Source: Candidatus Marinacidobacterales bacterium | GTDB taxonomy: Bacteria > Acidobacteriota > Vicinamibacteria > Marinacidobacterales > DATDRI01 | Direction of reading: 5' to 3' | Assembly: GCA_965219415.1 (NCBI GenBank) | Contig: CBDCNP010000002.1 | Span: 4,640,001-4,704,000, forward strand | DNA length: 64,000 nt | Shown here: positions 1 through 64,000 of the stretch, one piece after another | Layout of the letters: each line of letters begins with the position of its first letter | Numbering within the stretch: position 1 is the first letter of the stretch | Made by a program: the position numbers and the translations under genes | The notes under the pieces: model-generated | Seen by the model: the letters and a program-made list of their open reading frames with translations, nothing else | The model's database searches: none | Told to the model about the DNA's origin: nothing

Positions 1-21
1 CAAACCGTCCGGGAATCGGGG

Positions 22-167
22 TCAATAGAGCTCAGTCCGGGCGCTTTCCTCCTCGCCGGCGTCGATCTCGGCAGCGTCAGCCTCAGCGATCTGGTCCGCC
101 AGTACCTGTCCATAAGTCGGGAAGCAGGAGCGTTCGGCTTGCGAGTCCGGCTCCCAGAGCCGCCCTC
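22..167 (-). pseudogene. 3' fragment of a pyridoxamine 5'-phosphate oxidase-like (MSMEG_1061-type) flavoprotein gene, cut by an IS end
   Basis: C-terminus RLWEP...FPTYGQVLADQI...IDAGEEESARTELY resembles this family; the upstream part of the ORF is IS sequence. Confidence 0.45.
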
Positions 168-232
168 TGTGCCAACATCCTTGAGACAATCCGCTCCTTG
201 AAATTAGTGTCGAGGGCGGAGGAGGATCATAG

Positions 233-645
233 ATGAGTACGTTGATTGAGAGAATGACGTCGGCGGGGTCGGAAGGAGCCCGTAGGGCGACTGGAGATCT
301 CGCCGACGGTGGTGCTGCGGCGGGGGTCCGCGATCCCGAAGTGAGTGAGAAAGCGAAGCGCCGACGTTTCAGCGCTGAATACAAGCTGCGGATCGTTCGC
401 GAGGCGGACGCCTGCAAGGGTGACGGTGATGTGGCGGCGCTTCTACGTCGCGAGGGATTGTACTCGTCGCATCTATCGAGTTGGCGTCGGCAACGGGACG
501 AGATCGCCAAGGCGGGATTGACGTCGAGAAAGCGAGGTCGGAAGGCGAAGGCAGAGGCTCCACGGATCAAGGAGCTCGAGCGCGAGAACGCCCGACTCCA
601 GCGCCGGCTGGCTCGGGTGGAAACGATGCTAGAGATCCAAAAAAA
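233..645 (+). pseudogene. IS3 orfA, 5' part; the 3' part KASELLGIPLNPIDDDEND* resumes at about 3861-3920
   Basis: RRRFSAEYKLRIVREAD...LLRREGLYSSHLSSWRRQ HTH and coiled coil; broken at the EIQK A-tract by IS110. Confidence 0.85.
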
Positions 646-689
646 CCTTCGAGCGCGGGCGCGCCTCCTGTTGAACCAGAAACTCCCTG

Positions 690-870
690 ACGGCTACCCT
701 CTTGGCTACTCGAGAGGAGAGGCCGTCCGCTTACTGGTGATTTCGATCCCGTAAAAAAACATGGTCCGGGGGTGGCTGCGGACTTGACAGTGGTGGCGCC
801 ATTTGGCGATCCCGTTTAGGAAAATGATGAACTTCCGCCCATCCCTCCTTTCGGGTTTAATCCGGAAGGA
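690..870 (+). ncRNA. Predicted bridge RNA of the 458-aa IS110 (second copy about 2299-2479)
   Basis: Twin motif CGATCCCGT-N8-ATG at 744-763 (N8=AAAAAAAC, matches the target A-tract) and 807-826 (N8=TTAGGAAA, matches the element end junction); hairpin GTCCG/CGGAC 764-783; boundaries approximate. Confidence 0.7.
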
Positions 871-873
871 GGA

Positions 874-2250
874 ATGATGACAAGAAGGAAGCGCCGGAAG
901 TCGTCCAGACGATCCATTACGTCCATCCACGTTAACGCCGCAGGAATCGACATCGGAGCGACATTCCATGTGGTTGCGGTCCCACCGGAGCGGGTCGAGA
1001 TGTCCGTGCGGACGTTTCGAAGCTTCACGGGCGACCTACACCAGTTGGCCGACTGGCTCGCAGAGGTCGGGATCACCACCATCGCTATGGAATCGACAGG
1101 AGTGTACTGGATTCCAGCCTTCGAGATCTTGGAAGCGCGCGGGTTCGAGGTGCTCCTGGTCAACGCACGTGACGTCAAGAATGTCCCAGGGCGGAAGACC
1201 GACGTCAACGATGCTCAGTGGCTACAGCAGCTGCACGAGCATGGTCTTCTTCGCGGCAGCTTCCGGCCTCGTGGTCAGTTGGTTCGGCTCCGGGCACTTC
1301 TTCGCCACCGTGAACGCCTCATCAACCAGGCAGCGACGCACATCCAGCGGATGCAGAAAGCCCTTATGCAGATGAACGTCCAGCTTCAGCACGTAGTGAC
1401 TGATATTACAGGTGTCACGGGCATGAAGATCATTCGCGCTATAGTCGGCGGTGTTCACGAGCCCGACGTGCTTGCCCAGTACCGTGACGTCCGATGCAAG
1501 CAATCTGTCGAAACGATCCGCGAGGCTCTGACAGGTAACTACCGGCTCGAACACCTCTTCGCGCTACGCCATGAGCTCCAACTCTATGACTTCGTTCAAG
1601 CGAGGGTCACCGAATGCGACGTGGAGGTCGAAGCCGCTATAGGCGAGCTGAACCACGATCGAACTGCGCCCGACGAGCCGATTCCACGTGTCCGACATGC
1701 GAGCGGGAAGAACGAACCGAAGTTCGATGTACGGGGAGCTCTGTATACCCTCTTGGGTGCCGATTTGAGCCAGATCCATGGATTGGGTCCGTACACGGTT
1801 CTGCGACTCGTCGCCGAATGCGGTGACGACATGCGGAAATGGCCGACCGCCAAACACTTCACGTCGTGGCTGACCCTAGCACCCGGCAACAAGATCTCGG
1901 GCGGCCGCGTGCTGAGTTCGAAGTCGCGTCGGTCCTCGAATCGCGCCGCCGCGCTCTTTCGTATCGCTGCGGTGAACGTTGGGCGAACGCAGACCGCCCT
2001 TGGTGCATTCTACCGTCGAGTGGGCGCACGAGTCGGCAAGGCGAAGGCAGTGACCGCGACAGCGAGAAAGTTAGCAGTGCTGTTCTACAACGCCGTTCGC
2101 TTCGGACTCGCCTATGTCGATCCTGGCACCGACTACTACGAGAGACATTATCAGGAGAGGGTCCTCCACAACCTCCAGCGTCGCGCTCGTCAATTAGGCT
2201 ACACGTTGGTAGAGGCGGCTGCATCGAGTCCGCACACCGGAGTTTCTTAG
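874..2250 (+). CDS. IS110-family DEDD recombinase/transposase, 458 aa
   Basis: GIDIG, MESTG, KTDVNDA (DEDD) and LAPGNKISGG serine loop; GGAGG RBS. Confidence 0.95.
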   Translation: MMTRRKRRKSSRRSITSIHVNAAGIDIGATFHVVAVPPERVEMSVRTFRSFTGDLHQLADWLAEVGITTIAMESTGVYWIPAFEILEARGFEVLLVNARDVKNVPGRKTDVNDAQWLQQLHEHGLLRGSFRPRGQLVRLRALLRHRERLINQAATHIQRMQKALMQMNVQLQHVVTDITGVTGMKIIRAIVGGVHEPDVLAQYRDVRCKQSVETIREALTGNYRLEHLFALRHELQLYDFVQARVTECDVEVEAAIGELNHDRTAPDEPIPRVRHASGKNEPKFDVRGALYTLLGADLSQIHGLGPYTVLRLVAECGDDMRKWPTAKHFTSWLTLAPGNKISGGRVLSSKSRRSSNRAAALFRIAAVNVGRTQTALGAFYRRVGARVGKAKAVTATARKLAVLFYNAVRFGLAYVDPGTDYYERHYQERVLHNLQRRARQLGYTLVEAAASSPHTGVS

Positions 2251-2253
2251 GAA

Positions 2254-3862
2254 ACCTTCGAGCGCGGGCGCGCCTCCTGTTGAACCAGAAACTCCCTGAC
2301 GGCTACCCTCTTGGCTACTCGAGAGGAGAGGCCGTCCGCTTACTGGTGATTTCGATCCCGTAAAAAAACATGGTCCGGGGGTGGCTGCGGACTTGACAGT
2401 GGTGGCGCCATTTGGCGATCCCGTTTAGGAAAATGATGAACTTCCGCCCATCCCTCCTTTCGGGTTTAATCCGGAAGGAGGAATGATGACAAGAAGGAAG
2501 CGCCGGAAGTCGTCCAGACGATCCATTACGTCCATCCACGTTAACGCCGCAGGAATCGACATCGGAGCGACATTCCATGTGGTTGCGGTCCCACCGGAGC
2601 GGGTCGAGATGTCCGTGCGGACGTTTCGAAGCTTCACGGGCGACCTACACCAGTTGGCCGACTGGCTCGCAGAGGTCGGGATCACCACCATCGCTATGGA
2701 ATCGACAGGAGTGTACTGGATTCCAGCCTTCGAGATCTTGGAAGCGCGCGGGTTCGAGGTGCTCCTGGTCAACGCACGTGACGTCAAGAATGTCCCAGGG
2801 CGGAAGACCGACGTCAACGATGCTCAGTGGCTACAGCAGCTGCACGAGCATGGTCTTCTTCGCGGCAGCTTCCGGCCTCGTGGTCAGTTGGTTCGGCTCC
2901 GGGCACTTCTTCGCCACCGTGAACGCCTCATCAACCAGGCAGCGACGCACATCCAGCGGATGCAGAAAGCCCTTATGCAGATGAACGTCCAGCTTCAGCA
3001 CGTAGTGACTGATATTACAGGTGTCACGGGCATGAAGATCATTCGCGCTATAGTCGGCGGTGTTCACGAGCCCGACGTGCTTGCCCAGTACCGTGACGTC
3101 CGATGCAAGCAATCTGTCGAAACGATCCGCGAGGCTCTGACAGGTAACTACCGGCTCGAACACCTCTTCGCGCTACGCCATGAGCTCCAACTCTATGACT
3201 TCGTTCAAGCGAGGGTCACCGAATGCGACGTGGAGGTCGAAGCCGCTATAGGCGAGCTGAACCACGATCGAACTGCGCCCGACGAGCCGATTCCACGTGT
3301 CCGACATGCGAGCGGGAAGAACGAACCGAAGTTCGATGTACGGGGAGCTCTGTATACCCTCTTGGGTGCCGATTTGAGCCAGATCCATGGATTGGGTCCG
3401 TACACGGTTCTGCGACTCGTCGCCGAATGCGGTGACGACATGCGGAAATGGCCGACCGCCAAACACTTCACGTCGTGGCTGACCCTAGCACCCGGCAACA
3501 AGATCTCGGGCGGCCGCGTGCTGAGTTCGAAGTCGCGTCGGTCCTCGAATCGCGCCGCCGCGCTCTTTCGTATCGCTGCGGTGAACGTTGGGCGAACGCA
3601 GACCGCCCTTGGTGCATTCTACCGTCGAGTGGGCGCACGAGTCGGCAAGGCGAAGGCAGTGACCGCGACAGCGAGAAAGTTAGCAGTGCTGTTCTACAAC
3701 GCCGTTCGCTTCGGACTCGCCTATGTCGATCCTGGCACCGACTACTACGAGAGACATTATCAGGAGAGGGTCCTCCACAACCTCCAGCGTCGCGCTCGTC
3801 AATTAGGCTACACGTTGGTAGAGGCGGCTGCATCGAGTCCGCACACCGGAGTTTCTTAGGAA
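2254..3862 (+). mobile_element. IS110-family element, copy 2 of the tandem dimer
   Basis: Repeat of copy 1 at offset 1609; junction TTAGG-AA-ACCTTC. Confidence 0.95.
2483..3859 (+). CDS. IS110-family DEDD recombinase/transposase, 458 aa (identical copy)
   Basis: Translation identical to 874..2250. Confidence 0.95.
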   Translation: MMTRRKRRKSSRRSITSIHVNAAGIDIGATFHVVAVPPERVEMSVRTFRSFTGDLHQLADWLAEVGITTIAMESTGVYWIPAFEILEARGFEVLLVNARDVKNVPGRKTDVNDAQWLQQLHEHGLLRGSFRPRGQLVRLRALLRHRERLINQAATHIQRMQKALMQMNVQLQHVVTDITGVTGMKIIRAIVGGVHEPDVLAQYRDVRCKQSVETIREALTGNYRLEHLFALRHELQLYDFVQARVTECDVEVEAAIGELNHDRTAPDEPIPRVRHASGKNEPKFDVRGALYTLLGADLSQIHGLGPYTVLRLVAECGDDMRKWPTAKHFTSWLTLAPGNKISGGRVLSSKSRRSSNRAAALFRIAAVNVGRTQTALGAFYRRVGARVGKAKAVTATARKLAVLFYNAVRFGLAYVDPGTDYYERHYQERVLHNLQRRARQLGYTLVEAAASSPHTGVS

Positions 3863-3916
3863 AGCCTCCGAGCTCCTGGGGATCCCCCTGAACCCGATCG
3901 ACGACGACGAGAACGA

Positions 3917-5056
3917 TTGATCGTGGCGGCCGAGGAGCTGGCGGGCCGGATTGGACAAACGGCGGAAGCTTGCGAGGCGCTGGGCGTGTCTCGTTCGACG
4001 TTGTATCGTCGACGCCGACCGGTGACGTCCAAGCCGAAGCGCCGTCCTCGGCCGCAGCGAGCCCTCGACACGACCGAGCGCGAGAGGGTCCTCAGTGCAT
4101 TGCATTGCGAACGGTTCGTCGACAAGGCGCCGGCCCAGGTGTGGGCCACGCTTCTGGACGAGGGAATCTACCACTGTTCGATCCGCACGATGTACCGGAT
4201 TCTGTCGGAGCACGGAGAGGTGCGTGAGCGCCGGAACCAGCTGCGGCATCCGAACTATCAGAAGCCGGAGCTCGTGGCGGAAGCGCCGAACCAGGTTTGG
4301 TCGTGGGACATAACGAAGCTGCGCGGCCCGGTCAAGTGGACCTACTTTTACCTCTACGTGATTCTCGACATCTTCTCCCGGTACGTGACCGGGTGGATGT
4401 TGGCTCGGCGAGAAAGCGCCGAGCTCGCCCGTCGTCTCATCAGCGAGAGCTGCCTCAAGCAGAACATCGAAGCCGACCAGCTCACCATCCACGCAGACCG
4501 CGGCAGCTCGATGCGAAGCAAGTCCGTCGCTTTACTCCTGGCTGACCTCGGCATAACCAAGACGCACTCGCGGCCGTACGTCTCGAACGATAATCCCTAC
4601 TCCGAGTCCCAGTTCAAGACGATGAAGTATTGCCCTGAATTCCCAAGCCGCTTTGGCTGTCTGGAAGACGGCCGCCTGTTCTGCGGCGGTTTCTTCGACT
4701 ACTACAACAACGCGCACCGGCACTCGGGACTGGGGCTCATGACGCCGTCCGCCGTTCACTACGGTCGCGCCGACGAGCTCAACGCCGCCCGGCGCCAGGT
4801 CCTTCTCGAAGCTCATCGGGTTCACCCCGAGCGCTTCGTGCACGGAACACCTCAACCTCCGGTTTTGCCTCGTCAGGTCTGGATCAACTCGCCGCCCGAG
4901 AAAACGACGCCACAGGAGGCCCTAGGAGCCACTTTCTCGGGGCGCCCCATACCTGAGCTACCCCCGGATTCAAGCTATCCGGACGCGATCGCGTCGGAAC
5001 CCAATCGCGACCGCACCGCGCTCACGCCCCGTCCTTCACTGATCGAGGCTCACTAA
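3917..5056 (+). CDS. IS3 orfB DDE transposase/integrase core
   Basis: WSWDITKL, ILDIFSRY, IHADRG, DNPYSESQFKT motifs. Confidence 0.9.
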   Translation: MIVAAEELAGRIGQTAEACEALGVSRSTLYRRRRPVTSKPKRRPRPQRALDTTERERVLSALHCERFVDKAPAQVWATLLDEGIYHCSIRTMYRILSEHGEVRERRNQLRHPNYQKPELVAEAPNQVWSWDITKLRGPVKWTYFYLYVILDIFSRYVTGWMLARRESAELARRLISESCLKQNIEADQLTIHADRGSSMRSKSVALLLADLGITKTHSRPYVSNDNPYSESQFKTMKYCPEFPSRFGCLEDGRLFCGGFFDYYNNAHRHSGLGLMTPSAVHYGRADELNAARRQVLLEAHRVHPERFVHGTPQPPVLPRQVWINSPPEKTTPQEALGATFSGRPIPELPPDSSYPDAIASEPNRDRTALTPRPSLIEAH

Positions 5057-5117
5057 ATGCAGCCTACGGGTGTCTCTGAAGTGACCCCGCTTTCGTGGAC
5101 AGGTTAAGAGTTAGGGA

Positions 5118-5969
5118 TCAAGCGTCGCGATAGTACCTCCTTTCGAATTGGATAGGCGAGCAATAGTCGATGGCGGAGTGTCGTCGTCGCGGGTTGTACC
5201 AGCCTTCGATGAAATCGAAGGTCGCCATGCGCGCCTCAGCGTGGTAGCGAAACGACCGGCGCTCGATCAGCTCGCACTCGAGCGTCGCGAAGAAGCTCTC
5301 GCACATCGCATTGTCGTAACAGTCCCCGACTGAACCCATCGACGGTCGCACCCCGGCCTCCCGGCATCGCTGGCCGAACGCTAGTGACGTGTACTGCGTG
5401 CCCTGGTCCGAGTGATGGATGACGTCGCCGGGCTTGCGTTGGAACAGCGCCATGTCGAGGGCGCTCAAGACGAGCGACGTCCGCAGGTGGGTAGCCATTG
5501 CCCATCCGACGATGCGTCGGCTGAAGGCGTCCAGCACGACGGCGAGGAACAAGAAGCCCGACCACGTGGGCACGTAGGTGATATCGGCGACCCACAGGCG
5601 GTCGGGCCGGTCCACCTCGAAATTCCTGTCGACGAGATCGGGGGCGGGACGGGCGTCGTCACAGCGAATCGTAGTGTGCGCCCTCTTGCGCCGGTGAACA
5701 CCTTGAATGCCAGCCTCGCGCATTAGCCGCGCTACACGCTTGCGTGAGACGTGGAGCTCGTGTGTCTCTCGTAGCTCGTGGAGAATCCTCGGCGCGCCGT
5801 ACGTGCTCCGCGACGCGGTGTGAATCGCCCGGATCTTCTCAAGCAACTCCGCATCCGACACCGCGCGGGCCGACGGGGCACGCTCAAGCCACGCATAGTA
5901 GCCGCTGGCGGAGACGTCCAGCAGTCGGCACATCGTGGCAACCGGTAGTGAATCCTGGTTCGCCCTCAC
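5118..5969 (-). CDS. IS3 orfB transposase
   Basis: WVADITY, HHSDQG, DCYDNAMCESFF motifs. Confidence 0.93.
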   Translation of the reverse strand: MRANQDSLPVATMCRLLDVSASGYYAWLERAPSARAVSDAELLEKIRAIHTASRSTYGAPRILHELRETHELHVSRKRVARLMREAGIQGVHRRKRAHTTIRCDDARPAPDLVDRNFEVDRPDRLWVADITYVPTWSGFLFLAVVLDAFSRRIVGWAMATHLRTSLVLSALDMALFQRKPGDVIHHSDQGTQYTSLAFGQRCREAGVRPSMGSVGDCYDNAMCESFFATLECELIERRSFRYHAEARMATFDFIEGWYNPRRRHSAIDYCSPIQFERRYYRDA

Positions 5970-6280
5970 GAATCGGAAGGCTTCGGTGGTACCGACTCGG
6001 TCTCCCGAGCGAACCAGGCCGCGGCTTTTGAGAGGATCTCCCGCTCCAACCGTAGTTGACGGTTCTCCCGTCGCAGGCGGCGGAGCTCCGCACGCTCCTC
6101 ACTCGTCAGACCGTCCTGCCTGCGACCCTCGTCGAGATCCGCCTGGTTCACCCAGTTCCGGATCGTCTGGCCCGAGGGCTCAAACTCTCGCGCCAGCTCT
6201 TCGGAGCCGCGGCCAGCTCGCACCAGCTCTACCATTTGGCGCCGGAATTCGGCCGCGTATCTGTTTCCCTGCTTTGACAT
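5966..6280 (-). CDS. IS3 orfA
   Basis: RYAAEFRRQMVELVR...EREILSKAAAWFARE; 4-bp overlap with orfB. Confidence 0.93.
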   Translation of the reverse strand: MSKQGNRYAAEFRRQMVELVRAGRGSEELAREFEPSGQTIRNWVNQADLDEGRRQDGLTSEERAELRRLRRENRQLRLEREILSKAAAWFARETESVPPKPSDS

Positions 6281-6531
6281 CGTGGACTCCTGTCTCCCAA
6301 AGGATTAGGTGTCCACGAAAGCGGGTCAAGTCCACTCAAAGTCGTTGACACGTTCCGCCGGTCGCAAACACAGACACTAAGCTGCTGATTTATGGCCTAT
6401 TTCAAAAGGGCTGAGTTTTGGCACAGGACGGGCTAAAATCCTCGGTCATGAGCACACGGTCTGCTTAACTTGACGATACTTTGTGGAGGCTAGACTCCGA
6501 GAGCGAGCCCCGTATGCCGAGTTCCTCGTCC

Positions 6532-6848
6532 TGCATCGTCATGTCATTAGACGAAGCCAACTTCCGACAACGTCCCCCTTACGAAGAGCCACCCTTGGCC
6601 CGATTCAAGAACTCCTGCATCAGATCGATCGGCAGTGGGAATACGAGCGTCGAGTTCTTTTCGGTTGCGATCTCGGTAAGAGTCTGTAGATAGCGTAGCT
6701 GGATCCCCATCGGGTGTTGCCCGACGACCTTCGCCGCAGCCGCCAACTTATCCGAGGCTTCGAACTCACCGCCGGCGTGGATGATCTTGGCTCGCTTCTC
6801 CCGTTCCGCCTCCGCCTGCTTGGCCAGCGCACGCGTCATTTCGGCCGG
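6532..6848 (-). pseudogene. Diverged duplicate of the 3' end and downstream DNA of the SPFH/stomatin gene at 52443-53213
   Basis: [21 protein letters not shown]...RAKGGSS nearly identical, with several substitutions. Confidence 0.9.
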
Positions 6849-6969
6849 ATGGGCTCCCGGATCGCGTGGAGGGAAGAATTGAGAGTCTGATTCAAAGCCG
6901 CATGCGCAGCCGGGAGCATGACATCGGTCGGTAGTTCTCACGCCATGCTAGCAGCATGAAGGTAAAAAC

Positions 6970-7095
6970 ATGGACTGTCTCTACTTCGGCGACAACCTCG
7001 AGGTCACGTTCACCACCGGACCGCGCGCTGCTCAAAACACCCAGGACCCGACTGCGCGACCGCGCAGTCTCGCGCTGGCTGGCGAGACTATTTAG
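6970..7095 (+). pseudogene. Remnant N-terminus of a site-specific DNA methyltransferase
   Basis: Translates MDCLYFGDNLEV..., the LYxGDNL start typical of N4/N6 MTases; similarity ends after about 12 codons. Confidence 0.5.
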
Positions 7096-7115
7096 CCATA
7101 ACTATAATTGTAGGT

Positions 7116-8315
7116 ATGCCAAGAAACGAGCGCGTATTGATTGTGTTAGTCGCTTCCCCATCTGACCTCGAAGAGGAGCGGAACAGCCTTGAGGATGTGA
7201 TCAGGGAGCTAAACCATACCTGGAGTCGAACGTTCGGTCTCAGATTAGAACTCGTGAAATGGGAGACCCACGGCTACCCTGGATTTGGCAGCGATCCGCA
7301 GGATGTCTTGAACCAAGAGCTACCAGACGACCCCGACATCTTCATCGGTCTCATGTGGGGGCGCTTCGGCACGCCGACTCAACGTGCAGGTTCAGGAACC
7401 GAAGAGGAATTCAAACGAGCGGTTGAGCGCTATAACCGGGATCCACAGAGCATGAAGATCATGTTCTACTTCAAGGATGCCCCAATAGCTCCGAGCGCCA
7501 TCGATCCAGATCAACTCCGCCGTGTGAAAGACTTCAAGGCTTCTATTGGTTCAGAAGGCACCTTGTTCTGGACATTCACGGAAGTTGAAGATTTTGAACG
7601 GCTTCTCCGGATCCACTTGGCGAGGCAAATACAGGAATATCACACGACGGATCCACCCCAGCAAATCGCTTCTTCTGGTCGACCGGATGAGGCCAAAAAG
7701 TCCAAAGGTGAAGCGGATGAGCTTGGTCTGCTCGACTTCATGGATATCGTTGAAGAGCAGTTCGGATCCCTCCGTGAAATCGCGACGACAATCGCACAGG
7801 AGACCCAATCTCTCGGGCAAAGTATGACAGCACGCACACATGAGATTAGTGAGGCTACTGCTAAAGCACACGGCCAACTTGGGCGGCGTGAAGCACGGGT
7901 ATTAATCGAGCGAGCGGCTGACGACATGAACGGCTATGTGGAAGCAATGGAACACCAGATCCCATCCTTTCGGGCGGCTTTGGAAAAAGGAGCCGAAGCA
8001 GCCGGACGGGTGGCGTTATTCAGCGTCGGCATGATGGATTCGTCGGGCGGAAAACAGGTTCGTGAGACTCGTGACAATCTGATCACGCTTTGCGACCACA
8101 TTACCAGTGCCTTCGATGCTACGGAATCATTCAAAGCGACTATAGATGATCTTCCACGCATGACATCGGTTATGAACAGGGCGAAGAGAAGGACGGCGGA
8201 GGTTCTTGCTGACGTGCTAGACAGCTTGGCTAATGGTCTGCGAATTCTGAGAGAGACGGTTAAGGCACTCGATACCATCTTGGGTGAAGATCAGCCTCCA
8301 CGCCTTCCTAGCTGA
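7116..8315 (+). CDS. DUF4062-domain protein with long helical C-terminus (candidate defence protein)
   Basis: VASPSDLEEER...WE...PQDVLN...DIFIGLMWGRFGTPT...SGTEEEF. Confidence 0.75.
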   Translation: MPRNERVLIVLVASPSDLEEERNSLEDVIRELNHTWSRTFGLRLELVKWETHGYPGFGSDPQDVLNQELPDDPDIFIGLMWGRFGTPTQRAGSGTEEEFKRAVERYNRDPQSMKIMFYFKDAPIAPSAIDPDQLRRVKDFKASIGSEGTLFWTFTEVEDFERLLRIHLARQIQEYHTTDPPQQIASSGRPDEAKKSKGEADELGLLDFMDIVEEQFGSLREIATTIAQETQSLGQSMTARTHEISEATAKAHGQLGRREARVLIERAADDMNGYVEAMEHQIPSFRAALEKGAEAAGRVALFSVGMMDSSGGKQVRETRDNLITLCDHITSAFDATESFKATIDDLPRMTSVMNRAKRRTAEVLADVLDSLANGLRILRETVKALDTILGEDQPPRLPS

Positions 8316-8559
8316 AATTCATACTGAAAACCGATGCGTCGTGGCTCGAAGCTGATGACCGTTACCCGGAGGCGGAGCGCAGCGCAGCAACGGCTGCGGC
8401 AGTGGCTTCCGCGACGGCGTCGTCGAACTCGCCACGAGCGTGCGTGCGTTCGGGCGCGCAAGCTTGACGGAACGGATGCTCTGGAGGAGAGTTCTGCTCG
8501 GGCTCGCCTATCGCAGACCCAGTGCCGCTCGCGGACGAGATGGGTACCAGCAGAAACGG

Positions 8560-8725
8560 GGTGCTTCCGCTGTTTACTGTTGGTGATATGTACGCATCCC
8601 TTTGCAAAAGAGGCACTTACGTTCCATTTAGCGCGCGGGGAAGGTCACAAGCGCTATTTTGACTGTAACTTAATGCACTGTAAAGTCTTAGCGTCATCTC
8701 ACCAACACTTGATGGCGGAAGCACC
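8560..8725 (+). mobile_element. 166-bp IS1-family MITE, copy 1
   Basis: Ends GGTGCTTCCGC.../...GCGGAAGCACC, the same as the IS1 element at 46062. Confidence 0.9.
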
Positions 8726-8904
8726 CCATCGATACGAGTGGCGAGAGGCAGCCTGAGTCAGCTTGGTCGCTCGCGTTACTCGGCTGGTCGCCGAGAAGTT
8801 CGTCCTCAGCACCTTCCCTCGCGCGCTGACCACGCTCTCCAGCATGTGCTCAAGGGCGGTCCGGGCCCTAGAGTCCAGTCCCGGATTAATAATGATGATG
8901 GACA
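8726..8904 (+). mobile_element. Right-end fragment of the rve-integrase element at 16412-17696 (another at 51787-52046)
   Basis: HRYEWREAA* plus 3' UTR ending ATGATGATGGACA. Confidence 0.9.
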
Positions 8905-9271
8905 GCTGGTCGGGGATCGCGAACCACGAGACCACGAGTTCACGGTTCAAGTGCGCGCGATGGATGCCGACAAGAGCGGGTCCGGTCTAGGTCTGCCGGT
9001 GCTTGCCGCCCTGACCGGCGCCATCCTGGAGCGGAATACGGAAGGAGGGCTAATAGTGGTCGGCGCCCTCAACCTCGGTGGTTCCGTGGAACTCATTCCG
9101 AACGCAGTTGCCGTGGCGGAGACCGCTATCGAGAAGCAAGCAACAACCCTGCTGATGCCGGTCGCCGCCCGTCGCCAGTTGTTCGACCTTCCCGACGAGC
9201 TCGCCACCAAGATTAATATCGAGTTCTACGGTGACGCAGAGGACGCCGTGTTCAAGGCGATGATGGAATAG
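8905..9271 (+). pseudogene. brxL: C-terminal fragment of BREX Lon-like protease BrxL
   Basis: REPRDHEFTVQVRAMDADKSG...GALNLGGS...LLMPVAARRQLFDLPDELATKINIEFY; starts exactly at an IS end. Confidence 0.75.
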
Positions 9272-9754
9272 GCATTCTTACGCGTGGGCTGCCTGTGCCT
9301 TCTATTTATTTCATCCGCGCGCACCGAACTTGACTAGTCTCCAGTCTGTCGGCGGCATGCCTACATGATTTCGTCGTTGGTTCGCGCTCTCATCTCTGCC
9401 TTCAAGGTTCGTCGCGAGCTGGCTCTCGAGAATGTCGCTCTTCGGCGGTAGCTCGCCGTCCTTCGCCGCTCGGTGAAACGGCCGCGGCTCTCGAATGTCG
9501 ACCGCGAGTTTTGGGTGCGGTGGCGCTCGCCCCGATGGAGACTAGGATCTCCACCTTTGCCCCGCAAAAAGTCGATCCAGCGTTGATTGCGCGTTTTAGA
9601 CCTGCCATGGTCGGCTGCTTCTGGCCAGAAGGTGAAGTTGCGGTCCGGCGACTCGGGTTCCCCGTTCGCGCAGGGAAACACCGTCCAGAAACGGGATGCC
9701 ACGCTCCCTGGACGAAGACCTGGATCCGGTCCTGGGCAAAGATGGACATAAAGG

Positions 9755-9970
9755 AGGCCCGGGCCGCATCTGGACCAGAACGTGCTAGCCCACTACGCCG
9801 TAGTAGCCTCGGCCTCGATTCTGGGCCTCTCGGGCGAGCCCTTGTCCGCTGCCGCGTGGCCCGGTCAGCGCCTACTCCCTTATTTGGCGCAAACTTGGCA
9901 CTCGGAAATCGAGATTAGAGACGAAATCCGAAAATGAGGCCTTTTCAGCCCTTCTAGCGCGTCTCTGGTG
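9755..9970 (+). repeat. About 200-bp non-coding repeat family (also about 15051-15226 and 36383-36599; partial at 13063-13120, 29216-29380, 51557-51630)
   Basis: Shared CTGGACCAGAACGTGCTAG...CGGCCTCGATTCTGG...CAAACTTGGCACTCGGAAATCGAGATTAGAGACG. Confidence 0.85.
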
Positions 9971-10746
9971 CCACCTGATCCTGCAAAACCCCGCAAACCG
10001 CGCGGAAAATCTCATCCGTCTCTGCAGTGCCACAATTGGCCAGACTGGGTGGCGGATGGTGCAGTTCGGAGCTATCCGGTCTCGGTAAAAGGTATTTATA
10101 GAGTTTATAGAGTGTTACGTCGCGCTTTCGCCGCGCGCGTGGTGGGGCAATGTAGCGAAAACTCAGAGAAGCCCTGGTGCCCACGTCGTTCTATCCTATT
10201 GTCCTGCAGTGATTTAAAGCCATCCTTCACGTGCTGATCCCCGCACGCCTCATCGACGGATGGTCGTTCGAGCTTATTTGCGAAATGACATTTAATTAGA
10301 TTTTCTAGACGGCAATCTCAACCTCCTTGACGCCCGTAAGAGGGCCGTGTTGTAAACCCTCCGACGGAGGCTCCGCTCGTAAATCATTGTAGTGAAAAGC
10401 TCTTACGCCTCATCGATGGACGCGTCGTTGACGGGAACACCTTTCCGACTATCGCAGTCGTAAGGCTCAAGTGGGGGCAAGTGGAGCTATTCGGCTCTTG
10501 GCAGCAAACAAGCAGTAACGGTGCAAAACAGGTCATAAAAATGCAATTGGAGGGCATTTCGGAGCTGCATCGAGCGCTAATCGCTCAGTTAATGAGAAAA
10601 CGCCGTCGTGTCCAAAAACACAAACGAACTCAAAACCCGCACGCCGCCGATGTCATCATCAGTAAGGGGCGATGCCGTTCGCCGACTGATGGAGATCAAG
10701 AGCGAGCGTGGCCGCGGCCGCAGGTTGGCTTACAACGTGACCTGCC

Positions 10747-11510
10747 TCACAGCGTTGCGACGAGGGCACGCTGTTTCTCCCAATCGTCGGGGAGTGGATG
10801 ATGCAAGAGGTAGCTCGAGGTCAGCCCAACGGGCTGACGGCCTTCGACAATGGCACGGACGATGTCGGGAGCCAGGAATGCATAACGGATTGCCTTGCGC
10901 ACCCGGGCCGTTGGGATGGCGTCTTCGGTGGCAATCTCCTCATAGGTTTTGCCCGCTTTGATTCGGTCGAGCCAGGAGAGGGCATTGGCGATATTGCGCA
11001 GGAGTGTGCGGTCGACGGATTTCGTGGGGTTGCCCAGAACGAGCTTGGTCTCGACGCCGCGTCGACGCAAGCGGAACGGCGCGTGGATGCGGAGTGCGTC
11101 CTCGCGAATGCGGTCGGGCCCCATAGACAGGCAAGCAGCGAACGTATCTCGGTCGAGCAGGATAGACACAGAGCCGCGGCTGATATCGACCCGCCGGATG
11201 AGACGAAGCAGGCGAGCTGCCGAGACATTATCATCATGACTGCTATTACTACCGGGACACAGCCCGTCTAGAACGTGACGCACCGAGGCGAGTTTCTGCA
11301 TCGTCGGAGTGTGGGCCAGCGAGGCCGAGAAGGTCGGTGCTCCCACATGCTGTTGGACGAGGTGCACGACGGTCCGTTCCAGCGTGGGTGCGGGCAGACG
11401 CCAACCGGAGAGGTCCTTGTTGCCACTGTGCTGGATGAGGCGCCGGGAGACGTAGTACCGGGGCCGTTGCCCGTTTTTCTTTTTGGTGTGGCTCGGCGTC
11501 AGCCGGTCCC
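10747..11510 (-). pseudogene. C-terminal fragment of a large serine recombinase
   Basis: LTPSHTKKK...RYYVS...WRLPA and RLRRRGVETKLV...AFLAPDIVRAIVEGRQP...LPDDWEKQR; catalytic N-terminus missing. Confidence 0.75.
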
Positions 11511-11626
11511 CGGGGTCGGAAGCCAGTCCTGCGGCGCGAAATACCCTGGATTCTGCGCGGATTCCAAGGGCGTCTAAGCTGCTGATTTGCGGTCTATTTC
11601 AAAAGGGCCGAGTTTTGGCACAGGAC

Positions 11627-12137
11627 GGGGTCGGGGACACGACCGAGTTCGTGATCGGCAGCGGCGGGAAGCTTTATCTCGCGGCGCTCCTCGACCTCTA
11701 CTCGCGATTCCTCGTTGGGTGGGCCGTAAGTGCTATTAACGACCGTCACCTGGTTATCAAGGCGTTGCGGATGGCACTGAAACGTCGCCAACCGGCCGCG
11801 GGGCTCTTGCATCACTCCGATCAGGGCAGTCCGTATGCCAGCAAAGACTACCAACGTCTCCTTGAGACGCATGGCATGACCGGGAGCATGAGCCGACGGG
11901 GCAACTGCTACGACAACGCCGTCATCGAGAGCTGGTTCTCCACGGTCAAGCACGAGCTTGGGGAGCATTTCCTCAGTTGCGGCGAGGCCAAGATGGCCCT
12001 CTTCGACTTCATCGAGGTATTCTACAACCAGAGACGACGACACTCGACCCTCGGCCAGGTCAGTCCGGCCGAGTTTGAACGACGGATGAGGACTTCGCCA
12101 GCTTAACTAAACCGTCTACGAAACCGGATCAAGCCCA
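11627..12137 (+). pseudogene. IS3 orfB 3' fragment with right IR
   Basis: LDLYSR, HHSDQGS, NCYDNAVIESWF; ends ACCGTCTACGAAACCGGATCAAGCCCA. Confidence 0.85.
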
Positions 12138-12288
12138 GGTTGGCGGCACAGAGAGGTGAGGCAAGGATCGGGTGCAAGATTCTCAACACCATGACGGCGC
12201 TCGGGATGCCTGATAGCGAGATGATCGGATGATGGGAGTCGGGGCCAAGCGAGCTCTCGGCCTCTATCGGAGTTGTGCACCAAAGCAG
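12138..12288 (+). mobile_element. IS5-family (IS903-like) 3' end fragment; inverted copy at about 60456-60603
   Basis: EARIGCKILNTMTALGMPDS then GAGTTGTGCACCAAAGC. Confidence 0.7.
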
Positions 12289-12334
12289 AAGCGATGGATG
12301 GCTCAGCATCATAAGGCGTTGATTGAGTGAGCGT

Positions 12335-12690
12335 GCGGGCACGGGCTTGCTCAAGCGAGTTGATGAGTTCGGCGAGCGTGCCGTAGTAGACTCGCCGTCC
12401 CTTCTGTGCTGCGGCGATCGCGAGGCTGATCGTGAGATGGGTCTTACCGACGCCGGGCGGTCCCAACAGAACGACGTTCTCCTCGCGCCCGACGAAACTG
12501 AATTCGTGGAGGGAGTCGATCTGCTCGTATTTGATCGACAGCTGGAACGAATCGAGCGTCTTCACCGCGGGTAGGTGCGACGAGCGCATCGCTGCCTGTA
12601 GCCGCCGGTTGTTATGCAGCGTGATCTGCGCTCCCAGAAGCCGCTCGATCGCCTCCTGCGTCGTGACCGCGCCGCCGTCGGCGTCGGAGA
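12335..12690 (-). pseudogene. istB: Degenerate IS21 istB fragment
   Basis: LPAVKTL...GPPGVGKTHL; homologous to 48807-49604. Confidence 0.85.
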
Positions 12691-13278
12691 AGACACCGTC
12701 GACTTGTGCTCCGCAAAAAGTCGATCCGGCGTTGATTGCGCGGTTTAGACTTGCTATGATCAGCTACTTTGCCGTCGTGTCCAAGAACACAAACGAACTC
12801 AAGACCTGCGGGCCGGGACGTTTCGGATTAGAGGTGTCTAAGCTTGGTTCGCCAACGGAAACTAGAATCCTCAGTCATAGGCATGCCGATCCAGCCCTTG
12901 ACATGGTCGGCGGTCGCCATCTCCGGTTGAATCCAGCGTGACCAACAGGCAGCTATCGTTTACTTGCTTGAGGAGAGCAGAATCCTCCAAGCTCGGCTTC
13001 GCGGGAGGAAGCTTCGCTCAAACTTGGCGGACCCTGGTTGAGGCCCAATTCGAGACAAGATAAGGGCATCAAGGAGGCTTAGGCGCACCTGGATCAGAAC
13101 GTGCTAGTCCGCGACGCCCCGGAAGTAGTTCTCACCAGGGCGATGTTCCGGAAGCGGCGTCGCTCAGATGGCGATTCGTAACGTTGCCAGTGGATAAAGT
13201 TTTGGCACGGGACGCGGTCCGCTTTTTGCCCAGCCGATCGGATCTGCTACCCTTCAATCACTCGGTCGAACAATCCCA

Positions 13279-15018
13279 ATGAACAACGCTGACGACAGAC
13301 CCAAAGTTGATCGGGATTGGATCGCCTTCGTTGTCGCGTGGCTTCCCTACTCGCTATTGACCTATAAATTTTGGCACAACGTCGACGACGCTTTCATCAG
13401 TTTCCGTTACGCGAAGAACTGGGCGATGGGATACGGTCTCCGCTACAACCTGGGGTTTCAGCCACCGGAAGAAGGATACAGCAACTTCCTGTGGGTCGCG
13501 GTGTGCGCGTTGGTCGAATATTTGGAACTTGACATCACTTTCTGGGCACCGATGCTCGGTTTCGCCTGTGGTTCTTTGCTCTTGTATCTGGTCTTTCGAA
13601 CGCTACGGCGAGATTTCGGGATGGGGCTCAGCGTGGCCTTTCCCATAACGCTGGGCCTGGGCCTTTTTCCACCCTATGCTTTGTGGTCGACGGGCGGTCT
13701 GGGTACCATGGCGTTCGCCTTTTCCACCTTCGCGACGGCCTACTTTCTTGTTCTACGCTCGGCTGGCATCGCGCCTTACCCCGGTGCGCTCGCCGGTGTG
13801 GCCATGGCGTTGTTGCGTACTGAAGGCATTGCCTGGGCTTTGCTCATTGCCCTACTGGGAATTGTCACCCGACGGATGAGAGGGGAATCGGTCTGGCGAC
13901 CGGTAGCCGTCTATGTGGCGATCGTGGGCACTACTTTTTCAGTCTATTTTGCGTGGCGATACTCCTATTACCAGCTTCTCTTTCCCAATCCGGTCTATGC
14001 CAAGGTTGGTTTCAGTCCCGAAGTCGCACTGCGAGGTTTCCGCTACGTGGCCTCATTCGCTCTCACATTTGTGACACCGCTTTTCTTGTTGCTGGCGGCT
14101 GGCTATGTAGCTTGTCGGGAAGCACCGAAACCGGTAGGGCTTGCCCTCGGAACCTTGAGCTTGGCATTTCCCGCCTACGCTGTGGTGGTCGGCGGGGATT
14201 GGATGGCCATGGGACGGTTTCTAGTTCCCGGTTTCGCCTTCGGAGCACTCTTGATGGGATGGTTGGTGGCTAGGCTGTGGGAACAGCTCTCATCGCGCCT
14301 TGTGGTCATGGCGGTAGTGATAACGACCATCACGGTGGGCCTCCTTCCCGCTTGGAACGTGCATCTGGTTCCCGAATCTGTGCGCCGCGCCTCTCGTTTT
14401 CGCTACAGCAGTTCCTTCCGCACTGAGTACGATTTATGGAGTACGGGAGTCGAGAACTTCCGCCTCCGGAAGGAGGCCGCGCTGACGCTCAAGCGGTATT
14501 TCGAGCCGGGAGACAGCGTCGTTTATACAGCGATCGGCGGGCTCGGATACTATTCTGGCCTACACATCTACGACCGTAACGGCCTAGTCGACCGCCACGT
14601 CGCGATGCGTGAGCCCAAACCTGTTCTCTCTCCCGGGCATGACGCAGAGGTCCCGCTGGACTTTTTTCTCTCCCACGAACCGACCATCCTGCGGTTCGCG
14701 AGAACGGTCGGGCCGCCACCGGATCGCGAGAATCCAGAGTATCCATTAGCGCAGCGCATTCGATTGAGAGCTGAGCGTTGGAGAGAATGGGGTCCTGGTC
14801 AGATCTGGCGACGCTACGCACCAGAGGTTCTACCGTTGAAGCCGTTGCCCGACGGTAGGCGTAACGTGCTCTTGGTTCTTCGATTGATCGAAGAATCTCC
14901 GCATATCGCTACACTCTCTCGTCCCGAGCGCATCGCCACGCGCAAGAGGCGTGCCAGAAGAGCTTGGGGCGACTTTTTTGCGGATTTGAATTCTCCCTTG
15001 ATAGCAGAAAACGACTGA
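13279..15018 (+). CDS. Polytopic membrane GT-C glycosyltransferase (AftB/arabinofuranosyltransferase-like)
   Basis: DDAFISFRYAKN...G.GLRYN...EGYSNFLW, RTEG, PNPVYAK, GGDWM...RF; many TM segments. Confidence 0.75.
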   Translation: MNNADDRPKVDRDWIAFVVAWLPYSLLTYKFWHNVDDAFISFRYAKNWAMGYGLRYNLGFQPPEEGYSNFLWVAVCALVEYLELDITFWAPMLGFACGSLLLYLVFRTLRRDFGMGLSVAFPITLGLGLFPPYALWSTGGLGTMAFAFSTFATAYFLVLRSAGIAPYPGALAGVAMALLRTEGIAWALLIALLGIVTRRMRGESVWRPVAVYVAIVGTTFSVYFAWRYSYYQLLFPNPVYAKVGFSPEVALRGFRYVASFALTFVTPLFLLLAAGYVACREAPKPVGLALGTLSLAFPAYAVVVGGDWMAMGRFLVPGFAFGALLMGWLVARLWEQLSSRLVVMAVVITTITVGLLPAWNVHLVPESVRRASRFRYSSSFRTEYDLWSTGVENFRLRKEAALTLKRYFEPGDSVVYTAIGGLGYYSGLHIYDRNGLVDRHVAMREPKPVLSPGHDAEVPLDFFLSHEPTILRFARTVGPPPDRENPEYPLAQRIRLRAERWREWGPGQIWRRYAPEVLPLKPLPDGRRNVLLVLRLIEESPHIATLSRPERIATRKRRARRAWGDFFADLNSPLIAEND

Positions 15019-15227
15019 TCTTAGCTATCAGCGGCTCGATGGAAGAGATAACCGCTGTAGCCCCGGCCTCGATTCTGGACCTCTCGGATGGCCTCTTTTC
15101 CATTGCTGCACGGCCCGGTCCGCGGCCCTCTCCCTCCTTTGGCGCAAACTTGTCCCTCGGAAATCGAGATTAGAGACAAAACCCGAAAATGAGGCCCGTT
15201 CAGCCCTTCTGGCGTGTCTCTGGTGCC

Positions 15228-15405
15228 TGTGCCTTCTATTTATTCATCCGCGCGCCCCGAACCTGATCGGTCTCCGATCTGCCGGGACTATGCCTGCATG
15301 ATTTCGTCGTTTGTTTGCGCTCGGCCCTGGGCACGGCCGCAAACACAGACTCTAAGTTGCTGATTTATGGCCTATTTCGAAAGGGCCGAGTTTTGGCACA
15401 GGACG
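15228..15405 (+). mobile_element. 178-bp two-ended mini-element (TGTGCCTTC...GGCACAGGACG family)
   Basis: Near-identical copy at 52102-52278; shorter and longer versions at 49983-50074, 51404-51786, 60697-60844. Confidence 0.85.
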
Positions 15406-15713
15406 AGGTCGGCGAAATCCTAAACGGCCGGTTGAAAGACGGGAAGGTCAAGTACGCTACGACCGCGACGAAGTCTCGCCCGCGGAACTGGAAGAGGTCG
15501 GCGTGGCTGCTCGCGCGGCGGTTCCCCGATAGGTGGGGGCCACGAGCAAAAAGAGAAGCTCACGAAGGAGAGGCTCGCGATAGACAACCCACCGTCATTT
15601 GCCTCCTACCGGATAATGGACGTGTGCGCCGAATGGGGGAGAATAAGACTGCGCAATTGCCAGGAAAGAGGCCAAGAGCGGACAATTCCGTGAATTTTAA
15701 GATTCCCCCAAAC

Positions 15714-16358
15714 ATGGCTGGACGGAAAACTAAACTCACCCCCGAGCGCCAAGAGAAGATCCTCAGGTGCGTTCGAGCAGGGATGAGCTATAAGGATGCA
15801 GCGCAGTCCGTTGGCATAACCCCAGAGACACTTTGCAGGTGGCTCGCACGTGGGAAGGTAGAGAGCGGCCTATTTCATGAATTTTACGAGTCCATCCGGA
15901 AGGCCCTGGTACACTTCGAATTGGTTCACCTCGAGAACATCGAGCGGAGCGCCCTCGGGGAGAGCAAGATTATCCAGCAGACGGTGAAATACAAGGGCGG
16001 CGAAATTCTAAACGGCCAGTTGAAAGACGGGAAGGTCAAGTACGCTACGATCGTGTCGAAGTTTAGCCCGCCGAAGGCGGAGGCTTCGATGTGGCTGCTC
16101 GCGCGGTCGTTCCCCGAGAGGTGGGGGCCACAAGCAAAAGGAGAAGCTCACGAAGGAAAGGCTCCCGATAGACAAGCCACTGTCATACTCTACAAACTGG
16201 ATAAAAATGGACGTGTATGCGACTTGGTGCTCCCCTCCGATCCTCACTTTAGTAGCGAAATGCTGAAATCACCCGATTTTCTGCGGAGAATTCGGAAGAT
16301 GCTATTGGCGGCGGGTCATCCAGTAGGCGAGTTCGGGCATCCGCGTCCGACTGCATAG
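15714..16358 (+). CDS. HTH protein resembling a phage terminase small subunit; preceded in frame by a paralogous C-terminal fragment (15406-15713)
   Basis: MAGRKTKLTPERQEKIL...AAQSVGITPETLCRWL...WLLARSFPERWG; direct repeat about 15410-15625 vs 15997-16215. Confidence 0.55.
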   Translation: MAGRKTKLTPERQEKILRCVRAGMSYKDAAQSVGITPETLCRWLARGKVESGLFHEFYESIRKALVHFELVHLENIERSALGESKIIQQTVKYKGGEILNGQLKDGKVKYATIVSKFSPPKAEASMWLLARSFPERWGPQAKGEAHEGKAPDRQATVILYKLDKNGRVCDLVLPSDPHFSSEMLKSPDFLRRIRKMLLAAGHPVGEFGHPRPTA

Positions 16359-16411
16359 AGTCCGTGTCCGCCCCGCCTATCGCGGAGCACCCGTGGGGTG
16401 CTTCCGCCGGT

Positions 16412-17696
16412 TGTGCATCGTCAAAACTGCTCCGCCCACGAAATCAAGGACTTACGCTCCGCTTGAATTCCGGGCCGAAGACGGCGAAACTCCACCGCTA
16501 TGCTCGACGTTGTTGTCTTCCTCGTCTCACTTGGCGTCCGTGTCATTCGGGCGATGTGTCGGCGCCGCGCCGACCTGGTGTTGGAGAACGTCGCTTTGCG
16601 GCAGCAAGTGACGGCGCTGAAGAAAGAGCGCCCACGCCCACCGCTCGAAGACACGGAACGGGCTTTCTGGGTTGCTCTTCGAGCTTCGTGGCGCGTGTGG
16701 GCGAGCCGCCTGCTCATCGTCCACGCGGACACCGTGGCCCGTTGGCATCGCGACCGATTCCGACGGTACTGGGCAAAGATGTCGCAGCGCTGCCATCCCG
16801 GTCGGCCTCGGATTGATGCCGAGATTCGCCGCCTCGTCCGCACGATGGCGCAAGACGGCTGGGGGGCGCCACGCATCCATGCTGAGCTCACCAAGCTCGG
16901 TTTCATCATCTCCGAGATTACGGTGTCGCGATACCTGCCGCGGCATCCCGCGGAGCCCGACCAGCTGAAGCGATGGATGGCTTTCTTGCGCAACCATAAA
17001 GACGATATCGCCGCCATGGATCTGTTCACCGTGCCCACCGCTTCGCTCCGGCTGCTGTACGGCTTCTTCGTCATCGAGCACGGCCGTCGGCACATCGTTC
17101 ACTTCAACGCCACGTTCCACCCGACGTCTGCTTGGGTTATTCAGCAACTGCGTGAAGCGTTTCCCTACGACACCGCTCCGAAATATCTCATCTTCGATCG
17201 CGACTTCATCTTTAGCGCTGCGGTCATCGAGTTCATCAAAGCAACGGGCACAAAACCCGTTCGCACTTCGTTTCGCAGCCCATGGCAAAACGGAACCGCG
17301 GAGCGGTGGGTCGGCAGCTGCCGTCGCGAGCTCCTTGAGCACGTCGTGGTTCTCGGCGCATGTCATCTCATCCGGCTCGTGCGAGCTTACATCAGCTACT
17401 ATCACGAGGACCGTTGCCACTTGGGGCTGAACAAGGACACACCGAGCTTGAGAGCGGTCACGCACCGACCGTCTCCTACGGCGAAAGTAGTCGCACTGCC
17501 GCGAGTCGGTGGATTGCACCATCGATACGAGTGGCGAGAGGCAGCCTGAGTCAGCTTGGTTGCTCGCGTTACTCGGCTGGTCGCCGAGAAGTTCGTCCTC
17601 AGCACTTTCCCTCGCGCGCTGACCACGCTCTCCAGCATGTGCTCGAGGGCGGTCCGAGCCTAGAGTCCAGTCCCGGATAAATAATGATGATGGACA
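16412..17696 (+). mobile_element. Complete rve-integrase-core IS (1285 bp; family assignment unclear)
   Basis: TGT...ACA ends defined by partial copies at 45854, 8904 and 52046; single ORF. Confidence 0.85.
16500..17549 (+). CDS. Integrase-core (DDE) transposase, 349 aa
   Basis: LENVALRQQ, WGAPRIHAEL, AMDLFTV, IFDRD, PWQNGTAERWVGSCRRE, GGLHHRY. Confidence 0.9.
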   Translation: MLDVVVFLVSLGVRVIRAMCRRRADLVLENVALRQQVTALKKERPRPPLEDTERAFWVALRASWRVWASRLLIVHADTVARWHRDRFRRYWAKMSQRCHPGRPRIDAEIRRLVRTMAQDGWGAPRIHAELTKLGFIISEITVSRYLPRHPAEPDQLKRWMAFLRNHKDDIAAMDLFTVPTASLRLLYGFFVIEHGRRHIVHFNATFHPTSAWVIQQLREAFPYDTAPKYLIFDRDFIFSAAVIEFIKATGTKPVRTSFRSPWQNGTAERWVGSCRRELLEHVVVLGACHLIRLVRAYISYYHEDRCHLGLNKDTPSLRAVTHRPSPTAKVVALPRVGGLHHRYEWREAA

Positions 17697-17715
17697 AGAT
17701 GTTCTGAAATTTACT

Positions 17716-19005
17716 TCAAGCGATTACACTATTGCTCTCGTCGTAAACCCGACCATCCGACTCTATAACCATTGCCTCCGAGCCGTCGGGCCTGCGCTTC
17801 CAACTCAACGTGTAAGGCACTTCCTCACCGTCAATATATATACTTGCCGCTCCAGTGGCACCAGGCTCGATCCCCACAATCTTGATTACGTGTTTCTTGT
17901 CGCCAGTCGACGCCCGCACGCCACACACTGATGCCGCCATTATCATCCGTTCCACCAAGTACTTCAGTTGCGCAATTTCGCACCCCAGGCCATCCGCGCG
18001 GTCGCCTCCTGTGTGAACCGCCTGGCCCCGAATCCGAGACAGCCGCTTTACGACCTCAGTATCACCTTCATGCAATTTGACGCCGAACGCCTTTGCGAAC
18101 AACTCTAGTCTCGTTCGTATAGGCCACGTATTGTTCAGGAGCCGTCCCTTCAGCAAGTCCCTAACGACTCCCGCCTTATCTGTTTTGTCCTCGTCGTCGC
18201 CAATCTCGTCGATCGCTTTGAGAAGCGCCTTCTTGATGTCGACACGACGCTTGTCGAATATCGGAGGATATTCTATCGCGCAAAGCACAGCTTCGAGAGC
18301 CGTCCACACGGGCAATAATTGGTACTCATCCTCCAGCGTGCGGGCTGCTTCAGCCAGCCAATGCACCGCAGTCTGCACGGCCTTCGCTATTCTGTTTTCA
18401 CGAACACTCCGCGCGCTGGACTCCAATTGCTCAACGGCATCCCCGGATGTCGCCACTCGCTGGAAGTGGCGAAAAAATATTCGCAACCTCTCTTTCGCCG
18501 TCCGCAACTGCGCCTTATTGTCGACAAATGTCAGTGGCACTGAACGCACCCAACCCTTCAGCGTCTTGTCTTCACACAAAAGCAACCATGGTCGGGTGGA
18601 CACCGTCGTCATGGACTCTGCGGCGTCCCAATCTAGGCGCTCGCTGTCATGTAGTGTGTCCAAGTGGCTGGCTCCGGCTTGCAGAGCGAAGGTGATTAAG
18701 TCAGCAGCAAATCGTGCGCGTCGCAAGGCGTGCGCTTCCGCCTCTAATGGTGTACGTGTTACCACCGTGCCGTATACTTTGGGCACATTCACTGCCCACG
18801 ACTCCTCATCTACATCTTCCGTCAGTTTCCCTATCAATTTGTTGACTGGGTCCTTTCCGTCAGAGGACGTGAGCCCGAAGTCTGAATGACCGATCAATCG
18901 ATCGGTGTCATCATTGGACAACCCAATCAACGGAACGGCGTAACGGAATACCCGCTGAGTTGTGTCGGGTACATATCCGTGCACACTGGGATTTTGTCCG
19001 CTGTG
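17716..19005 (-). pseudogene. 5'-truncated HEPN (ApeA-like) domain protein
   Basis: AVHWLAEA...WTALEAVL...RGQAVH (Rx4H); the ORF N-terminus is IS3/IS1 sequence. Confidence 0.6.
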
Positions 19006-19007
19006 CG

Positions 19008-19101
19008 AGGTTTTCGTGCTCAGTAGGGCGCGCAACCCGGTCTCTTCTGCACCTGTACCACTGCCCGCAGCTGCGTAGCAACACTTGATGGCGGAAGCAC
19101 C
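19008..19101 (+). mobile_element. IS1-family right-end fragment carrying an EMPTY IS1111 target site
   Basis: Matches 47168-47243 and continues uninterrupted as TAGCAACACTTGATGGCGGAAGCACC. Confidence 0.92.
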
Positions 19102-19574
19102 TCGCTTGCTGGGCGAGCGCTTCATCTGAGCGTAGTAGCCGCTGGTCGATACCCTCAGGACTCGGCACATCACCTGCACCGGGTAGTTGGCCCGCTCCGC
19201 GTGAATGAAATTGAATCTCATTCGCTTTCTTTCGCGAAGAAGGCCGCCGCCTTTTTTAATATCTCTCGCTCTTGCTCCAACGTGCGCACTCGACGTCGTA
19301 GCGAACCCAGCTCATCATGTTCCGCCGTCGTCAGAGCCTCGCGTGGACCTTCACCGTGATCAACTTTGTATTGTTTCACCCAGTTTCGAAGGGCCGATTC
19401 CGTCAGGTCCAGTTCCTTAGCGACCTGGCCGATGCTGCGTTCGCCCTCCCTGAACAGCCGGACCGCTTCCTTCTTGAACTCCCCCGTGAACTTCCTGCGT
19501 CGTCGCTTTCCCATGGACGCCTCCAGGCGCGTTGTCGCGCCTCGGTTGGTGTCCACAAAACCCGGGCAGGGTCA
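19102..19574 (-). mobile_element. IS3-family left part: IRL, orfA (19218-19514) and truncated orfB
   Basis: RRKFTGEFKKEAVRL...EREILKKAAAFFAKE; IR TGACCCTGCCCGGGTTTTGTGGACA. Confidence 0.88.
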
Positions 19575-19595
19575 AGGAGCCTCCTTGGTGTCCAG

Positions 19596-22229
19596 TCAGG
19601 ATTGACTCTCGATAACAGCGACCATTTGCTGAGGCCGTTGTTCGAGCACAATCTCAAGATCCGTTTGAGCTTCTAGGTTCTGAATCAGAAGGTCGATCTG
19701 CGTCGTGCTATAGGCGGAGTTGTGAAGTAGCACCTCGTAAGGTTCCGTAGCGCTCCCAGAGGTTTCGTCGACAACGGGCATCCCCAAGTGATCTGCCAAC
19801 ATCTCGGTTAGATCCTCAGCGTCCACGACCGAATCACCACCACCACCTCGATCCTCGTTCTTCGCATGCGTAAACACGTGGAGGACCCGTGCCCCGTCCC
19901 ATACGTCATCGAGCGGAATGGTTCCGATTGTGCCTCTCAAGACAAGCGTCTTTGTCGGCTCAGAGGTTGCTTCGAAACCGATGCTTAGGTCGAACTTCTC
20001 CTTCAGGATATCCCCTAGCTCAGCCAAGAGTTCTAGGCGAGGAGCACCCTCTCGCATTATGATGTCCGTCTCGATCAAGATACGCTCGGCAGTTTCCTCG
20101 AAGCGAACGGTGTGAGGTGGAAAACCGATATTATAGAGAACGTCAAGAAGGTTGTTGCAACCGCCGCACGAGCCCCTGTACATAGGGCGACCGTCCTGCC
20201 ACAGAATGATCATCTGGTCCGGCGCACTCGGTATGGCCCGGGCCTGACGGGGGCTACCGGTGCGATAGAAGAGCATCCGCTCCGGCGGATGAGGGGGCGG
20301 AAGAAGATCGAGGTTCTGACCGTCTTCCAGCCGATAGACCTCCGAAAATCTTCGATCTAGCTCTTCCTCACTTCCCGCAGCGCGGGTCGCGACCTGGAGG
20401 CCTTGCGTCGAAAGGCGCAGGTCGAGCATTGCGTATACTCGGACCGGCAAGCCATCATCCAGCAGGACCGGCTCGAAGCGGAAGGTCTCAACATATGGAA
20501 GCAACTCCGCTGGTGGCGGCACCGTCGGGCCGTCGGGCCAGTCGGGGGGTGGATCTGGCTCTGCGGATTCGACGTTCCCGCTCCCATCTATCGTGAGAAA
20601 GAAGGACCAGATGAACTCCTCGTCGGTAGCCTCAAGGACCGGCAGATCACCCTTCTCGAGAATCTTGATGTACCTTGGCCTTTCCCAAGTCAGCGGAGTG
20701 TCTGAATCAGGAACGACGTTGGAAACCTCTACGACCTCGTCGCCGATGAGCGGCTGGCCAGCATCATAGAGTGACCTCCGCTCCGGTTTAGGATTAATGA
20801 GGTAATCGACCTCCATCTCTACCATGACGGGACCACGATCATAGTGAACCGTCGGTTCGAAACGAGCGGCGTTCAAAACATCCAGAAAAGGTTTTTGAAG
20901 GTCCCCGGCCACCTCTTCTGAGCAGCGAACACCTACGACGTGGCCTTGTGGATTGACGAAAAACCGGCAGCTCAAGCGTCCCAGCTCTTTGAGCCTGTCG
21001 AACAGTCGTGGGTCTTCAGCTGCCAGCCTGTCCGCGTCTGGTTTCCACGGCGTCATCGATTCCCCGAGTGTGAAATCTCCGGTTAACCTGATTCTCTCAG
21101 AGCCCTCCAGTTCATCTATCGACTCAGCAAAAAAGGCGTCACGCGACCACATCGTGGCATAGATCCGTGACTCTGACTCCAGCTGCCCCTCCGTGGGTGA
21201 ACCAGCCTCCATAGACAGAGCGACGCCAAGGCCGACACCAAGAATGAGCCCGGACAACGGCAAGAACCCCAGCTTGGGATTGGGGTTGTATTTGGGTTGC
21301 AACATGCGTTGGAGACGTCTTGCTAGCGGTCGTTTGGCCGTCACCATCCGAAGCACCGGAGCCAAGATGCTCGGAGGCTGTTCCTCGACCAAACGCAAAA
21401 GACTCCTCATGTAGAGGCTCTTCTTTCCACCAAGACGCTGAACCACGGCGTCGTCACAAGCCTTCTCTCGCTCTTCGCGAAGACAGCGATTCACCCACCA
21501 AACAGCTGGATGGAAAAAGTAGAAGATCTGAAGAAGGTTCCCGAGTGCGCGCGCCATCGGGTCCCACCGTTTGAGGTGGACCATCTCATGGAGCAATACC
21601 GAATCAAGTTCTTCGCAATGCCAGTTTCGAACGAGGGCCGCCGGCAGGAGCAAGCGGGGCCTCAGGAAACCTTGAATCGCGGGTCCCCCCAGCACATCGT
21701 CCTCAACGACCCAGGCGCTCACACCTCGCCGTATACCGACCTCATGCCGGATAGCTTCGATTCGCTCGTGAAGCTTCGGCGGTAGAGGCGCCATCGCTGA
21801 CCGGACACGCCTTCGGCGTCGAACGCTTCGAGCCAAGTGAATCCCTACAAGAAAGATCACGATGCCAGCCCAGGCGGTAAAAACCGTGAGGGGAGTGGAC
21901 GCGCCCGTAGATGATTTCGGGGTTGAGCTGGTAATGGTTTCTTGGGAAGGGGACGTCCCGGGAGACGCTTTCGGCGCTGAGCGTATCCCACCGTGGGAAT
22001 CCACGACTCCCGTTGGTGAGGTGGATGGCGGCAGGACTCCGAACGGGGACGTTATGCCCGCGGGGAGCGCTAGACGCAAAAGAACTATCAGCCAAACCAG
22101 GTAACGCACCCTCGGGGTTAACGGCCGTAGCACGGCAAGCAGCAATGCCACGACGCCGACGAGCACCGTGAACTGAAGGCTTACGGAGAGCATCCCGTCG
22201 AGCCACTGGCTTGCCACCTCCGCGCTCAT
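19596..22229 (-). CDS. BlaR1/M56 peptidase sensor with extracytoplasmic TonB-C-like and DUF3738/TIGR03435-like regions
   Basis: HEMVH zinc motif, FFHPAVWW...EREKACDD; C-terminal LADHLGMPVVDET. Confidence 0.85.
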   Translation of the reverse strand: MSAEVASQWLDGMLSVSLQFTVLVGVVALLLAVLRPLTPRVRYLVWLIVLLRLALPAGITSPFGVLPPSTSPTGVVDSHGGIRSAPKASPGTSPSQETITSSTPKSSTGASTPLTVFTAWAGIVIFLVGIHLARSVRRRRRVRSAMAPLPPKLHERIEAIRHEVGIRRGVSAWVVEDDVLGGPAIQGFLRPRLLLPAALVRNWHCEELDSVLLHEMVHLKRWDPMARALGNLLQIFYFFHPAVWWVNRCLREEREKACDDAVVQRLGGKKSLYMRSLLRLVEEQPPSILAPVLRMVTAKRPLARRLQRMLQPKYNPNPKLGFLPLSGLILGVGLGVALSMEAGSPTEGQLESESRIYATMWSRDAFFAESIDELEGSERIRLTGDFTLGESMTPWKPDADRLAAEDPRLFDRLKELGRLSCRFFVNPQGHVVGVRCSEEVAGDLQKPFLDVLNAARFEPTVHYDRGPVMVEMEVDYLINPKPERRSLYDAGQPLIGDEVVEVSNVVPDSDTPLTWERPRYIKILEKGDLPVLEATDEEFIWSFFLTIDGSGNVESAEPDPPPDWPDGPTVPPPAELLPYVETFRFEPVLLDDGLPVRVYAMLDLRLSTQGLQVATRAAGSEEELDRRFSEVYRLEDGQNLDLLPPPHPPERMLFYRTGSPRQARAIPSAPDQMIILWQDGRPMYRGSCGGCNNLLDVLYNIGFPPHTVRFEETAERILIETDIIMREGAPRLELLAELGDILKEKFDLSIGFEATSEPTKTLVLRGTIGTIPLDDVWDGARVLHVFTHAKNEDRGGGGDSVVDAEDLTEMLADHLGMPVVDETSGSATEPYEVLLHNSAYSTTQIDLLIQNLEAQTDLEIVLEQRPQQMVAVIESQS

Positions 22230-22618
22230 AAGTTTTCCTCTTTTTCCAGCTGATGACGGAAAAAGCGAACCTCTTCTTCGCTGAGGTCGTCGCGCTCCGC
22301 GAGGTGGAGATAGACAGGAGTGACAGAACGTTCGAGCACATTGTCGACGAACTCCGCAACGGCTTCAGAGAATGCACGTTGACGTCTGACCGCGGGTGTG
22401 TAGACGCTCAAGCGGTCTAGCTTCCCCAAACGCAGAAACCCCTTCGCAGCAATACGGTCGAGAAGGGTTCTTATCGTCCGATAGTCTCGCCGGCCGTCCG
22501 ACGCCTCGTAAACCTGCCGCGCGGTTGCTCGTCCCAATCTCCAACACAGCAGCATGACCGTCCACTCGGTCTTGGAAAGTGGACGTCGGGGTTTCGAATG
22601 TTTCTTTCTCTTTTTCAT
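22226..22618 (-). CDS. BlaI/MecI/CopY-family repressor
   Basis: LSKTEWTVM...W...YRTIRTLLDRIAAKG; 4-bp overlap with the M56 gene; start reassigned to ATG 22618. Confidence 0.85.
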   Translation of the reverse strand: MKKRKKHSKPRRPLSKTEWTVMLLCWRLGRATARQVYEASDGRRDYRTIRTLLDRIAAKGFLRLGKLDRLSVYTPAVRRQRAFSEAVAEFVDNVLERSVTPVYLHLAERDDLSEEEVRFFRHQLEKEENL

Positions 22619-22625
22619 GTGGACA

Positions 22626-22654
22626 GATATACTACAGACGTAATAGGCTGTCAA
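22626..22654 (-). promoter_or_regulatory. Sigma70-type promoter with a BlaI/Cop-box-like operator in the spacer
   Basis: TTGACA-17 nt-TATATC on the - strand; TACAGACGTA (22633-22642) resembles TACAnnTGTA. Confidence 0.65.
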
Positions 22655-22675
22655 GATGACGAGGATGAAAAGTAA

Positions 22676-22882
22676 AGGTTTGAGCTGCAGCTTCGCCGAC
22701 GAGAGCGTGGGAACCAGGAGACTCACGACATGGACAACGAACACATCCGTGCCCTGGCGCACGGGTTGCCGCCCACCGGCCGGGAAGGCATCGGAGTCGA
22801 TCGACTGATCATGATCTGTACCGACTGGCGATCCGTCCGCGACGTCATTCTCTTTCTTCACATGCGTCCTGAGACTCTTTAG
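22676..22882 (+). pseudogene. lysS: Degenerate 3' fragment of lysyl-tRNA synthetase
   Basis: RFELQ...[50 protein letters not shown], LysRS class II motif 3 and C-terminus. Confidence 0.8.
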
Positions 22883-23199
22883 TCGACCTCCATGCCTTAC
22901 GAATGGTGCTTCCGCCATCAAGTGTTGGTGGCTGCCGCGTAACCCGCTCGTGTGCTAGAGTTTGAGCTTGATTTCGAGAGACGCAGTTCTTTCGGCGATG
23001 CGGGTTGGGCTGACCACACGGTGCCTGACGTTCAGAGACACCTTCGTGTGCACGCCGACATCCTTATTAATGGCGTTCGCCGACACAGGCAGGCCAGTTG
23101 ACACTAGCATTCAAACACGGCGTAGCAACATATCTGGACTCCTCTAGTCAAGCCCCTTTCTTTCTAGTCACGCCCCTTTCTTAATAAATCTTCCATCGA

Positions 23200-23400
23200 A
23201 GCTGCGCATCCATCGCGTCGTGACGAGTGGGTCAGACTGCAAACGTATCTTCGGCCTCAGTGAGGAGCGTCTTGGGTGCTCCGGGCCATGATGGAAAATC
23301 CGCGCGCGAGGAGCCAATCACTTTGAACGACCTCTTAGGGCCAGTGTTGCTATTGGCTTGACCCCGCGCCGGTCCGACCGGTACGCCATCAGTTGGATGG
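23200..23400 (-). ncRNA. Predicted bridge/seek RNA of the IS1111-like element (also about 29592-29792 and 47313-47513)
   Basis: RNA-sense guides TAGCAACA (23352-23345), AAGTG (23323-23319), TTCCATCAT (23296-23288), AGATA (23250-23246) match target and donor halves; closing stem AGCCAAT/ATTGGCT; boundaries approximate. Confidence 0.8.
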
Positions 23401-23460
23401 GTATCGTCGCAGCCTCTTTTGGAAGGGAAAAAGGAAAACACGAAAGTGGAGCCTCTAAAT

Positions 23461-24492
23461 CTAAGCGGCCACCGGCGACTGGAATTCACTCTCGCGGGTG
23501 GAGACGGCCCAGACGATCCGGGCGAGTTTGTTGGCGACAGCAATCACGGCCTTGTTGTGTCCCCGCGAGCGGTGGACCTTCCGAGCCCAGGCGCGGAGCT
23601 TGTCGGGCGGGCTCTTGCTGACGTTCGCCGCGCGGAGCACGGCGCGCCCGCCCTGGGTGAGGAGCATACGGAGGTAGGAGTCGCCACGCTTGGTGATGCG
23701 TCCGAGGCGGCGAATGTCGCCACTGGAGTTTTCCTTGGGAACTAGGCCGAGGTAGCTCGAGAAGCGGCGCCCCGATGGGAAGCGGCGAAGATCGCCGACG
23801 AAGCCCACGATGGCGGTCGCGGCCAGAAGTCCGATGCCGGGAATGGCGAGAAGTCGTTGGACTTCAGGAAGCTGCTTGGTGAGCGCCTTGAGCTCGTGCT
23901 CGATGCTAGCGCACTTGTCCTTGAGTTCTCGAATCTCGGAGCAGGCATCACGGAGATGCGAACGGAGCACGTCGGGCAAATCAGAATCAGCGTCTTCGAC
24001 GAGTTCGAAGAGGGCGGGCACGACGAAGTGAGCGCCCTTTGGGATGATGAATCCGAGTTCGCGCAGGAGCCCGCGTACGGCATTGATGCGTGCGGTCCGT
24101 GTGGAGAGCCATCCTGAGCGCAGGCGATGGAGCGCAGCGAGGGTGTGCTGGTGCACGGACTTGATGGGTACGGGAAGAAGCTCCTCGTTCCTGTAGGCCT
24201 CGAGCAACGCCTTCGTGTCGGCGCGGTCGTTCTTGCTCCCGCGTCGATACGGCCTCACGAGGTGAGGTGGGAGCAGGACGACGTCGTGTCCCAACCTTCG
24301 GAACGTCCTTGCCCAGAAGTGAGCCGAGCCGCAGGCTTCGAGAAGCACGGTGGCAGCGCTCTGTTTGGCAAAGAACGACACCAATTTGGGTCGACTCACA
24401 CGGAGTTGCTTGGACACCTTCCCCGCTTCTCCCGAGATGGCAATCTCGAAGACGTTCTTTGCAAGATCCACAGCGATTGTCGTATCTTTCAT
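23461..24492 (-). CDS. IS110/IS1111 recombinase, 343 aa
   Basis: AVDLAK, LEACG, KNDRAD, GLVPKENSSG; AGGAGG RBS before ATG 24492. Confidence 0.95.
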   Translation of the reverse strand: MKDTTIAVDLAKNVFEIAISGEAGKVSKQLRVSRPKLVSFFAKQSAATVLLEACGSAHFWARTFRRLGHDVVLLPPHLVRPYRRGSKNDRADTKALLEAYRNEELLPVPIKSVHQHTLAALHRLRSGWLSTRTARINAVRGLLRELGFIIPKGAHFVVPALFELVEDADSDLPDVLRSHLRDACSEIRELKDKCASIEHELKALTKQLPEVQRLLAIPGIGLLAATAIVGFVGDLRRFPSGRRFSSYLGLVPKENSSGDIRRLGRITKRGDSYLRMLLTQGGRAVLRAANVSKSPPDKLRAWARKVHRSRGHNKAVIAVANKLARIVWAVSTRESEFQSPVAA

Positions 24493-24593
24493 TCGGACTC
24501 CTCCTTTTCGATGCGTATTCGACTGACTTTGGCACATCGATGCCGTCTATGTCAGTGGAGGAGTCCATTCCATCACTTGATGGCGGAAGCACC

Positions 24594-24934
24594 CGCTCTT
24601 GGCGTGGAGTGCGCCCGCGACCGCCACTAGAACCAGTGTAAGTCCGCCGAAGACGGCGGACTTACACGTGAGAAGCGTCCCTCCGGCGGCTATCTGGAAA
24701 GAGGGCGCGTGCCCCAGCCACCAAGAAAGCATGGGCAATGCTGGTGCACCCGTACGTTCGTGGTCCATCGGGGTTCCAAGCGAACCCATTTCCGGCCAGA
24801 ATATTGTCGGTGTAGCGCAGAAACATATAGGCATCGTCGACCCTGGTGCTCTCGGCCGCGAGCATCCGATACGCGTAAAACCCGACCATCTCCACCATCA
24901 GCAGCGGAATGACGAGAGTGGGCGTCCACCTCAT
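24594..24934 (-). pseudogene. 5' fragment of a second AftB-like GT-C gene, cut by an IS1 end
   Basis: VDDAYMFLRYTDNILAGNGFAWN...YGCTS. Confidence 0.7.
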
Positions 24935-25115
24935 CGTCGTCCGACCGGGATTCGCTCCGAGGTGGGCACCGCTTCTGCAAGCAGGGACGAATCCATATGT
25001 TTCAAAAGGACTTGCTATACCACTCGCGCACCCCGGGGGTGGAGCCGCTGGATTGGCCGTTTGCAGCGTAAACGTTATAAAGTGTAGCTTCCGTCGAAGC
25101 GTAAGGAGGTTTTCC

Positions 25116-25841
25116 CTGAGCCCGAGTGTTGCGGTCGCTATTCCCTGCTACAACGAAGCAACCACTATCGCCAAAATCGTACGTGACTTCCGCCGGGTCC
25201 TTCCCCAAGGGGAGATTTGCGTTTTCGACAACGCTTCCACAGACGAAACGGCCGAACGAGCCCGAGAGGCCGGTGCTCGAGTTGTCGCGGAACCGAGACG
25301 CGGCAAAGGCTTCGTCGTGCAACGGGTCTTCGAGATCGTGGATGCTGACATCTGTGTCCTCGTCGACGGCGACGACACCTATTTCGCCGAGGATCTCGAC
25401 ACGCTGCTCGCGCCCATTCTTGCGGGCGAAGCCGACATGGTCGTGGGAAACCGTCTCGTAAACGCTTCAGCCGAAGCACTCACCGGGTTCCGGCGTTTCG
25501 GCAACCGGTTCTTCATCGGATTGGTGAATCTCTTGACGCGAACAACACTCCATGACGTGCTCTGCGGCTACCGGGCCATGAATCGCCGATTCCGCAAGGC
25601 GGTGCAGCTGCAGAGTAGCGGCTTCGAGATCGAGACCGAGCTGACGTTACGCGCGGTGCGGGAAGGTATGGCGATCCGGGAAGTTCCGATCGGCTACCGC
25701 GAGCGTCCCACGGGCAGCTACTCGAAGCTGAGCCCGGTGAAAGACGGCTTGCGTATACTGTGGGTGATCACAGCGCAGCTCATTGGACTCCAAGAGCGTC
25801 CCCGGAAGTCGGCACGGAGCAACAACGCTCGCATCGACTAG
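25116..25841 (+). CDS. GT2 glycosyltransferase (polyprenol-phosphate sugar synthase-like); probable CTG start
   Basis: IPCYNE, DNASTD, GKG, DGDDTY, GFEIETE; AAGGAGG at 25103-25109 precedes an in-frame CTG. Confidence 0.85.
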   Translation: MSPSVAVAIPCYNEATTIAKIVRDFRRVLPQGEICVFDNASTDETAERAREAGARVVAEPRRGKGFVVQRVFEIVDADICVLVDGDDTYFAEDLDTLLAPILAGEADMVVGNRLVNASAEALTGFRRFGNRFFIGLVNLLTRTTLHDVLCGYRAMNRRFRKAVQLQSSGFEIETELTLRAVREGMAIREVPIGYRERPTGSYSKLSPVKDGLRILWVITAQLIGLQERPRKSARSNNARID

Positions 25842-25906
25842 CGCTCATCGCTTCCTTTCGTCGCCGAAGACGATCGGGATGCACCTTCGACTAGAATGAG
25901 CTAGGC

Positions 25907-28123
25907 GTGTCGACGGGACGATTTAACAACGTGAGCGCAGCTTCTATCTGGGAGCACCTCGCGTTTTTTCTGGGCTATCTCACTATTGCAGTGGTGCTCC
26001 TCGCACCCATGAGCTTGTCCCCGGCGAACCGCCTCGCCGACGACGGGGACTCGTTACAAGGCCTGTGGATTATCTGGTGGGGATCGAGCCACCTTTTTCC
26101 CGAGCTGGGACAACTCTTCGACGCCAACTCCTACTACCCTCACCCGCTCGGACTAGCCTATTCCGAACCGATGCTCACCGAGGCGATCCTCGTTTGGCCG
26201 CTGTTCGAGGCGATCTCGAATCGGGTGCTCGCCATCAACGTCCTGACTTTCCTGAGCCTCGCGTCGGCTGCGTTCGCATGTCACTTGCTCGTTCGAGAGC
26301 TGACCGAAAGCCGTATGGCCGCGTTTGTGGCCGCTCTGTTCTACGCGTTCAACTCCTACGTGCTCTCCCACCTCGCGCAGCTTCAGCTCGTCTCGGTTCA
26401 ATGGATTCCGTTGGCGCTATTCTTCCTTCATCGCTCGTGCACCCGGAGCCAGGCGCGCTACGCGCTCGCGTTCGCGGCGACGATCACCCTCCTCGGTTTG
26501 TCGAGCTTCTACTACCTCGCTTTTTTCTCTATTGCGCTCGCGATCGTGTTACCAGCGTACTTGTTCTCATGCCGTGCCTGGCGGCACCTTCGCCAACTCG
26601 GCCTCCTGGCCGCGGGCGGGCTCGTGAGCGCCATCATCGTTTTCGTGGTGGCGTCGCGCTACCAAGAGCTCTTCGAGCGATACGGTTTTACTGGCGAGCC
26701 AGCCACTCTCGACCTTTGGGCGTTTTTCGAGCCGCCTCCGGGAAGTCTTCTCTTCGACGACCTCGCCCCGTACCGCCTCACATCCTACTTTCTAGGTTAT
26801 GTCGCGGTCGGGCTCGGCATCTGGGGTGTCTTTAGTCTGATACGCGACCGCAAGACGGCGACGAGTGGAGCCCCACTCATCGTCTGGCTCGCCTTCGCAC
26901 TGACCGGCATTCTCGCTTTTTTCCTCGCCGCTGGTCCTCACCTATGGATTCAGGGGCAGTATGTCGGGGTCGGCCCGTTCGAGCTTCTCCGAATGGCCGC
27001 TCCGTTCGAAAGATTGAGAGAGCCGGCACGGATGGCGGTTCTGGTCTACTTGGCGCTCGCAGTGTTCCTCGGACGAGGCGTCGCCCAACTCTTCGGCCGA
27101 TTGTCGAGACAGAAGCAAATCGTCTGCGCTTTGCTCGCCGGCGGACTCGTCGTGGCGGAGCAATGGTCTCCGCGTCGAACTCAGGGTATGGAGATCCCCA
27201 CTGGAGACGCGCTACCATCGGCGTACGAGTGGCTCCGTGATTACCCCGAGGCCGGAGCGGTGGCCGAGCTTCCGGTCCGTCGGTTCCACGAGATTCGAAA
27301 AACGTCGCTCGAAGCCTATTTCTCTACGTTCCATGAACGTCCCATCCTGTTCTCGAAGCCGAGCTTCTATCCGCCGGCGATGGAGCTATTGCAGTGGGAG
27401 CTCCGGGATTTCCCCGATGAACGCTCTTTGTACTTGCTGCGGGCGCTCGATGTCCGACTCGCGCTCGTCCATCCCAAACGCTGGGAAACGAACCGAAGGT
27501 TTCGAATGCGCCGCCTCGACCGCTTTGGCGACGCCATGACACTCCTGAGCACGTTCGAAGATCGAAGCGACCCATTGTGGGCCCACTACCAGCTCGGGGG
27601 CGAACGTCTATATCGGGTAGCATCGGAGGGGGAAGGACGAGACGACCTCGGACTCCCGCGCGAGTGCCACTGCCGGGAGATCGACCGGAGCACGTTTCGC
27701 CTCGAAGCCAATGGCGTGACCTCTCCGGAGCTAGCGATCGACGGAGACCGCCTCACCAAATGGACCACCGGTGAGGGACAGAGAGAGGGGTATTTTTTCG
27801 AGATCGCCTTCGATCGGCCGCAGCGTCCCGTGCGCGTCGAGATCGAGGTGGCGTTCCCCTACGGGGAGTTCGCGCGCAATCTGGAGATGAACGGCTACCG
27901 CGGCCAACGCGGCTACCGGGTAACACAGATCGAGGATCTCCCTTACAAAGCGGAGTTGATGCGACAGCTGGTCGAGCGACCGACCGAAGCACGGCTTCGC
28001 TACGATCTCGAGCCCATGCCGATGGAGCGCTTGCGTCTGTTCATCCACCGGACCGAGAGAGGTACGATTGGCTGGAGTATTCCCGAGATCCACGTGTACG
28101 AGCAGAGGGAAACGGCGCGTTGA
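25907..28123 (+). CDS. Polytopic GT-C/YfhO-like membrane protein with C-terminal discoidin (F5/8)-like domain
   Basis: FDANSYYPHPLGLAYSE, LREPARM, AYEWL...AELP, AIDGDRLTKWTT. Confidence 0.7.
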   Translation: MSTGRFNNVSAASIWEHLAFFLGYLTIAVVLLAPMSLSPANRLADDGDSLQGLWIIWWGSSHLFPELGQLFDANSYYPHPLGLAYSEPMLTEAILVWPLFEAISNRVLAINVLTFLSLASAAFACHLLVRELTESRMAAFVAALFYAFNSYVLSHLAQLQLVSVQWIPLALFFLHRSCTRSQARYALAFAATITLLGLSSFYYLAFFSIALAIVLPAYLFSCRAWRHLRQLGLLAAGGLVSAIIVFVVASRYQELFERYGFTGEPATLDLWAFFEPPPGSLLFDDLAPYRLTSYFLGYVAVGLGIWGVFSLIRDRKTATSGAPLIVWLAFALTGILAFFLAAGPHLWIQGQYVGVGPFELLRMAAPFERLREPARMAVLVYLALAVFLGRGVAQLFGRLSRQKQIVCALLAGGLVVAEQWSPRRTQGMEIPTGDALPSAYEWLRDYPEAGAVAELPVRRFHEIRKTSLEAYFSTFHERPILFSKPSFYPPAMELLQWELRDFPDERSLYLLRALDVRLALVHPKRWETNRRFRMRRLDRFGDAMTLLSTFEDRSDPLWAHYQLGGERLYRVASEGEGRDDLGLPRECHCREIDRSTFRLEANGVTSPELAIDGDRLTKWTTGEGQREGYFFEIAFDRPQRPVRVEIEVAFPYGEFARNLEMNGYRGQRGYRVTQIEDLPYKAELMRQLVERPTEARLRYDLEPMPMERLRLFIHRTERGTIGWSIPEIHVYEQRETAR

Positions 28124-28175
28124 CTACGTTTATCTAATCGTCGCGCCCACGTCTTGGAGAATCGCTTCCGTCCTG

Positions 28176-29170
28176 GATGTGTCCCGAGGTCCGTGGAAAA
28201 AGAACGGCGCCCTCCACTCCGTCATCAGAGTATCATATCAGGCGGCAACCTCCGCGTGTTCGAGAACCTCGCTCAGACGTTGGTAGCCGTCGATGCGTCG
28301 TAGTTGAATCTGGCCAGAGGCGATAAGCCCAAACAGCAAAGCGACCGCAGACTCCTCGCTGGAGAACGACGCTTGGGTTTTCGTCCGGCGTCGAAACTCG
28401 CGGTTGAGATTCTCCAGAGCTTTGGTCGTTCGAAACGATTTCCACATGGCACGAGGGAATTCGTAGAAGGTCAGCAGCTGATTACCGGCCTCCTCTAGGC
28501 TTCGGACGACGGCCGGCGCGAGAGGCGTCCACTTGGCGACGAGCTCGTCATAGGCTTTGCGAGCATCGATCCCGTTCTTGGCGTAGACGATCCGGTTGTA
28601 GTCACGCCGGAGCTCACGGCGTGCGTGCGCCGGGCAATGTTGGAGCAAGTTGGCGCGCTTGTGCTCGGTACATCGCTGCAACCGGCACCCCGGCCACTTC
28701 TCCAGCGCTTTCGTCAGCCCCCTGTGGCCGTCGCTGATCACTAGCTTGGGAGCCCGGAGTCCTCGAGCCTGGAGTCCCTCCAGCGCGGAGCCCCAATGCG
28801 TCGAGGCTTCGCTCACCGCCAGACGCAATGACAACAGACGTTTGTGCCCGTCTGGCGCGACCCCGAGCGCGGCCAGTACGGGTACGCTGATCACACGTTT
28901 CGCCATCCGCACTTTCAGGTGGAAGCCGTCCAGGTAAACGATCGCGTAGACCTCCTCGCTGAGAGCACGGTTCTGCCATTCCTCGAAGCGCTCCTTCAGC
29001 CGACTAACCACGCGAGACAGCGCGCTCTTCGATAGGTGCTCCTCACCGAGCAGTGGTTTCAGCGCTTTGCGGACCCGGCGGCTATTTGTGCCCGACAAGT
29101 ACGTCCCCAAGAGCGCCTCGTCGACCTCACGAGTCCGGCGCGCGTACCGGGGCAACAGGAACGACGATGA
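28176..29170 (-). pseudogene. IS256-family transposase, 5'-truncated, with right end (end sequence repeated at 56139-56159)
   Basis: VYLDG, VISDGHRGL, QRCTEH, RTTKALENLNREFRRRTK. Confidence 0.88.
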
Positions 29171-29542
29171 ACGAGATATGCTCTCAAGCATTGCTGGACC
29201 CTGATTGAGGCCGAATCCGAGGCAAGTAAGGACATCAAGGAGGCCCAAGCCCACTTGGACTAGAACGTGCTAGCCCGCTACGTCGCGGTAGCCCGGCCTC
29301 GATTCTGGGTTCCTCGGGTGGTCTCTTTTTCCGCCGCCGCACGGCCCCCGGTCAGCGCCTGGCTTCCCCTATTTGGCGCAGACGTGCGTGAGGTCAAAAT
29401 ACTCATGCGGCTTCCCGATGGTAGAAACGTAGCAGCCCGCCAAGCCGTTCACGGGAGCGCACCTTGCGCTCGGACTGAGGTAACTGGTTGCTGGCTGGGC
29501 ACAGCACACTAGCCTTCAAATGCCTCTAGCGGCGTAGCAACA

Positions 29543-30967
29543 TATCTGGACTCCTCTAGTCAAGCCCCTTTCTTAATAAATCTTCCATCGAAGCTGCGCA
29601 TCCATCGCGTCGTGACGGGTGGGTCAGACTGCAAACGTATCTTCGGCCTCAGTGAGGAGCGTCTTGGGTGCTCCGGGCCATGATGGAAAATCCGCGCGCG
29701 AGGAGCCAATCACTTTGAACGGCCTCTTAGGGCCAGTGTTGCTATTGGCTTGACCCCGCGCCGGTCCGACCGGTACGCCATCAGTTGGATGGGTATCGTC
29801 GCAGCCTCTTTTGGAAGGGAAAAAGGAAAACACGAAAGTGGAGCCTCTAAGTCTAAGCGGCCACCGGCGACTGGAATTCACTCTCGCGGGTGGAGACGGC
29901 CCAGACGATCCGGGCGAGTTTGTTGGCGACAGCAATCACGGCCTTGTTGTGTCCCCGCGAGCGGTGGACCTTCCGAGCCCAGGCGCGGAGCTTGTCGGGC
30001 GGGCTCTTGCTGACGTTCGCCGCGCGGAGCACGGCGCGCCCGCCCTGGGTGAGGAGCATACGGAGGTAGGAGTCGCCACGCTTGGTGATGCGTCCGAGGC
30101 GGCGAATGTCGCCACTGGAGTTTTCCTTGGGAACTAGGCCGAGGTAGCTCGAGAAGCGGCGCCCCGATGGGAAGCGGCGAAGATCGCCGACGAAGCCCAC
30201 GATGGCGGTCGCGGTCAGAAGTCCGATGCCGGGAATGGCGAGAAGTCGTTGGACTTCAGGAAGCTGCTTGGTGAGCGCCTTGAGCTCGTGCTCGATGCTA
30301 GCGCACTTGTCCTTGAGTTCTCGAATCTCGGAGCAGGCATCACGGAGATGCGAACGGAGCACGTCGGGCAAATCAGAATCAGCGTCTTCGACGAGTTCGA
30401 AGAGGGCGGGCACGACGAAGTGAGCGCCCTTTGGGATGATGAATCCGAGTTCGCGCAGGAGCCCGCGTACGGCATTGATGCGTGCGGTCCGTGTGGAGAG
30501 CCATCCTGAGCGCAGGCGATGGAGCGCGGCGAGGGTGTGCTGGTGCACGGACTTGATGGGTACGGGAAGAAGCTCCTCGTTCCTGTAGGCCTCGAGCAAC
30601 GCCTTCGTGTCGGCGCGGTCGTTCTTGCTCCCGCGTCGATACGGCCTCACGAGGTGAGGTGGGAGCAGGACGACGTCGTGTCCCAACCTTCGGAACGTCC
30701 TTGCCCAGAAGTGAGCCGAGCCGCAGGCTTCGAGAAGCACGGTGGCAGCGCTCTGTTTGGCAAAGAACGACACCAATTTGGGTCGACTCACACGGAGTCG
30801 CTTGGACACCTTCCCCGCTTCTCCCGAGATGGCAATCTCGAAGACGTTCTTTGCAAGATCCACAGCGATTGTCGTATCTTTCATTTGGACTCCTCCTTTT
30901 CGATGCGTATTCGACTGACTTTGGCACATCGATGCCGTCTATGTCAGCGGAGGAGTCCATTCCATCA
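29543..30967 (-). mobile_element. IS1111-like element, copy 2 (1425 bp), in an IS1 right IR
   Basis: Flanks GCGTAGCAA[CA] and [CA]CTTGATGGCAGAAGCACC; lacks the 20-bp duplication of copies 1 and 3. Confidence 0.95.
29853..30884 (-). CDS. IS110/IS1111 recombinase
   Basis: Two amino-acid differences from copy 1. Confidence 0.95.
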   Translation of the reverse strand: MKDTTIAVDLAKNVFEIAISGEAGKVSKRLRVSRPKLVSFFAKQSAATVLLEACGSAHFWARTFRRLGHDVVLLPPHLVRPYRRGSKNDRADTKALLEAYRNEELLPVPIKSVHQHTLAALHRLRSGWLSTRTARINAVRGLLRELGFIIPKGAHFVVPALFELVEDADSDLPDVLRSHLRDACSEIRELKDKCASIEHELKALTKQLPEVQRLLAIPGIGLLTATAIVGFVGDLRRFPSGRRFSSYLGLVPKENSSGDIRRLGRITKRGDSYLRMLLTQGGRAVLRAANVSKSPPDKLRAWARKVHRSRGHNKAVIAVANKLARIVWAVSTRESEFQSPVAA

Positions 30968-30985
30968 CTTGATGGCAGAAGCACC

Positions 30986-31175
30986 CCATCAGATGATAAG
31001 TTGACCGAACCCCTGCGAGAGGTGGCCAAGTACCTCAAGATCAAAGACCGCACGATTTACCGTTTGGTTGCCAAGAGAGAGGGATTCCAGGTTTCAAGGT
31101 TGGTGGTTCCTGGCGGTTCAGGAAAAGCGAGATCGACCAGTGGACAGCAGGGAACGCGGTCGGGCCGGATGACAT
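30986..31175 (+). pseudogene. Frameshifted excisionase-like HTH gene
   Basis: LREVAKYLKIKDRTIYRL then IPGFKVGGSWRFRKSEIDQW in a shifted frame. Confidence 0.65.
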
Positions 31176-31199
31176 AGGAGAGCCGGTGGAGCGGGAGCA

Positions 31200-32118
31200 A
31201 TGACCATTCCAAAGATATTCGAGACATGCCGGCCACGCGCGGATGTTCTCAAGGGAGCGATTACCGAGGCCGACTTTGCGGCGGACTTGGCTCAAGTCAT
31301 CATCGGGGTGGGCAATGTCGAATATCTTGATTCGGCCCGTTTCTTCGCCAACACCTATCCCACGAGGGGCCTTAAGAACCTGCTTGCCAACGTGTGTCGG
31401 CGGCTGGTGGGTGCGGGTGGTGAAGTCGCGTCGATTTTCCGGCTCGACACCGCCTACGGCGGCGGTAAAACCCACGGGCTGATCGCGTTGTGCCATGCCG
31501 CCCGGGGCATGCAGGGTGTGCCGGGTATCGCGGAGTTTGTCGATCCCTCCCTTCTGCCGCAGAGCCACGTCCGTATCGCCGCCTTCGACGGCGAGAACGC
31601 AGATCCGGCCAATGGGCGGAGGATGGAAGCAGGTCTTCTCGCTTACACCCCTTGGGGTGAGATCGCTTATGCACTTGCTGGCAAGGATGGGTATGCGCGG
31701 GTGCGCAAGAGCGACGAAAGCGGCATCGCTCCGGGTGCCGAGACCCTGCGCGAGCTGTTCGGTGGTGAGCCGACACTGATTCTGCTCGACGAGTTGTCGG
31801 TTTACCTGCGCAAGGTGCGCAAGCTCGAGGACGCTCGCGATCAGCTGACGGCATTCTTGACCTCGTTGTTCAAGGCCGTCGAAAGCGCACCCAACGCCGT
31901 CCTGGTCTACACGCTGGCGATCGGAAAGGATGGCCGTGCGACCGACGCCTACAACGAAGAAAACCAGTTCATCGCCGACCACATGGCGGAAGCGGAGAGC
32001 GTTTCCGCGCGCAAGGCGACGCTGTTGAATCCCACCGAGGAAGACGAGACGGTTCAAGTGCTCCTCCGGCGCCTGTTCGAATCCATCGATACGATGAAGA
32101 GCCCGACGGTGATCGATG
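31200..32118 (+). pseudogene. DUF499 AAA+ ATPase, 3'-truncated by a MITE
   Basis: CRPRADVL...FAADL...FFANTYPT...YGGGKTH...LILLDE. Confidence 0.8.
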
Positions 32119-32284
32119 GGTGCTTGCGCTGTTTACTGTTGGTGATGTGTACGCATCTCTTTGCAAAAGAGGCGCTTACGCTCCATTTAGCGCGCAGCGA
32201 AGGTCACGAGCGATATTGTGGCTGTAACTTAATGCACCGTAATGTCTTAGCGTCACATCACCAACACTTGATGGCGGAAGCACC
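32119..32284 (+). mobile_element. 166-bp IS1-family MITE, copy 2
   Basis: Same length and ends as 8560-8725. Confidence 0.9.
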
Positions 32285-32367
32285 AAACGAGGAGAAACAG
32301 ATAGGCCGCGCCGACGGAGCACCGCGCCAGCCTTCGACCTTACCGGGAGTCTTGACGGGAAAAAATT

Positions 32368-34542
32368 TCACTCAGGCTTTTCGAAGACTCGGATCTCGGA
32401 GATCGACCACGGTAGCTCGAAGCCGTCTGTCTCGGTGATTCGTATCATCAGTTCCCATACTCGCGGCTCCCTGAGCTCGACGTCTACACTGGCCGACAGA
32501 GGATCATACAGAAGTTGGGTGAACAAACGCTCATATACCGCGGCGCGATCAAAGGGTAGCCGAGCCCATGTCCGGTCCTCCAATAGTCCCAGTACCTCGA
32601 AGCGCATGGGAAACTGATGGCGGTCGCCGAGCATCATCGAGATTCGCGCCGGTTTCCTGACCGAGGGGAAGGAAACGGCGATGAAGTAATGCTCGCGCTG
32701 CATGGTCTCGGTACTCCAGAACGTGGTCGGGTCACCGTCGATGGCCCGCGACGCGCCGCGGAGGTTAGTTCGCGCCTTCCATCCCTCCGGGTCGATTTCC
32801 AGCAGTGCCGGCTGCGCATCGGGCAATGGCGTGAACTGCAAACCGGCCGAGCGGTTCAAGCGTAACAGGATGTCACCATCACGAGTGGGGCCACTTCTCG
32901 TCCAGCGCGGGTCTGCCCCGACAGACAGGCCGTCATCGGGATGCACCACGACGGTGTCCACCCCGAGTTTTTCCAGAAAGCTCACCGCCTCTTGGTCGGG
33001 GAAGTGAAACAGGCGCCAGCGTAGAAAGTTGTAAGCTGGCGGGAAGTGCCCGGTAAAGCCCTGCACGGTATGTTTCCAGTGAACCGTTGAGTAGTACATA
33101 GGATCGGCGTCGGCGCGCTCGCTCTTGAAGCGAGTGGTCGGAACCTCTGCCACCACTTTGGCGCTGGGGTCTTTCGCAATCCAGCGGTACACCTCGGGAG
33201 TCTCGTCTCCGGTGGGAAGGTGGGCCAGTTGGAGAGGAATGGATAGGTGCTCGAGGAACAAGATCCCTCCAAGCACGACCACGACCGGCTTACCCAGCCT
33301 GTGGCTCAGACGGTCGAGTCCTATCGCCACCATGGGCGCCAATCCCAGAATCAGCAAGATGGAGAGCCGCTCCGGGTAGCGGACACTCCCGAATCCCGGC
33401 ATCCATCGAAAAAACGCGGCATAAGGACCTGGCCCCAGCTTGTGTTCTCCGAGGCGAATCTCGGTGCCGAGACTCAGGAAGAAACCGGCGACAATGAAGA
33501 AAACGAACAGCGGACGGTACCAATTCGGCTTTTCGTCGGGTTTCGAGCTGCATGCGAACAACCCGATAAGCCCAAGCCCCAAAGCGGTGAAGCCCAAGAA
33601 ATGAGCCGCGTTCTCATTGGCCCTGGCAGTTCCTAGCCATTCGGAGTAGAGCAGGTTGCCGGGTAAGACATCGAAATATCGGTCGACAGGCACCGGGTTG
33701 GGTTCCTCGCGGTGAAAACCATATTCGCTGGAGTTCTTCAAATAAGGCACGAAGAAAATCGCTGTCACTAGGATTGCCCAGCCGAGATTCACCGCCAGCG
33801 GGAGTAGTTTCCGCGAGCGCAGGCGATGCCGGACCTGCAGGAGAAGAATCGTCGGGAGACAAACCAGGGGCAGATAAAGTGCCCAATACATACAGCTCAG
33901 GCTTTGAAGCGCGTAAGTGAGCCCTACCCACACGCCCCGTCGAGGGCTCGGGTGTCGGAAGAACCGCAAGAGAGCGTGCAGCAAGAAAGGGAACCACTGG
34001 TTGGAAAGGATCTGAAGGCGGATGAGCTCGTTGATGTTCCAGGTGTGAAACGCGTACAGCATGCCGGCAACGAAGGCAGCGGCGTTGTTTCCCGTCAGTT
34101 CGCGGCAGAGTAGGAACATACCCACGCCAGCCAGTGCCAGGCTGATGAGACTCACAGCGTTGTGGGCGAGAACAGGATTGTTGCTAACCGCCAGCCAAGG
34201 TGCTGCTAGGAGTGAAGGAACGAAGAGATGCTCGGAGAAGGCGAGGCTCTTGGGGTAAGGAAAAAAAACGTTGCCATCGAAGAGTGACAACGGATCTTGC
34301 ACAAGTTGTCGGTTAACCCATGACAAAGCCCAAATGTTGAGTGGAGGGGTGCCGAGTCCGAAGACATGGTTGGTAGCTTGAAATGTCAACGGGTAGGTGG
34401 CGACTATGGCAAGAGCTAGATAAGCCGCGAACAGAGCGAGCCATGCGGCAGAATATTTGAATTTTGAAGTATGGCGAGCCACCTGAGTATGGACCCATAT
34501 CGAAAAGTTCTTGGTGCTATGGGCGATTCGAGATGGTAGCAC
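32368..34542 (-). CDS. GT-C/YfhO-like membrane protein with discoidin-like C-terminus (paralogue of 25907-28123)
   Basis: FDGNVFFPYPKSLAFSEH, VRYPER, VYRWI...AEVP, AIDGDPTTFWST. Confidence 0.7.
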   Translation of the reverse strand: MLPSRIAHSTKNFSIWVHTQVARHTSKFKYSAAWLALFAAYLALAIVATYPLTFQATNHVFGLGTPPLNIWALSWVNRQLVQDPLSLFDGNVFFPYPKSLAFSEHLFVPSLLAAPWLAVSNNPVLAHNAVSLISLALAGVGMFLLCRELTGNNAAAFVAGMLYAFHTWNINELIRLQILSNQWFPFLLHALLRFFRHPSPRRGVWVGLTYALQSLSCMYWALYLPLVCLPTILLLQVRHRLRSRKLLPLAVNLGWAILVTAIFFVPYLKNSSEYGFHREEPNPVPVDRYFDVLPGNLLYSEWLGTARANENAAHFLGFTALGLGLIGLFACSSKPDEKPNWYRPLFVFFIVAGFFLSLGTEIRLGEHKLGPGPYAAFFRWMPGFGSVRYPERLSILLILGLAPMVAIGLDRLSHRLGKPVVVVLGGILFLEHLSIPLQLAHLPTGDETPEVYRWIAKDPSAKVVAEVPTTRFKSERADADPMYYSTVHWKHTVQGFTGHFPPAYNFLRWRLFHFPDQEAVSFLEKLGVDTVVVHPDDGLSVGADPRWTRSGPTRDGDILLRLNRSAGLQFTPLPDAQPALLEIDPEGWKARTNLRGASRAIDGDPTTFWSTETMQREHYFIAVSFPSVRKPARISMMLGDRHQFPMRFEVLGLLEDRTWARLPFDRAAVYERLFTQLLYDPLSASVDVELREPRVWELMIRITETDGFELPWSISEIRVFEKPE

Positions 34543-34631
34543 AATCGATAGGGTTAGAATTTCCCCATAGACGTTTCCTTCGAGCTACATCGCTTGCTCG
34601 TCCTTGAGCCTTTCAGCTATCATGAGCGCCG

Positions 34632-35651
34632 ATGCAAACGACTGGTGCTCGAAGAAGCCGAAAGCTCCTATTCGCAGCCGTGATGGTGCTGATGTTTCTC
34701 GGCTCTGTCGAGATCTTGCTGCGTTTCGTCGGGGTGGATCGCCCGGCTAGTCCTCGTTTGGTCGTCCGGGCTATTGACATCGACATCAGCTATCCCTTCA
34801 TGCGTCCGGACCGCGAGCTCTTCTGGTCACCGATTCCAGGGTTTCGCGGTGAGTTCCTGGCTGAGACGGTAACGATCAACTCAGTGGGGCTCCGGGGCGC
34901 TGAAGTGACCGTCCCCAAGCCGAAGACCAAGAGGCGAATCCTATGCTTCGGTGACTCAATCACCTTCGGCTACGGCGTAAGTGACGATGAGACGTACGCG
35001 TTTCACCTCGGCCAGGCCTTGAACTCCGCACGTATCGAGGTGGTCAATTCCGGAGTTACCGGCTACAGCAGTTATCAGGTTTTGCATCTTCTGCGCCGAA
35101 TCGGGAGGACGCTTGAGGGTGACGTAGCGTTGTTCTTGATTGGGTGGAACGACGCGAATCAGCGGCCAGTCGATGATATGGCTTACGCTCGTCGGGTACA
35201 GCTAGCGATGGCGGTGGAGCCCCTGTCGGACTACTGGTATCTCTACCGTCTGATCAAATCGTTCCATCTTCGCTCCTTCGAGCACGAATGGGAGGAGGCG
35301 CAGTCTCTTGTACCAAGGGCCACCACGAGCGAGTATCGCAAGAACATGGAAGCGATCGTCACCGCTTGTCGGTCCTGGGGAATCGTTCCTGTTTTCATCG
35401 AGCTGCCCCGGCGCAAGCAAGAGGGCGAGGCTGCCTTTCAGTTCGCCTACGCCGACACCTACGCCGACATACTCAAAGATGTTGCCGTCAGGATGAACGT
35501 TCCGATAATAGACCCCGGCGAGCTCGGCCTCGAAACCGCCTTGCCTTCCAACGACCGCTACTTCATCGACACCCTGCACTTCAGCCCCGAGGGTCACACG
35601 TACCTGGCGGAGCGCCTGGCGCGCCAGCTCGCCGAGTTCGGTGTGCTGTAA
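34632..35651 (+). CDS. Membrane-anchored SGNH/GDSL hydrolase
   Basis: FGDSITFG, NSGVTGY, GWND, DTLH. Confidence 0.9.
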   Translation: MQTTGARRSRKLLFAAVMVLMFLGSVEILLRFVGVDRPASPRLVVRAIDIDISYPFMRPDRELFWSPIPGFRGEFLAETVTINSVGLRGAEVTVPKPKTKRRILCFGDSITFGYGVSDDETYAFHLGQALNSARIEVVNSGVTGYSSYQVLHLLRRIGRTLEGDVALFLIGWNDANQRPVDDMAYARRVQLAMAVEPLSDYWYLYRLIKSFHLRSFEHEWEEAQSLVPRATTSEYRKNMEAIVTACRSWGIVPVFIELPRRKQEGEAAFQFAYADTYADILKDVAVRMNVPIIDPGELGLETALPSNDRYFIDTLHFSPEGHTYLAERLARQLAEFGVL

Positions 35652-35715
35652 TCGGGAAAGCTCATCGCGCATGAATTACTTCACCCGCAAGGTCAAGGCG
35701 ATCAACCCGCCGTGA

Positions 35716-36116
35716 GGTGGTGTTGTTGCACAGCGCGGAGCAAATGGCTGACCTCCCTGTGCCGGTCGCCGAGTCACCCGGCGCAGTACGTATCGGGCAT
35801 GCCGAGCGCGGTCATCTTGTTAAGTATCTCGCACCCAATCCGGTGTTCAACTCGTTGCCTCGCCAACGTTCGAGCCCGCATCTCGGACCCGATGATCGCT
35901 TTGTAACGATAGACCGCGTTCTCCACCATGCTTCGCTCCGTGCAGCCTGAGAGCCTTGTACATTCACGTCGGCCGTGTCTTTTAATGGCACGAATATGGC
36001 GATCGTGCTCCTGCATGGCGGTGTTCGAATTCTGACTGAGCGTGGCGTTTCGTTGCGGCGGAATCACCACGCGTGTCCTTCGCCCAGGGCTGTGCGCTTC
36101 GATGGCTTCGTAGACC
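35716..36116 (-). pseudogene. IS5-family (IS903-like) transposase 3' fragment
   Basis: VVIPPQRNA...RSMVENAVYRYKAIIG...LNKMTALGMPD. Confidence 0.8.
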
Positions 36117-36750
36117 TGTGCTCCGAAAATAGTCGATCCAGCGTTGATTGCGCAGTTTAGACCTGTCATGTTCGGCTGTTTCTTGTCGCCACCCGTCCTG
36201 TCCAAAAACACAAACGAACTCAAGACTGGCGCGCCGGGCCGTTTCGATCGTCATCGCCCCGTGGCGAGCCCCAGATCTGGGGCGTGTCGGAGGCGATGTC
36301 GGCGATTCGGGTTCCCCGTACGCGCAGGGAAAACACCGTCCAGCAACGGGATGTCACGATCCCGGGCGGAGACCTGGATCCAGGCCCGGGCCGCACCTGG
36401 ACCAGAACGTGCTAGCCCGCTACGCCGCGGTAACCCCGGCCTCGATTCTGGAGGCATCGGGTGGCCTCTTTTTTGGCCGCCGTACGGCACCGCCAGAGTC
36501 CGCTCTCCCGTTTAGCCCAAACTTGGCACTCGAAAATCGGGATTAGAGACGAAAACCGAGAATGAGCCCCTTTCCGCCCTTTTAGCGGGTCTCTAGTGCC
36601 CGTGAGGTCAAAATACTCATGCGGCTTCCCGATGGTAGAAACGTAGCAGCCCGCCAAGCCGTTCACGGGAGCGCACCTTGCGCTCGGACTGAGGTAACTG
36701 GTCGCTGGCTGGGAACAGCAGCAGATTCTCCTTGCCTTGATGATTCCTCT

Positions 36751-36916
36751 GGTGCTTGCGCTGTTTGCTGTTGGTGATGTGTACGTATCCCTTTGCAAAA
36801 AAAGCGCTTACGCTCCATTTAGCGCGCGGCGAAGGTCGTGAGCGCTATTTTGGCTGTAATTTAATGCAGCGTAAAGTCTTAGCGTCATCTCACCAACACT
36901 TAATGGCGGAAGCACC
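36751..36916 (+). mobile_element. 166-bp IS1-family MITE, copy 3
   Basis: Repeat of 8560-8725. Confidence 0.9.
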
Positions 36917-37111
36917 ATGAAAAGTCGGTACGTGACACAGCCATCCAAACGGCATTTGCCGCGACGCCCCGCCTGAAGTCCAGCGATCGCCGCGCCCACC
37001 ACCGAGAATGACGGATTGAGCGCTTTCGGGCGCATGTCGATGGTACCTACCACGAAGAAACGTAGCAATCGGGCCGTGATAGGATAGGCGTCGTAAAGGA
37101 ACTGGTCGGTC

Positions 37112-37619
37112 GTGCTTTCGTTTGGGCCAAAGGTCTGGGTAGTGACACTGATGACGGTTGCTGCCGCCTACATTGGAGTCGTTGGGTGGAGCGTCCGCCC
37201 GCTCCCTCTTCCGCTTGAGCTTCGCTTCTCCGAAGCCATGCCCCGCCCGGTTAGCTTGAGCGGTTTTTCCAGTGCTGAGCCTTGGGGTCGCTGGTCGACG
37301 AGCAAAGAGGCCTCGGTCAGCTTCATGGGGAGGCTTCCAGGCAGCTTTTCGCTGATTCTCACCGCGAAAGCCTTTGGACCCAACGCCAGCGAACCGATTG
37401 GAGTCACGGTTGGGGACGCGTACCAGGTGTTACCTCTATCGGCAGAGCTGGAACGGCACGAGATCTTCTTCGAAGAGATCGGCGCCTCTCGAAGTGTTCA
37501 CTTCACTGTTCCTCACCCGATAAGCCCACGAGAGCTCCAGGGAGGCGACGATTCGCGTTTACTGGGCCTGGGCATGGCCTCGATGGAGATCGTCCCGCTC
37601 TCCCCGGCCGATAGAGATC
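37112..37619 (+). CDS. Exported beta-sandwich domain (DUF7024-like); the ORF tail runs out of frame over the next gene
   Basis: GFSSAEPWGRWS...LTAKAFGPN...PISPREL..DDSRLLGLG. Confidence 0.5.
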
Positions 37620-38660
37620 ATGGTTGCCGTCACGGCGCAGCCTGCCGCTCCTACAGAAAAGGCTTCCGATTACGAGAAAAACCGTACGCTCTTTCTTTCC
37701 CTGCTGTTGCTGGCTACCGTGGCTCCTCTGGTTCTCATGCCGCTCTTGGCAAGGGTCACGCCTGCCTCTACCAGTATCGAGTCGGTTACCAACCTGTTGA
37801 TCTTCCTGGGCGCCAACGGTCACGTCGCGACGACTTTATTCTTCTATACCGACAGACCGCTGAAGAGCTACATGCGTGAACATCGCGGTCGCTATTTGGT
37901 GGCGCCTCTGACTCTGGTTCTGGTCACCGGTCTCCTCTATCACTCGCTGGGTGTCGCCTATACCTCTTACATTCTGCTCTATTATTTCTCCTGGCAGACC
38001 TACCACTACATGCGGCAGAACTACGGGATCCTTGCCTTTGTTTCGGCCGCGACCGACACGGTGCGACTGCACTGGCTGGAGAAAGTGATACTGAATCTGG
38101 GAGTGATTGCAGGGATTCTGGGGATGGTGCGATTGATGGGGCTTCAGGAAGGAACCGTTCTGGAAGGTTCAGAGGTCCTTCTCTACTACACCGGGCTCGC
38201 CGTCTATCTCGTCCTGCCTTTGTTCGTGATAGGCGTGCTCGTTTCCAATCCAGCCATTATCAGGTCACCGGCTCGACTCGGGGGTCTGCTTCTCTGTGCT
38301 CTCTTCTATCTACCCACGTTCTTGTTCCGCGACATGCCCTCTGCCATATTGAGCTACGCGCTGGCGCATGGATTCCAGTATTTCGTGTTCATGTATTTCG
38401 TGAGCGGCAACCGTCGGCAGGGAAGGGCTCTCGGGCGGGTAGCCACCGTTGCGCTTCTGGCGTTGATTGGCGGCGGAGTGCTGATGTTGATGAGTGACGA
38501 GCTCATCTGGGGTGGCGGCGGTCGTTTCGTTTTTGGCTGCTACCTGGGCCTAGTGATGTCTCACTTCGTGGTCGATGCCGGCGTATGGCGGTTGAGCGGC
38601 TCGTTTCAAAGGCAGTATCTATCCGAGCCTTTCGATTTCATTCTTGCCCGGCCGCGGTAA
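37620..38660 (+). CDS. Histidine-motif polytopic membrane protein, function unknown
   Basis: About 9 TM segments; GHVATT, WQTYHYMRQNYG, AHGFQY, SHFVVDA. Confidence 0.75.
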   Translation: MVAVTAQPAAPTEKASDYEKNRTLFLSLLLLATVAPLVLMPLLARVTPASTSIESVTNLLIFLGANGHVATTLFFYTDRPLKSYMREHRGRYLVAPLTLVLVTGLLYHSLGVAYTSYILLYYFSWQTYHYMRQNYGILAFVSAATDTVRLHWLEKVILNLGVIAGILGMVRLMGLQEGTVLEGSEVLLYYTGLAVYLVLPLFVIGVLVSNPAIIRSPARLGGLLLCALFYLPTFLFRDMPSAILSYALAHGFQYFVFMYFVSGNRRQGRALGRVATVALLALIGGGVLMLMSDELIWGGGGRFVFGCYLGLVMSHFVVDAGVWRLSGSFQRQYLSEPFDFILARPR

Positions 38661-39175
38661 ATCAAGTCACGTAATCGCGTTGCCGGCGGGCTTCGGCGAC
38701 ATGCGCTCGGTTGCGCCACAACCACCACCTCACGCAAAAAACACTCGACCGTCCTCGCAGACAGAGGAGATGATCCGGACGCCTCGCCACCGGCGCGACG
38801 CGGTAATGAGCGTGGCGTACATAAGGTCAGGGACGACGTCTCAGAAGGAGACCGCGGGATCACCTTGGAGCGACGCTGGCCCTCGCCGTAAAGTCGTTCG
38901 AGTCGATTGGTGGTTCGGATGTGCTTGTGATGTCCCGTGGGAAAGCGAAGATAGATGACGGTCTCCTTGAGGTCCTTCTCCAGACACTGGATGGCGGAGG
39001 GGTAACGATCTCGGAAACGCGCGACCAGAGAGCGGCCGAGTTTCAGTGAATTTGCTCTGGAAGAACAGGAGAATAGAGATAAGCGAACAGGGGAAATATT
39101 ACGTACAGCACATAACGGGTTCCATTGGAACCATCGCGGGCACAGCTAGCTTTTCGTCAAACTTGGCAGTACCCG

Positions 39176-39796
39176 TCAGGGAGTTGGAACAGGATCGCGT
39201 TCAACGGCAGCATGATAGACCTTAATGCCGAGTTCACGGGCGTCGCGCGAGCCCACGATCAGATTCGCTGGCACGAACGTCCGGTCCACAGTGATCTGAA
39301 TCTCGGCCCTATCCCCATTTCCCAGCACTGCGGCGGGGAGGAGAATACGGCGGCAGCGGCGGCGGCCAGAAGCATCGGTGACGAATGACTGCAGCAGTTG
39401 GCCGCCGACGCTGACCGTGACCGTCTGCTTCGCGCGTGCGGCGTAGTCGAGGGAGAACGTCGCGTCCGCTTTCGGGTTCAAAAACGACAGTGTGGCGGCC
39501 TGATGGGTCCATCGCCCCGGCGTTTCGCCTCCTGTTTCCTTCGGGTACCAGCCGCTGGTGTAGGTCAGTACAATAATTAAGGGGAGGCGTCTTTTGTCCT
39601 CGGTCGTGACCAGCCAACCATCGTACTCGGCGTAGGCACAACACCTCGCGATGACCGGATGTTCTTCGCCGGGCGTTTGCGGCCAACGCCTAAACCCCCA
39701 GAGTCCCCAGACGAGCGAAGCGGAAGCGGCACCACCGCCGAACCCCATCACGAATGTCCGTCGTGAGATGCGGCGTGTCATGTCAGGCATCTTCAC
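39176..39796 (-). CDS. Exported protein with a twin-arginine-like signal, coupled to the GMC gene
   Basis: ISRRTFVMG; 4-bp overlap with the upstream gene. Confidence 0.6.
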   Translation of the reverse strand: MKMPDMTRRISRRTFVMGFGGGAASASLVWGLWGFRRWPQTPGEEHPVIARCCAYAEYDGWLVTTEDKRRLPLIIVLTYTSGWYPKETGGETPGRWTHQAATLSFLNPKADATFSLDYAARAKQTVTVSVGGQLLQSFVTDASGRRRCRRILLPAAVLGNGDRAEIQITVDRTFVPANLIVGSRDARELGIKVYHAAVERDPVPTP

Positions 39797-41181
39797 CGTG
39801 ACGTCGCGAGAGTGTCAGCCAGTCGCAGAGACAACGCGACAATCGTCAGCGTCGGGTTCGCGTACCCGCCGGTGGGAAACACGGACGAGCCAGCGACGAA
39901 CAGGTTGCGGTACCCGTGCACCCGGCAGTCTCGATCGACCACCGAAGTCGACCGACTCGTGCCCATTCTGGTCGTTCCCATGATGTGCCCGCCACCGTCC
40001 GCCCGCCGGTATAGGACATTATTGTGAATGCGTACCCGGCCCTTCTTCGACTCTATCAGCAATTCTCCGAGGAGCCGCAGCGTCGTCTCCGCGTTGAGGA
40101 AGTCCCCGGCGTTGAAGACACATCGGACGCTGGGCCGGTAGAACCCCGCGGCGTCGCGTTCCCCGGTCAGCAACACACGGTTACTGGCAGAGGGCAACAT
40201 TTCAGATCGTACCGAGCTGGTGTAGTGATAGAAGGGCTTCCCGTACTCCCTGGAGAGATACTCGACCATTGGATGATCGGTAGTTTGGTCTTGACAGTCC
40301 ACACTGCACCCGAATAACCCGTGCTGCATCGTCAGGGCATTGTCCGGCACCATCGCATGGGTGATTCCCCCAAAGGCAGCGGGCCTGGGTTGCCGGTTCA
40401 GGTCTTCGTCAAGCACGAGTTCGGCCACTCCAATGAAATGCGGATGCTCCATCAGGAACTTCCCCGCCTGGTCGCTCTCGTTGCCGACCGGAACCGCACC
40501 GTCCGATCGAGGCTGAAGTAGCAGTTGCGCGTTGCTGATGCCGCCGCCCGCGAGGACGACCGGCTGTGCGGGATGGATGGCAAGCTGGTGCGTGGTGCCC
40601 GAAGAATGATGACAATACGTCAGCGTCCGTACCGCGGAGCGCGACGTATCGGCGTCGAGGCCAACCACCGAGAATCCGAGCGCAACGTGAATCGTCGAGG
40701 ACTTCTCCAGTACATCGAGATACTTGAGGCCGAGGCGGGTCGGAGTAGCTCTTGAGAACGGTCGGTAGACGAACCCGGGCACCAGGGGTGTCTCGACATC
40801 GACGATAGAGGTGTCTCGGTCCAAGACTTCAGTCGCGCGCCGATAGTACGGCACCAACTCGGGGCGAGTAATCGGCCAGCGAACGCCGACGGCCGGGTTA
40901 TCGAAATCCCGTTCCGTCAGCGTGATACACCAGCCCGTCCAAACCTTTGAGGTGCCACCGAGTGTGCGGATAGAGTGTTGATCCCACCAGCCGTCTGGGA
41001 GGTGTCCTTGGTTGATGGCGTTTGGCATGTCGGCCCGAGCATCCGTTGCAGTGCCGGACTCAAAGACCAGCACCTTCTTATTTTTCTTGGCCAGCTCCAG
41101 GGCGAGCGTGATGCCCGCCGGGCCAGAGCCGATTACATAGCAGTCGTACCCCGGGCGGATCGTGCCGGAAGTAATCCACAT
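39793..41181 (-). CDS. GMC-family FAD oxidoreductase
   Basis: VIGSGPAG, GKFLMEH, HIMGTTRMG, NPTLTIVAL. Confidence 0.92.
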   Translation of the reverse strand: MWITSGTIRPGYDCYVIGSGPAGITLALELAKKNKKVLVFESGTATDARADMPNAINQGHLPDGWWDQHSIRTLGGTSKVWTGWCITLTERDFDNPAVGVRWPITRPELVPYYRRATEVLDRDTSIVDVETPLVPGFVYRPFSRATPTRLGLKYLDVLEKSSTIHVALGFSVVGLDADTSRSAVRTLTYCHHSSGTTHQLAIHPAQPVVLAGGGISNAQLLLQPRSDGAVPVGNESDQAGKFLMEHPHFIGVAELVLDEDLNRQPRPAAFGGITHAMVPDNALTMQHGLFGCSVDCQDQTTDHPMVEYLSREYGKPFYHYTSSVRSEMLPSASNRVLLTGERDAAGFYRPSVRCVFNAGDFLNAETTLRLLGELLIESKKGRVRIHNNVLYRRADGGGHIMGTTRMGTSRSTSVVDRDCRVHGYRNLFVAGSSVFPTGGYANPTLTIVALSLRLADTLATSR

Positions 41182-41661
41182 TGCGCCAGGCAGAATACAC
41201 TACGGTGAACCTTCACGCCATAAACCTGTGCTCCGCAATAAGTTGATCCAGCTTTGATTGTGGGTTTTAGACTGCCATGCTCGGCTGGTTCGTGCCGGTC
41301 GACCTGGCTCTGCCAAATCTGTCTTAGCAACGCTGCCCAAGTGGAGCGGAGAAGCGCCCGGGGGCGCGGTCCCTGGGGTCGCCTTACCCGAAGCCAGTGA
41401 ATTTGAGATAATCGAACAGGGAATTGAGATGACCGATCAGGCAGTGTCACGCGCAGCACGTGACGGGTTCAGTTGATGGCAGAAGCACCTCGAGCCGCTC
41501 CCAAAAAGGTCATTGCGCTCGAAGGATGTCGGACCGCCCGCGCCGGACGAATGGTCGAGAGCGTCCGAGACCTTTCCGAGCCGTAGCAACCGATCTCGAT
41601 AAGGGCGAGGATTCCCCTGAGAACAGTTAGATTCAGCGGCGACTATACTGCCCCCCGTTTC

Positions 41662-42135
41662 GTGGCGGTGTTTCTCCTCCTCGGCACTGGACTGGGTCTT
41701 TGTTTCCACTACGTCATTGCCGGCCACTACGCTGGTGCCGCCTGGCCGCTGAGCGGCTTCGGGGAACGTCCCGATCTCGTCGTCAACGATTACGTCCGAC
41801 CGCTGGGTATCAGCAGCAAGCTGGCGCCCTTCGACAACATCAGAGCCTACCTCCCCTTCGAAGCCGTGCCCTACGGTCCGTTCGGCCTGCTTGTTTACGC
41901 TGGTCTGGCGCAACTCCCCATGGCCTGGGCGACGGTTCTGTATCTGGGCGGCTTCCTGTTGTTTTTTTTCTTTCTCGTCGACCGGAGCCTCGACGGCTTG
42001 GAGCTACCCGAGCGCTTTTTGATCGCCATCCCCCTGGTTTTCTGCAGCTATCCGGTGTTGTTTCTCCTGGACCGGGGGAACGCCGACGGATGGGTCTTTG
42101 TCTGGATTTATCTTGCCCTGACCGGCTACCAGTGG
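41662..42135 (+). pseudogene. GT87-like membrane glycosyltransferase, 3'-truncated by a MITE
   Basis: PYGPF...SYPVLFLLDRGNAD. Confidence 0.6.
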
Positions 42136-42301
42136 GGTGCTTCCGCTGTTTACTGTTGGTGATGTGTACGCATCTCTTTGCAAAAGGGGCACTTACGCTC
42201 CATTTAGCGCGCGGCGAAGGTCACAAGCGCTATTCTGACTGTAACTTAATACACCGTAAAGTCTTAGCGTCATCTCACCAACACTTGATGGCGGAAGCAC
42301 C
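42136..42301 (+). mobile_element. 166-bp IS1-family MITE, copy 4
   Basis: Repeat of 8560-8725. Confidence 0.9.
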
Positions 42302-42742
42302 CCAAGGAGAACAAGTCCTGGGGCTACGACCGGATTGCCGGGGCGCTAGCCAACCTCGGGCATGAAGTGGCCGACCAAACCATCGGTAACATTCTGAAAC
42401 GCCCCGGCATTCCGCTCGCACCAGAGCGTCGGAAGACCACGACGTGGAGGGAGTTCATCCGCTCGCACATGGACGTGCTCGCGGCGACAGATTTCTTCAC
42501 CACGCAAGTGTGGACTCAGGGCGGGTTGGTGACGTACTACGTTCTGTTCTTCATGCACCTGGCTACCCGTCGAGTCCACGTCGCCGGCATCACGCCGCAT
42601 CCGAACGAACAGTGGATGACTCAAGTGGCTCGCAACGTGACCATGGCAGATGTCGGCTTTCTGTCCTCGAGCCGATACCTCATTCACGACCGGGACTCGA
42701 AGTTCTGCGAGTCGTTCCACCGGACCATCGAGGCGGTTGGCC
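42302..42742 (+). pseudogene. Internal fragment of a second integrase-core transposase
   Basis: WREFIRSH...ATDFFT...YLIHDRDSKF. Confidence 0.85.
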
Positions 42743-43229
42743 GTGAGGTCAAAATACTCATGCGGCTTCCCGATGGTAGAAACGTAGCAGCCCGCCAAGC
42801 CGTTCACGGGAGCGCACCTTGTGCTCGGACTTGAGGTAACTGTTCGCTGGCTGGGAACAGCAGTAGATTCTCCTTGCCTTGATGATTCCCGTCGTGTCCA
42901 AAAACACAAACGAACTCCAGACTCACGCGCCGCGCCGGGCCGTTTCGTATTAGACGTGTCTACGCTTGGTTCGCCAATGGAAGCTAGAATCCTCGGTGAT
43001 GAGCACGCCGAGCCAGCCCTTGACATTGTTGGTCGTCGCCATCGCTACATCCGTAGGAATCTGGACCGTGTCTCAGTTCCAGTGTGGCCGTCTGCTCTTT
43101 AGGGCAGCGATACCGTTCTGGTTTGTCAACTTCGTGTAAGACCATTAGAATAGCGCCGTTTGAGTATCGCTCGAAGCTCAACCACCCAATACGTCGAGTT
43201 AGCTGCAAACGAAAAAGGAGACTTGAGGA

Positions 43230-43547
43230 ATGGCGAAAAAACCCATGACCCAAACCCAAATCGTGGCCCAGATGTCGGAAACGATGCAGGTTCCGAAGAA
43301 GCAGGCCGCTGCATGGTTCAAGTCGATTGCCGATCTCGCGGTAAAGGAAACGAAGCGAACGGGCCAGTTCGTCATTCCCGGAATCGGAAAACTCGTGAAG
43401 TCGAAACGAAAGGCTCGCAAGGGACGCAACCCCCGGACCGGCGAACAGATTCGAATCCCGAAAAAGACGGTGGTCAAGTTTCGAGTAGCGAAAGCTTGCC
43501 AAGACGCCGTCGTCCCACCGAAGAAGAAGCTCACAAGCGACGCCTGA
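43230..43547 (+). CDS. HU-family DNA-binding protein
   Basis: FVIPGIGKL...RKARKGRNPRTGEQIRIP...VKFR. Confidence 0.95.
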   Translation: MAKKPMTQTQIVAQMSETMQVPKKQAAAWFKSIADLAVKETKRTGQFVIPGIGKLVKSKRKARKGRNPRTGEQIRIPKKTVVKFRVAKACQDAVVPPKKKLTSDA

Positions 43548-43887
43548 GAATGTTCTTACTGATCGACGGATGCACGCCGATGATCTATGCGTAAAAAGCG
43601 CACGAGGAATCGGGCAAAGGCGGACACTGAGAAGCCGATGGAAACCAAACCATTGCAGGTTCCAGAGACCCCACCAATCCGGCCGGAGGTGCCAACGGGG
43701 GAGGGAAATGTTGGGTTGCGCCTTCTACTTATTCATCCGCGCGCACCGAACTTGATTAGTCTTCGGTCTGCCGGCACCATGCCTGTATAATTTCGTCGTT
43801 TGTTCGCGCTCTCATCTCTGCCCGTCGTGTCCAAAAAAAGAGAAACCAACTCCAGACAGGTGCACCGGGACGTTTCGGATTAGAGGT

Positions 43888-44099
43888 CGTGAGGTCAAAA
43901 TACTCATGCGGCTTCCCGATGGTAGAAACGTAGAAGCCTGCCAAGCCGTTCACGGGAGCGCACCTTGCGCTCGGACTGAGATAACTGATTGCTGGCTGGG
44001 AACAGCGGCAGATTCTCCTTGCCTGGATGATTCCTCTCGTGGTGATGGTAGACGTGCAAACTGCTGACCCGCTGGGCGTTCGAGTATTTTGACCAGACG
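43888..44099. mobile_element. 212-bp mini-element with IRs CGTGAGGTCAAAATACTC / GAGTATTTTGACCAGACG; inverted 188-bp sibling at 45062-45249
   Basis: Residual LGRLLRFYHREAA* integrase C-terminus; orphan ends at 29387, 36601, 42743. Confidence 0.85.
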
Positions 44100-44246
44100 G
44101 CCATAAATCAGCAACTTAGTGTCTAAAGTCTTAGCGTCATCTCACCAACACTTAATGGCGGAAGCACCAATTTTCGGACACGACGACCTCCGTAAACAGT
44201 GATTGCGCCGACCCTGGGAGTGGTAGTATCATTTTGGTAGGTTCGA

Positions 44247-44999
44247 ATGAAACACATCAGACTGGTTGAGGCCTTCGTGCCAAAGAAAGATCGGTCGGAG
44301 GAACTGCGTCGCCAAGTAAACGAGCGCTATGGCGGCGAGGGTTTGACCCTCAGCGTAGGCTACCCAGAAGGGGAACCGGAGTTCGAAACAACGGAATCCG
44401 TCACCGCGCTCAGCCTTTCTGTACCCCAGCTCATCACGGATGCCGTGAAGGCCGAGCGGGAAGGGGTGGATGGAATCGTCGTCAACTGCATGGCCGATCC
44501 CGGCGTGCGGGAGATGCGCGAGAATGTTGCCATCCCGGTGCTCGGGCCCGGCCAAACCTCGATGCATGTGGCCACCTTGGTGGGGCGACGGTTTAGTCTC
44601 CTGGTGACCAGCGAGTTCTCTGCACGTTATTTCGAGGAACAGGCGGAGAAGGTAGGGCTGGGCGCGCGGCTTGCATCCTGCGAAGTAGTTGGTATTCCGC
44701 CCGAGGAGATAGGGGCCGATCCGGGACGAACCACAGCTTTACTGGTCGAAGCGGCCCGGAGAGCGATCTGCGGAGCGAATGCTGACACGCTAGTGCTTTG
44801 CTGCACGGGGTTTGCGTTTCTTGCCGGAGATCTCCGGAAGAAACTAAAGGCCATGAAGTTGAGCGTGCCCCTCGTCGACCCGCTTGCCGTCACCATCCAT
44901 ACACTGGCGGTTCTCCTGGATGCCGGGCTCACCCACAGCCGGATCGCTTATCCCGGTATTCGTGCGTCCCTGGGTACCGTCAAGTTGACGAAAAACTAG
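44247..44999 (+). CDS. Asp/Glu/hydantoin racemase-family protein
   Basis: NCMADPG and LCCTGF catalytic cysteine pair. Confidence 0.9.
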   Translation: MKHIRLVEAFVPKKDRSEELRRQVNERYGGEGLTLSVGYPEGEPEFETTESVTALSLSVPQLITDAVKAEREGVDGIVVNCMADPGVREMRENVAIPVLGPGQTSMHVATLVGRRFSLLVTSEFSARYFEEQAEKVGLGARLASCEVVGIPPEEIGADPGRTTALLVEAARRAICGANADTLVLCCTGFAFLAGDLRKKLKAMKLSVPLVDPLAVTIHTLAVLLDAGLTHSRIAYPGIRASLGTVKLTKN

Positions 45000-45351
45000 C
45001 TAACCGACCCCGTCCTGTGCGGTGCTTCCGCAATCAAGTGTTGGTGGCTGCCGCGTAACCCCGTCTGGTCAAAATACTCGAACGCCCAGCGGGTCAGCAG
45101 TTTGCACCTTTCCAAGAGCCGCTTGAATCCGCCATGCACTTAGGGAGCACGTCGTCTACCATCACCACGAAAGGTGCGCTCCCGTGAACGGCTTGGCGGG
45201 TTGCTCCGTTTCTACCATCGGGAAGCCGCATGAGTATTTTGACCTCACGGGTTGAGTTTAGGCGGTTTTTTTCATTTTCCTCCTTCGGTCTCTTGGGTTT
45301 TGGCAGACAGCGGACGAAGACCTCCGCTGGTGTCCTTCCCTGCATTTTAGA

Positions 45352-45853
45352 ATGAAACGTTTCTCAAAGAAAAGTTGGGTTTCCGGCACGGTGGTCCGGA
45401 AGCTGTTTCCCGAAGTCGAACACCATTCGATCGATGCTTTGACAGCGGTCTGGGACGAAGTCGTCGATTGGATCATCAGTGAGATGATGACGCTGTCCAA
45501 AGCCAATAATGTCGAACTGCACATCAACGTCCGTGAGGACATGGTGATGGAACTTGCACGGCTTCAGTTCTGGCTAGCCGAGCGGGTCGTCGAGAAGCGG
45601 GTCACCGGCCGAGAATTGTCATCCATCGATCCCGAACAGGAACGGGAGGAATGTCTGGGCCCGGAAGGCGCAGACACCATTCGCGGCAAGGCCCGGATGG
45701 TTCATGAGCGCATCTGGTCGAAACGCTTGGAAGAGCGATGGAAACCGAAGTCGGCTAAGGCGATCGAACGCGAGGCGAACCCCAAGCTGGCAAAGCTCGC
45801 GGTCAAGCCGGTCGGCAAGAACCATTTCATTCCGCGCTGGTTCATCCGTGACC
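45352..45853 (+). pseudogene. Hypothetical gene truncated at the start of a DUF4238-like motif
   Basis: KNHFIPRWFI immediately before the IS end at 45854. Confidence 0.4.
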
Positions 45854-46170
45854 TGTGCATCGTCAAAACTGCTCCGCCCACGAAATCAAGGACTTACGCT
45901 CCGCTTGAATTCCGGGCCGAAGACGGCGAAACTCCGCCGCTATGCTCAACGTTGTTGTCTTCTTCGTCTCACTTGGCGTCCGTGCCATTCGGGCGATGTG
46001 TCGGCGCCGCGCCGACCTGGTGTTGGAGAACGTCGCTTTGCGGCAGCAAGTGACGGCGCTGGGTGCTTCCGCAATTAAGTGTTGGCGGCCAGCCCCTAAC
46101 CGGTCTGCGTGCTAGAGTTTGAACCAGAATTCCGAAGACACAGTTCTCTCATCGTCAGGGCCGAGCCAAA

Positions 46171-47238
46171 GTGAAGAATCGCAGATGTCTCAATCTCGCA
46201 TGTCCGTTGCGGGGCAAAGTCAGTTCCGGAAACATCGTTCGCCACGGATTCTACCGAACCAGGTCCGGGAAACGCCGTCGATACCGGTGCGGCGAGTGTG
46301 GAAAGACGTTCTCTTCGACGAAAGGCACGCCCTACTACCGTCTCCAACATCGAAGAGCTACTTTCGAAGGGGTCATCGCTCTCAGAGTCGAGGGTGTCAG
46401 CATTTCCGCGATTTCCCGGATCAAAGGGATTGCCTGGAACACCGTCGCCCGCTGGCTCGAGAAGGCAGCCCAAGTGTGTCGTCGATTCAATCACAGAAGG
46501 ATCGCTGGCTTCGCCGCCGAAGAGCTTCAAGCCGACGAGATTCGCACGTTCGCGGGCAACAAGAAGACACCGAGTTGGGTCTTCGTTACGATCGAGGTCT
46601 GGTCTCGGCTCTGGCCATCGACGGCGACGGGAAGGCGAAGCTACCGGAACACTCACGCTCTGTTTCGCGACCTTTCGAGACGGATGAATTTCGAGCGTCT
46701 TCCCTTGATCGTCACGGATGGATTCGAATTCTACCAGAAAGTCATCCGTCGCTTCTTCGGTCCGGCGTGTCTCTACGGCCAGGTCCTAAAAACGCGCAGG
46801 AACGATTGCATCATCAAGGTCGAACGGAGAGCGCTGCACGGAGCCGCGTGGCGATTCGAAGACGCGCTCAATAACTCCGAGGACTCTTCGACATTGAACA
46901 CGTCGTTCATCGAGCGGTTGAATCTGACCATCCGGCAAAGCTCGGCATACCTTTCGAGACGAACGCTTTCCCACGCTCGCTCGACGGAGAGGCTCGATGA
47001 GCACCTGGAGTTGCTCCGTTGCTATTACAACTTCGTCCGACCGCACGGAGCTCTGAAGTTCGGACGTGAGATCCGAACTCCGGCTATGCAGGCTGGTCTG
47101 ACGACGCGACGGCTCACCTTTCGAGACATCTTCTTGGCGACGACGATTCCTTTGTGGTCGCGGATCGAGGTTTTCCTGCTCAGTAGGGCGCGCAACCCGG
47201 TCTCTTCCGCACCTGTACCACTGCCCGCAGCCGCGTAG
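46171..47238 (+). CDS. IS1-family transposase (single ORF)
   Basis: Zn ribbon CxNxxC...RYRCGECGKTF, HTH, QADE, IVTDG, NTSFIERLNLTIR. Confidence 0.85.
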   Translation: MKNRRCLNLACPLRGKVSSGNIVRHGFYRTRSGKRRRYRCGECGKTFSSTKGTPYYRLQHRRATFEGVIALRVEGVSISAISRIKGIAWNTVARWLEKAAQVCRRFNHRRIAGFAAEELQADEIRTFAGNKKTPSWVFVTIEVWSRLWPSTATGRRSYRNTHALFRDLSRRMNFERLPLIVTDGFEFYQKVIRRFFGPACLYGQVLKTRRNDCIIKVERRALHGAAWRFEDALNNSEDSSTLNTSFIERLNLTIRQSSAYLSRRTLSHARSTERLDEHLELLRCYYNFVRPHGALKFGREIRTPAMQAGLTTRRLTFRDIFLATTIPLWSRIEVFLLSRARNPVSSAPVPLPAAA

Positions 47239-47243
47239 CAACA

Positions 47244-48688
47244 TATCTGGACTCCTCTAGTCAAGCCCCTTTCTTTCTAGTCACGCCCCTTTCTTAATAA
47301 ATCTTCCATCGAAGCTGCGCATCCATCGCGTCGTGACGAGTGGGTCAGACTGCAAACGTATCTTCGGCCTCAGTGAGGAGCGTCTTGGGTGCTCCGGGCC
47401 ATGATGGAAAATCCGCGCGCGAGGAGCCAATCACTTTGAACGACCTCTTAGGGCCAGTGTTGCTATTGGCTTGACCCCGCGCCGGTCCGACCGGTACGCC
47501 ATCAGTTGGATGGGTATCGTCGCAGCCTCTTTTGGAAGGGAAAAAGGAAAACACGAAAGTGGAGCCTCTAAATCTAAGCGGCCACCGGCGACTGGAATTC
47601 ACTCTCGCGGGTGGAGACGGCCCAGACGATCCGGGCGAGTTTGTTGGCGACAGCAATCACGGCCTTGTTGTGTCCCCGCGAGCGGTGGACCTTCCGAGCC
47701 CAGGCGCGGAGCTTGTCGGGCGGGCTCTTGCTGACGTTCGCCGCGCGGAGCACGGCGCGCCCGCCCTGGGTGAGGAGCATACGGAGGTAGGAGTCGCCAC
47801 GCTTGGTGATGCGTCCGAGGCGGCGAATGTCGCCACTGGAGTTTTCCTTGGGAACTAGGCCGAGGTAGCTCGAGAAGCGGCGCCCCGATGGGAAGCGGCG
47901 AAGATCGCCGACGAAGCCCACGATGGCGGTCGCGGCCAGAAGTCCGATGCCGGGAATGGCGAGAAGTCGTTGGACTTCAGGAAGCTGCTTGGTGAGCGCC
48001 TTGAGCTCGTGCTCGATGCTAGCGCACTTGTCCTTGAGTTCTCGAATCTCGGAGCAGGCATCACGGAGATGCGAACGGAGCACGTCGGGCAAATCAGAAT
48101 CAGCGTCTTCGACGAGTTCGAAGAGGGCGGGCACGACGAAGTGAGCGCCCTTTGGGATGATGAATCCGAGTTCGCGCAGGAGCCCGCGTACGGCATTGAT
48201 GCGTGCGGTCCGTGTGGAGAGCCATCCTGAGCGCAGGCGATGGAGCGCAGCGAGGGTGTGCTGGTGCACGGACTTGATGGGTACGGGAAGAAGCTCCTCG
48301 TTCCTGTAGGCCTCGAGCAACGCCTTCGTGTCGGCGCGGTCGTTCTTGCTCCCGCGTCGATACGGCCTCACGAGGTGAGGTGGGAGCAGGACGACGTCGT
48401 GTCCCAACCTTCGGAACGTCCTTGCCCAGAAGTGAGCCGAGCCGCAGGCTTCGAGAAGCACGGTGGCAGCGCTCTGTTTGGCAAAGAACGACACCAATTT
48501 GGGTCGACTCACACGGAGTTGCTTGGACACCTTCCCCGCTTCTCCCGAGATGGCAATCTCGAAGACGTTCTTTGCAAGATCCACAGCGATTGTCGTATCT
48601 TTCATTCGGACTCCTCCTTTTCGATGCGTATTCGACTGACTTTGGCACATCGATGCCGTCTATGTCAGTGGAGGAGTCCATTCCATCA
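47244..48688 (-). mobile_element. IS1111-like element, copy 3 (1445 bp)
   Basis: Same ends and CA core as copy 1. Confidence 0.95.
47574..48605 (-). CDS. IS110/IS1111 recombinase
   Basis: Translation identical to copy 1. Confidence 0.95.
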   Translation of the reverse strand: MKDTTIAVDLAKNVFEIAISGEAGKVSKQLRVSRPKLVSFFAKQSAATVLLEACGSAHFWARTFRRLGHDVVLLPPHLVRPYRRGSKNDRADTKALLEAYRNEELLPVPIKSVHQHTLAALHRLRSGWLSTRTARINAVRGLLRELGFIIPKGAHFVVPALFELVEDADSDLPDVLRSHLRDACSEIRELKDKCASIEHELKALTKQLPEVQRLLAIPGIGLLAATAIVGFVGDLRRFPSGRRFSSYLGLVPKENSSGDIRRLGRITKRGDSYLRMLLTQGGRAVLRAANVSKSPPDKLRAWARKVHRSRGHNKAVIAVANKLARIVWAVSTRESEFQSPVAA

Positions 48689-48706
48689 CTTGATGGCGGA
48701 AGCACC

Positions 48707-49784
48707 GTCGCCTGGGTTTGCGGCCTGGGGCGCCGATCGGGCGGCGCCTGCCGGCGACTGTGGAAGTGGAACGCCGTTCTCTGCGCGCCTATGCGGAGCT
48801 GGTGCGATGACGGCGTCGACAGTGGAGCGGCGCGACCGGCTACGGGGGATGCTGGCGGATTTGAAGATGCCGGGTGCGCTTGAGGCAGTCGACGGCATCC
48901 TGGCGCAGGTCGACACCGGGGCCGTGACCGCCGGCGAGGCAATCGAGCAGTTGTTGACGGCACAGATCCTGCTCCGCAACAACCGCCGTCTACAGACGGC
49001 CATGCGCGCCTCGCGGCTGCCGGCCGTGAAGACGCTGGCGCAGTTCGACTTCACCTTCCAGCCCAGTATCAAGCGGGAGCAGATCGAGAGCCTGCACGAG
49101 CTCGGTTTCCTCGAGCGTGCCGAGAACGTCATCCTGCTAGGGCCGCCCGGCGTGGGCAAGACGCACCTGGCCATCAGCCTGGCCGTTGCGGCCGCCGAGG
49201 CGGGCCGCCGCGTCTACTACGGCACGTTAGCCGGGTTGATCGACTCGCTCACCGAAGCCAAGGCGGCGGGCAACCTCTCCCGGCGCCTGCGAGTGTTGAC
49301 ACATCCGGCGCTGCTCGTGGTGGACGAGATCGGCTACCTCCCGGTCAGCCAGGAGGGCGCCGTATTGTTCTTCCAGTTGACCAACGCCCGGCACGAACGG
49401 GCCTCGACAGTGCTGACCTCGAACAAGGGCTTCGAGGAGTGGGGGCACGTGCTCGGCGACGAGGTAATGGCGGCGGCTCTCATCGACCGCCTGCTGCACC
49501 ATTGCCATATCGTCAACATCCGGGGCAACAGCTACCGGATGCGAGAACACCGGAATCTGCTGCGAGCCACCTCCGACAAGACTGCCGAGCGTGTGGTGGG
49601 GTGAACTCGGTCCATGGGAACCGACCGATGCGTTTGGTGCCGGTCTCCGGTCGTTCCGCTCCATGCGTCCAGCACCAAACGCGGAACGGCGACTCCGACG
49701 CGGACCTCGGCGCCGCTCCGGACCGTTAGAAAAGTGTGCGGTTTCCGGTTGTCTAAAGTGTGCAGTTTTCGGTTGTCATTGACA
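48707..49784 (+). mobile_element. Right part of an IS21-family element (istA tail, istB, right end)
   Basis: VEVERRSLRAYAELVR* istA tail; repeated AAAGTGTGC...CGGTTGTC motifs ending TGACA. Confidence 0.88.
48807..49604 (+). CDS. istB: IS21 helper ATPase IstB
   Basis: GPPGVGKTHLA, VVDEIGY, TSNK, DRLLHH, GNSYRM. Confidence 0.93.
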   Translation: MTASTVERRDRLRGMLADLKMPGALEAVDGILAQVDTGAVTAGEAIEQLLTAQILLRNNRRLQTAMRASRLPAVKTLAQFDFTFQPSIKREQIESLHELGFLERAENVILLGPPGVGKTHLAISLAVAAAEAGRRVYYGTLAGLIDSLTEAKAAGNLSRRLRVLTHPALLVVDEIGYLPVSQEGAVLFFQLTNARHERASTVLTSNKGFEEWGHVLGDEVMAAALIDRLLHHCHIVNIRGNSYRMREHRNLLRATSDKTAERVVG

Positions 49785-49824
49785 ACGACGAGGTGATCGT
49801 GCCATGGAAAGCTTAACTAGGCAT

Positions 49825-49864
49825 TGACCTGACCCCACGGTTAGTACCACGTGGGGTCGGGTCA
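49825..49864. repeat. 40-bp palindrome made of two IS3-like terminal IRs
   Basis: TGACCTGACCCCACG-10 nt-CGTGGGGTCGGGTCA (14/15 match). Confidence 0.7.
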
Positions 49865-50090
49865 CCCTTCCCCGAAGGTTTCGAACTGGTCGCGACTAGT
49901 ATTCGTCACAGTCGGAGCGGGTTCGATATGCGACCTGATTCAAGCGTGTCAGCCAACCGATACAGGTCGCACGGGTGCATCCCGTCCTGTGCCAAAACTC
50001 GGATCTTTCGAAATAGACCATAAATCAGCAGCTTAGCAAGTTCGGTGCGCGCGGATGAATAAATAGAAGGCACATCCAGATCCAAACTGT

Positions 50091-51218
50091 CTATCCTGAA
50101 GGGAAGCTTACGAGAGCATCGCGACGAGCAACGCGCAGGCGCTCTGCGACATGTGTCTCGTCCAGAGGCTCCGTGTAGTCGACGGTGATCAATCGCACGC
50201 CGTGGCCGGCGCATAACTCAGCTTTTCTGGCGTCACGTTGCTGCTGCGACTTCAGAGCAGTGTCTCCTCCCCAGACTGAGACTGAGTGGAAGTGCTGCTG
50301 GCCTTGGTATTCGATCCCGAGCATGCGCGCTGGAATGAAGATGTCCAGTTCCAGACCTTCAAGCCAGTCCGGACGATGATGCCGAAGAATCGTGTCATCC
50401 GGCAGTAGCCGTCTCACAACGTTGAAAAGGATGGACTCGCTGATCCACCCATCACCGACAGCACGGAATCCAAAGTCTTGTCGCGTAGTGCTCTCAACGT
50501 CATTCAGGACGGCCTGTCTGAGTCGGCCTGCTTCCCGCCGAAGGGCGACGAACCTGTCCTCCTCGCCCATCCTCACGTTGCGCCAGTACGTTGGCTCGTC
50601 GGGAGAGATTTCACTCCTTGCCGGTCCCTCGGCGAGGGCCAGCAGCCGGGCCCGTTCTGCTTGATGCTCGCGCTCAACCTCCCGCCAGACCAGCACCTTC
50701 TGTGCAAGCTTCGAAGGGCAGGAATCCTCGAGATAGTCGAGGTCACCCGGCCGAAGCCCCAATCTCAGAAAGGTCTGGTTCACGTACCATCCGAACTTCT
50801 GTAGGAATTGCCCGCCGTACATCTCGTGGCAGTACCGGAGTACGGGAGTCGCCAGATTACAGCGATGACATACCCGAGGCTCGAATCGCAACCACTTCAA
50901 CGGGTTGTCGGACTCGAGCAGCGACCTCTCGGAAAGAGAGTCTGGGAAGTATGCGTCAGACAACGGTGCGAGCCGACGTCGGTCGCTGTACGATCGACCG
51001 TCCAGGTTCGTCAGCCTGATTGCATTCTGAACAGATACCCTTGCGCACTCACAGAGGGTGAATGGTCCCTCCGGTCGATCGGCAAAAGCAAAGAAGGCGC
51101 CATAGTGGCTTGGATACATGACCCACCGCAACGGCAATGCTTCTTCAAAGAGTTCCTCCGCGATCGCGACCCGGGTGGGACGGCTCCGATGTGGCTTGAG
51201 TTTCCTGCCCATGAGCAA
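50091..51218 (-). CDS. Cys-rich N-terminus plus C-terminal PD-(D/E)xK/Vsr-like nuclease
   Basis: LELDIFIP...GIEYQGQQH...RDARKAELC; CECA and CHRC motifs; start uncertain. Confidence 0.7.
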   Translation of the reverse strand: MLMGRKLKPHRSRPTRVAIAEELFEEALPLRWVMYPSHYGAFFAFADRPEGPFTLCECARVSVQNAIRLTNLDGRSYSDRRRLAPLSDAYFPDSLSERSLLESDNPLKWLRFEPRVCHRCNLATPVLRYCHEMYGGQFLQKFGWYVNQTFLRLGLRPGDLDYLEDSCPSKLAQKVLVWREVEREHQAERARLLALAEGPARSEISPDEPTYWRNVRMGEEDRFVALRREAGRLRQAVLNDVESTTRQDFGFRAVGDGWISESILFNVVRRLLPDDTILRHHRPDWLEGLELDIFIPARMLGIEYQGQQHFHSVSVWGGDTALKSQQQRDARKAELCAGHGVRLITVDYTEPLDETHVAERLRVARRDALVSFPSG

Positions 51219-52331
51219 ACGTGGTTCGCAGCACTGAAGATCCTACCTCACATACGGCCACACGCGCCATGCTGAAATGGGGCTGTCCTGAGAAACCTGT
51301 GACCCGAAAAAAGAAGCTCGTGTATCGACGGCGTCGTGTCCGAAAATTCGAACTGAGCCGAAAGTCTGAATTTTCGAGGCGTTGTCGAAATTCGCGGAGA
51401 CCCCGTCCTGTGCCAAAACTCGGCCCTTTTGAAATAGACCATAAATTAGCAGCTTAGTGTCTGTGTTTGCGACCGGGCCAAGGGCCGTAAGTGTGGACGA
51501 GCAGGACTGGTTCGCGGTCGAATGGGACGACGGCGGCGGCGAAGGCGACAAACGCCCCGCACCTGGACCAGAATGTGCTAGGCCAGCTACACGGCGATAG
51601 CTCCGGCCTCGATTCTGGGCTTCTCGGGTGGCTGCCGAAGATCGACATTTCTCGAGAGTCAGCTCGCGACGAGCCTTAAAGGCAGAGACGAGAGCGCGAA
51701 CAAACGACGAAATCATGCCGGCATGGTGCCGGCAGACCGGAGACTAATCAAGTTCGGTGCGCGCGGATGAATAAATAGAAGGCACAACACACCGAGCTTG
51801 AGAGCGGTCACGCACCGACCGTCTCCTACGGCGAAAGTCGTCGCACTGCCGCGAGTCGGTGGATTGCACCATCGATACGAGTGGCGAGAGGCAGCCTGAG
51901 TCAGCTTGGTCGCTCGCGTTACTCGGCTGGTCGCCGAGAAGTTCGTCCTCAGCACCTTTCCTCGCGCGCTGACCACGCTCTCCAGCATGTGCTCGAGGGC
52001 AGTCCGGGCCTAGAGTCCAGTCCCGGACAAATAATGATGATGGACAGCCCAGAATCCCTGCCAATCCTCACTTCAGGAGCAAAATGCTGAAGGCACCCAG
52101 TTGTGCCTTCTATTTATTCATCCGTGCGCGCCGAACTTGATCGGTCTCCGGTCTCCCGGGACCATGCCTGCATGATCTCGTCGTTTGTTCGCGCTCGGCC
52201 TTGGCACGGCCGCAAACACAGACACTAAGTTGCTGATTTATGGGCTATTTCAAAAGGGTCGAGTTTTGGCACAGGACGACCAGCGCCCGGCCGTGATAGT
52301 CTTCACGCTGAACCGAAGAAGGAGAGGTGGC

Positions 52332-52439
52332 ATGAGATGGATACTGGCTCTTGCGTGCGCGCTGTCTGCGGTGGGCTGTAGCGGGAACACGCGAGTGGAG
52401 TCCTTTTCGGGGGACTCGGCGGAATCAGAAAAGGAGTGA
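52332..52439 (+). CDS. 35-aa lipoprotein-like ORF (possibly a remnant)
   Basis: MRWILALACALSAVG-C lipobox; GAGG RBS. Confidence 0.35.
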   Translation: MRWILALACALSAVGCSGNTRVESFSGDSAESEKE

Positions 52440-52442
52440 GCG

Positions 52443-53213
52443 ATGTTTGAGCTACCGTTGGCTTGGTTTATTGGTTTTATTCTTCTCGCAATCTTCTTCC
52501 TCAACTGGATCAAGGTTCTCAACGAGTACGAGCGAGGCGTCATTTTTCGTTTCGGGAAACTCCTGCCCTACCCGAAGGGGCCGGGCCTCATTCTCGTCTT
52601 CAGTCCCATCGACCGCATGGTGAAGATGAGTCTACGCCTGGTCGCGCTCGACGTTCCGCCCCAGGATGTAATCACGCGCGACAACGTTTCGGTGAAGGTA
52701 AACGCGGTGATCTTCTTCCGTGTCGTTCATCCGATCAAGGCGGTGGTCGAGGTGGAGAACTTTCTCCATGCGACTTCTCAGCTTGCGCAAACGACGCTCC
52801 GCAGCGTCCTCGGTCAAGTGGAACTCGATGGTCTCCTATCCGAACGTGAGCGGCTCAACATGCAGCTCCAGGATATCCTAGACAAACACACCGACCCGTG
52901 GGGCATCAAAGTCACCTCCGTGGAGGTCAAGCACGTCGATCTGCCGGCGGAAATGACGCGCGCGCTGGCCAAGCAGGCGGAGGCGGAACGGGAGAAGCGA
53001 GCCAAGATCATCCACGCCGACGGTGAGTTCGAAGCCTCTGATAAGTTGGCGGCGGCGGCGAAGATCGTCGGCCGACACCCGATGGGGATCCAGCTACGCT
53101 ATCTACAGACTCTTACCGAAATCGCAACCGAAAAGAACTCGACGGTCATATTCCCACTTCCGATCGATCTGATGCAGGAGTTCTTGAATCGGGCCAAGGG
53201 TGGCTCTTCGTAA
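52443..53213 (+). CDS. SPFH/band 7 stomatin-like (slipin) protein
   Basis: [38 protein letters not shown]. Confidence 0.95.
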
Positions 53214-53274
53214 GGGGGACGTTGTCGGAAGTTGGCCTCGTCTAATGACATGACGATGCACAACCTTTTTTGAC

Positions 53275-54723
53275 CTATCTCTGGAGGCCCAGGCGGTACG
53301 GAAACTCCACGCGGAGTGCCTCCTCGGCCTCGTCCTGAGTGTTTCCAATGGCGATGACATCTAGCTTGCCGAATCTGCGGAGGGGACCTGCATTGTACAG
53401 TAAGTAGCGTCCCCGCCCGGTGCTGGCATCGTAGAGCGCCTCCCCAAGGCGGGACAGGATGTCTGAGAAAGGGATGCCGACCAGCTCGGGATGAACGAAG
53501 TCCTGCGCTCGATACGGGGGCCGCTCTCCTGGTACGACTCGGTCGACCAGATGCATGGGGATGCTCGTTCCGCCCCAGCGGCCATTGCATTCCACGAACA
53601 TCAGCCGGCAGTCGCCGAGCGGATCGCCCACTGCAAGCAGATCGAACGAGCATCGACCGACGTATCCCAGCGACTGGAGACCCGCCCCGAGGCGTAACGC
53701 GGCGTGGCCGATGCGCTCGTTGATCGGGCGAGGCAACGTGGAAGGACGGCTGCCCACGAAGACCCTGGCCTCGCCTTCGAGGATCTGCTCATAGATGCCT
53801 TCAAGCTCGGGAGTCCCTTTATCGATCGGTGGAATCCAGAGCTGGGTAGAGGGGGATAGGTCGGTCTGCTCCCAGGAGATGAGCACCTCTTGCCTTCCGT
53901 CCCAGTGGGTTCTCTCAAGGAACGCCCGCACGTCTTCTTCGATCTCCGGCCGAGCCCTGGCGCGCAGGCGTTTCGACTCGAAGACGTGATTCCCCATTCC
54001 CGAAGTGCATCGCGTTCGTTTGAGCGCAACAAGCGGATGGAGTTCTGAAAGGCCGAGCAGATGCTCCGCCATCACTTCGGGATGTCGGGCGGTGCGTGTA
54101 TCGACGTTCCAATCGTCTCCCAGCACCCGCGCGACAAGCTCACGAAAGTGCGCCTTGTCGTTGGCGAACTCTGTCAGTGGCGGTGGGGGACCGAGCACAC
54201 GAACGTCATGCCCCGTTTTCTCCTTGAGGCGTTTGGCAAGGCGCCAGACCGGCTCAATGCTCATGTAGGGGTGGAGGACGATGCCGTTCGCGCGTGCCCT
54301 CCGAGCGATCCCTCGAAAGGCTTCTGCCCGCAAGCACGCCTGCGTCACCGCTATGGGACCGGCCACCGGCTCCGCCACCAGGGCATCCGGACTCCCCAGC
54401 GCGAGACGTTGGCGACAGTAGACTTCGTAGCCGGGCGCGGGCGACGTGACGGCGGCGAAGAGGTCCCGGTCGTTCGCGCGAACCCTGGCTCGATGCTGAT
54501 ATTCTTCCACGCCCAGGATCCCGTCGAGGAAGGGAAGTTCGGAGACATCGTCCAGGTACAGTGTCGGACGGGTTTCTCCTGCACCCACCCAGACACGATC
54601 GCTGTAGGGCTCGACGAGCTCCGACAAGTGCAGTGGCTCAGAAACCTCCTTCCCGGCCTCGCGAGCCCGCTCGTACTCCGCCGGGCTCACATCAAGCATC
54701 ATCACCACACGTCTATTCTCCAT
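53275..54723 (-). CDS. Pre-ATP-grasp/ATP-grasp protein (PGM1-like peptide-ligase related)
   Basis: ANDKAHF, SGMGN, SPSTQ, GYVGRCSFD, ECNGRWGG. Confidence 0.7.
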   Translation of the reverse strand: MENRRVVMMLDVSPAEYERAREAGKEVSEPLHLSELVEPYSDRVWVGAGETRPTLYLDDVSELPFLDGILGVEEYQHRARVRANDRDLFAAVTSPAPGYEVYCRQRLALGSPDALVAEPVAGPIAVTQACLRAEAFRGIARRARANGIVLHPYMSIEPVWRLAKRLKEKTGHDVRVLGPPPPLTEFANDKAHFRELVARVLGDDWNVDTRTARHPEVMAEHLLGLSELHPLVALKRTRCTSGMGNHVFESKRLRARARPEIEEDVRAFLERTHWDGRQEVLISWEQTDLSPSTQLWIPPIDKGTPELEGIYEQILEGEARVFVGSRPSTLPRPINERIGHAALRLGAGLQSLGYVGRCSFDLLAVGDPLGDCRLMFVECNGRWGGTSIPMHLVDRVVPGERPPYRAQDFVHPELVGIPFSDILSRLGEALYDASTGRGRYLLYNAGPLRRFGKLDVIAIGNTQDEAEEALRVEFPYRLGLQR

Positions 54724-55202
54724 TAGAATTCGTCGGGTGGAAATGCGGACCGGATGGTTCCCGTGCGCGATGGCGCGAGTCGGTGGAGAGTCTCTGGCGT
54801 TGAGGGCCGGCGGTCTGACGGTTTCTCATCGATAACCTGTGCCTTCTATTTGTTCATGCGCGGGCACCGAACTTGATTAGTCTCTGGTCTGCCGGCACCA
54901 TAGAGTCCGTGTCCGCCCCGCCTGTCGCGGAGCGCCCGTGGCCGAATCACGGCGGGGGACAACGATGGAGCCTGACCAGAAGCCCGCTGCGCCGGACGGT
55001 TCCTCCGCTGATGCCCAGGGTGCCGACTATAATGATGAAGGACAACAGGCCGGAAACGGACTTACGGTGCGGCTAAGTGAGGCACTCCCACAGGAAACGG
55101 GGAGAAACAGATAGGCCGCGCCTACGGAGCACCGCGCCAGCCCTCGATCCTACCGGGCACGGCGGCAACCTTCAAGTTCTGCAAGAGCTGCGGCAACCGC
55201 GT

Positions 55203-55850
55203 TCACGGAACGCGCTCTCGCCATTCCTCTTCGGTCATGTAGCCGGGCCCTGGTCCAGGGAAACTGCTAATCTTGCTCTCTTCCCAGACGATCCATGAGT
55301 CCATTGTGTGTTTGTTCCCAAGTGAGTCAAAGCACCGTGGCCGCACGCGCACCGGTGTTCCTCCCCCGTTCAGCTTTAGCTCCTCGACGACATGGGCTTC
55401 ATCGAACATCACTTGTAAGGTCTGGCCATACTGAAGCCGGTGGGGTAGCGAGACGTTCGACAGGAGCGAGTCCTTATATCTCGTAACATGAGGGAACCAA
55501 ACCACCGTAGAGATCCGGCTGTCGCTGTCAATTGGTATTCCCTGTTCGAATTCGATGGACGTGATGGTTATGTCGAACGGGCTCGCGTTTGCGATAGTTA
55601 AGCCAACAAACGACTTCCAATTCGGGTTGCCGAACTCGTCATCGCCATCCTGCACTGTGTGGAATGCGGGTGTAATCTTCACGGTGGGCACACTCCGTTC
55701 TCGGTTTCTCTGTTCCGATTCAGCCAAGATGCGAGCCTGTTTGCTCGTGTAAACCGCTTGGACGAGAACGGAGATTGCAATGATGATGGTCAGGACGATC
55801 ATCATTCCCTGTTCGAACGTGAGGTCGATGAGGAACTGAGGCGGCTGCAT
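55203..55850 (-). CDS. Hypothetical protein with N-terminal membrane anchor
   Basis: 215-aa ORF, one hydrophobic helix. Confidence 0.6.
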   Translation of the reverse strand: MQPPQFLIDLTFEQGMMIVLTIIIAISVLVQAVYTSKQARILAESEQRNRERSVPTVKITPAFHTVQDGDDEFGNPNWKSFVGLTIANASPFDITITSIEFEQGIPIDSDSRISTVVWFPHVTRYKDSLLSNVSLPHRLQYGQTLQVMFDEAHVVEELKLNGGGTPVRVRPRCFDSLGNKHTMDSWIVWEESKISSFPGPGPGYMTEEEWRERVP

Positions 55851-55972
55851 CGCTTTGCCGTTAGTAAAGAGGTGATACGGTCTAAGACCGGGATTTTAAT
55901 CTGAATCCTCGGTAGTGTCCTAATTTAAATCGAAACTCGCCGACAGCAGCTCCCTAGGCCCCAAGAGACGAA

Positions 55973-56138
55973 GGTGCTTCCGCCATTAAGTGTTGGTGAG
56001 ATGACGCTAAGATTTTATGCTGCATTAAATTACAGCCAAAATAGCGCTCACGTCCTTTGCCTGGAGCTAAATGGAGCGTAAGCGCTTTTTTTATAACGGG
56101 ATACGTACACATTACCAACAGCAAACAGCGCAAGCACC
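55973..56138 (-). mobile_element. 166-bp IS1-family MITE, copy 5 (inverted)
   Basis: Reverse complement of the 8560-8725 family. Confidence 0.9.
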
Positions 56139-56689
56139 CACGGACCTCGGGACACATCCCCTAGCAACACTCGATGACGGAAGCACCTTTGCGGACCACA
56201 AGCAGCTGATCACTCGTCAACCCCCATCTGGATCTCACCATTCCTGAGATAGGAAGAAACGGTCACGGACGGCAACCCACCGCACTGACTAGCATGCAGG
56301 GCTACGTGGGTGTATCGTGTGGGGCCCATCGCGAATCTGAATGTAAAGTAACGTGACTGTGATCCGGCAACACAAATCGGTAGTCTCGTCCGTTGCGGCC
56401 GTTATTGCCGTCATCTGTCACCCGGGAATTCTCTGGGCCCAGAATTGTGTCGACCTTTCGCCCCGTGTCGAGGTCAGCCAGCAAAGGCTTGCGGTCAAGT
56501 TGTCTGGAAGTTGGGAGTTCTTCACTCCCGAGTCTCCAGAGAGGAAAGTAGCCCTCCGACTATGCTTACTGCATCGGCGAATGGTATGCCGCGCGGAGAG
56601 CTGACAGAGGCCAGAGCGTGGCTGTGCGACACGCCGGTCCACATGACTTTTTACGACGGTGAGCGATCTCAGGGTCTTCGAAAACCAAA

Positions 56690-57892
56690 ATGAAAATTCC
56701 ACGACACGCAAGCGCATCGCATAGCGCTTCTGCTTCCATGACTGGCTACCTCTTTCAGGCTCGTTTTGCTCTTCTGCGCGGTTTGGAAGAAGGCAGGCGC
56801 CATCCAGGACATGCGCTTTCAATTGAAAGATTTGATGATGTGGCTTTTGAGGACGCTGGTGGCCCCTTTGAACTCATTCAGACGAAACACCACGCAAAAG
56901 GCGGGAATTTATCGGACGTCAGTGCGGATCTGTGGCGGACACTCAATATCTGGATCAAATTGATTATCGAAGATCCAACAACTTCGGCTAACACACGTTT
57001 TGTTTTTCTTACCACCAATGCAGCCCCAGCTGGTTCCGCCTTGTCGATGTTGAGCCCGGTGCAAGATAAGCGTGACGAATCCTGCGCAATGGAGTTACTC
57101 TGCAAGGCAGCAAACGACTCGCAGAATCAAGCGACGGCAGATGCTCGCGATGCTTTCCTAGACCTCACTACTGTTTCAAGACAGCTTTTGGTTCAGAATA
57201 TCTGGGTATTTGACAGGGGACCAAGCATTATCGATGTTCGCGAGGAGATCGAAGAAGTTCTTCACTACTCAGCGCCACCTGAAAAAGTTGGGACCTTCAC
57301 TGACCATCTGGAAGGTTGGTGGTTTGGCCGAGTCATTCTTGCGCTGAGCGATCCGAATTCCGCCGCAATCCCTCTTGCGGCGATTCAAAATAAAGTCTCG
57401 GAGCTTCGAGAAAGCTTTAAAATCCGAAATCTTCGCCTCGATGAGAACATCGAAACGATGCCACCGCCCAGTGTGCTGCCCAGAGACGATAGAACTTTCA
57501 TCCGCCAGATGACATTGGTCGACGTGTCAGAAGAAGAAATGATAGCCACAGTCCATGACTATTATCGTGCATATGAACAACGTTCTCGATGGGCAAGGGA
57601 GAATCTGCTTCTGGACGGCGAAGCTGATCGCTACGACCGGGTCCTCGGCGACGCGTGGTATCGTCGTTTCCTTTCTTACACCGCTGACGTTACTGAGGGT
57701 TGCGATGATGGAACGAAGAAGGCACAGGGAAAAAAAGTATTTCGGTGGGCTCGCGAGTATCAGAAACCCTTACGAAACCGAGACGAAATCTGGCTGTCTT
57801 CTGGGTCTCTTCAGATGCTTGCGGACGAAGTGAGAATCGGTTGGCATCCAGATTACAAAACTCTACTCGCATCCGGGAAGGATGAAATGTGA
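56690..57892 (+). CDS. lmuA: Lamassu/ABC-3C effector with Cap4-like PD-(D/E)xK nuclease
   Basis: GYLFQ...ERFDDV...IQTKH...DLWRTLNIW; C-terminal GSLQMLADE..IGWHPDY. Confidence 0.8.
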   Translation: MKIPRHASASHSASASMTGYLFQARFALLRGLEEGRRHPGHALSIERFDDVAFEDAGGPFELIQTKHHAKGGNLSDVSADLWRTLNIWIKLIIEDPTTSANTRFVFLTTNAAPAGSALSMLSPVQDKRDESCAMELLCKAANDSQNQATADARDAFLDLTTVSRQLLVQNIWVFDRGPSIIDVREEIEEVLHYSAPPEKVGTFTDHLEGWWFGRVILALSDPNSAAIPLAAIQNKVSELRESFKIRNLRLDENIETMPPPSVLPRDDRTFIRQMTLVDVSEEEMIATVHDYYRAYEQRSRWARENLLLDGEADRYDRVLGDAWYRRFLSYTADVTEGCDDGTKKAQGKKVFRWAREYQKPLRNRDEIWLSSGSLQMLADEVRIGWHPDYKTLLASGKDEM

Positions 57893-58398
57893 GTTTGTAT
57901 CACTGGCAGGAACGCTGGCCATCCGAGGAGGCCAATCACTTTAACCCCGCCTATTGCGGTGTGCTCATTTACGAGTTCGTCCGCGCTTATGAAAGGGCGA
58001 AAAGAGTATCGCCGTCATTCGCGCTTTTGTATTGTGCCCTCCCCATTTCGCTTCACCCTGCCACCCGCGATCGCCTACCGAAATCCACCGTCACCGGCCT
58101 ATTTCCCTGGCTTGAAAATAATCGGGATGTCCGAGTGGGTTTTGCTGATCGAGCGCGCAACCTCACCCCCTATGTTCGGGAAGCGTTTCGGTACGCGGCA
58201 GCACGCAGTGCAATTCGTTTTGCTGATGGCGGGGTGGTTACCATCGGGCCCAAACGGGCCTCTTTTACACAATCGGAACTCGATAAGGCTACTACTGATG
58301 TTCGCGATACCGTCGACGCCATTCGCAAGGTGGCCCGGTGGTTCGCCGCAGCAGGGGACACGCCAACAATTCTTGCCGCATGGGGTATACGCGTATGA
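57889..58398 (+). CDS. lmuC: Lamassu/ABC-3C middle component (DUF6521-like)
   Basis: EEANHFNPAYCG...LPISLHPATRDRLP; GTGA overlap. Confidence 0.8.
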   Translation: MSLYHWQERWPSEEANHFNPAYCGVLIYEFVRAYERAKRVSPSFALLYCALPISLHPATRDRLPKSTVTGLFPWLENNRDVRVGFADRARNLTPYVREAFRYAAARSAIRFADGGVVTIGPKRASFTQSELDKATTDVRDTVDAIRKVARWFAAAGDTPTILAAWGIRV

Positions 58399-60332
58399 GT
58401 TTCACACTTCGGTCCATTAGCATCTACAGTACGCGTGGCGCGTGCCGCACGGTTAAATTCCGCCAGTCAGGCCTAAACATACTCACTGGACGAGCCAAGA
58501 CCGGCAAGTCAGCGATCATAGATATTCTCGACTATTGCTTCGGCCGTTCAGAGTGCTATGTCGCCGAAGGTGTCATTCGACAGCACGTGTCATGGTTCGG
58601 GGTGGAGATTGAGAATGGCGAGGATGTTCTTTTTGTTGGTCGACGCAATCCAGGTGAGAGCAGGCGCACCAGTCAAGACATCCATATTCGTCGCGGGCGG
58701 CACGATAGTCTGCCGAAATATGCCGACCTGCACAAGAACATCACCGAAGAGGCACTGATCCGCCTACTGACCCGCTTCACGGGGATCGCCGAGAACGAAA
58801 ATCAACCGCTCACAGGGATTCGGAGGCCGTTGCAAGCCACTATCCGACACGCTCTCTTTTTTTGCTTCCAGAAGCAGGACGAGATCGCGAGTCGAGATCG
58901 GCTTTTCCATCGGCAGGGAGATCAATTTATTCCGCAGGCAATCAAAGATACAATCCCCTACTTTCTCGGCGCTGTTGATGAAGACCATTTTCTTCGACAA
59001 AACGAACTGGACGACGCTAAGCTGTCACTGCAACAGCTCGAAGCGCGTCGTAATGTCATGCAGAGTAACGACGATACCCAAACAGGAATCAGGCGCCTTT
59101 TTCTAGATGCACGCCGCGTTGGCCTTGTCGATGAGGGTTTTGAAACTACTGAGATAGAACTAGCACTACAAGAGTTGAGGCGTGTTCTGGCGATGGATCT
59201 TCAATCTCCAACCATTGTCTCTGGTGCCAGTGATGTGATCGTTAGGCTTGAGAACGAGCTCCGCACGCTTCATCAGCAGTTGGAAGATGTTCAAAACGAC
59301 ATTCGGGCAACCCAGCATTTTTTGCGAGAACAAACCAGCTATTCGAGGGAAGTGAATGAACAACGCGCGCGTCTTGTTTCACTTGACCTCTATACGGGTG
59401 TGTCAGATGTAGACAATGTCTGCCCGCTTTGCGAAGCACATCTCGAGACGCCGACACCAGCGGCATCAGATCTTTCCAGCTCTCTTCGGGCCCTTAATGT
59501 GCAGTTGGACGCTGTTAGCGCGGAACGTCCGCACCTTCAGAAGCGCTTAGATGAGTTTAGCAGGAAACGCACAGAGATTGAGAGAGCGATTGTCGCGACA
59601 CAGCGTGATCTCGAACGCGCCTATAGGGATGATGAAAGGGCACGTCAGCAACGCGATGAAGTCATCGAGCGAGCGCGTGTTGTCGGAAGAATCGGCGCAT
59701 TTCTGGACCGAACGAGTTTGTCGGACGAAAAAGAAGATCTTGATAAACGCATCGATGAAGCCCGGCGGCGGGTGGAGGTTCTCGCTGAGCGTGTGAGTGC
59801 AGACGACATAGATGAAAGAGTATATACCTTCCTCAATCTAATCGCGGACCATATGACGGGCTATGCTACCGATCTTGACCTGGAACATGCTGAAGGACGT
59901 ATACGGCTTGATTTGAAAAAACTTTCTGTCGTGGCTGAAACGGTTACGGGCCCGATTCCCCTTAACCGGATTGGTAGCGGAGAGAACTGGGTTGGGTATC
60001 ATGTGGTCACTTTATTGGCGCTCCATCGTTGGTTCAGAGAACAGAACCGTCCAGTACCCGGAATTCTCGTGTTCGATCAACCGTCTCAGGCACATTATCC
60101 ACCTGATTTGGATCAACACGGCAGAATTGACGTGCTCCAGGATGCAGACCGTCGGGCTGTACACAATCTTTTTGAACTCATGCACTCGGCAAGCCAAGAA
60201 ATAGGCGAGGGCTTTCAGCTTATCGTTCTCGACCATGCCCATCTTGATGATGATTGGTTTAATGCGAACATCGTTGAGGAATGGCGCGGTGACTCAGGGC
60301 TCGTACCGGTTGAGTGGAGGACGACGTCGTGA
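58395..60332 (+). CDS. lmuB: Lamassu SMC/Rad50-like ABC ATPase (DUF3732)
   Basis: Walker A GRAKTGKS, CPLC hook within the coiled coil, GSGEN signature, VFDQP, LDH; ATGA overlap. Confidence 0.85.
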   Translation: MSFTLRSISIYSTRGACRTVKFRQSGLNILTGRAKTGKSAIIDILDYCFGRSECYVAEGVIRQHVSWFGVEIENGEDVLFVGRRNPGESRRTSQDIHIRRGRHDSLPKYADLHKNITEEALIRLLTRFTGIAENENQPLTGIRRPLQATIRHALFFCFQKQDEIASRDRLFHRQGDQFIPQAIKDTIPYFLGAVDEDHFLRQNELDDAKLSLQQLEARRNVMQSNDDTQTGIRRLFLDARRVGLVDEGFETTEIELALQELRRVLAMDLQSPTIVSGASDVIVRLENELRTLHQQLEDVQNDIRATQHFLREQTSYSREVNEQRARLVSLDLYTGVSDVDNVCPLCEAHLETPTPAASDLSSSLRALNVQLDAVSAERPHLQKRLDEFSRKRTEIERAIVATQRDLERAYRDDERARQQRDEVIERARVVGRIGAFLDRTSLSDEKEDLDKRIDEARRRVEVLAERVSADDIDERVYTFLNLIADHMTGYATDLDLEHAEGRIRLDLKKLSVVAETVTGPIPLNRIGSGENWVGYHVVTLLALHRWFREQNRPVPGILVFDQPSQAHYPPDLDQHGRIDVLQDADRRAVHNLFELMHSASQEIGEGFQLIVLDHAHLDDDWFNANIVEEWRGDSGLVPVEWRTTS

Positions 60333-60844
60333 GGCAATCGAGCCATGACAGCCTCATTCCCACCGAGAATTGTCAAGCCAGATGAAAGTGGTATCAAATG
60401 TCGGGTGGTGGCAATCTGGAACGGGCAGACGAGGAGCGGAGACGCCGTGGGGCTGCCTTGGTGCACAACTCCGATAGAGGCCGAGAGCTCGCTTGGCCCC
60501 GGCTCCCATCATCCGATCATCTCGCTATTAGGCATCCCGAGCACCGTCATGGTGTTGAGAATCTTGCACCCGATCCTTGCCTCACCTCTCTGTGCCGCCA
60601 ACCCTCTCGCTCGCATCGCTGAGCCCACGATAGCCTTGTAGCGATGGAACGTTGTCTCGACTTTGCTCCGTTTGCTGTAGCCCGATTCTGTGTGCCTGTG
60701 CCTTCTATTTATTCATCCGCCAGCCCCATGGGTCGGAAGTCAGCCCTGCGGCGCGAAATACCCTGGATTCTGCGCGGATTTCAAGGGCGTCTAAGCTGCT
60801 GATTTGTGGTCTATTTCAAAAGGGCCGAGTTTTGGCACAGGACG

Positions 60845-60996
60845 GGGTCCATTGGTACAACACGCAACGACTCTTGGAGCCGATCGGAAATGTCTCCCCC
60901 GTCGAGTACGAGATGAACTACTATCGGTCGCAGGAAGGCTCGCTAGAGATGGCGAGACTCAACTAAAACAGTCTCCGGAAAACCCGGGGCGGTTCA
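60845..60996 (+). mobile_element. IS3-family 3' fragment with right IR
   Basis: VHWYNTQRLLEPIGNVSPVEYE; GTCTCCGGAAAACCCGGGGCGGTTCA. Confidence 0.8.
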
Positions 60997-61098
60997 GCTT
61001 GGCGTTTAGGAACATCTTGGTGTGCACGCCGACACAGGTAGTCCAACTGACACTAGCATTCAAACGCGACGTAGCAACACTTGATGGGGCGGAAGCAC
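60997..61098 (+). mobile_element. IS1-family right-end fragment with an empty IS1111 target
   Basis: Related to 23030-23130; TAGCAACACTT at 61072-61082. Confidence 0.8.
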
Positions 61099-61143
61099 GA
61101 GCCATCGAGAAAGAAAAATGGAAAATTTGAGGCGTTCGCACAA

Positions 61144-64000
61144 TTGCAACTGACAGCAGCAGTCGAGACCTACTTCACCGAGCTTCGGCGGATGCGCGCG
61201 TCGGGTGGTGGGACCGGAGAGCGGTCGAGCTATCCGGCGCTGGCGAACCTGCTCAATACCGTCGGTGCGACTCTCAGGCCGAAGGTGTTTTGCGTTAGCG
61301 AGCTTGCGGAGCAGGGAGCGGGTCATCCCGACTTCGGCCTCTACGCGGCGAAGCAAGTGCAGAAGGGCCGGCTGCGCGAGGGACAGATACCGGCCCGCGG
61401 CGTGGTCGAGGTGAAGGGCGTCGAAGATGATGCGTGGCTGACCGCAGACGGCGAGCAGGTAAGCCGCTACTGGAGTCGCTACCAGCTGGTGCTGGTGACG
61501 AATACGCGCGACTTCGTGCTAGTGGGCATGGATGCGGCGGGCCGTCCTTCGAAGCTGGAAACGTTCCGGCTGGCTGACAGTGCCGAGGCGTTCGACCGCC
61601 GTCTTGAGAAGCCGCGGGCCTTTGCTCACGACGTGGGTGCGGGTCTGGGCGAGTACCTTAGTCGAGTACTGTCGCATCGTGCGGCGCTCGCCGAGCCGAA
61701 GGACTTGGCATGGCTGCTCGCGTCCTATGCCCGCGACGGGCTCGCGCGTGTCGAAGCCGCGGGCGATACAGCGTCGCTCAAGGCGGTCCGCTCGGCGCTC
61801 GAAGAAGCACTCGGGGTGCGCTTCGAGGGCGAAAAGGGTGCTCGCTTCTTCCACTCGACCCTGGTGCAGACGCTGTTCTATGGCGTCTTCTCCGCCTGGG
61901 TGCTGTGGGCGCGGCAGACGCCACCGCCGAGCGCCAAGTTTAACTGGCATGATGCAGTCTGGCATTTGCGTGCGCCAGTCCTTCGGGCGCTATTCCAGCA
62001 GCTCTCCGACCCCGGCCGCCTGCAACCGCTCGGCCTGGTCGAGGTGCTGGACTGGACTTCTGCCGCGCTTGACCGGGTAGACCGGTCGTCGTTCTTCACC
62101 CGCTTTAGGGAAGGCGAAGCGGTGCCTTATTTCTACGAACCGTTCCTGGAATCCTTCGACCCTCATCTGCGTAAGCAGTTAGGGGTTTGGTACACGCCGA
62201 TCGAGGTGGTGCGCTACATGGTTGCTCGCGTGGACAAGGCGCTCAAGGATGATCTCGACATTCCAGACGGGCTCGCGGCAGAGAATGTCTATGTGCTCGA
62301 CCCGTGTTGTGGAACCGGAGCCTATCTCACCGAAGTGCTGCGCCGCATCGCGGCCAATCTAGAGAGAAGGGGCCTGGGTGCGCTCACGGGCGCGCGGGTC
62401 AAACAGGCTGCAATGGAGCGTGTGTTCGGTTTCGAGATCATGCCCGCACCGTTCGTCGTCTCCCATCTACAGGTCGGGATTACCATGCAAGACCTCGACG
62501 CGCCGCTGGCGGAGGACGGAGTGGAGCGCCCTGGCGTCTTCCTCACCAATGCGCTTACCGGGTGGGAGCCGAAAACGACGAAACCACTGCCTTTCCCTGA
62601 ACTGGAGGAAGAGCGCGACCGTGCGGAGCGGGTGAAGCAAGAGACACCCATCCTCGTGATCCTTGGCAACCCGCCCTACAACGGCTTCGCCGGTATGGCC
62701 GTGGAGGAAGAACGTGAACTTTCCGAAGCCTACCGCACGACCAAGCGCGTGCGGCGGCCCGAGGGCCAAGGCTTGAACGATCTGTATGTCCGTTTCTTTC
62801 GCATGGCGGAACGGCGCATCGTCGAGAAGACGGGCCGGGGCGTCGTCTGCTTCATCTCCAACTACTCCTGGCTCGACGGGCTGTCCTTCACGGGGATGCG
62901 GGAGCGTTACCTTGAAGCGTTCGACGCGGTCCGCGTAGACAATCTGAATGGCGACAAGTACAAGACAGGCAAGGTCGCGCCCGACGGCACATCGGACCCC
63001 AGCATTTTCTCGACGCCGGGCGATCCGGTCGGTATCCAGGTCGGAACCGCCATCACGACACTTGTGCGCAAAGCCGACCATGCTCAGGCCGGGGAAGTCG
63101 GTTTTCGCCATCTGTGGGGACAAGCCAAGTGCGCAGAACTGATGGCCACGGCGGAGGAGGCACCGGATACGCTTTACGAAGGCGTCGAGCCGGTCCTGCC
63201 GCTCGGCTTGCCGTTCGTGCAGACAGAGGTGAGCGAGGGTTGGTTTGACTGGGCGGCGCTACCCGACCTGTTCCCAGCGTCGTTTCCTGGCGTCAAGACA
63301 AGCCGCGACGGATTTCTCGTCGACGTCGATCTGGACCGGCTCAAGGCGCGGATCGCCGATTACTTCAATACAGATGTGAGTCATGAAGAGATTGCACGCC
63401 GCTATCCGGGCGTGATGAAGACCACGGCGCGGTTTGATGCCCGAGCAATCCGCGATGCGCTGGTCGCGCGCGGCGGGCCGACCGAAGGCGGTTTCGTCCG
63501 TTTCACCTACCGGCCTTTCGACAATCGCTGGCTCTATTGGGAGGGGGATGGTGGCCTGCTCGATCGTCCACGTCCCGACTACCGGCCCCATGTGTTCGAG
63601 GGAAATCGGTGGCTGGTCGCGCAGCAGAAACCGCGTAGGGAATGGTCGCCTCCACAGGTGATTTCGCATATCGGTTGTCTCGATCTCATGGACAGGGGCG
63701 CGACTTGCATTCCGGTGAGGCTCCGTGAAGACGGTATAGGGAATGATGGCGATGGCGTGCGCCGCCCCAACATATCAGCAACTGTTCAGCGCTATCTCGA
63801 CCGTCTCGGCATGGGTGTGGAAGACCTGTTCCATCACGTCCTGGCCGTGCTGCACGATCCTGCATACCGCAAGGCGAACGCCGGGGCACTGCGCATGGAA
63901 TGGCCGCGCATTCCGCTACCAGGTTGGCCGGACGGTGCGGCAGAGGGCGCGGCGGAGGTGCTCGCCGCGTCAGCGGTGCAGGGTCGGGACCTCGCCCGGC
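61144..64000 (+). CDS. Type ISP/IIG-like restriction-modification enzyme (N6-adenine MTase); runs off the window
   Basis: Not in the ORF track; one frame at all positions checked, with GVWYTP, VLDPCCGTG, ILGNPPY, PGVKTSRD, YRPFD; start (TTG) uncertain. Confidence 0.85.
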   Translation, partial: MQLTAAVETYFTELRRMRASGGGTGERSSYPALANLLNTVGATLRPKVFCVSELAEQGAGHPDFGLYAAKQVQKGRLREGQIPARGVVEVKGVEDDAWLTADGEQVSRYWSRYQLVLVTNTRDFVLVGMDAAGRPSKLETFRLADSAEAFDRRLEKPRAFAHDVGAGLGEYLSRVLSHRAALAEPKDLAWLLASYARDGLARVEAAGDTASLKAVRSALEEALGVRFEGEKGARFFHSTLVQTLFYGVFSAWVLWARQTPPPSAKFNWHDAVWHLRAPVLRALFQQLSDPGRLQPLGLVEVLDWTSAALDRVDRSSFFTRFREGEAVPYFYEPFLESFDPHLRKQLGVWYTPIEVVRYMVARVDKALKDDLDIPDGLAAENVYVLDPCCGTGAYLTEVLRRIAANLERRGLGALTGARVKQAAMERVFGFEIMPAPFVVSHLQVGITMQDLDAPLAEDGVERPGVFLTNALTGWEPKTTKPLPFPELEEERDRAERVKQETPILVILGNPPYNGFAGMAVEEERELSEAYRTTKRVRRPEGQGLNDLYVRFFRMAERRIVEKTGRGVVCFISNYSWLDGLSFTGMRERYLEAFDAVRVDNLNGDKYKTGKVAPDGTSDPSIFSTPGDPVGIQVGTAITTLVRKADHAQAGEVGFRHLWGQAKCAELMATAEEAPDTLYEGVEPVLPLGLPFVQTEVSEGWFDWAALPDLFPASFPGVKTSRDGFLVDVDLDRLKARIADYFNTDVSHEEIARRYPGVMKTTARFDARAIRDALVARGGPTEGGFVRFTYRPFDNRWLYWEGDGGLLDRPRPDYRPHVFEGNRWLVAQQKPRREWSPPQVISHIGCLDLMDRGATCIPVRLREDGIGNDGDGVRRPNISATVQRYLDRLGMGVEDLFHHVLAVLHDPAYRKANAGALRMEWPRIPLPGWPDGAAEGAAEVLAASAVQGRDLAR

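Follow-up and report, generated by a model that had tools for sequence, protein, structure and literature searches.

What brings one insertion sequence to rest inside the translational frameshift signal of another? The question is raised by a locus of a Candidatus Marinacidobacterales bacterium (Acidobacteriota; GenBank assembly GCA_965219415.1), where the A-run of an IS3-family element is interrupted by IS110-family DNA. Throughout, the window is the whole stretch of DNA analysed, 64,000 nucleotides of contig CBDCNP010000002.1 (positions 4,640,001 to 4,704,000, forward strand). A first-pass annotation of this stretch had read an apparent poly-A guide in the left end of the inserted element. 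The bridge RNA, or seekRNA, mechanism is established in the parts of the published reports compared here (PMC11208160, PMC11208158, PMC11187229), and the locus thus does not represent a new kind of system. From the evidence set out below we consider it very probable that the insert is a bridge-RNA-guided IS110 element aimed at the frameshift sites of insertion sequences.

The interrupted IS3 element and its tandem insert

Nucleotides 646-3863 of the window comprise two IS110-family elements arranged head-to-tail (646-2254 and 2255-3863), which are 100% identical and repeat with a period of 1609 bp (Table 1). At the left junction GATCC-A7 passes directly into CCTTCG (A-run 639-645, element from 646), and the right end reads ...GTTTCTTAGG-AAA-GCCTCC, with AAA at 3861-3863 and G at 3864. 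The earlier description of an insertion in a host A-run was accurate for these junctions but took the insert for a single element, missing the tandem dimer. In each copy an ORF of 458 aa is preceded by 228 nt of non-coding left end (646-873 in copy 1), and the right end stops 1 nt past the stop codon of this ORF (TAG, 2248-2250), which lies within TTAGG.

The host belongs to the IS3 family, with orfA (HTH) overlapping orfB (rve) and orfB in the -1 frame at an A-rich heptamer, as judged from Pfam and from the frames read with the A8 of intact copies. The proposal that eight A's be restored is borne out by an uninterrupted IS3 relative in the same genome (L008, 80% identical), which reads GATCC-A8-GCCTCC. 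With A8, orfA reads ...IQKKASELLGIPL...*, its stop falling at 3918-3920, and orfB (rve) lies in the -1 frame, in agreement with the claim that the run is the slippery site. Beyond the cut point, an intact relative shows the continuation A8-GCCTCC.

Membership of the inserted element in the IS110 family, also claimed before, is confirmed by Pfam matches of the recombinase to PF01548 (E 4e-24) and PF02371 (E 2e-12). Among 13 relatives, D26, E73, D110 and D113 of the N-terminal DEDD (RuvC-like) domain are invariant and align to the IS621 motifs; likewise invariant is S342, the catalytic serine of the C-terminal Tnp domain, whose ISGG motif aligns to the SG of IS621. A single-sequence search of solved structures (PDB) with the recombinase returned no match, so that a profile was required: the profile of the 13 relatives matches the IS621 transposase (8wt6, E 9.5e-10), and the ISCro4 transposase was matched too.

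Table 1. Features of the interrupted IS3 element and of the two IS110-family copies, in window coordinates.
Feature	Position	Strand	Basis or remark
Host IS3-family 5' part, orfA (HTH_Tnp_1), ending at the frameshift A-run	233-645	+	ORF list; Pfam PF01527, E 3e-10
Left junction A7, left remainder of the IS3 A8 slippery run; final AA is the core	639-645	+	
IS110-family copy 1, CCTTCG...TTAGG	646-2251	+	Ends fixed by five 100% identical copies at three sites
Bridge-RNA core (predicted)	710-854	+	RNAalifold, 40 distinct relatives
Enclosing helix (predicted)	710-716/848-854	+	
Target-loop stem; its hairpin (predicted)	721-725/762-766; 735-740/747-751	+	
Proposed right target guide GCUU, complementary to A-A-G-C (second core A plus flank AGC)	729-732	+	Covariation
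Left target guide U-AAAAAAA-C, UAAAAAAAC, same sense as left flank plus core	752-760	+	Covariation
Donor-loop stem; its hairpin (predicted)	769-775/839-845; 795-800/805-811	+	
Left donor guide UUAGGAA-A, UUAGGAAA, equal to right end TTAGG plus core AA plus one base	816-823	+	
Recombinase gene, copy 1, 458 aa	874-2250	+	Pfam DEDD_Tnp_IS110, E 4e-24; Transposase_20, E 2e-12
Internal junction AAA, TTAGG-AAA-CCTTCG	2252-2254	+	Donor guide matches at 8/8 positions
IS110-family copy 2	2255-3860	+	100% identity at 1609-bp offset
Guides of copy 2	2338-2341, 2361-2369, 2425-2432	+	
Recombinase gene, copy 2	2483-3859	+	
Right junction AAA, made up of core AA and the final A of the IS3 run	3861-3863	+	
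Host IS3 3' part, orfA tail and orfB (rve, 3917-5056)	3864-5056	+	

A structured left-end RNA and its guides

A one-genome-per-species scan found 257 relatives of the element, of which the best 80 (61-81% aa identity) were used. These 80 come from Acidobacteriota, Myxococcota, Chloroflexota, Pseudomonadota and others, and plasmids contribute a further 246 records, including plasmids of Citrobacter, Enterobacter, Rhizobium and Phaeobacter. The architecture of the left end is the same in nearly all relatives examined. The resulting census holds 82 loci plus the three sites of the window's own genome; 81 have a left junction and 76 are distinct. Four loci lacking a usable left end (L064, L079, L082, L104) were dropped, and two with doubtful left boundaries (L061, L108) were kept in the census and left out of the guide statistics.

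The left end contains two boxes, CGATCCCGT-AAAAAAAC-ATG at 744-763 and CGATCCCGT-TTAGGAAA-ATG at 807-826, spaced 63 bp apart as originally described. The eight variable bases (N8) of the first, AAAAAAAC, equal the A7 of the left junction plus C, and those of the second, TTAGGAAA, are indeed TTAGG, the right end of the element, followed by AAA. The scaffold is present along with the two N8 boxes in an alignment of 40 distinct relatives, in which a structured left-end RNA with two internal loops is conserved, as a bridge RNA of the IS621 type requires. By pair count on the cleaned structure, 94% of cells pair and compensatory changes are present in 17/30 pairs; 0/500 shuffles scored as high, and slid controls gave 37-51%. 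The target guides flank the target hairpin and the donor guide lies 3' of the donor hairpin. The stretch UGGUG...CCCGU is common to both hairpins and conserved, which upholds the earlier notice of a duplicated scaffold; an origin of the two loops by duplication fits this likeness, which is no proof of it.

When the window RNA was folded by itself, the minimum free energy structure was another one, which sequesters the SD, and it was set aside for the comparative fold. An Rfam scan of window positions 1-5400, which covers the left end of copy 1, at E up to 1 returned no match except a chance snoRNA-like one elsewhere. Scanning the left end and the internal junction for sigma-70-like promoters, a class outside which the promoter type of this organism may fall, revealed none. 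Among RNA libraries, one 117-nt metatranscriptome contig overlaps the left end. We infer that this RNA is transcribed and that the recombinase binds it, and by homology the strand-exchange chemistry would be that of IS621.

It had been predicted that the first N8 covaries with the insertion site. Across 74 sites, 511/582 guide positions match the element's own left flank, compared to a mean of 408 and a maximum of 442 after shuffling (0/10000 reach the observed value). When each distinct left guide is represented by one site, the score is 118 against a shuffle mean of 86.5 and a maximum of 106. Since single-copy boundaries had originally been located by a guide-like word, a re-search control was run in which each shuffled guide picks its best junction word; the observed score of 135 again exceeded the control (mean 109.5, maximum 128, 0/10000). 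The left boundary is independent of the guide only where multiple copies, empty sites or IS3 homology fix it, which is the case by multiple copies or empty sites in four genomes and elsewhere by the break in IS3 homology. The final C of the left target guide corresponds to the first base of the element.

Within the poly-A class (guides ending A5-7(C)), each of the listed UU-A6-C guides is found at a T-A6 junction, and U-A7-C guides sit at C-A7, or at T-A6 with one mismatch. Outside this class, CCAAGAAAC faces the flank acaagaaa| adjoining an IS21-like istA, UUGUCAAAC faces attgtcaaa|, UAAGAAAAC faces caagaaaa|, and UUUGACAAC faces ctttgacaa| in five copies in one genome, inserted in a repeat of which empty copies are present too. 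Guide CAGGGAAAC is found at gcagggaaa| in an IS3 of the window type with the heptamer G_GGA_AAG, this host reading CAG GGA AAG in place of the usual CAA AAA AAG. Guide UGGCAAAC occurs at gggcaaa| in a DDE_Tnp_1_4 transposase gene at FWANQL, where GGGC-AAA-CCAG is present in 12 other loci read (14 occurrences), and also at ttggcaaa| in an IS3 reading ILAKATAWFA. The lineages with variant guides include insertions in IS1380-like and IS21-like transposase genes.

The first-pass annotation had left the right target guide unassigned, and we propose GCUU at 729-732. It lies on the 5' side of the target loop, and in the window itself only 4 nt pair. The register is set by the nine bases before the loop hairpin, with positions 2-6 facing flank bases 5 to 1 and position 7 pairing with the second core A. 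In this register 180/250 pairs form, compared to a shuffle mean of 145 and a maximum of 164 (0/10000), in a test that omitted 20 loci having no right flank, no UGGNG anchor, a different core or another copy as right neighbour. At position 4, A faces flank T in 10/10 cases, and G faces C in 23 and T in 5; IS630-type sites, with flank ACTT, carry AAGU at the place of the right guide. An alternative in the 3' tail, namely CUUUC at about 848-852 with GGCUUCC in relatives and UUCAUUCU in L065, was dropped, as this part forms the 3' side of the enclosing helix and its register is inconsistent. The guide is not a reader of a homopolymer alone: recognition extends to the base on the 5' side of the run and to the right flank (A-G-C/A-G-T).

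On the donor side, the second N8 follows the element ends, as had been expected: the variants TCAGG and ATAGG change together with the right end. The eighth base of the donor guide is G in 4/5 elements whose right flank begins with G, and tallied against the first base of the right flank the pairs are A/A at 50 sites, G/G at 4, G/A at 1 and A/G at 3. Similarly C760, the base after the left target guide proper, equals the first base of the element and is invariant. By analogy with the handshake guides of IS621, we suggest that the extra base after each left guide pairs after strand exchange. In the portions of the structural report compared (PMC11208158), the bottom-strand partner G53 of IS621 precedes the right target guide at 74-80 and handshake bases 81-82. 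A right donor guide was sought by fixed-index mutual information and a best-match position census, which found none, and by 5-mer complementarity scans of both donor-loop strands, which gave z <=2.5 and no fixed place.

Could the CCCGU-N8 boxes instead be protein-binding repeats or recombination relics, whose likeness to flank and end is incidental? The failure of these searches for a right donor guide speaks in favour of this, as does the fact that the RNA is known here from sequence comparison. Yet the boxes lie in the unpaired strands of the fold with its 17/30 compensatory pairs, they change along with flank and end in distant relatives, and the recombinase is homologous to that of IS621, whose mechanism is established in the parts of the report considered (PMC11208160). 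The match exceeds chance on account of this conservation and covariation among relatives, not of the window alone, and we regard incidental repeats as highly improbable.

We propose that the locus is a tandem pair of an active IS110-family element, with a bridge RNA encoded in its left end that has one loop for the target and one for the donor. In the latter, UUAGGAA(A) (816-823) would pair with the element's own right end and core. The guides would jointly specify [C/T]-A(6-7)-A-G-C/T, in which an Ala or Val codon comes directly after the slippery A-run, and IS3-family elements use this motif as the -1 frameshift signal that joins orfA to orfB. With such a specificity the element would land in the recoding signal of other insertion sequences and split the transposase gene, and the IS3 copy hit would presumably be disabled.

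Insertion sites and tandem arrays

The assembly that contains the window amounts to 8.05 Mb in 3 contigs with 59% GC, and harbors five 100% identical copies of the element at three sites, which suggests that it is active. Site 1 is the window dimer; site 2 is a dimer with the same junctions, in an IS3 80% identical to the window's; and site 3 is a single copy in an IS3 of the TTTCT-A8-CGGCGG type (orfA ...ERDFLKK). Both dimers lie in IS3 elements of the GATCC-A8-GCCTCC type. All three sites are thus IS3 A8 runs, consistent with the expectation that insertions fall at A-tracts, and uninterrupted copies of the IS3 types hosting the second dimer and the single copy have A8 in 5/5 cases.

Among the relatives, the proposal that the target is the A-run of the IS3 -1 frameshift, together with IS630-type runs, was likewise supported. 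Of 76 distinct sites, 57 have poly-A guides, comprising 41 IS3-type, 8 IS630-type and 8 unclassified sites; many of them come from the same genome or the same IS lineage and cannot be counted as independent. Homology to the left IS3 orfA ends 2 nt from the junction in 33/37 left matches, and orfB homology begins 25-182 nt to the right of it. The IS630-type sites show HTH_29/32/33 followed by DDE_3, and at L102, the sole one with frames read, the DDE_3 ORF is -1 relative to the HTH ORF once the run is restored.

The accompanying argument that A-runs are rare in a GC-rich genome did not survive counting: with 59% GC and strands kept apart, 654 runs of at least A7 are present, among them 104 of A8 and 13 of A9, and 28/654 lie in an IS3 orfA/orfB frameshift context. 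Unoccupied in the same genome are a third IS3 that reads TT-A7-GCC, in 21 copies, and A8-GC runs outside IS3 at six places; because of these free sites, the guides alone do not predict occupancy. The pattern could reflect survivorship, in which the guides need only an A-run, insertions in genes or regulatory A-runs are purged, and those in multi-copy, dispensable insertion sequences persist. Such an account would accommodate the occupation of IS3 runs only, out of 654, with the six non-IS3 A8-GC runs free, and the presence of some relatives in A-runs that lie outside insertion sequences (L057, L093 and L112, as well as L101, where a hairpin follows). It sits poorly with guides that read more than the run: the right guide reads A-G-C/T past it and covaries, and the base 5' of it is read, UU-A6 guides lying at T-A6 in all listed cases. 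In addition, where the guide has become GGGAAA the host IS3 has GGGAAAG as its slippery heptamer, and variant guides still reach transposase genes of other IS families. We therefore consider survivorship an unlikely explanation of the concentration in IS3 and IS630 elements, and favor guided aim at frameshift sites; the bias towards IS3 may nevertheless arise in part from selection against insertions elsewhere.

A single insertion contains the A's of the intact run plus two in four systems, with no target duplication and a short core shared by donor and target. Site 3 has 6+4 A's against an intact 8, L042 has 6+3 against 7, the DDE_Tnp_1_4 sites have 3+2 against 3, and in the L065 genome 3/5 sites equal the run plus two, the other two having one base fewer (exceptions L065, L066). 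This arithmetic fits conservative exchange with a core of AA, an element C...TTAGG and a circle junction TTAGG-AA-C. The internal junctions of tandem arrays in long contigs read TTAGG-AAA-C every time, and the A-counts are 7/3/3 in the window dimer and in the second dimer of this genome (C1), 3/3/2 in the G001 dimer and 6/3/3/2 in the three-copy array of G009. The outer junctions of the arrays are those of a single insertion, and each added copy brings three A's along with the element. A5 is seen at one internal junction, at the end of a short-read contig.

Other models for these counts were rejected, as none yields both a single insertion of run plus two and an internal A3; they comprised a 3-nt core, A3 at the donor junction, repair of a heteroduplex, and second insertions into the left or right junction. 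Only one scheme fits the arithmetic of all three arrays, a hypothetical unequal exchange in which the right junction is cut after TTAGGAA and the left junction one A short of its end. Movement of the dimer as a unit would equally account for the 7/3/3 shared by two sites.

The tandem arrangement could itself be an assembly artefact, for example circular-intermediate reads folded into the contig, with one copy in the IS3. Logan contigs from four runs, compared over 1900-2900, break at 2252-2254 and none spans the junction, an outcome uninformative either way, and the relative L097 shows the junction only at a short-read contig end. An artefact is hard to reconcile with 7/3/3 at two sites in two different IS3 elements of a 3-contig assembly, or with A3 internal junctions within megabase contigs of two other genomes. 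Moreover, the parts of a preprint compared here report 437 tandem duplications of complete IS110 modules (10.64898/2026.08.14.744561). Misassembly is thus quite improbable, and we treat the tandem pair as real.

A wider reading joins these strands, and we offer it tentatively, at rather less than even confidence: that these elements form a widely distributed clade of RNA-guided hyperparasites of insertion sequences whose guides chase heptamers, with an IS1111-type guide order and a handshake base. Under it, the aim would be the slippery heptamer plus the next codon, which IS3- and IS630-type elements could not change without losing transposase expression. Guides and heptamers would chase each other, as exemplified by guide GGGAAA in the G_GGA_AAG IS3. 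The IS1111-type guide order would be used from the IS110-type position, and the extra base may be a bottom-strand handshake, which would explain the fixed A3 of tandem junctions.

On the main interpretation, a large clade that spans phyla has as its natural target the programmed-frameshift signal of other insertion sequences. It is then a clear case of a mobile element specialised on a constrained functional motif of its competitors, with natural guide/target pairs available for the study of co-evolution. An AA core, a near-homopolymer guide and a reversed guide order widen the design space of bridge RNAs, and make one ask what holds such a guide in register along a homopolymer. Finally, the reproducible one-base gap between single insertion and tandem junction bears on the debate over copy-out, half-match and in-place duplication in IS110.

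Comparison with known systems

A literature search for the IS3/IS630 frameshift A-run as a natural target of an IS110 clade, or for a poly-A guide, found neither; supplements may list such targets, possibly Supplementary Data 2 of PMC11208160, where target motifs are sorted by guide, or, in PMC11187229, Supplementary Figs 11-12.

The closest mechanistic comparison is IS621, as far as the compared parts of its two descriptions extend (Durrant et al. 2024, PMC11208160; Hiraizumi et al. 2024, PMC11208158). Like IS621, the present element has a DEDD/RuvC-like plus Tnp recombinase and an RNA in the left end, upstream of the gene, with a target and a donor loop; its left guides share the sense of the left flank or of the right end plus a 2-nt core, its right target guide is complementary to core and right flank, and insertion occurs without target duplication. 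Unlike IS621, to which its relation is distant, it has a protein of 458 aa rather than 328 aa, a core of AA rather than CT, and an IS recoding signal rather than REP as target, and no right donor guide was found here. The positions given for IS621 (G53, and 74-80 for the right guide) would place its left guide on the 5' side of the loop hairpin and its right guide on the 3' side. The order here is the reverse, GCUU (top-strand guide, 729-732) being 5' and U-A7-C (bottom-strand guide, 752-760) 3'.

ISEc21, in the sections compared of Siddiquee et al. 2024 (PMC11187229), is an IS110 element that targets the codons around the second D of DDE in IS3-family transposase genes. The two are alike in being IS110-type, in having an upstream non-coding RNA, and in having as natural target a conserved sequence inside IS3-family transposase genes; they differ in that the bottom-strand match of ISEc21 is 5' of the top-strand match. 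The same sections describe a guide order that differs between IS1111-type seekRNAs and ISEc21, and the order found here is that of the IS1111 type. The reversed order is therefore already known, from IS1111-type seekRNAs of elements with the RNA downstream of the gene.

The tandem arrays resemble those of the preprint (10.64898/2026.08.14.744561) in that whole elements lie head-to-tail. The parts of it compared describe half-matched donor arms at repeat boundaries, and those parts make no mention of a constant additional base where copies meet (A3, compared to the A2 of a single insertion).

A further parallel is an IS110/IS1111-family element aimed at terminal repeats, which like the present one specialises on a conserved functional sequence of another mobile element. 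The RNA of that element lies at the opposite element end. The two part ways in the kind of sequence used, the target here being a translational recoding site.

Junctions of tandem arrays and of relatives

The internal junctions of the tandem arrays formed by the IS110-family element read TTAGG-AAA-C throughout, in arrays from three genomes, thus carrying AAA where a single insertion of the element gains only AA. The outer junctions of these arrays are the same as those of a single insertion. That the junctions are not always conservative follows from L065 and L066, two of the five insertions in a repeated sequence of genome G002 (CTCTTTGAC-AA[A/C]TGAATATGAG), whose right junctions are one base short relative to empty copies (compared with L138-L150). 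In genome G001, loci L087 and L089 combine the flanks of two sites, with the left side of an IS3 site next to the right side of the DDE_Tnp_1_4 site, and the reverse (see also L178, L173 and L182, the last being the IS3 site in unrearranged form). This exchange of flanks looks like a rearrangement between two IS110-type element copies.

Location of arrays, right-end piece, unoccupied IS3-type copies and plasmid relative
Feature	Sequence or genome	Position or locus
Tandem array, internal junction	window	2252-2254
Tandem array	G000 (genome of the window), contig C1	722710-725927
Tandem array	G001	L180/L181
Tandem array	G009	L159/L170/L171
Solo 38-bp piece of right end (L006)	G000, contig C3	4546039-4546076
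Third IS3-type element, example copy	G000, contig C3	5458248
Third IS3-type element, example copy	G000, contig C1	304671
64%-identical relative (L122)	Citrobacter freundii plasmid NZ_CP098333.1	71.7-73.1 kb

Unoccupied sites, a right-end piece and repeats in the home genome

A third, abundant IS3-type element of G000 has TT-A7-GCC at its frameshift site, and none of its approximately 21 copies contains the IS110-type element, whose A7 guide is a better fit to A8 runs. The solo right-end piece is followed by AAA-GCGCTTACGC and bordered on its left side by unrelated sequence; it is a truncated copy or deletion remnant of the element. G000 is rich in insertion sequences. The flank of the single copy lying in a different IS3 (own site 3) has matches at 40 other places in the genome. 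Other repeats are densely packed in the window, where positions 8500-61000 hold another 11 families of direct repeats, each 100-300 nt long and present in 2-5 copies.

The left end in a transcript library and in a predicted fold

In a metatranscriptome library (run X18), one 117-nt contig that aligns to window 2252-2341 joins the end of IS3 orfA to the left end of the element. This single contig, of depth 6, has A8 at the junction, compared to A7 in the genome. Polymerase slippage during read-through transcription could account for it, as could a difference between strains or carried-over DNA.

Within window 844-873, CCUCCUUUCGG (844-854) is predicted to pair with CCGGAAGGAGG (861-871), a structure that competes with the helix enclosing the RNA fold. 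As modeled, this pairing can mask the recombinase gene's ribosome-binding site, and it may act as a switch, with RNA function on one side and translation on the other.

Relatives with a possibly different core and on plasmids

The guide boxes of relative L075, ACUUCUACC and UUCGAGAC, are quite unlike the others, and the sequence of its ends suggests an AC core rather than AA; L075 may be a natural instance of core reprogramming. Relatives were also found in 61 Citrobacter plasmid records. The L122-type relative occurs on IncFIB plasmids of Enterobacterales after ...ERDILKK of an IS3-type orfA, and the right end of L122 is interrupted by an IS66-family element.

Follow-up and report, generated by a model that had tools for sequence, protein, structure and literature searches.

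A 1445-bp insertion sequence in a marine Acidobacteriota genome occupies one fixed position within the right terminal repeat of an IS1-like element and discriminates against closely similar ends. It is very probably an autonomous member of the IS1111 group (IS110 family), encoding a DEDD/Ser recombinase that appears to be guided into this repeat by a structured RNA. We analyzed three copies (A, B and C) in a window of 64,000 nucleotides, meaning the whole stretch of DNA under study (Table 1), along with the other copies in the genome and homologous elements in relatives.

Table 1. Positions of the element, its hosts, its targets and the predicted guide segments in the window
Feature	Position	Strand	Remarks
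Copy A, IS1111-type element	23131..24575	-	junction-to-junction distance
Copy B, IS1111-type element	47244..48688	-	100% identical to copy A; inside full-length ~1.2-kb IS1-like element
Copy C, IS1111-type element	29543..30967	-	1425 bp; 99.3% identical; without one 20-bp repeat unit near the non-coding end
Transposase gene, 343 aa	23461..24492	-	ORF; PF01548 + PF02371; NF033542; GLVPKENSSG motif
3' non-coding region with the predicted bridge/seek RNA	23131..23460	-	
Subterminal inverted repeat, non-coding end (TGGACTCCTC)	23135..23144	.	4 bp from element tip
Subterminal inverted repeat, transposase-proximal end (GAGGAGTCCA)	24558..24567	.	6 bp from element tip
Predicted target loop 5' guide UAGCAACACU	23343..23352	-	identical to window + strand TAGCAA-CA-CT of target
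Predicted target loop 3' guide CAAAGUG	23319..23325	-	its AAGUG is the reverse complement of CA-CTT
Predicted target-loop basal stem, 3' strand AUUGGCU	23312..23318	-	pairs with AGCCAAU at 23352-23358
Predicted donor guide UUCCAUCAU	23288..23296	-	matches TTCCAT-CA-T of joined ends
Predicted donor guide AGAUACG	23244..23250	-	reverse complement of TATCT + core, one core mismatch in this genome
~240-bp MITE-like derivative hosting copy A	22905..23130	+	last 18 bp at 24576-24593
IS1-like element hosting copy B, as far as the insertion	46062..47243	+	last 18 bp at 48689-48706
Transposase ORF of copy B's IS1-like host	46171-47238		
Uninterrupted target TAGCAACACTTGATGG	19076..19091	+	
Uninterrupted target TAGCAACACTTGATGG	61072..61087	+	

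The element and its transposase

The length of 1445 bp is the distance between the two junctions of copy A and includes one copy of the CA core. The first-pass annotation had given a wider span, 23121-24593, which takes in flanks belonging to the host repeat, but its call of an IS1111-type recombinase agrees with the protein profiles, the 3' non-coding region and the subterminal repeats alike. Profile matches assign the transposase an N-terminal DEDD (RuvC-like) domain and a C-terminal Transposase_20 domain, the arrangement of the IS110 family: PF01548 scores 45.9 bits (cutoff 29), PF02371 (Transposase_20) 85.5 bits (cutoff 21.3) and NF033542, "IS110 family RNA-guided transposase", 302.9 bits (cutoff 140). 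The GLVPKENSSG stretch read from the translation fits a G--P----SG motif with its conserved Ser-Gly, the catalytic residues being assigned by motif and not by structure; IS1111-type enzymes have a GL-P----SG pattern according to Siddiquee et al. 2024 (PMC11187229). Distant similarity links the C-terminal domain to the solved IS621 (E = 9e-8) and ISCro4 (E = 2e-8) enzymes, and the best 120 matches in a protein search carry just generic names ("IS110 family transposase", "transposase").

The layout is likewise that of the IS1111 group, with 330 nt of non-coding DNA 3' of the transposase gene and ~80 nt 5' of it. Perfect 10-bp subterminal repeats (TGGACTCCTC) lie 6 nt and 4 nt from the tips, along with the shared 2-nt core; these lengths differ slightly from the 11-13 bp repeats and the extensions of 7 and 3 bp given for the group in PMC11187229. 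The genome contains about 30 near-full copies overall (27 full-length blastn matches and 3 near-full ones, besides 4 fragments) and 29 intact 343-aa transposase frames.

One end of an IS1-like host

When all genomic copies were collected with their flanks, every resolvable junction lay at TAGCAA-CA followed by CTTGATGG and in one orientation, in keeping with the IS1111 group, where target and orientation are fixed. This site is in the right terminal repeat of the IS1-like element and its ~240-bp MITE, 18 bp from the tip. These genome-wide junctions agree with the first-pass annotation, which had placed the three window copies at TAGCAA[CA]CTT in right ends (23131, 29543 and 47244). Each of the three is flanked by GCGTAGCAA-CA and CTTGATGGCGGAAGCACC. 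Farther upstream their flanking DNA is different, consistent with the independent insertions that had been proposed. Among the left junctions listed, 28 of 30 end in TAGCAACA, the other two being one GCCGCCAACA and one nested copy. All 33 right junctions listed run into the terminal 16 nt of the host repeat (TGATGGCGGAAGCACC in 30, one-base variants in 3); beyond these 16 nt the DNA differs in 32 of the 33 and is common to one pair.

The element does not enter every end. In the window, both uninterrupted targets and the variant at 56162 (2 mismatches) were found where they had been noted, and CACCAACACTTGATGG ends lie at 8700, 32259, 42276 and 22915(-). Matches to the target at up to 2 mismatches number 7 in the window, against 0.05 expected by chance. 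Genome-wide we found 499 host repeat ends. The element occupies 28 of 112 perfect sites. Among 351 sites that depart from the target at 1-6 of the 6 nt left of the core it occupies one (Fisher p = 7e-18), and it is absent from all 40 with a single mismatch. The host's left repeat and most MITE ends, which read CACCAA or similar, are spared, so the discrimination against CACCAACA-type ends first suspected in the window extends to the genome. Insertion presumably disables the host end.

The host itself had been described as an IS1-family element, and here the insertion into its right repeat stands while full IS1 membership does not. IS1 is still the best-scoring family for its transposase, yet the match to NCBIfam transpos_IS1 (NF033558) reaches 84.6 bits against a cutoff of 100, and other IS1 profiles also stay under threshold (PF03400, 20.6 vs 24.1; IS1/IS1595 Zn domain, 20.1 vs 28). 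Target-site duplications of IS1 measure 8-9 bp. At 66 of 73 host copies we found no direct repeat of at least 4 bp, with offsets allowed. Because of the subthreshold profile score and these missing duplications, we call the host IS1-like only.

Identical junctions might also reflect common descent rather than repeated targeting, if the element had spread mainly as a passenger of composites moved by the IS1-like transposase. Indeed, the tip still carries the host repeat's outer 18 bp, ~240-bp MITEs are occupied in 10 of 20 cases compared to 3 of 27 for ~1.2-kb elements, and a few occupied MITEs are neighbors in the host-end tree. However, the occupied ends are scattered across all host clades, with 27 parsimony changes for 28 occupied ends among 112 tips, where shuffled labels give a mean of 25.2 (range 19-28), and the insert is present in at least six different upstream host sequences. 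Relatives argue in the same direction. In the G016 set, 6 of 8 two-ended copies lie outside the host repeat, yet their left flanks keep AAGTG or GAGTG; in two of these six, L031 and L032, the right flank keeps TGTTGCT. One left flank in this set falls within a DUF4178 reading frame, a Pfam search of the L032 flanks gave no match, and on its right side L027 abuts another IS110 fragment, which leaves its left junction alone informative. Passenger spread also leaves the covariation of guides and flanks, described below, unexplained. We consider it improbable as the main route, and the occupancy by host size leaves room for some spread by co-mobilization.

Nor is the insert likely to have been transferred by gene conversion or homologous recombination between host copies. 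The genome offers hundreds of related host ends for such exchange, but homology on the right of the insert amounts to only 18 bp, upstream homology stops within ~11 bp in several host classes, and G016 has insertions that lie outside host repeats. We regard this route as extremely unlikely and favor repeated, site-specific insertion.

A predicted guide RNA that covaries with its targets

Read in the sense of the transposase, the non-coding end runs AGCCAAU-AGCAACACU...CAAAGUG-AUUGGCU, then UUCCAUCAU, then AGAUACG. The order of the guides and the AGCCAAU/AUUGGCU stem are as the first-pass annotation described them. The top-strand-complementary guide stands first, as in IS1111-type seekRNAs. We propose that a structured RNA of ~170 nt would be transcribed from this region, bind the DEDD/Ser recombinase and guide it. 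One internal loop would pair with both target strands, TAGCAA-CA on one and CA-CTT on the other, and a second with the abutted element ends, TTCCAT-CA-TATCT. From these pairings it would follow that a circular form, the probable intermediate, uses the CA core for recombination and enters the right terminal inverted repeat of the IS1-like family and its MITE derivatives 18 bp from the tip. At 5 nt in this genome, the 3' target guide is short. The match of AGATA to the circle junction, also claimed earlier, holds for the AGAUA segment; the CG that follows has a one-base mismatch to the CA/TG core.

Across 19 homologous non-coding regions, the predicted two-loop fold of 36 pairs has 90.9% of its cells paired, compared to 31-46% with slid partners. 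Compensatory changes occur in 18 of the 36 pairs, against 7.3 in shuffles, and 0 of 500 shuffles reach the observed value. The non-coding end thus has a conserved secondary structure with internal loops, as bridge and seek RNAs do. The basal stem of the target loop (helix 4) is paired in 94.7% of cells, with compensatory change in 2 pairs. Two further helices compete as alternatives: columns 18-21 and 28-31 would form a small hairpin (81.6% paired), columns 23-28 and 184-189 a closing helix (73.7% paired).

The free availability of the donor guide UUCCAUCAU is uncertain because it is also predicted to pair inside the RNA with an upstream UGAUGG. The resulting long-range UGAUGG/CCAUCA helix, in effect an RNA copy of the element's own left end paired with the donor guide, is conserved in the clade and covaries even where the DNA match is lost (AAAUGG with CCAUUU in G008). 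Speculatively, the helix might act as an internal switch, blocking donor binding until RNA processing or exchanging strands with the DNA end, and the element would then be a regulated hyperparasite of another transposon. This tentative reading would draw on the helix switch, on the end-specific attack that leaves 25% of perfect ends occupied and on a possible piggy-back on the MITE.

Against Rfam, positions 22800-24800 had no bridge-RNA match at E up to 1; a miRNA match there is a chance hit. In the integrated copy, a scan of 23050-24650 found no sigma-70-like promoter, under rules that may differ in this phylum, and two terminator-like sites, within the chance range. By eye, the joined ends would present TTGACT, an 18-nt spacer and TGaTGGAAT, a candidate promoter subject to the phylum's own rules. 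Parts of the stretch occur in 20 sequencing runs, 3 of them recorded as RNA. The four runs examined are assembled contigs and do not show where transcripts end, on which strand they lie or how abundant they are. One contig from an RNA library spans 23406-23557 without differences, weighing neither for nor against expression, and a second contains a related MITE end running on into an uninterrupted host repeat. No joint between the two element ends appeared in these four runs, which as contigs do not speak against a circle.

In a comparison of 14 lineages, with transposases 46-100% identical, differences in the guides went along with differences in the flanks. None of 20,000 re-pairings matched the observed fit, either between 5' guide and right flank or between 3' guide and left flank; the lineages are related to each other, and three of them have one common target. 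The right flanks of homologues L104 and L098 fit their own guides poorly. The G008 element (61% amino acid identity) carries GCAACUGCG and GUCCGGACG and has the flanks CGCAGTTGC and GTCCAGATG. At locus L029, with 94% identity, the target loop has been rewritten to GAUAACAAUCG and the element adjoins the matching new site TGATTGTTATC; the uninterrupted L029 target had no match at up to 2 mismatches in G000, G016, G018 and G034. One donor guide tracks its element end as AGATA/AGAUA, ATATA/AUAUA (GUAUA in the second G248 copy) and ATACA/AUACA, and for the other ATGG pairs with CCAU and ATGA with UCAU. All four guide segments picked out in the first-pass annotation covary with flanks or element ends across homologues, as expected of bridge and seek RNAs; two of them match the two strands of the target, and two those of the joined ends.

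This covariation bears on whether the transposase protein alone recognizes the host repeat, with the matches in the non-coding region being incidental. Such an account can point to the shortness of the guide matches (5-10 nt) and to a guide RNA that is here predicted from sequence. We find it highly unlikely, since the guides change with the flanks over 14 lineages while compensatory changes keep the stems, L029, at 94% protein identity, differs in both loop and site, and RNA guidance has been demonstrated experimentally for related elements (PMC11187229, PMC11208160). RNA guidance remains the reading that we prefer.

Relation to known systems

IS4321 and IS5075 reportedly insert inside the terminal repeat of another transposable element. 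By description, they resemble the present element in being IS1111-type and in their fixed position and orientation in such a repeat. Their host is a Tn3-family transposon, whereas here it is an IS1-like element with its MITEs in marine Acidobacteriota, and insertion is confined to one of the two host ends.

For the seekRNA elements ISEc11, ISKpn4, ISPst6 and ISPa11, Siddiquee et al. 2024 (PMC11187229) showed by experiment that the RNA is made and needed, whereas the element here is known from its sequence alone. Common to both are a non-coding region downstream of the gene, subterminal repeats, an enzyme of 330-350 aa, natural reprogramming, and a guide order in which the top-strand-complementary segment comes before its bottom-strand counterpart. 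The target here is unlike theirs, which are a linear site, attC and REP. The IS621 bridge RNA, as presented by Durrant et al. 2024 (PMC11208160) and Hiraizumi et al. 2024 (PMC11208158), also has two internal loops, for the target and for the joined ends, each pairing with both strands around a 2-nt core. Compared to IS621 as described there, the predicted RNA lies 3' of the gene, its guides come in the opposite order, and a covarying long-range helix covers one donor guide; the element also has long subterminal repeats and a CA core instead of CT. Our literature search found no IS110/IS1111 element aimed at IS1-family ends; the target tables (>300 elements) supplementing Siddiquee et al. and Durrant et al. 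might hold one.

Guide-RNA targeting of another transposon's terminal repeat by an IS1111-family element is an established principle, from IS4321/IS5075 and from the seekRNA and bridge RNA papers. The element is a clear new example of that mechanism and introduces no new one. What had been announced as a new guide-target pair parasitizing an IS1 family thus keeps its target, donor, core and guides, while its mechanism is already established and its host IS1-like.

Its interest lies in the number of sites on offer. One genome amounts to a natural specificity experiment, in which ~460 candidate sites are nearly identical but vary at a few bases that face the guides, and occupancy falls from 25% at perfect sites to near zero elsewhere, single-mismatch sites included. 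Close relatives supply natural off-target sites and one naturally reprogrammed guide. Beyond documenting how one mobile element preys on one specific end of another, these sites could help to define the mismatches that bridge/seek RNAs of IS1111 type, a less studied group than IS621, will tolerate.

An IS1111-type element in the right end of an IS1-like host

The three copies in the window (A, B and C) represent a single element. Its 343-aa transposase scores 302.9 bits against the NCBIfam model NF033542, "IS110 family RNA-guided transposase" (cutoff 140), and the motif GLVPKENSSG agrees with GL-P----SG, the pattern that PMC11187229 gives for IS1111-type enzymes. The element's layout, with a 5' end of ~80 nt, a 330-nt non-coding region 3' of the stop codon and a perfect 10-bp subterminal inverted repeat (TGGACTCCTC) placed 6 and 4 nt from the tips, is the one given for the IS1111 group in that paper (sections 4 and 6), and the element has the testable defining features of this group. 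The enzymes of IS621 and ISCro4 are the only solved relatives, to which the C-terminal domain of the transposase is distantly similar. Across the 8.05-Mb genome (3 contigs) there are 27 full-length blastn matches to the element, 3 near-full matches and 4 fragments, with 29 intact 343-aa transposase frames. Near one end, copy C has one unit of a 20-bp repeat where copies A and B have two; the copies in G034, a genome of another family, also have a single unit. One locus beyond the window has a partial copy, 285 bp from the start of the element, which occupies a normal target and runs directly into a full copy, an arrangement that could be either a nested insertion or a rearrangement.

Features of the element, its hosts and nearby repeats (window coordinates unless a genome locus is given)
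Feature	Position	Strand	Remarks
Copy A	23131-24575	minus	100% identical to copy B
Copy B	47244-48688	minus	100% identical to copy A
Copy C	29543-30967	minus	99.3% identical, 20 bp shorter
Transposase ORF, 343 aa (copy A)	23461-24492	minus	Pfam DEDD_Tnp_IS110 + Transposase_20
20-bp tandem duplication	23145-23184		near non-coding end; TAGTCAAGCCCCTTTCTTTC / TAGTCACGCCCCTTTCTT..; carries TTGACT box
Subterminal repeat	24558-24567		GGACUCCUCC; pairs in minus-strand RNA
Ribosome-binding region	24495-24504		GGAGGAGUCC; just upstream of start codon
Long-range helix	23283-23296 with ~23386-23391		alignment A1, columns 8-13 with 111-116
~1.2-kb host form	46062-47243 + 48689-48706		355-aa ORF
~240-bp MITE-like host form	22905-23130 + 24576-24593
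Insert-free targets	19076; 61072
D9 repeat family	6351-6431; 11548-11628; 15326-15406; 52199-52279; 60765-60845
Occupied hosts adjoining D9 (right flanks)	G000:C3 4353100; 5075518; 5113838; 5599454		same D9 position (GGTCTATTTCAAAAGGGCC...)
Partial copy followed by full copy	G000:C3:3315127-3316857

On the + strand, every window copy reads GCGTAGCAA-CA-[TATCTGG...TTCCAT-CA]-CTTGATGGCGGAAGCACC and then enters unique DNA. The target is in the host's right terminal inverted repeat, 18 bp from the tip. The first-pass annotation had claimed that uninterrupted targets exist in the window, and the insert-free sequence is indeed present at two sites. TAGCAACA ends 28 of the 30 left junctions listed and GCCGCCAACA ends another; the remaining one belongs to a copy nested inside another copy. 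All 33 right junctions run into the terminal 16 nt of the host repeat (TGATGGCGGAAGCACC in 30, one-base variants in 3), and the DNA beyond that repeat differs in 32 of them, one pair having the same DNA.

The host family has two main forms, a ~1.2-kb element and a ~240-bp MITE-like derivative. IS1 is the best-scoring family for the host ORF, as the first-pass annotation proposed, but the score of 84.6 bits is below the cutoff of 100; there are also weak matches to the IS1/IS1595 zinc-finger and to a helix-turn-helix. No target duplication was found in 66 of the 73 host copies checked. Because of the sub-threshold score and the missing duplications, we describe the host as IS1-like and do not place it in the IS1 family; it may be a distinct IS1-related group. 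Four occupied hosts adjoin the same position of the D9 repeat, which the IS1-like element itself may prefer. The window is unusually repeat-rich, with 30 direct-repeat families and 31 inverted pairs of at least 40 bp.

Predicted guides in the non-coding region

Read in transposase sense, the first part of the non-coding region contains AGCCAAU, UAGCAACACU, an inner hairpin, CAAAGUG and AUUGGCU, and the second contains UUCCAUCAU, an inner stem and hairpin, and AGAUACG. The four guide segments read in the first-pass annotation are there, in the order and with the matches it described: UAGCAACACU repeats the + strand target TAGCAA-CA-CT and UUCCAUCAU repeats TTCCAT-CA-T of the joined element ends, and AAGUG and AGAUA are the reverse complements of CA-CTT in the target and of TATCT, respectively. 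As in reported IS1111-type seekRNAs, the order starts with the guide complementary to the top strand (in transposase sense), and one guide per strand overlaps the 2-nt core, as in the bridge RNA model.

We aligned 19 non-coding regions, centred on a conserved AUUGGCUCC.CGCGCG motif. The predicted two-internal-loop fold has 36 pairs, with 90.9% of cells paired compared to 31-46% after shifting partners by 1-3 columns. Changes on both sides occur in 18 pairs versus 7.3 in shuffles, and none of 500 shuffles reaches the observed value. A long-range helix joins the donor guide UUCCAUCAU (CCAUCA) to an upstream UGAUGG, which reproduces, as RNA, the left end of the element itself. It covaries as well, with 3 of 6 pairs changed on both sides (AAAUGG with CCAUUU in the G008 homologue). 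No Rfam model matched the non-coding region, and no sigma-70-like promoter was found in the integrated copy. At the transposase-proximal end, the subterminal repeat pairs with the ribosome-binding region (-32 kcal/mol, z = -3.65; 0/200 shuffles as stable), and both motifs are kept in homologues. This pairing would probably mask the ribosome-binding site of read-through transcripts.

Occupancy of host ends

Searching the whole genome for the outer 18 nt of the host repeat with up to 3 mismatches gave 499 host ends, of which 33 are occupied. We sorted these ends into classes using the hexamer immediately left of the CA core. Perfect TAGCAA ends are occupied in 28 of 112 cases, compared to 1 of 351 ends with 1-6 mismatches (CGCCAA, 3 mismatches; Fisher's test, p = 7e-18); the 40 single-mismatch ends are all empty. 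The remaining insertions are at 1 of 33 ends without a CA core, namely the nested copy, and at 3 of 3 truncated copies that could not be classified. The five window MITE ends described as unoccupied in the first-pass annotation fall in unoccupied classes. The left repeat of the host, CACCAA, is occupied in no case; therefore, the element distinguishes the two host ends.

We built a tree of all 112 TAGCAA-type ends from the 200 nt upstream of each, and every clade in it includes scattered occupied ends. The 28 occupied tips require 27 state changes, versus a mean of 25.2 (range 19-28) with shuffled labels, in a tree that is weakly resolved among its many near-identical tips. Some of the spread could reflect co-mobilisation of the MITE together with its insert, because ~240-bp hosts are occupied in 10 of 20 cases and ~1.2-kb hosts in 3 of 27.

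Predicted guides, flanks and distribution among relatives

Target-loop sequences vary between lineages, tracking the flanks. The G008 element (61% transposase identity) has 5' guide GCAACUGCG with right flank CGCAGTTGC and 3' guide GUCCGGACG with left flank GTCCAGATG, and those of G425, G433 and G349 (57%) have UAGCAGCC with GGCTGCTA and UCACCACG with TCACCATG. Locus L029 (94%) has 5' guide GAUAACAAUCG and right flank TGATTGTTATC. For both target guides, the fit observed across 14 lineages was equalled by none of 20,000 guide-flank re-pairings; this probability is not exact, since the lineages are related and three have a common target. In two homologues, L104 and L098, the guide fits its own right flank poorly. 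Donor guides track the element ends: most lineages combine AGATA with AGAUA, G248 combines ATATA with AUAUA (or with GUAUA in L106, its second copy) and the Steroidobacteraceae copy combines ATACA with AUACA, and left ends starting ATGG pair with CCAU, those starting ATGA with UCAU (four lineages). Of the eight two-ended copies of the 94% variant in G016, six are inserted elsewhere than in the host repeat. The left flank is AAGTG or GAGTG in all six, once inside a DUF4178 reading frame; the right flank is TGTTGCT in two (L031, L032), and otherwise a partial fit to the guide or element-internal DNA. These insertions are in keeping with an element that recognises a short sequence, not the host element itself.

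TG (CA on the + strand) is the core of the target, of both junctions and of three guides in this genome. AGAUACG is the sole guide with C, leaving one core mismatch; in the G016/G018 variant this guide is AGAUAUG, which matches the core completely. Three guides specify CG and one TG in most homologues, whose transposase-proximal junction is TG and whose other junction, at the non-coding end, is CG. One 57%-identical family (L087-L089, L101, L103 and L108-L110) has CG there in 6 copies and TG in 2, and always TG at the transposase-proximal junction. A heteroduplex at the first core base would fit this pattern. In IS621, the corresponding guide pairs with the core of the incoming target once the strands have been exchanged.

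The transposase is present in 7 of 41 related genomes, the named relatives being 'Candidatus Marinacidobacterales' MAGs. It was found in 0 of 7 other genomes of the same family and in 6 of 17 of the sister family, with up to 98% identity. A phylum-wide sample had homologues (E <= 1e-70) in 19 of 401 genomes, at 46-62% identity once this genome's own copies are set aside. G034, a genome of the same order, carries copies (L002, L009, L013-L024) whose protein is 98% identical and which are inserted in the same host repeat; this, together with the negative same-family genomes, suggests recent horizontal transfer of both elements.

Judging from its sequence, the element would work like seekRNA and bridge RNA elements. 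IS4321 and IS5075 reportedly also target the terminal repeat of another transposon. In the literature searched, we found no report of an IS1 end as the target of such an element. The novelty lies in the particular guide-target pair, directed at an IS1-like right end in marine Acidobacteriota, in the discrimination between host ends and in the large natural set of near-cognate sites in one genome.
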